Shown: positions 1 to 5,844 of the stretch, one piece after another
How the letters are laid out: every line of letters begins with the position of its first letter
How positions within the stretch are numbered: the first letter of the stretch is position 1
Virus record (IMG/VR): IMGVR_UViG_2529292919_000006
Strand: one strand, 5' to 3'
From: a virus
Lineage: Duplodnaviria > Heunggongvirae > Uroviricota > Caudoviricetes
Length of the DNA stretch: 5,844 nt
Program-made: the position numbers and the translations under genes
Notes under the pieces: generated by a model
What the model saw: the letters and a program-made list of their open reading frames with translations, nothing else
What the model was told of the DNA's origin: nothing
Databases searched by the model: none

Positions 1-233
<233 letters not shown>

Positions 234-249
234 TCATCCGTCGTTGACA

Positions 250-318
250 ACGACCCGGCCAACCCTGAAAGAACTGGCAGCGAAGCTGTCCGGAGGAGTG
301 AATGGTTACAGTCGCTGA
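250..318 (+). pseudogene. Putative 3' remnant of the terminase large subunit gene (lambda A homolog), truncated upstream by the IS insertion
   Basis: Frame 1 is open from the IS tail to TGA at 316-318 and reads ...TTTRPTLKELAAKLSGGVNGYSR*. It overlaps the W start (302), matching the lambda arrangement where A ends overlapping W. Assignment rests on synteny and position, not a verified alignment. Confidence 0.4.
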
Positions 319-508
319 ACTGCAGGCGCTGCGTCAGGCGCGCCTTGATTTATTAACCGGTAAACGGGTGGTGTCTGTCCAGAAAGATGGTCGCAGAATT
401 GAATATACGGCGGCTTCTCTGGATGAGCTTAACCGGGCGATCAATGATGCGGAGTCGGTACTGGGGACAACCCGGCGTCGCCGTCGTCCGCTGGGAGTGA
501 GGTTATGA
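302..508 (+). CDS. W: Head-tail joining / head completion protein W (gpW family), 68 aa
   Basis: 68-aa ORF containing LTGKRVVSVQKDGRRIEYTAASLDEL and an RRRR-rich C-terminus, same length as and clearly similar to lambda gpW as I recall it. GGAGG at 292-296 precedes ATG 302. Stop TGA 506-508 overlaps the portal ATG (ATGA). Confidence 0.9.
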   Translation: MVTVAELQALRQARLDLLTGKRVVSVQKDGRRIEYTAASLDELNRAINDAESVLGTTRRRRRPLGVRL

Positions 509-2097
509 AACGAACGCCTGTCCTGATTGATGTGAACGGCGTTCCGCTTCGTGAGAGTCTCAGCTACAACGGGGGCGGTGCAGGATTTGGCGGGCAAATG
601 GCGGAGTGGTTGCCACCGGCGCAGAGTGCCGATGCGGCCCTGTTGCCCGCGTTGCGTCTGGGCAATGCCCGTGCAGATGATCTGGTGCGCAATAACGGGA
701 TAGCGGCCAATGCGGTGGCCCTGCATAAGGATCATATTGTCGGGCATATGTTTCTGATCAGCTACCGTCCGAACTGGCGCTGGCTGGGGATGCGGGAGAC
801 TGCAGCAAAAAGTTTTGTCGATGAGGTGGAGGCGGCCTGGTCGGAATACGCCGAAGGGATGTCTGGCGAGATCGACGTGGAAGGGAAACGCACGTTTACG
901 GAATTTATCCGTGAAGGTGTGGGCGTTCATGCGTTTAACGGCGAAATCTTTGTGCAGCCGGTCTGGGATACGGAGAGCACGCAACTGTTTCGTACGCGTT
1001 TTAAAGCCGTGAGTCCGAAACGGGTGGACACGCCAGGACACGGTATGGGGAACCGTTTTCTGCGGGCCGGTGTGGAGGTCGATCGATATGGTCGTGCCGT
1101 TGCGTACCATATCTGTGAGGATGATTTTCCGTTCTCCGGGAGTGGACGATGGGAACGGATCCCGCGTGAACTTCCCACCGGGCGTCCGGCCATGCTGCAT
1201 ATTTTCGAGCCGGTGGAGGACGGGCAGACCCGTGGGGCCAATCAGTTTTACAGCGTAATGGAACGGCTGAAGATGCTCGATTCCCTGCAGGCAACACAGC
1301 TTCAGTCGGCCATTGTGAAAGCCATGTATGCAGCGACGATTGAAAGTGACCTTGATACCGAAAAGGCCTTTGAATATATCGCCGGTGCGCCGCAGGGGCA
1401 GAAGGATAATCCGCTTATTAATATTCTGGATAAGTTCTCCACCTGGTATGACACGAATAGCGTGACGCTGGGTGGTGTCAAAATTCCGCACCTTTTCCCC
1501 GGTGATGATCTGAAACTTCAGACTGCGCAGGATTCAGACAATGGATTTTCGGCGCTTGAACAGGCGCTGCTGCGGTATATCGCCGCCGGTCTTGGCGTTT
1601 CCTACGAACAGTTGTCCCGTGATTACTCGAAGGTCAGTTATTCAAGTGCCAGGGCCTCTGCCAATGAGTCGTGGCGCTATTTTATGGGGCGGCGAAAATT
1701 TATTGCGGCCCGGCTGGCCACGCAGATGTTTTCCTGCTGGCTGGAAGAGGCACTTCTTCGGGGGATTATCCGTCCGCCACGGGCGCGTTTTGATTTTTAT
1801 CAGGCGCGATCAGCCTGGTCACGGGCAGAGTGGATTGGTGCCGGAAGAATGGCCATTGACGGGCTCAAGGAGGTTCAGGAATCGGTGATGCGCATTGAGG
1901 CCGGACTGAGCACGTATGAGAAAGAGCTGGCGCTGATGGGCGAGGATTATCAGGACATTTTCCGCCAGCAGGTCAGGGAATCTGCTGAGCGACAAAAAGC
2001 CGGACTCTCACGTCCGGTGTGGATAGCGCAGGCGTATGAGCAGCAGATAGCGGAGAGTCGCAGGCCGGAAGAGGAGACAACACCCCGTGAGACGTAA
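505..2097 (+). CDS. B: Portal protein (lambda gpB family), 530 aa
   Basis: 530-aa ORF with long conserved blocks shared with lambda gpB as I recall it (GNARADDLVRNNG, FEPVEDGQTRGAN.FYSVME, LQSAIVKAMYAATIES, LLRYIAAGLGVSYEQLSR, YSSARASANESW.YFMGRRKF, WIG.GRMAIDGLKEVQE, IEAGLSTYEKE). Lambda gpB is about 533 aa. ATG overlaps the W stop. Confidence 0.95.
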   Translation: MKRTPVLIDVNGVPLRESLSYNGGGAGFGGQMAEWLPPAQSADAALLPALRLGNARADDLVRNNGIAANAVALHKDHIVGHMFLISYRPNWRWLGMRETAAKSFVDEVEAAWSEYAEGMSGEIDVEGKRTFTEFIREGVGVHAFNGEIFVQPVWDTESTQLFRTRFKAVSPKRVDTPGHGMGNRFLRAGVEVDRYGRAVAYHICEDDFPFSGSGRWERIPRELPTGRPAMLHIFEPVEDGQTRGANQFYSVMERLKMLDSLQATQLQSAIVKAMYAATIESDLDTEKAFEYIAGAPQGQKDNPLINILDKFSTWYDTNSVTLGGVKIPHLFPGDDLKLQTAQDSDNGFSALEQALLRYIAAGLGVSYEQLSRDYSKVSYSSARASANESWRYFMGRRKFIAARLATQMFSCWLEEALLRGIIRPPRARFDFYQARSAWSRAEWIGAGRMAIDGLKEVQESVMRIEAGLSTYEKELALMGEDYQDIFRQQVRESAERQKAGLSRPVWIAQAYEQQIAESRRPEEETTPRET

Positions 2098-3593
2098 TCT
2101 TTCACACATTATTGCCGCAGCATTCAATGAACCGCTGCTTCTGGAGCCCGCCTATGCGCGGGTTTTCTTTTGCGCGCTCGGGCGCGAGATGGGGGCATCA
2201 AGTCTTTCGGTACCACAACAGCAGGTACAGTTTGATGCTCCCGGAATGCTGGCTGAAACGGACGAGTACATGGCCGGAGGTAAACGACCGGCCCGTGTTT
2301 ACCGGGTGGTGAACGGTATTGCGGTACTGCCGGTGACCGGCACGCTGGTGGCACCGGCTGGGGGGGATGCGGCCATTTTCCGGAATGACTGGCTATGACG
2401 GCATTGTCGCCTGTCTTCAGCAGGCAATGGCAGATAGCCAGGTGCGGGGCATACTGCTGGACATTGACAGTCCGGCGGGCAGGCCGCCGGCGCGTTTGAC
2501 TGCGCTGACATGATTTACCGCCTCCGTCAGCAGAAGCCGGTCTGGGCACTGTGCAATGACACGGCCTGTTCTGCAGCCATGCTGCTGGCGTCGGCCTGCT
2601 CCCGACGGCTGGTTACCCAGACATCCCGTATCGACTCCATTGGCGTGATGATGAGCCATGTCAGCTATGCCGGTCATCTGGCGCAGGCCGGTGTGGATAT
2701 CACGCTGATTTACTCAGGGGCGCACAAGGTGGATGGCAATCAGTTTGAAGCCTTACCGGCAGAGGTTCGCCAGGACATGCAGCAGCGCATTGATGCGGCG
2801 CGCCGGATGTTTGCCGAAAAAGTGGCCATGTTTACCGGTCTGTCTGTTGATGCCGTCACGGGAACAGAGGCCGCCGTTTTTGAAGGTCAGTCCGGCATTG
2901 ATGCCGGGCTGGCGGATGAATTAGTCAATGCGTCGGATGCCATCAGTGTGATGGCCACGGCGCTGAACAGTAATGTCAGAGGAGGCACTATGCCGCAATT
3001 AACTGCAACGGAAGCCGCCGCGCAGGAGAACCAGCGAGTGATGGGGATCCTGACATGCCAGGAAGCGAAAGGACGTGAACAGCTTGCCACGATGCTGGCA
3101 GGACAACAGGGCATGAGCGTTGAACAGGCCCGGGCGATTCTGGCCGCGGCGGCACCGCAGCAGCCGGTGGCATCCACGCAGAGTGAAGCCGATCGCATTA
3201 TGGCGTGTGAAGAAGCGAACGGTCGTGAACAACTGGCGGCAACGCTGGCGGCGATGCCGGAGATGACGGTGGAAAAAGCCCGCCCGATCCTGGCTGCTTC
3301 ACCGCAGGCGGATGCCGGACCCTCACTCCGTGATCAGATCATGGCGACTGGATGAGGCAAAAGGGGCTGAGGCGCAGGCTGAACAGCTGGCTGCCTGCCC
3401 GGGAATGACTGTGGAGAGCGCCCGGGCTGTGCTGGCTGCGGGATCAGGTAAGGCAGAACCGGTCTCTGCATCCACAACCGCCCTGTTTGAACGCATCATG
3501 GCGAACCATTCACCGGCAGCGGTACAGGGTGGCGTGCCACAGACGTCAGCAGACGGTGATGCGGACGTGGAAATGCTCATGGCCATGCCATGA
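2087..3593 (+). pseudogene. C: Head maturation protease / scaffold gene (lambda C-Nu3 homolog, S49-like serine protease N-domain plus Nu3-like scaffold C-domain), interrupted by three frameshifts
   Basis: Homologous protein sequence is continuous only if the frame changes three times. Segment 1 is 2087-~2366 in frame 2 (GTG start, NEPLLLEPAYARVFFCAL ... NGIAVLPVTGTLVAPAGG). Segment 2 is ~2367-2474 in frame 3 (MRPFSGMTGYDGIVACLQQAMADSQVRGILLDIDSP). Segment 3 is 2474-~3349 in frame 2 (GGQAAGAFDCADMIYRLRQQKPVWAL ... GIDAGLADELVN ... DQIMA). Segment 4 is ~3351-3593 in frame 3 (DEAKGAEAQAEQLAACPGMTVESARAVLAA ... EMLMAMP*). The annotated frame stops at 2396-2398 and 3353-3355. Shift 1 is in a G7 run at 2360-2366, shift 2 at 2472-2476, shift 3 at 3347-3350. 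Confidence 0.8.
3035..3503 (+). repeat. Three tandem, diverged copies of a ~47-53 aa scaffold (Nu3-like) motif; lambda gpC/Nu3 has one copy as I recall it
   Basis: Units RVMGILTCQEAKGREQLATMLAGQQGMSVEQARAILAAAAPQ...ADRIMA; CEEANGREQLAATLAAMPEMTVEKARPILAASPQ...RDQIMA; DEAKGAEAQAEQLAACPGMTVESARAVLAAGSGK...FERIMA. Periods are 159, 141 and 157 nt between the conserved IM(A/G) anchors. Copies are diverged at nucleotide level. Confidence 0.7.
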
Positions 3594-3629
3594 AGCCAGT
3601 GCTGACCATCAACAGGAGGTTTTTACAAT

Positions 3630-3977
3630 ATGGTGACGAAAACTATCACTGAACAGCGTGCGGAAGTACGTATTTTTGCCGGTAATGATCCGGCTCATAC
3701 CGCCACAGGCAGCAGCGGGATTTCCTCGGCAACACCGGCACTGACGCCACTGATGCTGGATGAGGCCACCGGGAAACTGGTGGTCTGGGACGGACAAAAA
3801 GCCGGTAGTGCAGTTGGCATACTGGTACTGCCGCTTGAAGGCACAGAGACGGCGCTGACCTATTACAAGTCGGGGACCTTTGCGACGGAGGCAATCCGCT
3901 GGCCTGAAAGTGTGGATGAACACAAAAAGGCCAACGCCTTTGCCGGCAGTGCCCTGAGTCACGCGGCGCTGCCGTAA
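3630..3977 (+). CDS. D: Head decoration protein (lambda gpD family), 115 aa
   Basis: Motifs DPAHTAT, TPLMLD, KLVVWDG, AVGIL, YKSGTF and AFAG match lambda gpD (110 aa) as I recall it. AGGAGG at 3614-3619 sits 10 nt upstream of ATG 3630. Confidence 0.9.
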   Translation: MVTKTITEQRAEVRIFAGNDPAHTATGSSGISSATPALTPLMLDEATGKLVVWDGQKAGSAVGILVLPLEGTETALTYYKSGTFATEAIRWPESVDEHKKANAFAGSALSHAALP

Positions 3978-3984
3978 CACGTTA

Positions 3985-4006
3985 TCAGGCCACCGCGGTG
4001 GCCTGA
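3985..4006. other. Perfect 22-bp GC-rich palindrome TCAGGCCACCGCGGTGGCCTGA in the D-E intergenic region; possible RNA stem-loop or protein binding site
   Basis: The sequence is exactly self-complementary. It lies 8 nt after the D stop (3975-3977) and 29 nt before the E start. It is followed by ACTGATTTCTGAA, which is only a weak U-tract. Confidence 0.5.
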
Positions 4007-4034
4007 CTGATTTCTGAATGAAAGGAACTGATTT

Positions 4035-5063
4035 ATGGGATTGTTTACGACCCGCCAGTTACTCGGTTATACCGAACAAAAAGTGAAATTTCGTGCGCTG
4101 TTTCTGGAGCTGTTTTTCCGCCGTACGGTGAATTTCCATACCGAAGAGGTGATGCTGGACAAGATTACCGGAAAAACGCCGGTGGCGGCCTATGTTTCCC
4201 CGGTTGTTGAAGGAAAAGTGCTGCGTCATCGTGGTGGTGAAACCCGCGTGTTACGTCCGGGCTACGTCAAGCCGAAACACGAATTTAATTACCAGCAGGC
4301 GGTTGAGCGTCTTCCCGGTGAAGATCCGGCTCAGCTGAACGACCCGGCCTACCGTCGTCTGCGTATCATCACTGATAACCTCAAACAGGAAGAGCACGCC
4401 ATTGTCCAGGTGGAAGAAATGCAGGCGGTGAATGCCGTGCTGTATGGCAAATACACGATGGAAGGAGACCAGTTCGAGAAAATTGAGGTCGATTTTGGCA
4501 GGTCGACGAAGAATAACATCACTCAGGGTAGTGGTAAGGAGTGGTCAAAACAGGATCGTGACACGTTCGATCCTACACATGATCTTGACCTCTACTGCGA
4601 CCAGGCCAGCGGTCTTGTGAATATTGCCATTATGGACGGTACCGTCTGGCGTCTGCTGAATGGCTTTAAATTGTTCCGCGAAAAACTGGATACCCGTCGC
4701 GGCTCTAATTCGCAACTCGAAACAGCGGTGAAAGACCTGGGCGCGGTGGTGTCCTTCAAAGGGTATTACGGCGATCTGGCCATTGTGGTGGCAAAAACGT
4801 CTTATGTGGCAGAGGACGGTACCGAAAAACGTTATCTGCCTGAGGGCTCGCTGGTCCTGGGGAATACGGCAGCAGAGGGCATTCGTTGCTATGGTGCCAT
4901 TCAGGATGCGCAGGCGTTGTCCGAAGGTGTGGTGGCCTCTTCCCGTTATCCGAAACACTGGCTGACGGTAGGGGATCCCGCCCGTGAATTTACCATGACG
5001 CAGTCCGCGCCGCTGATGGTGTTGCCGGACCCGGATGAGTTTGTGGTGGTACAGGTGAAATAA
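4035..5063 (+). CDS. E: Major capsid protein (lambda gpE family), 342 aa
   Basis: 342-aa ORF sharing long blocks with lambda gpE (341 aa) as I recall it: KFRALFLELFFRR, YVSPVVEGKVLRHRGGET, PGYVKPKHE, DPAYRRLRII, VEEMQAV.AVLYGKYTMEG, KLDTRRGSNS.LETAVKDLG, GDPAREFTMTQSAPLM. AAGGA at 4022-4026 precedes ATG 4035. Confidence 0.95.
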   Translation: MGLFTTRQLLGYTEQKVKFRALFLELFFRRTVNFHTEEVMLDKITGKTPVAAYVSPVVEGKVLRHRGGETRVLRPGYVKPKHEFNYQQAVERLPGEDPAQLNDPAYRRLRIITDNLKQEEHAIVQVEEMQAVNAVLYGKYTMEGDQFEKIEVDFGRSTKNNITQGSGKEWSKQDRDTFDPTHDLDLYCDQASGLVNIAIMDGTVWRLLNGFKLFREKLDTRRGSNSQLETAVKDLGAVVSFKGYYGDLAIVVAKTSYVAEDGTEKRYLPEGSLVLGNTAAEGIRCYGAIQDAQALSEGVVASSRYPKHWLTVGDPAREFTMTQSAPLMVLPDPDEFVVVQVK

Positions 5064-5070
5064 TCCGTGA

Positions 5071-5100
5071 GCGGGGGCGAAATGCCCCCGTGTCTTTTTT
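5071..5100 (+). terminator. Putative rho-independent terminator / attenuator immediately downstream of the major capsid gene
   Basis: Stem CGGGGGC (5072-5078) / GCCCCCG (5084-5090) with GAAAT loop, then TGTC and T6 (5095-5100). The 4-nt spacer before the T-run makes it less than canonical. Confidence 0.5.
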
Positions 5101-5114
5101 CACAGGGGGATGAT

Positions 5115-5489
5115 ATGGCAACGAAAGAGCAAAATCTGAAACGGCTTGATGAACTGGCCCTGATTCTGGGGCGTGAGCCGGATATATCCGGGAGTGCCGC
5201 AGAGATAGCGCAGCGGGTGGCAGAATGGGAAGAGGAAATGCAGTCATCCGGCGATGATGTACAGGTTATGAATATGGATATCCGGGAGAGGGAAAACGCG
5301 GCTCATGATGTTCGTGAGGAAACATCCGGCGCGTTAACGCGCATCAGAGTTCTGACCTGCCTCCATCTCTGTGGCGTTGATGGTGAAACGGGGGAATCCG
5401 TTGAGCTTGCGGATGTTGGTCGGGTGATTCTGATTATGTCCTCAGATGCAAAAACACACGTTGATGGTGGAATGGCTGTTTATGCGTGA
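5115..5489 (+). CDS. FI: DNA packaging protein FI-like, 124 aa
   Basis: Position between E and FII as in lambda. Acidic protein with weak N-terminal resemblance to lambda gpFI (GREPDISGSAAEIAQRVAEWEEEM versus the lambda region around LTGTKEELALRVAELKEEL, from memory). ATG 5115 is preceded by AGGGGGA (5104-5110). The GTG at 5067 offered by the ORF track lies inside the terminator hairpin and is less likely. Stop TGA 5487-5489 overlaps the FII start. Confidence 0.7.
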   Translation: MATKEQNLKRLDELALILGREPDISGSAAEIAQRVAEWEEEMQSSGDDVQVMNMDIRERENAAHDVREETSGALTRIRVLTCLHLCGVDGETGESVELADVGRVILIMSSDAKTHVDGGMAVYA

Positions 5490-5835
5490 TTTTCAGAATG
5501 CCTTTGATGCCGCCCTTGCCGGGGTGGACAGTACGATTGTTGAAGTGATGGGCATCAGTGCGCAGTTCACCTCGGGGGCACAGTGTGGCAGCGAAGTTCA
5601 GGGGGTTTTTGACGATCCGGAGTCGCTGGGGTTTGCCGGTAGCGGGGTCCGTATTGAAGGAAGCTGCCCGTCATTATTTGTACGGACGGATACGGTTCGT
5701 GCTGTGCGGCGTGGTGACACGCTGACCATTAATGGTGAGACATTCTGGGTGGATCGTGTTTCTCCGGATGACGGGGGCAGTTGTTATCTCTGGCTCAACC
5801 GTGGGCAACCACCGGCAGTTAACCGGCGACGATAA
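5482..5835 (+). CDS. FII: Head-tail connector / head completion protein FII (gpFII family), 117 aa
   Basis: From ATG 5482 the protein is MRDFQNAFDAALAG...GVFDDPES...GSGVRIEGSCPSLFVRTDTVRAVRRGDTLTINGETFWVDRVSPDDGGSCYLWLNRGQPPAVNRRR, near-identical in its C-terminal half to lambda gpFII as I recall it and the same length (117 aa). The upstream ATG at 5446 in the ORF track would add 12 residues without homology. ATGCGTGA start/stop overlap with FI. Confidence 0.9.
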   Translation: MRDFQNAFDAALAGVDSTIVEVMGISAQFTSGAQCGSEVQGVFDDPESLGFAGSGVRIEGSCPSLFVRTDTVRAVRRGDTLTINGETFWVDRVSPDDGGSCYLWLNRGQPPAVNRRR

Positions 5836-5844
5836 ACGCAGGGT

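What the first reader, a model, noticed from the sequence alone, without database searches (positions are those of the whole stretch)
2340..2480. Paired +1/-1 frameshifts in the protease domain of the C gene, the first in a G7 homopolymer
With one G fewer in the G7 run (2360-2366), and one base added at 2472-2476, the reading frame is restored and gives a continuous S49-protease-like sequence (...TLVAPAGGMRPFSGMTGYDGIVACLQQAMADSQVRGILLDIDSPGGQAAGAFDCADMIYRL...). As it stands, the frame stops at 2396-2398 after 103 codons. Two compensating indels 110 bp apart are unusual. They could be genuine decay, homopolymer sequencing errors, or a phase-variable G tract.
Basis: seen in the sequence. Interest (0 to 1): 0.55.

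Follow-up and report, generated by a model that had tools for sequence, protein, structure and literature searches.

The report
Likely sequencing-error frameshifts in prophage protease gene
The broken reading frame in this prophage head-protease gene is really in the deposited sequence, but it is most likely a sequencing or assembly error of one old draft genome (E. coli DEC1D), and the run of seven Gs blamed for it is normal and intact.

Summary
The window is a whole 5.8-kb draft contig of E. coli DEC1D carrying a phage-21/lambda-type head module.

Alignment to intact relatives moves the first lesion. The G7 run (2360-2366) is the normal in-frame state (CTG GGG GGG = Leu-Gly-Gly). It was never length-variant in 120 viral contigs, and it is unchanged in 332 complete genomes. 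The extra base is a G at 2350/2351. A G is missing at 2474-2475, and a third frameshift (+G at 3346) lies downstream.

None of the three indels occurs in about 1,870 complete E. coli genomes, and the truncated product is unique among 15 billion proteins. Other draft genomes of the same DEC project (DEC1A, DEC12A, DEC12B, DEC12D) each carry 4-6 different private single-base indels in this module, whereas 122 of 133 other copies carry none. Clone-mate DEC1A reproduces the window's synonymous markers but none of its indels.

Verdict: project-specific sequencing or assembly artefact (about 85%), genuine strain-private decay about 12%, phase variation rejected. Low interest.

The parts
2087..3593 (+). 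C-like gene: S49 head-maturation protease fused to a scaffold domain (homologue of phage 21 gene 5 and lambda C). In the deposited sequence it is split into ORFs 2087-2398, 2367-2513, 2510-3355 and 3312-3593.
   Evidence: After repair it is 501 aa. It is identical to WP_001254032.1 except G183D and K495E. Pfam PF01343 matches at 1.8e-34. phrog_53 'head maturation protease' matches end to end at 1e-225.
2350..2351 (+). First frameshift: one extra G (GG where all intact relatives have a single G; CTGGTG[G]CACC).
   Evidence: 11 of 11 intact references. No complete E. coli genome has it. The 20-mer is absent from IMG/VR. The resulting 103-aa product is found only in this contig.
2360..2366 (+). 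G7 run. This is the native in-frame state (CTG GGG GGG = Leu-Gly-Gly) and is not the site of the frameshift.
   Evidence: The same G7 is in intact L001, L002, L006, L008, L011 and L012. Synonymous GGGTGGT or GGGCGGT occurs in L003, L007 and L010. Of 120 IMG/VR loci, 62 have G7, 58 have GGGGGGT and none has a changed length. 332 complete genomes are identical over 2310-2520 apart from the two indels.
2396..2398 (+). Premature TGA stop reached in the shifted frame, between the +1 and -1 indels.
2474..2475 (+). Second frameshift: one G missing (GG where relatives have GGG), inside the codons of the conserved SPGG motif (DIDSPGG).
   Evidence: The motif aligns with the SPGG of B. subtilis SppA, 3RST. 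No complete genome has the deletion. Clone-mate DEC1A has the opposite miscall (GGG to GGGG) in the adjacent run of the same CCGGGCGGGC motif.
2634..2634 (+). Private G-to-A substitution (Gly183Asp) in the GSIG motif, which is conserved with SppA.
   Evidence: 1,321 complete-genome records differ from the window only at this base over 2565-2705, and none matches 100%. DEC1A has G.
2990..3593 (+). Nested in-frame scaffold gene (homologue of phage 21 gene 6 and lambda Nu3). It has its own GGAGG ribosome-binding site and an ATG at 2990. It is also broken by the third frameshift.
   Evidence: Phage 21 annotation, scaffolding protein CDS at L003 3404-4006, mapped through the alignment. Sequence.
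3346..3346 (+). Third frameshift: one extra G (ATGGC[G]ACTGG). The frame then stops at 3353-3355.
   Evidence: No complete genome has it; the best match is 110 of 111 in 661 records.
3570..3570 (+). Private A-to-G substitution (Lys495Glu) near the C-terminus.
   Evidence: DEC1A has A.
1..249 (+). Right end of an IS100kyp (IS21-family) element: the istB 3' end at 1-183 and the terminal sequence ending ...GTTGACA at 249. It abuts the last 68 nt of the terminase large-subunit gene.
   Evidence: No complete E. coli genome has this junction. The DEC1A contig runs through an uninterrupted terminase region here.

Best explanation
The three single-base G indels in the C gene (+G at 2350/2351, -G at 2474-2475, +G at 3346) are most likely consensus errors of the 2012 E. 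coli DEC1D draft assembly, not mutations in the strain. The two private missense changes may be errors too. The real gene is probably an intact 501-codon S49 head-maturation protease with a nested scaffold, like those of E2348/69 and phage 21. The G7 run is a normal Leu-Gly-Gly coding stretch.

Inferred mechanism: the stretch from the portal 3' end through C is present in two near-identical prophage copies in this lineage. It was therefore assembled from few or mixed reads of an indel-prone platform, probably 454 pyrosequencing with Celera Assembler. That would give a poor local consensus.

Shown: the lesions are private, the effect is project-wide, and clone-mates do not reproduce them. Inferred: the platform and the repeat-induced cause.
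For: 1. The window is contig AIEY01000009.1 of E. coli DEC1D.

2. All the lesions are singletons.
- None of about 1,870 complete E. coli genomes carrying this gene has any of the three indels or 2634A.
- The 103-aa truncated product occurs in one contig among 153 billion gene positions and 15 billion proteins.
- Products expected from any single lesion, or from the repaired gene with the private missense changes, are absent. The fully ancestral allele is present on 46 contigs.

3. There is a project effect.
- Of 133 other copies of this module (529 kb aligned), 122 have no private 1-nt indel. All 38 private indels sit in 11 loci.
- Those I could name are DEC1A (5 indels), DEC12A (5), DEC12D (4), DEC12B (6) and E. 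coli 2362-75 (2).
- They break W, portal, C, D or E at different places, and most of the products are again singletons.

4. Clone-mate DEC1A shares 16 of the window's differences from E2348/69, including the portal patch with the synonymous CGC-to-AGG Arg switch. It shares none of the indels, and not 2634A, 3570G or 3812A.

5. DEC1A has its own 5 indels confined to the same 1.7-kb stretch (portal 3' end to C), with more than 6 kb of clean flank. One is an opposite miscall in the very CCGGGCGGGC motif hit in the window.

6. That stretch is two-copy in the related E2348/69 genome, whereas D-FII is single-copy.

7. Outside C, 24 of 25 differences from E2348/69 are synonymous. Only C carries changes unfiltered by selection.

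8. The ratio of 3 indels to 2 substitutions is far from the roughly 1:10 spontaneous ratio in E. coli (established knowledge).

9. A contemporaneous E. coli project from the same centre used 454 Titanium with Celera (PMC3491183).
Against: - No reads were available, so nothing is proven at read level.
- The DEC announcement paper is not held, so the platform is inferred.
- The indels are not classical long-homopolymer miscalls. G7, T6 and all 28 runs of five are correct.
- The prophage has an IS100kyp insertion cutting the terminase gene's 3' end, so real relaxed selection is plausible.
- Two private missense changes, one in a conserved motif, accompany the indels. Substitution errors are less typical of consensus sequences.
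- One truncated product of DEC12B is also seen in Logan assemblies, so not every DEC indel need be an artefact.
- I looked up only loci that had indels, so the fraction of DEC contigs free of them is unknown.
Confidence: 0.85

Rival explanations
1. Genuine, strain-private pseudogenisation. After the IS100kyp insertion disabled the terminase, the prophage became defective, and its C gene picked up three real +/-1 indels and two missense mutations in DEC1D.
For: - The IS end abuts a truncated terminase gene.
- C carries only changes unfiltered by selection: 3 frameshifts, G183D in a conserved motif and K495E. Neighbouring genes show almost only synonymous differences.
- Long homopolymers are correctly called.
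- The window's other private substitutions (221, 3812, 4163) are transitions and look like ordinary divergence.
Against: - No lesion is shared with any other assembly, including clone-mate DEC1A.
- If the whole prophage were dead, the other 4 kb of head genes should also show indels or missense changes. They show none.
- The excess of indels over substitutions is atypical.
- Four other DEC assemblies show the same kind of private, multiple indels at other positions. This rate, about 1 per kb, is biologically implausible, and 122 other copies have zero.
Confidence: 0.12
2. The G7 run is a phase-variable (contingency) tract that switches the protease gene on and off by slipped-strand mispairing.
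For: A G7 run lies 10 nt downstream of the first frameshift. Removing one G restores the frame arithmetically.
Against: - The tract has 7 bases in the window and in every intact relative, and it is in frame there.
- None of 120 IMG/VR loci has G6 or G8. About half carry a synonymous interruption, GGGGGGT.
- 332 complete genomes have the identical G7.
- The real extra base is at 2350/2351.
- A G7 is expected by chance about 1.4 times in this composition.
Confidence: 0.01
3. Programmed ribosomal frameshifting or another recoding event reads through the interrupted frames.
For: Lambdoid phages do use a programmed -1 frameshift elsewhere, at G/GT in the tail genes (established knowledge).
Against: - All intact relatives encode one uninterrupted 501-codon ORF.
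- The shifts have different signs at three unrelated, non-slippery sites.
- A stop codon follows the first shift within 46 nt.
Confidence: 0.01

Closest known systems
Phage 21 gene 5 / gene 6 (capsid protease-scaffold and nested scaffold; OL657228, M81255), homologues of lambda C / Nu3
   Same: - Same gene order: W, portal, C with nested scaffold, D, E, FI, FII.
- 98% DNA identity over the gene.
- The internal ribosome-binding site and ATG for the nested scaffold are conserved at window 2990.
   Different: The window copy has three 1-nt indels and two private missense changes. Phage 21 has GGGTGGT where the window has G7; the two are synonymous.
Prophage S49 family peptidases WP_001254032.1 (E. 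coli O111:H2 12A) and WP_001254036.1 (EPEC E2348/69)
   Same: - 99.6-99.7% DNA identity, including the same G7 run.
- The repaired window protein equals WP_001254032.1 except G183D and K495E.
   Different: Those genes are intact 501-codon ORFs, and their prophages have an uninterrupted terminase gene.
Signal peptide peptidase SppA (Bacillus subtilis, PDB 3RST/4KWB; MEROPS family S49)
   Same: Homologous protease fold over residues 77-289. The SPGG, nucleophile-Ser (AxS) and GS(I/L)GV motifs are shared.
   Different: The relationship is distant (E 1e-16, below NCBIfam SppA cut-offs). The phage protein carries an extra C-terminal scaffold domain. The residue aligned with SppA's catalytic Lys is Tyr in this alignment.
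Single-base indel errors in draft assemblies of the DEC collection (DEC1A, DEC12A, DEC12B, DEC12D) and E. coli 2362-75
   Same: Private +/-1 indels, several per contig, in the same head module, giving singleton truncated proteins. DEC1A's cluster is in the same portal-3'/C stretch.
   Different: The positions differ in every assembly. Those contigs also show classical homopolymer length errors (A5 to A6, T5 to T4, G5 to G4), which the window lacks.

Membership tests
Lambda C / phage 21 gp5-type S49 head-maturation protease with nested scaffold | Significant match to Peptidase_S49 (PF01343) and to the phage head-maturation protease family | tested here: met
   PF01343 scores 119 bits against a 24.9-bit cut-off on the repaired protein, and 121 bits on fragment 2510-3355. 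phrog_53 matches at 1e-225, residues 1-501 against profile positions 4-583 of 583.
Lambda C / phage 21 gp5-type S49 head-maturation protease with nested scaffold | Position between the portal gene and the decoration and major capsid genes | tested here: met
   Gene order is gpW, portal, C, HDPD (D), Phage_cap_E, FI, FII. The order is the same in L001-L003.
Lambda C / phage 21 gp5-type S49 head-maturation protease with nested scaffold | In-frame internal start for the scaffold protein (Nu3 / gp6) | tested here: met
   GGAGG followed by an ATG at 2990 corresponds to the annotated phage 21 scaffolding CDS. Its frame is broken at 3346.
Lambda C / phage 21 gp5-type S49 head-maturation protease with nested scaffold | Uninterrupted reading frame with active-site motifs (SPGG, nucleophile Ser, GSxGV) | tested here: not met
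   In the deposited sequence there are three frameshifts. SPGG is destroyed by the -G at 2474-2475, and GSIG reads DSIG. The feature is met only after hypothetical repair.
Phase-variable homopolymeric tract (contingency locus) | Tract length differs between strains or copies | tested here: not met
   None of 120 IMG/VR loci has a changed length. 332 complete genomes have an identical G7. 11 of 11 references have 7 nt.
Phase-variable homopolymeric tract (contingency locus) | The frame switch is caused by the tract itself | tested here: not met
   The tract is in frame in intact genes. The extra base lies at 2350/2351, 10 nt upstream.
Genuine pseudogene of a decaying prophage | Lesions inherited, meaning shared by clone-mates or other isolates | tested here: not met
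   The lesions are absent from DEC1A, from complete genomes and from the 15-billion-protein collection. By contrast, a real C-terminal frameshift allele (490 aa) is seen on 97 contigs.
Genuine pseudogene of a decaying prophage | Relaxed constraint across the co-dependent module | tested here: not met
   W, portal, D and E show 24 synonymous and 1 conservative difference and no indel.
Sequencing/assembly indel artefact | Lesions private to one assembly, and the same project's other assemblies show independent lesions of the same kind | tested here: met
Sequencing/assembly indel artefact | Reads or resequencing contradict the consensus | not testable with these tools
   No read data are accessible. 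No Logan assembly carries the DEC1D-specific products.

The most novel reading that the evidence does not exclude
The indels are real, and the stretch from the portal 3' end through the C gene of this prophage is a local hotspot of +/-1 frameshift mutagenesis. Clone-mates DEC1A and DEC1D would then have accumulated different clusters of single-base indels independently, for example through error-prone repair synthesis during decades of stab storage.
Probability: 0.04. Interest if true: 0.5.

Novelty: not a real feature. Interest (0 to 1): 0.05.

Why it matters
It matters mainly as a caution. The 2012 DEC-collection drafts appear to carry about 0.5-1 spurious single-base indel per kb in prophage head modules. 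These create singleton 'truncated' proteins in public databases (for example EHU32225.1, EHU14515.1, EHX19496.1 and EHX47646.1) and could be misread as pseudogenes, phase variation or prophage decay. If the lesions were real, they would only show one more defective lambdoid prophage, which is common in E. coli.

Tried and rejected
- **Phase-variable G7:** rejected. The length is constant in all relatives, and the shift lies elsewhere.
- **Classical long-homopolymer miscall:** rejected for this contig. All 30 runs of 5 nt or more match E2348/69.
- **Functional compensation by the +1/-1 pair:** rejected, because a TGA lies between them.
- **Programmed frameshift:** rejected, because relatives have a single ORF.
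- **Independent copies of the lesions:** none found. I searched complete E. coli genomes, IMG/VR by exact 20-mer, 153 billion gene positions, and exact look-ups of all single-lesion and repaired products.
- **Verifying the sequencing platform:** the DEC announcement (doi 10.1128/JB.00426-12, PMC3370608) is not held, and accession searches found nothing. Only an indirect statement from a contemporaneous paper of the same centre was found.
- **First pure-Python all-against-all alignment:** timed out and was replaced by blastn.
- **DNA-level repeat search in the scaffold region:** found nothing.

Full report
**What the window is.** The 5,844-bp window is the entire contig AIEY01000009.1 of assembly GCA_000249115.2. 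The source names its truncated product EHU32225.1 'peptidase, S49 family protein [Escherichia coli DEC1D]'.

It carries the following features:
- the right end of an IS100kyp (IS21-family) element at 1-249
- the last 68 nt of a terminase large-subunit gene
- gpW at 302-508
- the portal gene at 505-2097
- a broken C gene at 2087-3593
- the decoration gene D at 3630-3977
- the major capsid gene E at 4035-5063
- FI and FII

The closest relatives are prophages of EPEC E2348/69 and O111:H2 strain 12A (99.6-99.7% identity over C) and phage 21 (98%).

**Checking the observation.** The G7 run at 2360-2366, the 103-codon ORF ending at TGA 2396-2398, and a missing base at 2474-2475 are all real.

Base-by-base alignment to 11 intact relatives relocates the first lesion:
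- Intact genes read ACG CTG GTG CAC CGG CTG GGG GGG ATG. They contain the same G7, in frame, coding Leu-Gly-Gly.
- The window has one extra G at 2350/2351 (CTGGTG[G]CACC).

A third frameshift, +G at 3346 (ATGGC[G]ACTGG), stops the frame at 3353-3355. It also breaks the nested scaffold gene that starts at 2990. The +1/-1 pair cannot be functionally compensating because a stop codon lies between the two indels. A run of G>=7 is expected about 1.4 times in DNA of this composition.

**What the gene is.** With all three indels reverted, the product is 501 aa. It is identical to WP_001254032.1 except G183D (2634) and K495E (3570).

Supporting matches:
- Peptidase_S49 well above threshold
- phrog_53 'head maturation protease' end to end
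- B. subtilis SppA over residues 77-289

The missing G at 2474-2475 falls in the codons of the conserved SPGG motif. G183D falls in the GS(I/L)GV motif shared with SppA.

**The G tract is not variable.**
- Over 2310-2520, 332 complete-genome records match the window except for exactly the two indels, so they carry G7. No record of 1,877 has either indel.
- In IMG/VR, 120 loci matching CACCGGCT-G6-N(0-2)-ATGCGGCC all have a 7-nt tract. Of these, 62 are G7 and 58 are GGGGGGT.
- Phage 21 and others have synonymous GGGTGGT or GGGCGGT.

Phase variation is therefore rejected.

**Are the lesions real or artefacts?** They are singletons.
- +G at 3346 and 2634A are absent from complete genomes. The best matches are 110 of 111 in 661 records and 140 of 141 in 1,321 records.
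- The 2350 20-mer is absent from IMG/VR.
- The 103-aa product is on one contig only.
- Exact look-ups of every product expected from a single lesion, or from the repaired gene carrying D183 and/or E495, found nothing. The ancestral allele is on 46 contigs.

The decisive evidence came from the IMG/VR loci.
- Aligning 133 other copies of the module (529 kb), 122 have no private 1-nt indel. All 38 private indels sit in 11 loci.
- Exact look-ups of their truncated products named L126 as DEC1A (5 indels), L024 as DEC12A (5), L070 as DEC12D (4), L107 as DEC12B (6) and L106 as E. coli 2362-75 (2).
- These indels hit W, portal, C, D and E at different positions in each assembly. Most products are again singletons.
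- By contrast, a C-terminal frameshift allele that is evidently real (L095 type, 490 aa) is found on 97 contigs from several sources.

The comparison with DEC1A is the most informative, because it is from the same DEC1 clonal group.
- It shares 16 of the window's differences from E2348/69, including the synonymous portal patch at 1620-1884 with a CGC-to-AGG Arg codon switch.
- It shares none of the window's indels, and not 2634A, 3570G or 3812A.
- DEC1A has its own five indels, all within the 1.7 kb from the portal 3' end to just past C. More than 6 kb of flank is clean.
- One of those indels is GGG to GGGG in the same CCGGGCGGGC motif where the window has GGG to GG.
- In E2348/69 the W-portal-C stretch is present twice, and D-FII once. 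This suggests a repeat-induced poor consensus.
- A contemporaneous E. coli project from the same sequencing centre used 454 Titanium paired-end reads and Celera Assembler (PMC3491183). The DEC announcement itself could not be read.

**Arguments for genuine decay, and why I weigh them lower.**
- The IS insertion would have killed the phage, so decay is plausible.
- C carries only changes unfiltered by selection (3 frameshifts and 2 private missense), while 24 of 25 differences elsewhere are synonymous.
- All 30 homopolymers of 5 nt or more are correct.

Against these:
- A dead prophage should decay everywhere, yet 4 kb of neighbouring head genes show no indel and no private missense change.
- Three indels to two substitutions is far from the spontaneous spectrum.
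- No lesion is inherited.
- The same pattern at about 1 indel per kb in four other DEC drafts cannot be biology.

One caveat remains. A truncated capsid product of DEC12B also appears in Logan assemblies, so not every DEC indel is necessarily spurious.

**Verdict.**
- Sequencing or assembly artefact: about 0.85.
- Genuine strain-private pseudogene: about 0.12.
- Phase variation or recoding: about 0.01 each.

The underlying gene is an ordinary, well-known lambdoid head protease-scaffold gene. Interest is low. The useful outcome is a warning about indel errors and singleton 'truncated proteins' from the DEC drafts.

Noticed in passing
window 3346 (and 2990-3593): A third frameshift (+G, ATGGC[G]ACTGG) lies outside the finding's coordinates. 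It truncates both the C frame and the nested Nu3-like scaffold gene that starts at ATG 2990. No complete E. coli genome has it.
   Followed up: yes
window 2634 and 3570: Two private missense changes in C: Gly183Asp in the GSIG motif conserved with SppA, and Lys495Glu. Both are absent from complete genomes and from clone-mate DEC1A. Whether they are errors or real is unresolved.
   Followed up: partly
window 1-249 / 250: A complete right end of IS100kyp (IS21 family) is inserted 68 nt before the stop of the terminase large-subunit gene. The junction is not found in any of 5,426 complete E. coli genomes, and the DEC1A contig is uninterrupted here. One private A-to-G change at 221 distinguishes it from more than 2,000 IS100kyp copies.
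   Followed up: partly
window 475-558 and 1242-1884 (W/portal): Mosaic patches of purely synonymous differences from E2348/69 (23 sites, plus one S402A), including a double-change Arg codon CGC to AGG at 1651-1653. The 1620-1884 patch is shared with DEC1A. The 475-558 and 1314-1524 patches are not, which suggests recombination between co-resident prophages or a chimeric consensus. The exact portal protein is unique to this contig.
   Followed up: partly
L126 (DEC1A), L024 (DEC12A), L070 (DEC12D), L107 (DEC12B), L106 (E. coli 2362-75): Draft contigs from the same genome project or centre each carry 2-6 private single-base indels that break W, portal, C, D or E, giving singleton truncated proteins in public databases. 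The truncated capsid product of DEC12B is also seen in Logan assemblies.
   Followed up: yes
L095 and relatives (C gene, window-equivalent ~3531): A +A frameshift near the 3' end of C/Nu3 gives a 490-aa product with an altered C-terminus. It is found on 97 contigs, including complete genomes and Shigella dysenteriae, so it is apparently a real, widespread allele.
   Followed up: no
window ~3000-3440 (scaffold part of C); L030: The scaffold region encodes three similar units of about 45-50 aa (…IM.C.EA.GREQLA..LA….M.VE.AR.ILAA…). GenBank M81255 annotates 'Tri boxes' here. One IMG/VR copy (L030) has an in-frame 150-nt deletion that removes one unit. No DNA-level repeat was detected.
   Followed up: partly
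window 5071-5100 and 3985-4016: Terminator-like GC-rich hairpins followed by T-rich sequence sit just after the major capsid gene E (GCGGGGGCGAAATGCCCCCGT + TTTTTT) and after D. They are conserved in E2348/69.
   Followed up: no
L063 (IMG 2526164689), window-equivalent 4784-4933: A 150-nt in-frame deletion in the major capsid gene E lies between TGTGGTGG direct repeats in one IMG/VR contig.
   Followed up: no

Follow-up and report, generated by a model that had tools for sequence, protein, structure and literature searches.

The closest described counterparts of the gene analysed here are genes 5 and 6 of phage 21 (M81255, OL657228), the equivalents of lambda C and Nu3, to which it shows 98% DNA identity over the whole gene. 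Lambda Nu3 is a scaffold protein that interacts with C, B, and E (PMC3224144). Translation of the lambda scaffold begins at an internal start within the protease gene, in the same frame, and the two products have a common C-terminus; the same nested arrangement is predicted for the copy in E. coli DEC1D. At 200 aa, and with a triple Tri repeat, the scaffold part of the phage 21 type is longer than that of lambda.

The window, i.e., the whole stretch of DNA that was analysed, is the entire 5,844-bp contig AIEY01000009.1 of the draft assembly GCA_000249115.2 (E. coli DEC1D, 2012). It carries a phage-21/lambda-type head operon in the order W, portal B, C/Nu3, D, E, FI, FII, which is also the order in phage 21 (W, portal, 5/6, shp (D), major capsid, FI, FII). 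Common to phage 21 and the window are furthermore the GTG start of the long product, the internal ATG and ribosome binding site (RBS) of the scaffold, and three Tri boxes. Whereas the phage 21 gene is one open frame of 501 codons, the frame of the window copy is broken by three 1-nt indels, and two missense changes in it are private. The terminase gene of the window, unlike that of phage 21, is cut by an insertion sequence (IS).

The nearest relatives were found in prophages of EPEC E2348/69 (WP_001254036.1) and O111:H2 12A (WP_001254032.1), whose products are recorded as S49 family peptidases. Identity to these two prophages was 99.6–99.7% over the gene and 99.4% over 250–5844 (99.7% to O111:H2 12A over the aligned region 2080–3640). 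In both, the gene is intact and the terminase gene uninterrupted, and after repair of the indels the window protein differs from theirs only by I/V122, G183D, and K495E. The feature under study, an extra G at 3346, is almost certainly a non-programmed lesion in a single gene, be it real or artefactual. It is nothing new in kind: the gene is well known, and the break is either a commonplace frameshift of the pseudogene type or an artefact of sequencing.

Head operon and interrupted terminase gene

The left end of the window is formed by the 3′ end of an IS21-like, IS100kyp-family element (1–249, plus strand), consisting of the istB tail (1–183) followed by the right end of the IS. Only this 3′ end is present, and the far side of the element lies beyond the contig. 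Homology to the relative prophages begins at base 250, where the remnant of the terminase large-subunit gene starts (250–318; the last 69 nt of the gene, overlapping the start of gpW); the end of gene A, at position 739 of the homologous locus of one relative (L001), corresponds to window position 318. The element thus entered the terminase large-subunit gene at a point 69 nt short of its end, and the junction reads CATCCGTCGTTGACA directly followed by ACGACCCGGCC. Exact-pattern scans for this junction gave no match in any other collection scanned. With a packaging gene interrupted by a mobile element, the locus is an IS-inactivated defective lambdoid prophage.

Downstream of the terminase remnant follow gpW (302–508; Pfam gpW), portal B (505–2097; Pfam Phage_portal_2), the broken C/Nu3-type gene (2087–3593, plus strand), which is the equivalent of phage 21 gene 5 and encodes an S49 prohead protease fused to the scaffold, the decoration protein D (3630–3977; Pfam HDPD), the major capsid protein E (4035–5063; Pfam Phage_cap_E), FI (5115–5489; Pfam Packaging_FI), and FII (5482–5835; Pfam Phage_attach). 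The genes B, D, E, FI, and FII are all intact and of full length on the contig. The contig stops 9 nt past the FII stop (5836–5844), at the border with the tail genes, and at its other end inside the IS. Repeats seem to have broken the assembly at both ends, as would be expected for strains with several lambdoid prophages; the homologous locus is present in a median of 2 copies per genome in the relatives.

The broken C/Nu3-type gene and its nested scaffold

Alignment of 2080–3640 with intact homologs placed one extra base, and exactly one, at 3346 (plus strand), where ATGGCACTGG of all relatives is replaced by ATGGCGACTGG in the window (ATGGC[G]ACTGG). At the site itself, the window reads ATGGC-G-ACTGGATGAGG and both E. 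coli O111:H2 12A and phage 21 read ATGGC-ACTGGATGAGG; G3346 is the most economical placement of the inserted base. Frame 2 consequently reads ATG (3341) GCG ACT GGA TGA, and the open reading frame 2510–3355 terminates as …DQIMATG at a premature TGA made by the insertion (3353–3355, plus strand), whereas the intact protein continues in a single frame as …DQIMALDEAKG…. The last 81 codons are shifted into frame 3, which stays open from 3312 up to its stop codon (3591–3593) and ends …DVEMLMAMP; the displaced C-terminal part (3356–3593, plus strand) comprises the rest of Tri repeat 3 and the C-terminal tail. Against the phrog_53 profile, the two fragments adjoin without a gap, the upstream one reaching position 502 and the downstream one spanning 503–583.

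These results agree with the original prediction, made from the letters of the window alone, in its description of the break: a frame 2 ending DQIMATG at 3353–3355 was read directly from the sequence, and the continuation of the C-terminus (EMLMAMP, ending at 3593) in frame 3 was found both in the sequence and in the list of open reading frames. The four nucleotides ACTG, which had been described as standing in place of one codon, are the same event as the extra G, placed one base to the right. The interpretation as a +1 frameshift was upheld by the intact homologs, which run through the site as a single 501-aa open reading frame, and the two further frameshifts that had been proposed upstream were recovered in the alignment (an extra G at about 2350 and a missing G at about 2473).

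The first of these is an extra G at 2350 (plus strand; GGTG[G]CACC, GGTGGCAC as compared with GGTGCAC), after which frame 2 runs into a stop at 2396–2398. The second is a missing G at 2473–2474 (plus strand; from the alignment, CCGGCGGG as compared with CCGGGCGGG). Mutual compensation of the two was considered and rejected, as the stop at 2396–2398 intervenes. The protease product from GTG 2087 therefore stops at 2396–2398 after 103 residues.

Repair of all three indels yielded an open reading frame of 501 codons. Its product matched Pfam PF01343 (Peptidase_S49) at 1.8e-34, a domain that was also matched on the 258-aa fragment, and aligned end to end with phrog_53 “head maturation protease” (residues 2–501 to profile positions 5–583, 2.3e-225). 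The S49 domain resembles the SppA structures 3RST and 4KWB at 1e-15, and the gene lies between the portal and the decoration/major capsid genes, as the family demands. All defining features of the lambda C/Nu3-type (phage 21 gp5/gp6) family are hence present except an uninterrupted reading frame, and as deposited, this family member is either a pseudogene or mis-sequenced.

The scaffold start was located at ATG 2990 in frame 2, with the Shine-Dalgarno sequence GGAGG at 2981–2985; both match the annotation of gene 6 in M81255 and OL657228. This start lies downstream of frameshifts 1 and 2 and upstream of frameshift 3. Hence, the first two indels destroy the protease only, and the extra G at 3346 is the only one of the three that truncates the scaffold. 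The resulting Nu3-type open reading frame, the equivalent of phage 21 gene 6, covers 2990–3355 (plus strand), and its predicted product consists of 119 native residues plus Thr-Gly (121 aa) as compared with 200 native residues. As judged from the sequence, scaffold translation could still start at ATG 2990.

The three Tri boxes were mapped onto the window from the annotation of the phage 21 record M81255 and lie at 3057–3160 (Tri1), 3197–3307 (Tri2), and 3338–3452 (Tri3), all on the plus strand; the three protein repeats show 43–55% identity to the first repeat. The insertion occurred 8 nt after the start of Tri3, behind Ile-Met-Ala of the third repeat. This non-programmed insertion of one G, inside a continuous C/Nu3-type gene, ends frame 2 at 3353–3355 and deprives the S49 prohead protease as well as the nested scaffold from ATG 2990 of their last 81 residues, i.e., most of Tri repeat 3 and the C-terminal tail. 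The truncated products would presumably not function. Misassembly between the Tri repeats was rejected as the source of the extra G, since the repeats are too diverged and no long DNA repeat was found.

With respect to the scaffold, the original prediction stood in part. That its C-terminus is lost through the third frameshift is borne out (119 of 200 native residues are kept), and ATG 3312 indeed has no Shine-Dalgarno sequence and, in addition, no counterpart in the annotated homologs. A Nu3-type internal start exists in the C frame, as had been expected, with an RBS at ATG 2990; it sits, however, in frame 2 and upstream of the lesion rather than in frame 3. Likewise, the repeats on either side of the break are real, three in number, but the insertion is 8 nt inside Tri3 and not at the junction of repeats 2 and 3, which are separated by a spacer of 30 nt.

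Occurrence in other sequences and alternatives to a lesion

With a 61-mer that has the extra G at 3346 in its middle, matches were obtained at 1,954 places in 1,310 complete E. coli genomes, and none of these genomes carried the insertion (best identity 60/61 in each). The extra G was a singleton against 126 aligned relatives. Exact-pattern scans with an insertion-bearing 33-mer gave no match in GTDB representative genomes, JGI metagenomes, or IMG/VR, while the intact 32-mer across the site was present in at least 120 IMG/VR contigs. The same held for the companion changes: the extra G at 2350 was found in none of the 467 genomes matching the respective 61-mer, the missing G at 2473 in none of 1,717 matching genomes, and the changes Gly183Asp (2634) and Lys495Glu (3570) in none of the complete E. 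coli genomes that have the respective site. Overall, the five gene-C changes were met with in no other sequence among the complete E. coli genomes, IMG/VR, GTDB representatives, and JGI metagenomes searched. The pattern scans for Lys495Glu and for the IS/terminase junction were negative as well and thus yielded no sister copy by which a real change could be told from an error. At the protein level, no exact record was retrieved for the 281-aa and 93-aa products around the break, and the gene-caller products of 258 aa and 87 aa are recorded solely on this contig. The 90% clusters of the fragments contained no other gene broken alike; the cluster members of similar length were contig-end partials in the intact frame (…DQIMALDEAKG…).

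Two readings would make the break at 3355 something other than a lesion. In the one, 3355 is a true gene boundary and the C-terminal part is encoded by a separate, overlapping gene starting at 3312 or 3330, and the automatic gene caller did annotate two genes here (2579–3355 and 3330–3593). All annotated intact homologs, however, have a single 501-codon open reading frame over the site, the two fragments adjoin at the consecutive phrog_53 positions 502/503, and the two-gene arrangement was absent from all complete E. coli genomes with this site. The original prediction had itself named a gene end at 3355 with a separate gene from about 3312 as the finding that would speak against a frameshift; it was looked for in the intact homologs and was absent from them. 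Neither 3312 nor 3330 is preceded by a Shine-Dalgarno sequence, and GTG 3330, too, had no counterpart in any annotated homolog; an independent C-terminal product from either start was therefore rejected. That the gene truly ends at 3355 is thus extremely improbable. In the other reading, to which we give next to no credence, recoding (a programmed +1 ribosomal frameshift or a signal of another type) would determine how much short scaffold is made relative to the long form. The stop codon that coincides with the shift (GGA UGA G) is indeed reminiscent of some +1 recoding sites, but the context ACU GGA UGA GGC would require re-pairing from GGA to GAU, which is not slippery, and inspection revealed no Shine-Dalgarno-like stimulator 3–6 nt upstream. 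Programmed sites are, moreover, conserved among relatives, whereas the insertion was present in no other sequence searched and the long product of the relatives is encoded without any shift of frame. On these sequence comparisons, both a gene boundary and programmed frameshifting are regarded as excluded. Re-initiation at the ATGA overlap (3352–3355) was also considered and rejected, as it would lead into frame 1 and yield a peptide of 18 aa.

A further idea concerns a role for the shortened scaffold. If the insertion is real, the 121-aa fragment, which keeps Tri repeats 1 and 2 and lacks the C-terminal part, might be expressed by the crippled prophage from the intact RBS and ATG 2990 and act as a dominant-negative scaffold against superinfecting phages of the phage 21/lambda type; it would then poison procapsid assembly and represent a domesticated exclusion factor. 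The one observation from which this idea derives is the intact start site at 2990, and we consider it very unlikely.

Draft consensus error or mutation

For all differences private to the contig, window positions 250–5844 were compared with 46–126 relatives per position (complete genomes and IMG/VR loci). Six were found in total: the extra G at 2350, the missing G at 2473, G>A at 2634, the extra G at 3346, A>G at 3570, and A>G at 4163. The change at 2634 (plus strand) is a transition in gene C causing Gly183Asp, within the conserved G-S-[IL]-G-V motif of the S49 domain, and B. subtilis SppA (3RST) has a Gly at the position aligned to Gly183. The transition at 3570 (plus strand) causes Lys495Glu in gene C, 6 residues before the C-terminus, and that at 4163 is silent, in gene E, and outside the gene-C cluster. 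Five of the six (3 indels, 2 missense changes) fall within 1.22 kb of gene C, which accounts for 27% of the compared length (binomial p ~0.007, post hoc, as the test was chosen after the data had been seen), and the gene-C changes coincide with the two GC peaks of the window (63–64% GC). Indels and substitutions are equal in number (3:3); all indels involve a G adjoining G or C, all substitutions are transitions, and two of the three indels, including that at 3346, lie outside homopolymer runs of at least 3. At all other sites where the window departs from its nearest relatives, the variant is a polymorphism that other prophages have as well.

Spontaneous mutation in E. coli produces about one indel per ten substitutions, whereas a spectrum rich in indels is what errors in a draft consensus usually give. 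Errors of the 454 type concentrate in homopolymer runs, and an Illumina consensus rarely carries indels. We infer that the extra G at 3346 and the other four private changes of gene C are slightly likelier to be consensus errors of the draft DEC1D assembly of 2012 than to be real. Such an origin is favoured by the share of 1-nt indels, which make up half of the private changes and give an indel/substitution ratio (3:3) unusually high for natural mutation. The clustering in gene C and at the GC peaks points to a local quality problem, unlike the uniform neutral decay that a dead prophage would show, and no gene among B, D, E, FI, and FII is broken, though all should be equally free to decay. 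None of the gene-C changes was found in any second assembly.

The competing reading, a real possibility if not quite the one we would expect, is that packaging was lost when the IS100kyp-family element entered the terminase gene and that the head genes then drifted, with C/Nu3 acquiring three frameshifts and two missense changes. The strain would in this case make at most a 103-aa N-terminal protease stub and the 121-aa scaffold fragment, both functionless. The IS lies in the terminase gene on the same contig, so decay of the head genes should be unconstrained, which counts against an error. Gly183Asp strikes a motif conserved out to SppA, as relaxed selection predicts, and the private substitutions are all transitions, one of them outside gene C. 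That one, the silent change at 4163 in gene E, seems to be a real mutation, and the lineage thus does have private changes of its own. The position of two of the three indels outside homopolymer runs of at least 3 argues against a 454-type error, the rarity of indels in an Illumina consensus likewise counts against an error, and frameshifted head genes are known in finished genomes too, e.g., the portal gene of strain C7. What weighs against decay is what also favours the consensus-error origin: five of the six private changes are in one gene although its neighbours, all full length, should be equally neutral, the share of indels is unusually high, and no second assembly has any of the changes.

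For the annotation, it follows in either case that the four small coding sequences EHU32223, EHU32224, EHU32225, and EHU32228 all derive from one C/Nu3-type gene and are best taken together, as one pseudogene or as a sequencing artefact. More generally, frameshifts that are private to one short draft contig need a check of the reads before they are read biologically. If the changes are real, they would add just one further decayed head gene to an IS-disabled prophage; the overall importance is small.

Some minor observations were made along the operon. In the portal gene (475–1884), about 20 mostly synonymous changes were counted relative to E2348/69 and O111:H2 12A, and those missing from the first five references are synonymous. 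These changes are common to 25–32 IMG/VR prophage contigs, which indicates a recombination mosaic over 475–1884 rather than new mutations. The annotation pipeline flagged the portal gene as “frameshifted” in the corresponding prophage of E. coli strain C7 (NZ_CP010240.1; locus L006, 556–2148), a finished genome, which provides an independent case of a damaged head gene among prophages of this type. Lastly, two strong terminator-like hairpins are located inside the late operon, one just after the decoration gene (3985–4015; TCAGGCCACC-GCGG-TGGCCTGA) and one just after the major capsid gene (5071–5100; GCGGGGGC-GAAAT-GCCCCCGT, followed by a T run).

Follow-up and report, generated by a model that had tools for sequence, protein, structure and literature searches.

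The window, by which we mean the whole 5,844-nucleotide stretch of viral DNA that was analysed, holds a phage-21-type lambda-like head-gene block, as judged from its ORF map and from similarity searches. We are highly confident that what was studied here is the scaffold domain at the C-terminal end of the phage-21-type gene pair 5/6, with its three 'Tri boxes', present as a dead copy; our confidence that the repeats are the Tri boxes is at least about as high. The triplication is already known, being annotated in the phage 21 GenBank record, which reportedly goes back to Smith & Feiss 1993 (Gene 126:1-7). In that entry (M81255.1, the phage 21 head operon), gene 6 bears three repeat_regions named 'Tri1 box', 'Tri box' and 'Tri3 box', all of them marked 'function unknown; putative'; these translate to the cores of the three units described below, and the window is 98% identical across them. 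We looked for Tri boxes of M81255.1 placed elsewhere and for intact relatives lacking the three units; neither holds. The more recent complete genome of phage 21 (2022, OL657228.1) names the two nested products 'capsid protease/scaffolding protein' and 'scaffolding protein', and a search of the literature available to us found no work on what the Tri boxes do. As a discovery the triplication matters little, since it stands in the phage 21 record and is common to a large prophage clade.

The likeness to phage 21 extends across the locus (Table 1). Positions 2080-3600 of the window share 98% DNA identity with phage 21, whose genes 5 and 6 (head-tail preconnector gp5 and scaffold gp6) have the three units at the same positions; the order of genes is also the same (terminase, gp3, portal, 5/6, shp, major capsid protein), as is a putative nested start with an AGGAGG ribosome-binding site. 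Over the same interval, identity rises to 99.7% with prophages of E. coli O111:H2 12A and E2348/69, in which the gene order is as in the window and the gene 5 homolog is intact (1506 nt; 'S49 family peptidase', WP_001254032.1). A relative is present in 2032 of 5426 complete E. coli genomes. The ORF map and the annotated relatives both place the gene 5/6 homolog between the portal gene and the genes for the decoration and major capsid proteins, and FI- and FII-like genes lie downstream of the major capsid gene. At the other end, window positions 1-260 resemble the ends of the 'IS21-like element IS100kyp family helper ATPase IstB' found in 2963 E. coli genomes, with identities of up to 98.5%. 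In both phage 21 and O111:H2 12A, the terminase coding sequence and the start of the W-like gene overlap by 17 nt.

Domains were scored on the intact, 99.7%-identical homolog: its N-terminus is an S49 (SppA/ClpP-like) peptidase domain (Pfam PF01343, Peptidase_S49, E 7.3e-35), and the protein matches phrog_53, 'head maturation protease', at E 5e-229. Within the gene 5 homolog, Pfam recognised the protease domain alone. A candidate internal start for the nested scaffold gene is the ATG at 2990, which follows the AGGAGG motif; the site is identical to that of phage 21, where M81255.1 labels it 'putative'. No Rfam family was matched on either strand of the window. Antisense ORFs, for example those at 2887-3198 and 3323-3586 on the minus strand, were taken as by-products of high G+C.

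Table 1. Features of the window, with positions counted from its first nucleotide
Feature	Position	Strand	Remarks
IS100-like (IS21-family) element, 3' end: istB end and terminal repeat	1..255	+	Boundary approximate (250-259); truncates the prophage terminase gene
Terminase large subunit gene, 3' remnant (phage 21 gene 2 / lambda A)	250..318	+	Prophage homology begins at 250
Head completion/head-tail joining gene (phage 21 gp3, lambda W homolog)	302..508	+	Intact, 68 aa
Portal gene (phage 21 gene 4, lambda B homolog)	505..2097	+	Intact, 530 aa; no indels in comparison with phage 21
Gene 5 homolog (lambda C): S49 prohead protease fused to scaffold domain	2087..3593	+	Apparent pseudogene: ORFs 2087-2398, 2510-3355, 3312-3593
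Extra G (+1), protease domain	2350	+	Leads to stop at 2396-2398
Missing G (GGG to GG), protease domain	2473..2474	+	Original frame restored downstream
Codon GAC = G183D, GSIG/GSVG motif	2633..2635	+	Glycine invariant in 74 homologs
AGGAGG ribosome-binding site of the nested scaffold gene (candidate)	2980..2985	+	Both phage 21 records annotate an RBS at the corresponding position
Gene 6 homolog (lambda Nu3-type scaffolding protein), in frame within gene 5	2990..3593	+	200 aa if intact; here 120 aa
Repeat unit 1	3026..3166	+	Contains Tri1 box (~3057-3160); closest of the three to lambda's single unit
Repeat unit 2	3185..3316	+	Contains Tri (Tri2) box (~3197-3307)
Repeat unit 3	3326..3461	+	Contains Tri3 box (~3338-3452); interrupted by the frameshift at 3346
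Inserted G (GGC[G]ACTGG) in unit 3	3346	+	Stop at 3353-3355
Partial fourth copy, first-helix motif only (LFERIMA)	3483..3503	+	Predicted helix 461-474
Head decoration gene (phage 21 shp, lambda D homolog)	3630..3977	+	Intact, 115 aa
Major capsid protein gene (phage 21 gene 7, lambda E homolog)	4035..5063	+	Intact, 342 aa; presumed scaffold binding partner

The open reading frame of gene 5 is not intact in the window, since it carries frameshifting indels and premature stops. Alignment to phage 21 and to the O111:H2 prophage alike shows three 1-nt G indels; these and the G183D substitution set this copy apart from phage 21. In addition, the IS100-like element truncates the prophage and takes the place of the terminase gene except for its final 69 nt, and none of the complete E. 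coli genomes has the junction between element and prophage. With the three indels repaired, the encoded protein differs from WP_001254032.1 at G183D and K495E only. As it stands, the nested scaffold ends in ...DQIMATG*, truncated after unit 2 by the insertion at 3346. An earlier reading of the sequence alone (hereafter the sequence-only reading) had reported a frameshift within the repeat: it is real when set against the intact relatives, but it consists of a single inserted G at 3346 and does not lie at 3347-3350. The three G indels, G183D and the IS-cut terminase gene together point to a decaying, defective prophage, and the window copy of gene 5 looks like a pseudogene within it, unless the indels are sequencing errors.

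This last possibility, in which errors of sequencing or assembly produced the three 1-nt indels and the gene encodes an intact, live three-unit scaffold (intact, that is, apart from G183D and K495E), is one that we regard as real though rather unlikely. All three lesions involve G, and one of them, the contraction of GGG to GG, is typical of some platforms. Moreover, the +G allele at 3346 is private to the window: none of the 1310 complete E. coli genomes with this segment has it, and an exact 36-mer scan did not recover it from the GTDB representative genomes. The other head genes of the window are also free of indels relative to phage 21. Against this, all three indels fall within one gene, which accounts for ~27% of the window's prophage part; the same gene has G183D at an invariant glycine; and an IS element cuts the terminase gene, so the prophage is defective in any case.

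A separate alternative concerns the cause of the lesion at 3346, which the sequence-only reading had tentatively ascribed to slippage at the tandem repeats: replication slippage or misalignment promoted by the repeats or, as a variant, templated micro-conversion from a paralogous motif. The inserted G does turn ATCATGGCA into ATCATGGCGA, a 10-mer that recurs identically in the partial fourth motif (3495-3504) and is also similar to ATTATGGCG in unit 2, and unit-scale recombination does occur in relatives. However, the context of 3346 is neither a homopolymer nor a short tandem repeat, the longest exact stretch common to the units is ~10 nt, and the repeat-mediated events of relatives are in-frame and mostly unit-sized (57 to ~150 nt). 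Furthermore, the two other 1-nt G indels of the same gene (2350 and 2473) lie outside the repeats, 870-1000 nt upstream, and a repeat-independent process therefore explains all three. We consider an origin through the repeats improbable, though a short templated change keeps some small likelihood; the slippage proposal is not supported by these comparisons. Programmed frameshifting at 3346 was likewise weighed and dismissed: no relative has the extra base, and so there is no conserved recoding site. For annotation, the message of what appears to be a pseudogene is that of a degraded prophage with a pseudogenised protease/scaffold gene, and not that of a variant assembly system.

The repeats themselves were mapped with a 45-position unit profile, and the coordinates of the Tri boxes were converted from M81255.1. 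In the translation of an intact relative, or of the repaired window, the three tandem units of ~45 aa read ENQRVMGILTCQEAKGREQLATMLAGQQGMSVEQARAILAAAAPQQP, EADRIMACEEANGREQLAATLAAMPEMTVEKARPILAASPQADA and LRDQIMALDEAKGAEAQAEQLAACPGMTVESARAVLAAGSGKAEP; unit 2 has IMACEE in the window and IMVCEE in phage 21. The sequence-only reading had proposed three tandem, diverged units at 3035-3503, and this is what we find, at 3026-3461 with a partial motif reaching 3503; it is this partial LFERIMA motif that accounts for the more distal end coordinate of the earlier proposal. When aligned with each other, the units gave pairwise BLOSUM62 local scores of 101, 87 and 97, well above those of shuffles (25-27 +/- 5; z 11-15; 0/2000 shuffles as high), and 16 columns are invariant across the three. 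The unit HMM also matched every unit of phage 21 gp5, at E ~1e-27 to 1e-28. Searched against 1.84 billion representative proteins, the unit profile returned 477 matches at E <= 1e-3, nearly all of them at the C-terminus of S49 protease fusions. That the repeat is a chance similarity within an Ala/Glu-rich low-complexity helical region, as its Ala-richness and the meagre yield of DNA-level repeat tools might suggest, is already refuted, with next to no probability left to it, by composition-preserving shuffles that never score as high, by the invariant columns and by the specificity with which the profile retrieves S49-fusion C-termini.

At the nucleotide level the units have drifted far apart. 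Their 34-codon cores share 59-67% nucleotide identity and 56-62% amino-acid identity, and where two units have the same residue, fewer than half of the codons are also identical. Tandem Repeats Finder returned 0 rows for 2900-3650, because the unit cores are only 59-67% identical and their codons have diverged; a DNA-level repeat search found short seeds only (for example GATCGCATTATGGCG, three times). The repeat thus shows itself in the protein sequence and not in the DNA. There is also a short DNA repeat family at 3191, 3332 and 3489, the last copy of which falls within the partial fourth motif. From the low inter-unit nucleotide identity it follows that the triplication is old, as had been proposed from the many nucleotide positions at which the copies differ, and the sequences indicate a duplication that has been maintained at the protein level.

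Another line of evidence comes from a second search, seeded with a three-unit homolog (P0124) that has ~57% identity to P0010, the first sequence of our alignment, which is a 501-aa homolog from E. coli/Shigella. This search added 113 proteins to those scored before, their sources being Salmonella, Klebsiella, Citrobacter, Lelliottia, Trabulsiella, E. albertii and E. marmotae. Among these diverged orthologs, 71 have three units, 38 four, 2 five and 2 two. All 71 of the three-unit orthologs (50-78% identical) show positional orthology with window units 1 and 2, their first unit being most similar to window unit 1 and their second to window unit 2, and the multiplication therefore predates the divergence of the clade. 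Three units are found in Gifsy-1 as well: its STM2605, like other S49 peptidases of Salmonella, Klebsiella and Citrobacter prophages, has them in the same order, at 50-78% protein identity, although unit 3 of the Gifsy-1 group keeps a G-R-E turn where the phage 21 type has G-A-E. Among the 18 isolated phages that cover the full query, the matched spans are 1514-1520 nt against a query of 1521 nt, so a unit-scale change has occurred in none of them.

By sequence comparison, then, the triplication is evidently ancestral to the phage-21-type clade of enterobacterial lambda-like prophages; our survey shows that it arose by internal tandem duplication in the ancestor of the clade, with purifying selection at the protein level since. 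The wider family is different: of the best 150 of the 477 matches, 56 are 380 aa or longer, and 54 of these have one unit, which makes one unit the wider norm. The sequence-only reading had held that three units throughout the family would make the triplication ancestral and unremarkable; this largely applies, in that the triplication is ancestral to the phage-21-type clade, with its 71 orthologs and Gifsy-1. Copy number among the C/Nu3 homologs is one as a rule in the wider family and two to five in the enterobacterial relatives. A recent expansion confined to this genome, or an artefact of its assembly, is likewise already refuted as the source of the triplication by the ortholog survey and carries virtually no weight, its sole supporting fact being the single unit of lambda, while against it stand the 59-67% DNA identity of the units, the lack of any array in Tandem Repeats Finder, and three units in two independent phage 21 sequences, in Gifsy-1, in the 18 isolated phages of the same gene length and in the 71 diverged orthologs; here the sequence-only reading, which had dismissed an assembly artefact, was correct, the same architecture being found in phage 21, Gifsy-1 and those orthologs.

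We also compared the window with lambda itself. The unit HMM finds exactly one unit in lambda gpC/Nu3 (NC_001416; aa 358-400, E 3.7e-18), which confirms the contrast drawn in the sequence-only reading between a single unit there and three here. The lambda unit scores 126, 109 and 90 against window units 1, 2 and 3, respectively; its best match being unit 1, the other two are to be seen as internal additions. In other respects the two loci are much alike: in lambda too, gpC/gpNu3 combine a homologous protease domain with a nested in-frame scaffold gene at the same genomic position, and the C-terminal tail is similar, in that a trailing 'LDRLMQ' ('DRLMQ') after the single unit is the counterpart of 'ERIMA' (LFERIMA) here. 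The difference lies in the region ahead of this tail: lambda has a Ser/Thr/Ala-rich linker of roughly 70 aa before its one unit, whereas in the phage 21 type the linker is short and three units follow it. The total length of the scaffold is nearly equal (201 aa in lambda, 200 aa in the phage 21 type), and the start of lambda Nu3 is placed further upstream, within the protease domain. The major capsid proteins are homologous (342 aa in phage 21, 341 aa in lambda), the gene order is shared, and phage 21 and lambda build heads of the same type. We found no sign that the number of units affects capsid geometry, an effect that the sequence-only reading had put forward as conceivable.

AlphaFold2, applied to the 501-aa homolog P0010 with a 74-sequence alignment, gave three short helices per unit (pLDDT ~75-84), with low-confidence linkers between the units. 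Three helices per unit were again obtained for the 118-aa fragment encoded by the window, which comprises units 1 and 2; over the two models, pLDDT in the units was 75-86. The model predicts that each unit folds as a helix, an E-A-x-G-R-E turn, a second helix, a P-G-M-T loop and a third helix, and that these modules are joined by flexible Pro/Ala/Gln-rich linkers. Conservation falls on the E-A-x-G-R-E turn that follows helix 1, on an L-A pair within helix 2, on the P-G-M-T/S loop and, in helix 3, on A-R/K...L-A-A. A sequence search of the PDB with the 200-aa scaffold produced one chance match (E 1.3), and Foldseek against the PDB returned nothing at E <= 0.001 (the best hit being c-Myb R2R3, E 4.8). 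We rejected a helix-hairpin-helix assignment (Pfam PF00633), which reached 13.1 bits against a gathering cutoff of 24 (E 0.094), and this in unit 3 only.

A P22-type scaffolding helix-turn-helix coat-binding domain was also considered, and rejected when no similarity of sequence or fold was found. The scaffolding protein of P22, gp8, offers a functional analogy only: it has a small helical element at its C-terminal end, and a preprint describes this C-terminal helix-turn-helix as essential for coat binding (bioRxiv 10.1101/2022.12.13.520362). The gp8 element has no sequence similarity, and no significant structural similarity, to the units described here, which differ from it in having three helices, in being arranged in tandem and in being fused to a protease.

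As to what the units may do, we note that they lie in that part of gene 5 which is also read as the scaffolding protein, and that no other segment of this part is as widely conserved. The PHROG families 'head scaffolding protein' and 'capsid assembly protein' matched each unit separately, giving 3 stretches per family. In lambda, Nu3 is the scaffold: it interacts with E, with C and with itself in yeast two-hybrid tests, and incorporation of the portal protein B into the procapsid genetically requires Nu3 (PMC3224144). We tentatively suggest, while giving the idea somewhat less than an even chance, that the three-helix unit could dock the scaffold and the protease on the inner surface of the shell, or on each other; candidate docking partners would be the major capsid protein, the portal or other scaffold molecules. 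Extra tandem copies, held on flexible linkers, might then add valency or reach rather than alter the geometry of the capsid.

A broader form of this proposal, which we hold to be possible but doubtful, is that the Tri unit serves as the interaction module of lambda-type C/Nu3 scaffolds on the capsid protein or portal, with copy number (one in lambda, two to five in others) as a valency that is tunable via unequal recombination. If that were true, natural copy-number variants would constitute a ready-made dosage series for scaffold valency in procapsid assembly. In any event, the natural variation from one to five copies provides an experimental handle on the role of the module in the assembly of lambda-like procapsids.

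Such variation is plentiful among E. coli proteins that are at least 81% identical to the query. Beside the 501-aa form, which has three units, there is a very common 482-aa form (P0041; at least 1000 contigs) in which unit 2 lacks 19 aa (~2.5 units). The 451-aa form has two units, a hybrid unit 1/2 followed by unit 3, and the 452-aa form has units 1 and 3; at the other extreme, the 551-aa form has four. All of these E. coli copy-number changes are in-frame and mostly unit-sized (57 to ~150 nt), with breakpoints at homologous positions of different units: this is the signature of unequal recombination. Our comparisons thereby show that copy number is labile, ranging from 1 to 5 across the family, through in-frame unequal recombination between units. 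Among the relatives of the Gifsy-1 group, a 538-aa class has four near-identical units, the mean within-protein identity of which is 80% (up to 97%), compared to 52% in three-unit proteins; this degree of identity reflects either recent amplification or concerted evolution.

The tandem units of about 45 aa in the scaffold part of the gene 5/6 homolog (prohead protease plus nested scaffold) differ in number among E. coli prophages. We observed alleles with 2, ~2.5 and 4 units (P0041, 482 aa; P0086, 451 aa; P0098, 452 aa; P0002/P0003, 551 aa), and the origin of these alleles is in-frame recombination between units. The commonest is the 482-aa allele, which is present on at least 1000 contigs and has 19 aa deleted inside unit 2. 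A further protein, P0001 (657 aa; encoded on an E. coli contig of 5,585,611 nt), contains a 156-aa duplication that comprises the end of the protease domain, units 1 and 2 and part of unit 3; this duplication may be genuine or may have arisen in assembly.

Four units are also found in a 538-aa class of proteins from Salmonella, Citrobacter and E. coli (P0278, P0281, P0314 and others). Within one such protein the units share 80% (up to 97%) identity with one another, pointing to recent amplification or concerted evolution. Five units occur in two proteins (568 and 578 aa). The short, distant relatives P0169 (198 aa) and P0232 (194 aa) carry two units and lack a protease domain; they suggest that stand-alone scaffold genes exist and that the unit was duplicated independently in other lineages.

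The partial copy that follows unit 3 (see table) has a counterpart in lambda C, where the single unit is likewise followed, in the C-terminal tail, by such a motif (LDRLMQ). Hence the true repeat period begins at the E-A-x-G-R-E turn and extends to the next xRIMx helix. We also noted chimeric ORFs (P0080, 721 aa; P0084/P0087, 577 aa; P0148, 582 aa) in which the scaffold C-terminus is joined, directly past the last unit, to unrelated sequence resembling tail-fibre or host-specificity proteins; these probably arose by deletions in degraded prophages.

Positions of features in the window
Feature	Window position	Strand	Detail
IS100-like (IS21-family, istB) element, 3' end	1-259		
G183D	2633-2635		at the GSIG-motif glycine, invariant in 74 homologs
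'CII binding site' match, ttgynnnnnnttgy	~2995-3008	minus	1216-1229 in L004, from the 2022 phage 21 record
'CII binding site' match, ttgynnnnnnttgy	~3229-3242	minus	1450-1463 in L004, from the 2022 phage 21 record
Partial fourth copy, LFERIMA	3483-3503		first-helix motif only; after unit 3
K495E	3569-3571		close to C-terminus

The gene that contains the units has two more single-G indels, both in the protease domain: an insertion at 2350 and, 123 nt away, a deletion at 2473-2474. The out-of-frame segment that they bound includes a stop codon (2396-2398). Indels aside, only two missense changes and no synonymous ones separate the gene from WP_001254032.1, the closest of its intact relatives. 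Both CII matches in the annotation of the 2022 phage 21 genome record lie inside the scaffold gene; that annotation is purely pattern-based, and the matches are probably not meaningful.

The terminase of this prophage has been lost, since the last 69 nt of its gene abut the end of the IS100-like element. This junction is absent from all complete E. coli genomes, and the final ~50 nt of the IS end match E. coli IS100 copies at just ~90-93% identity.
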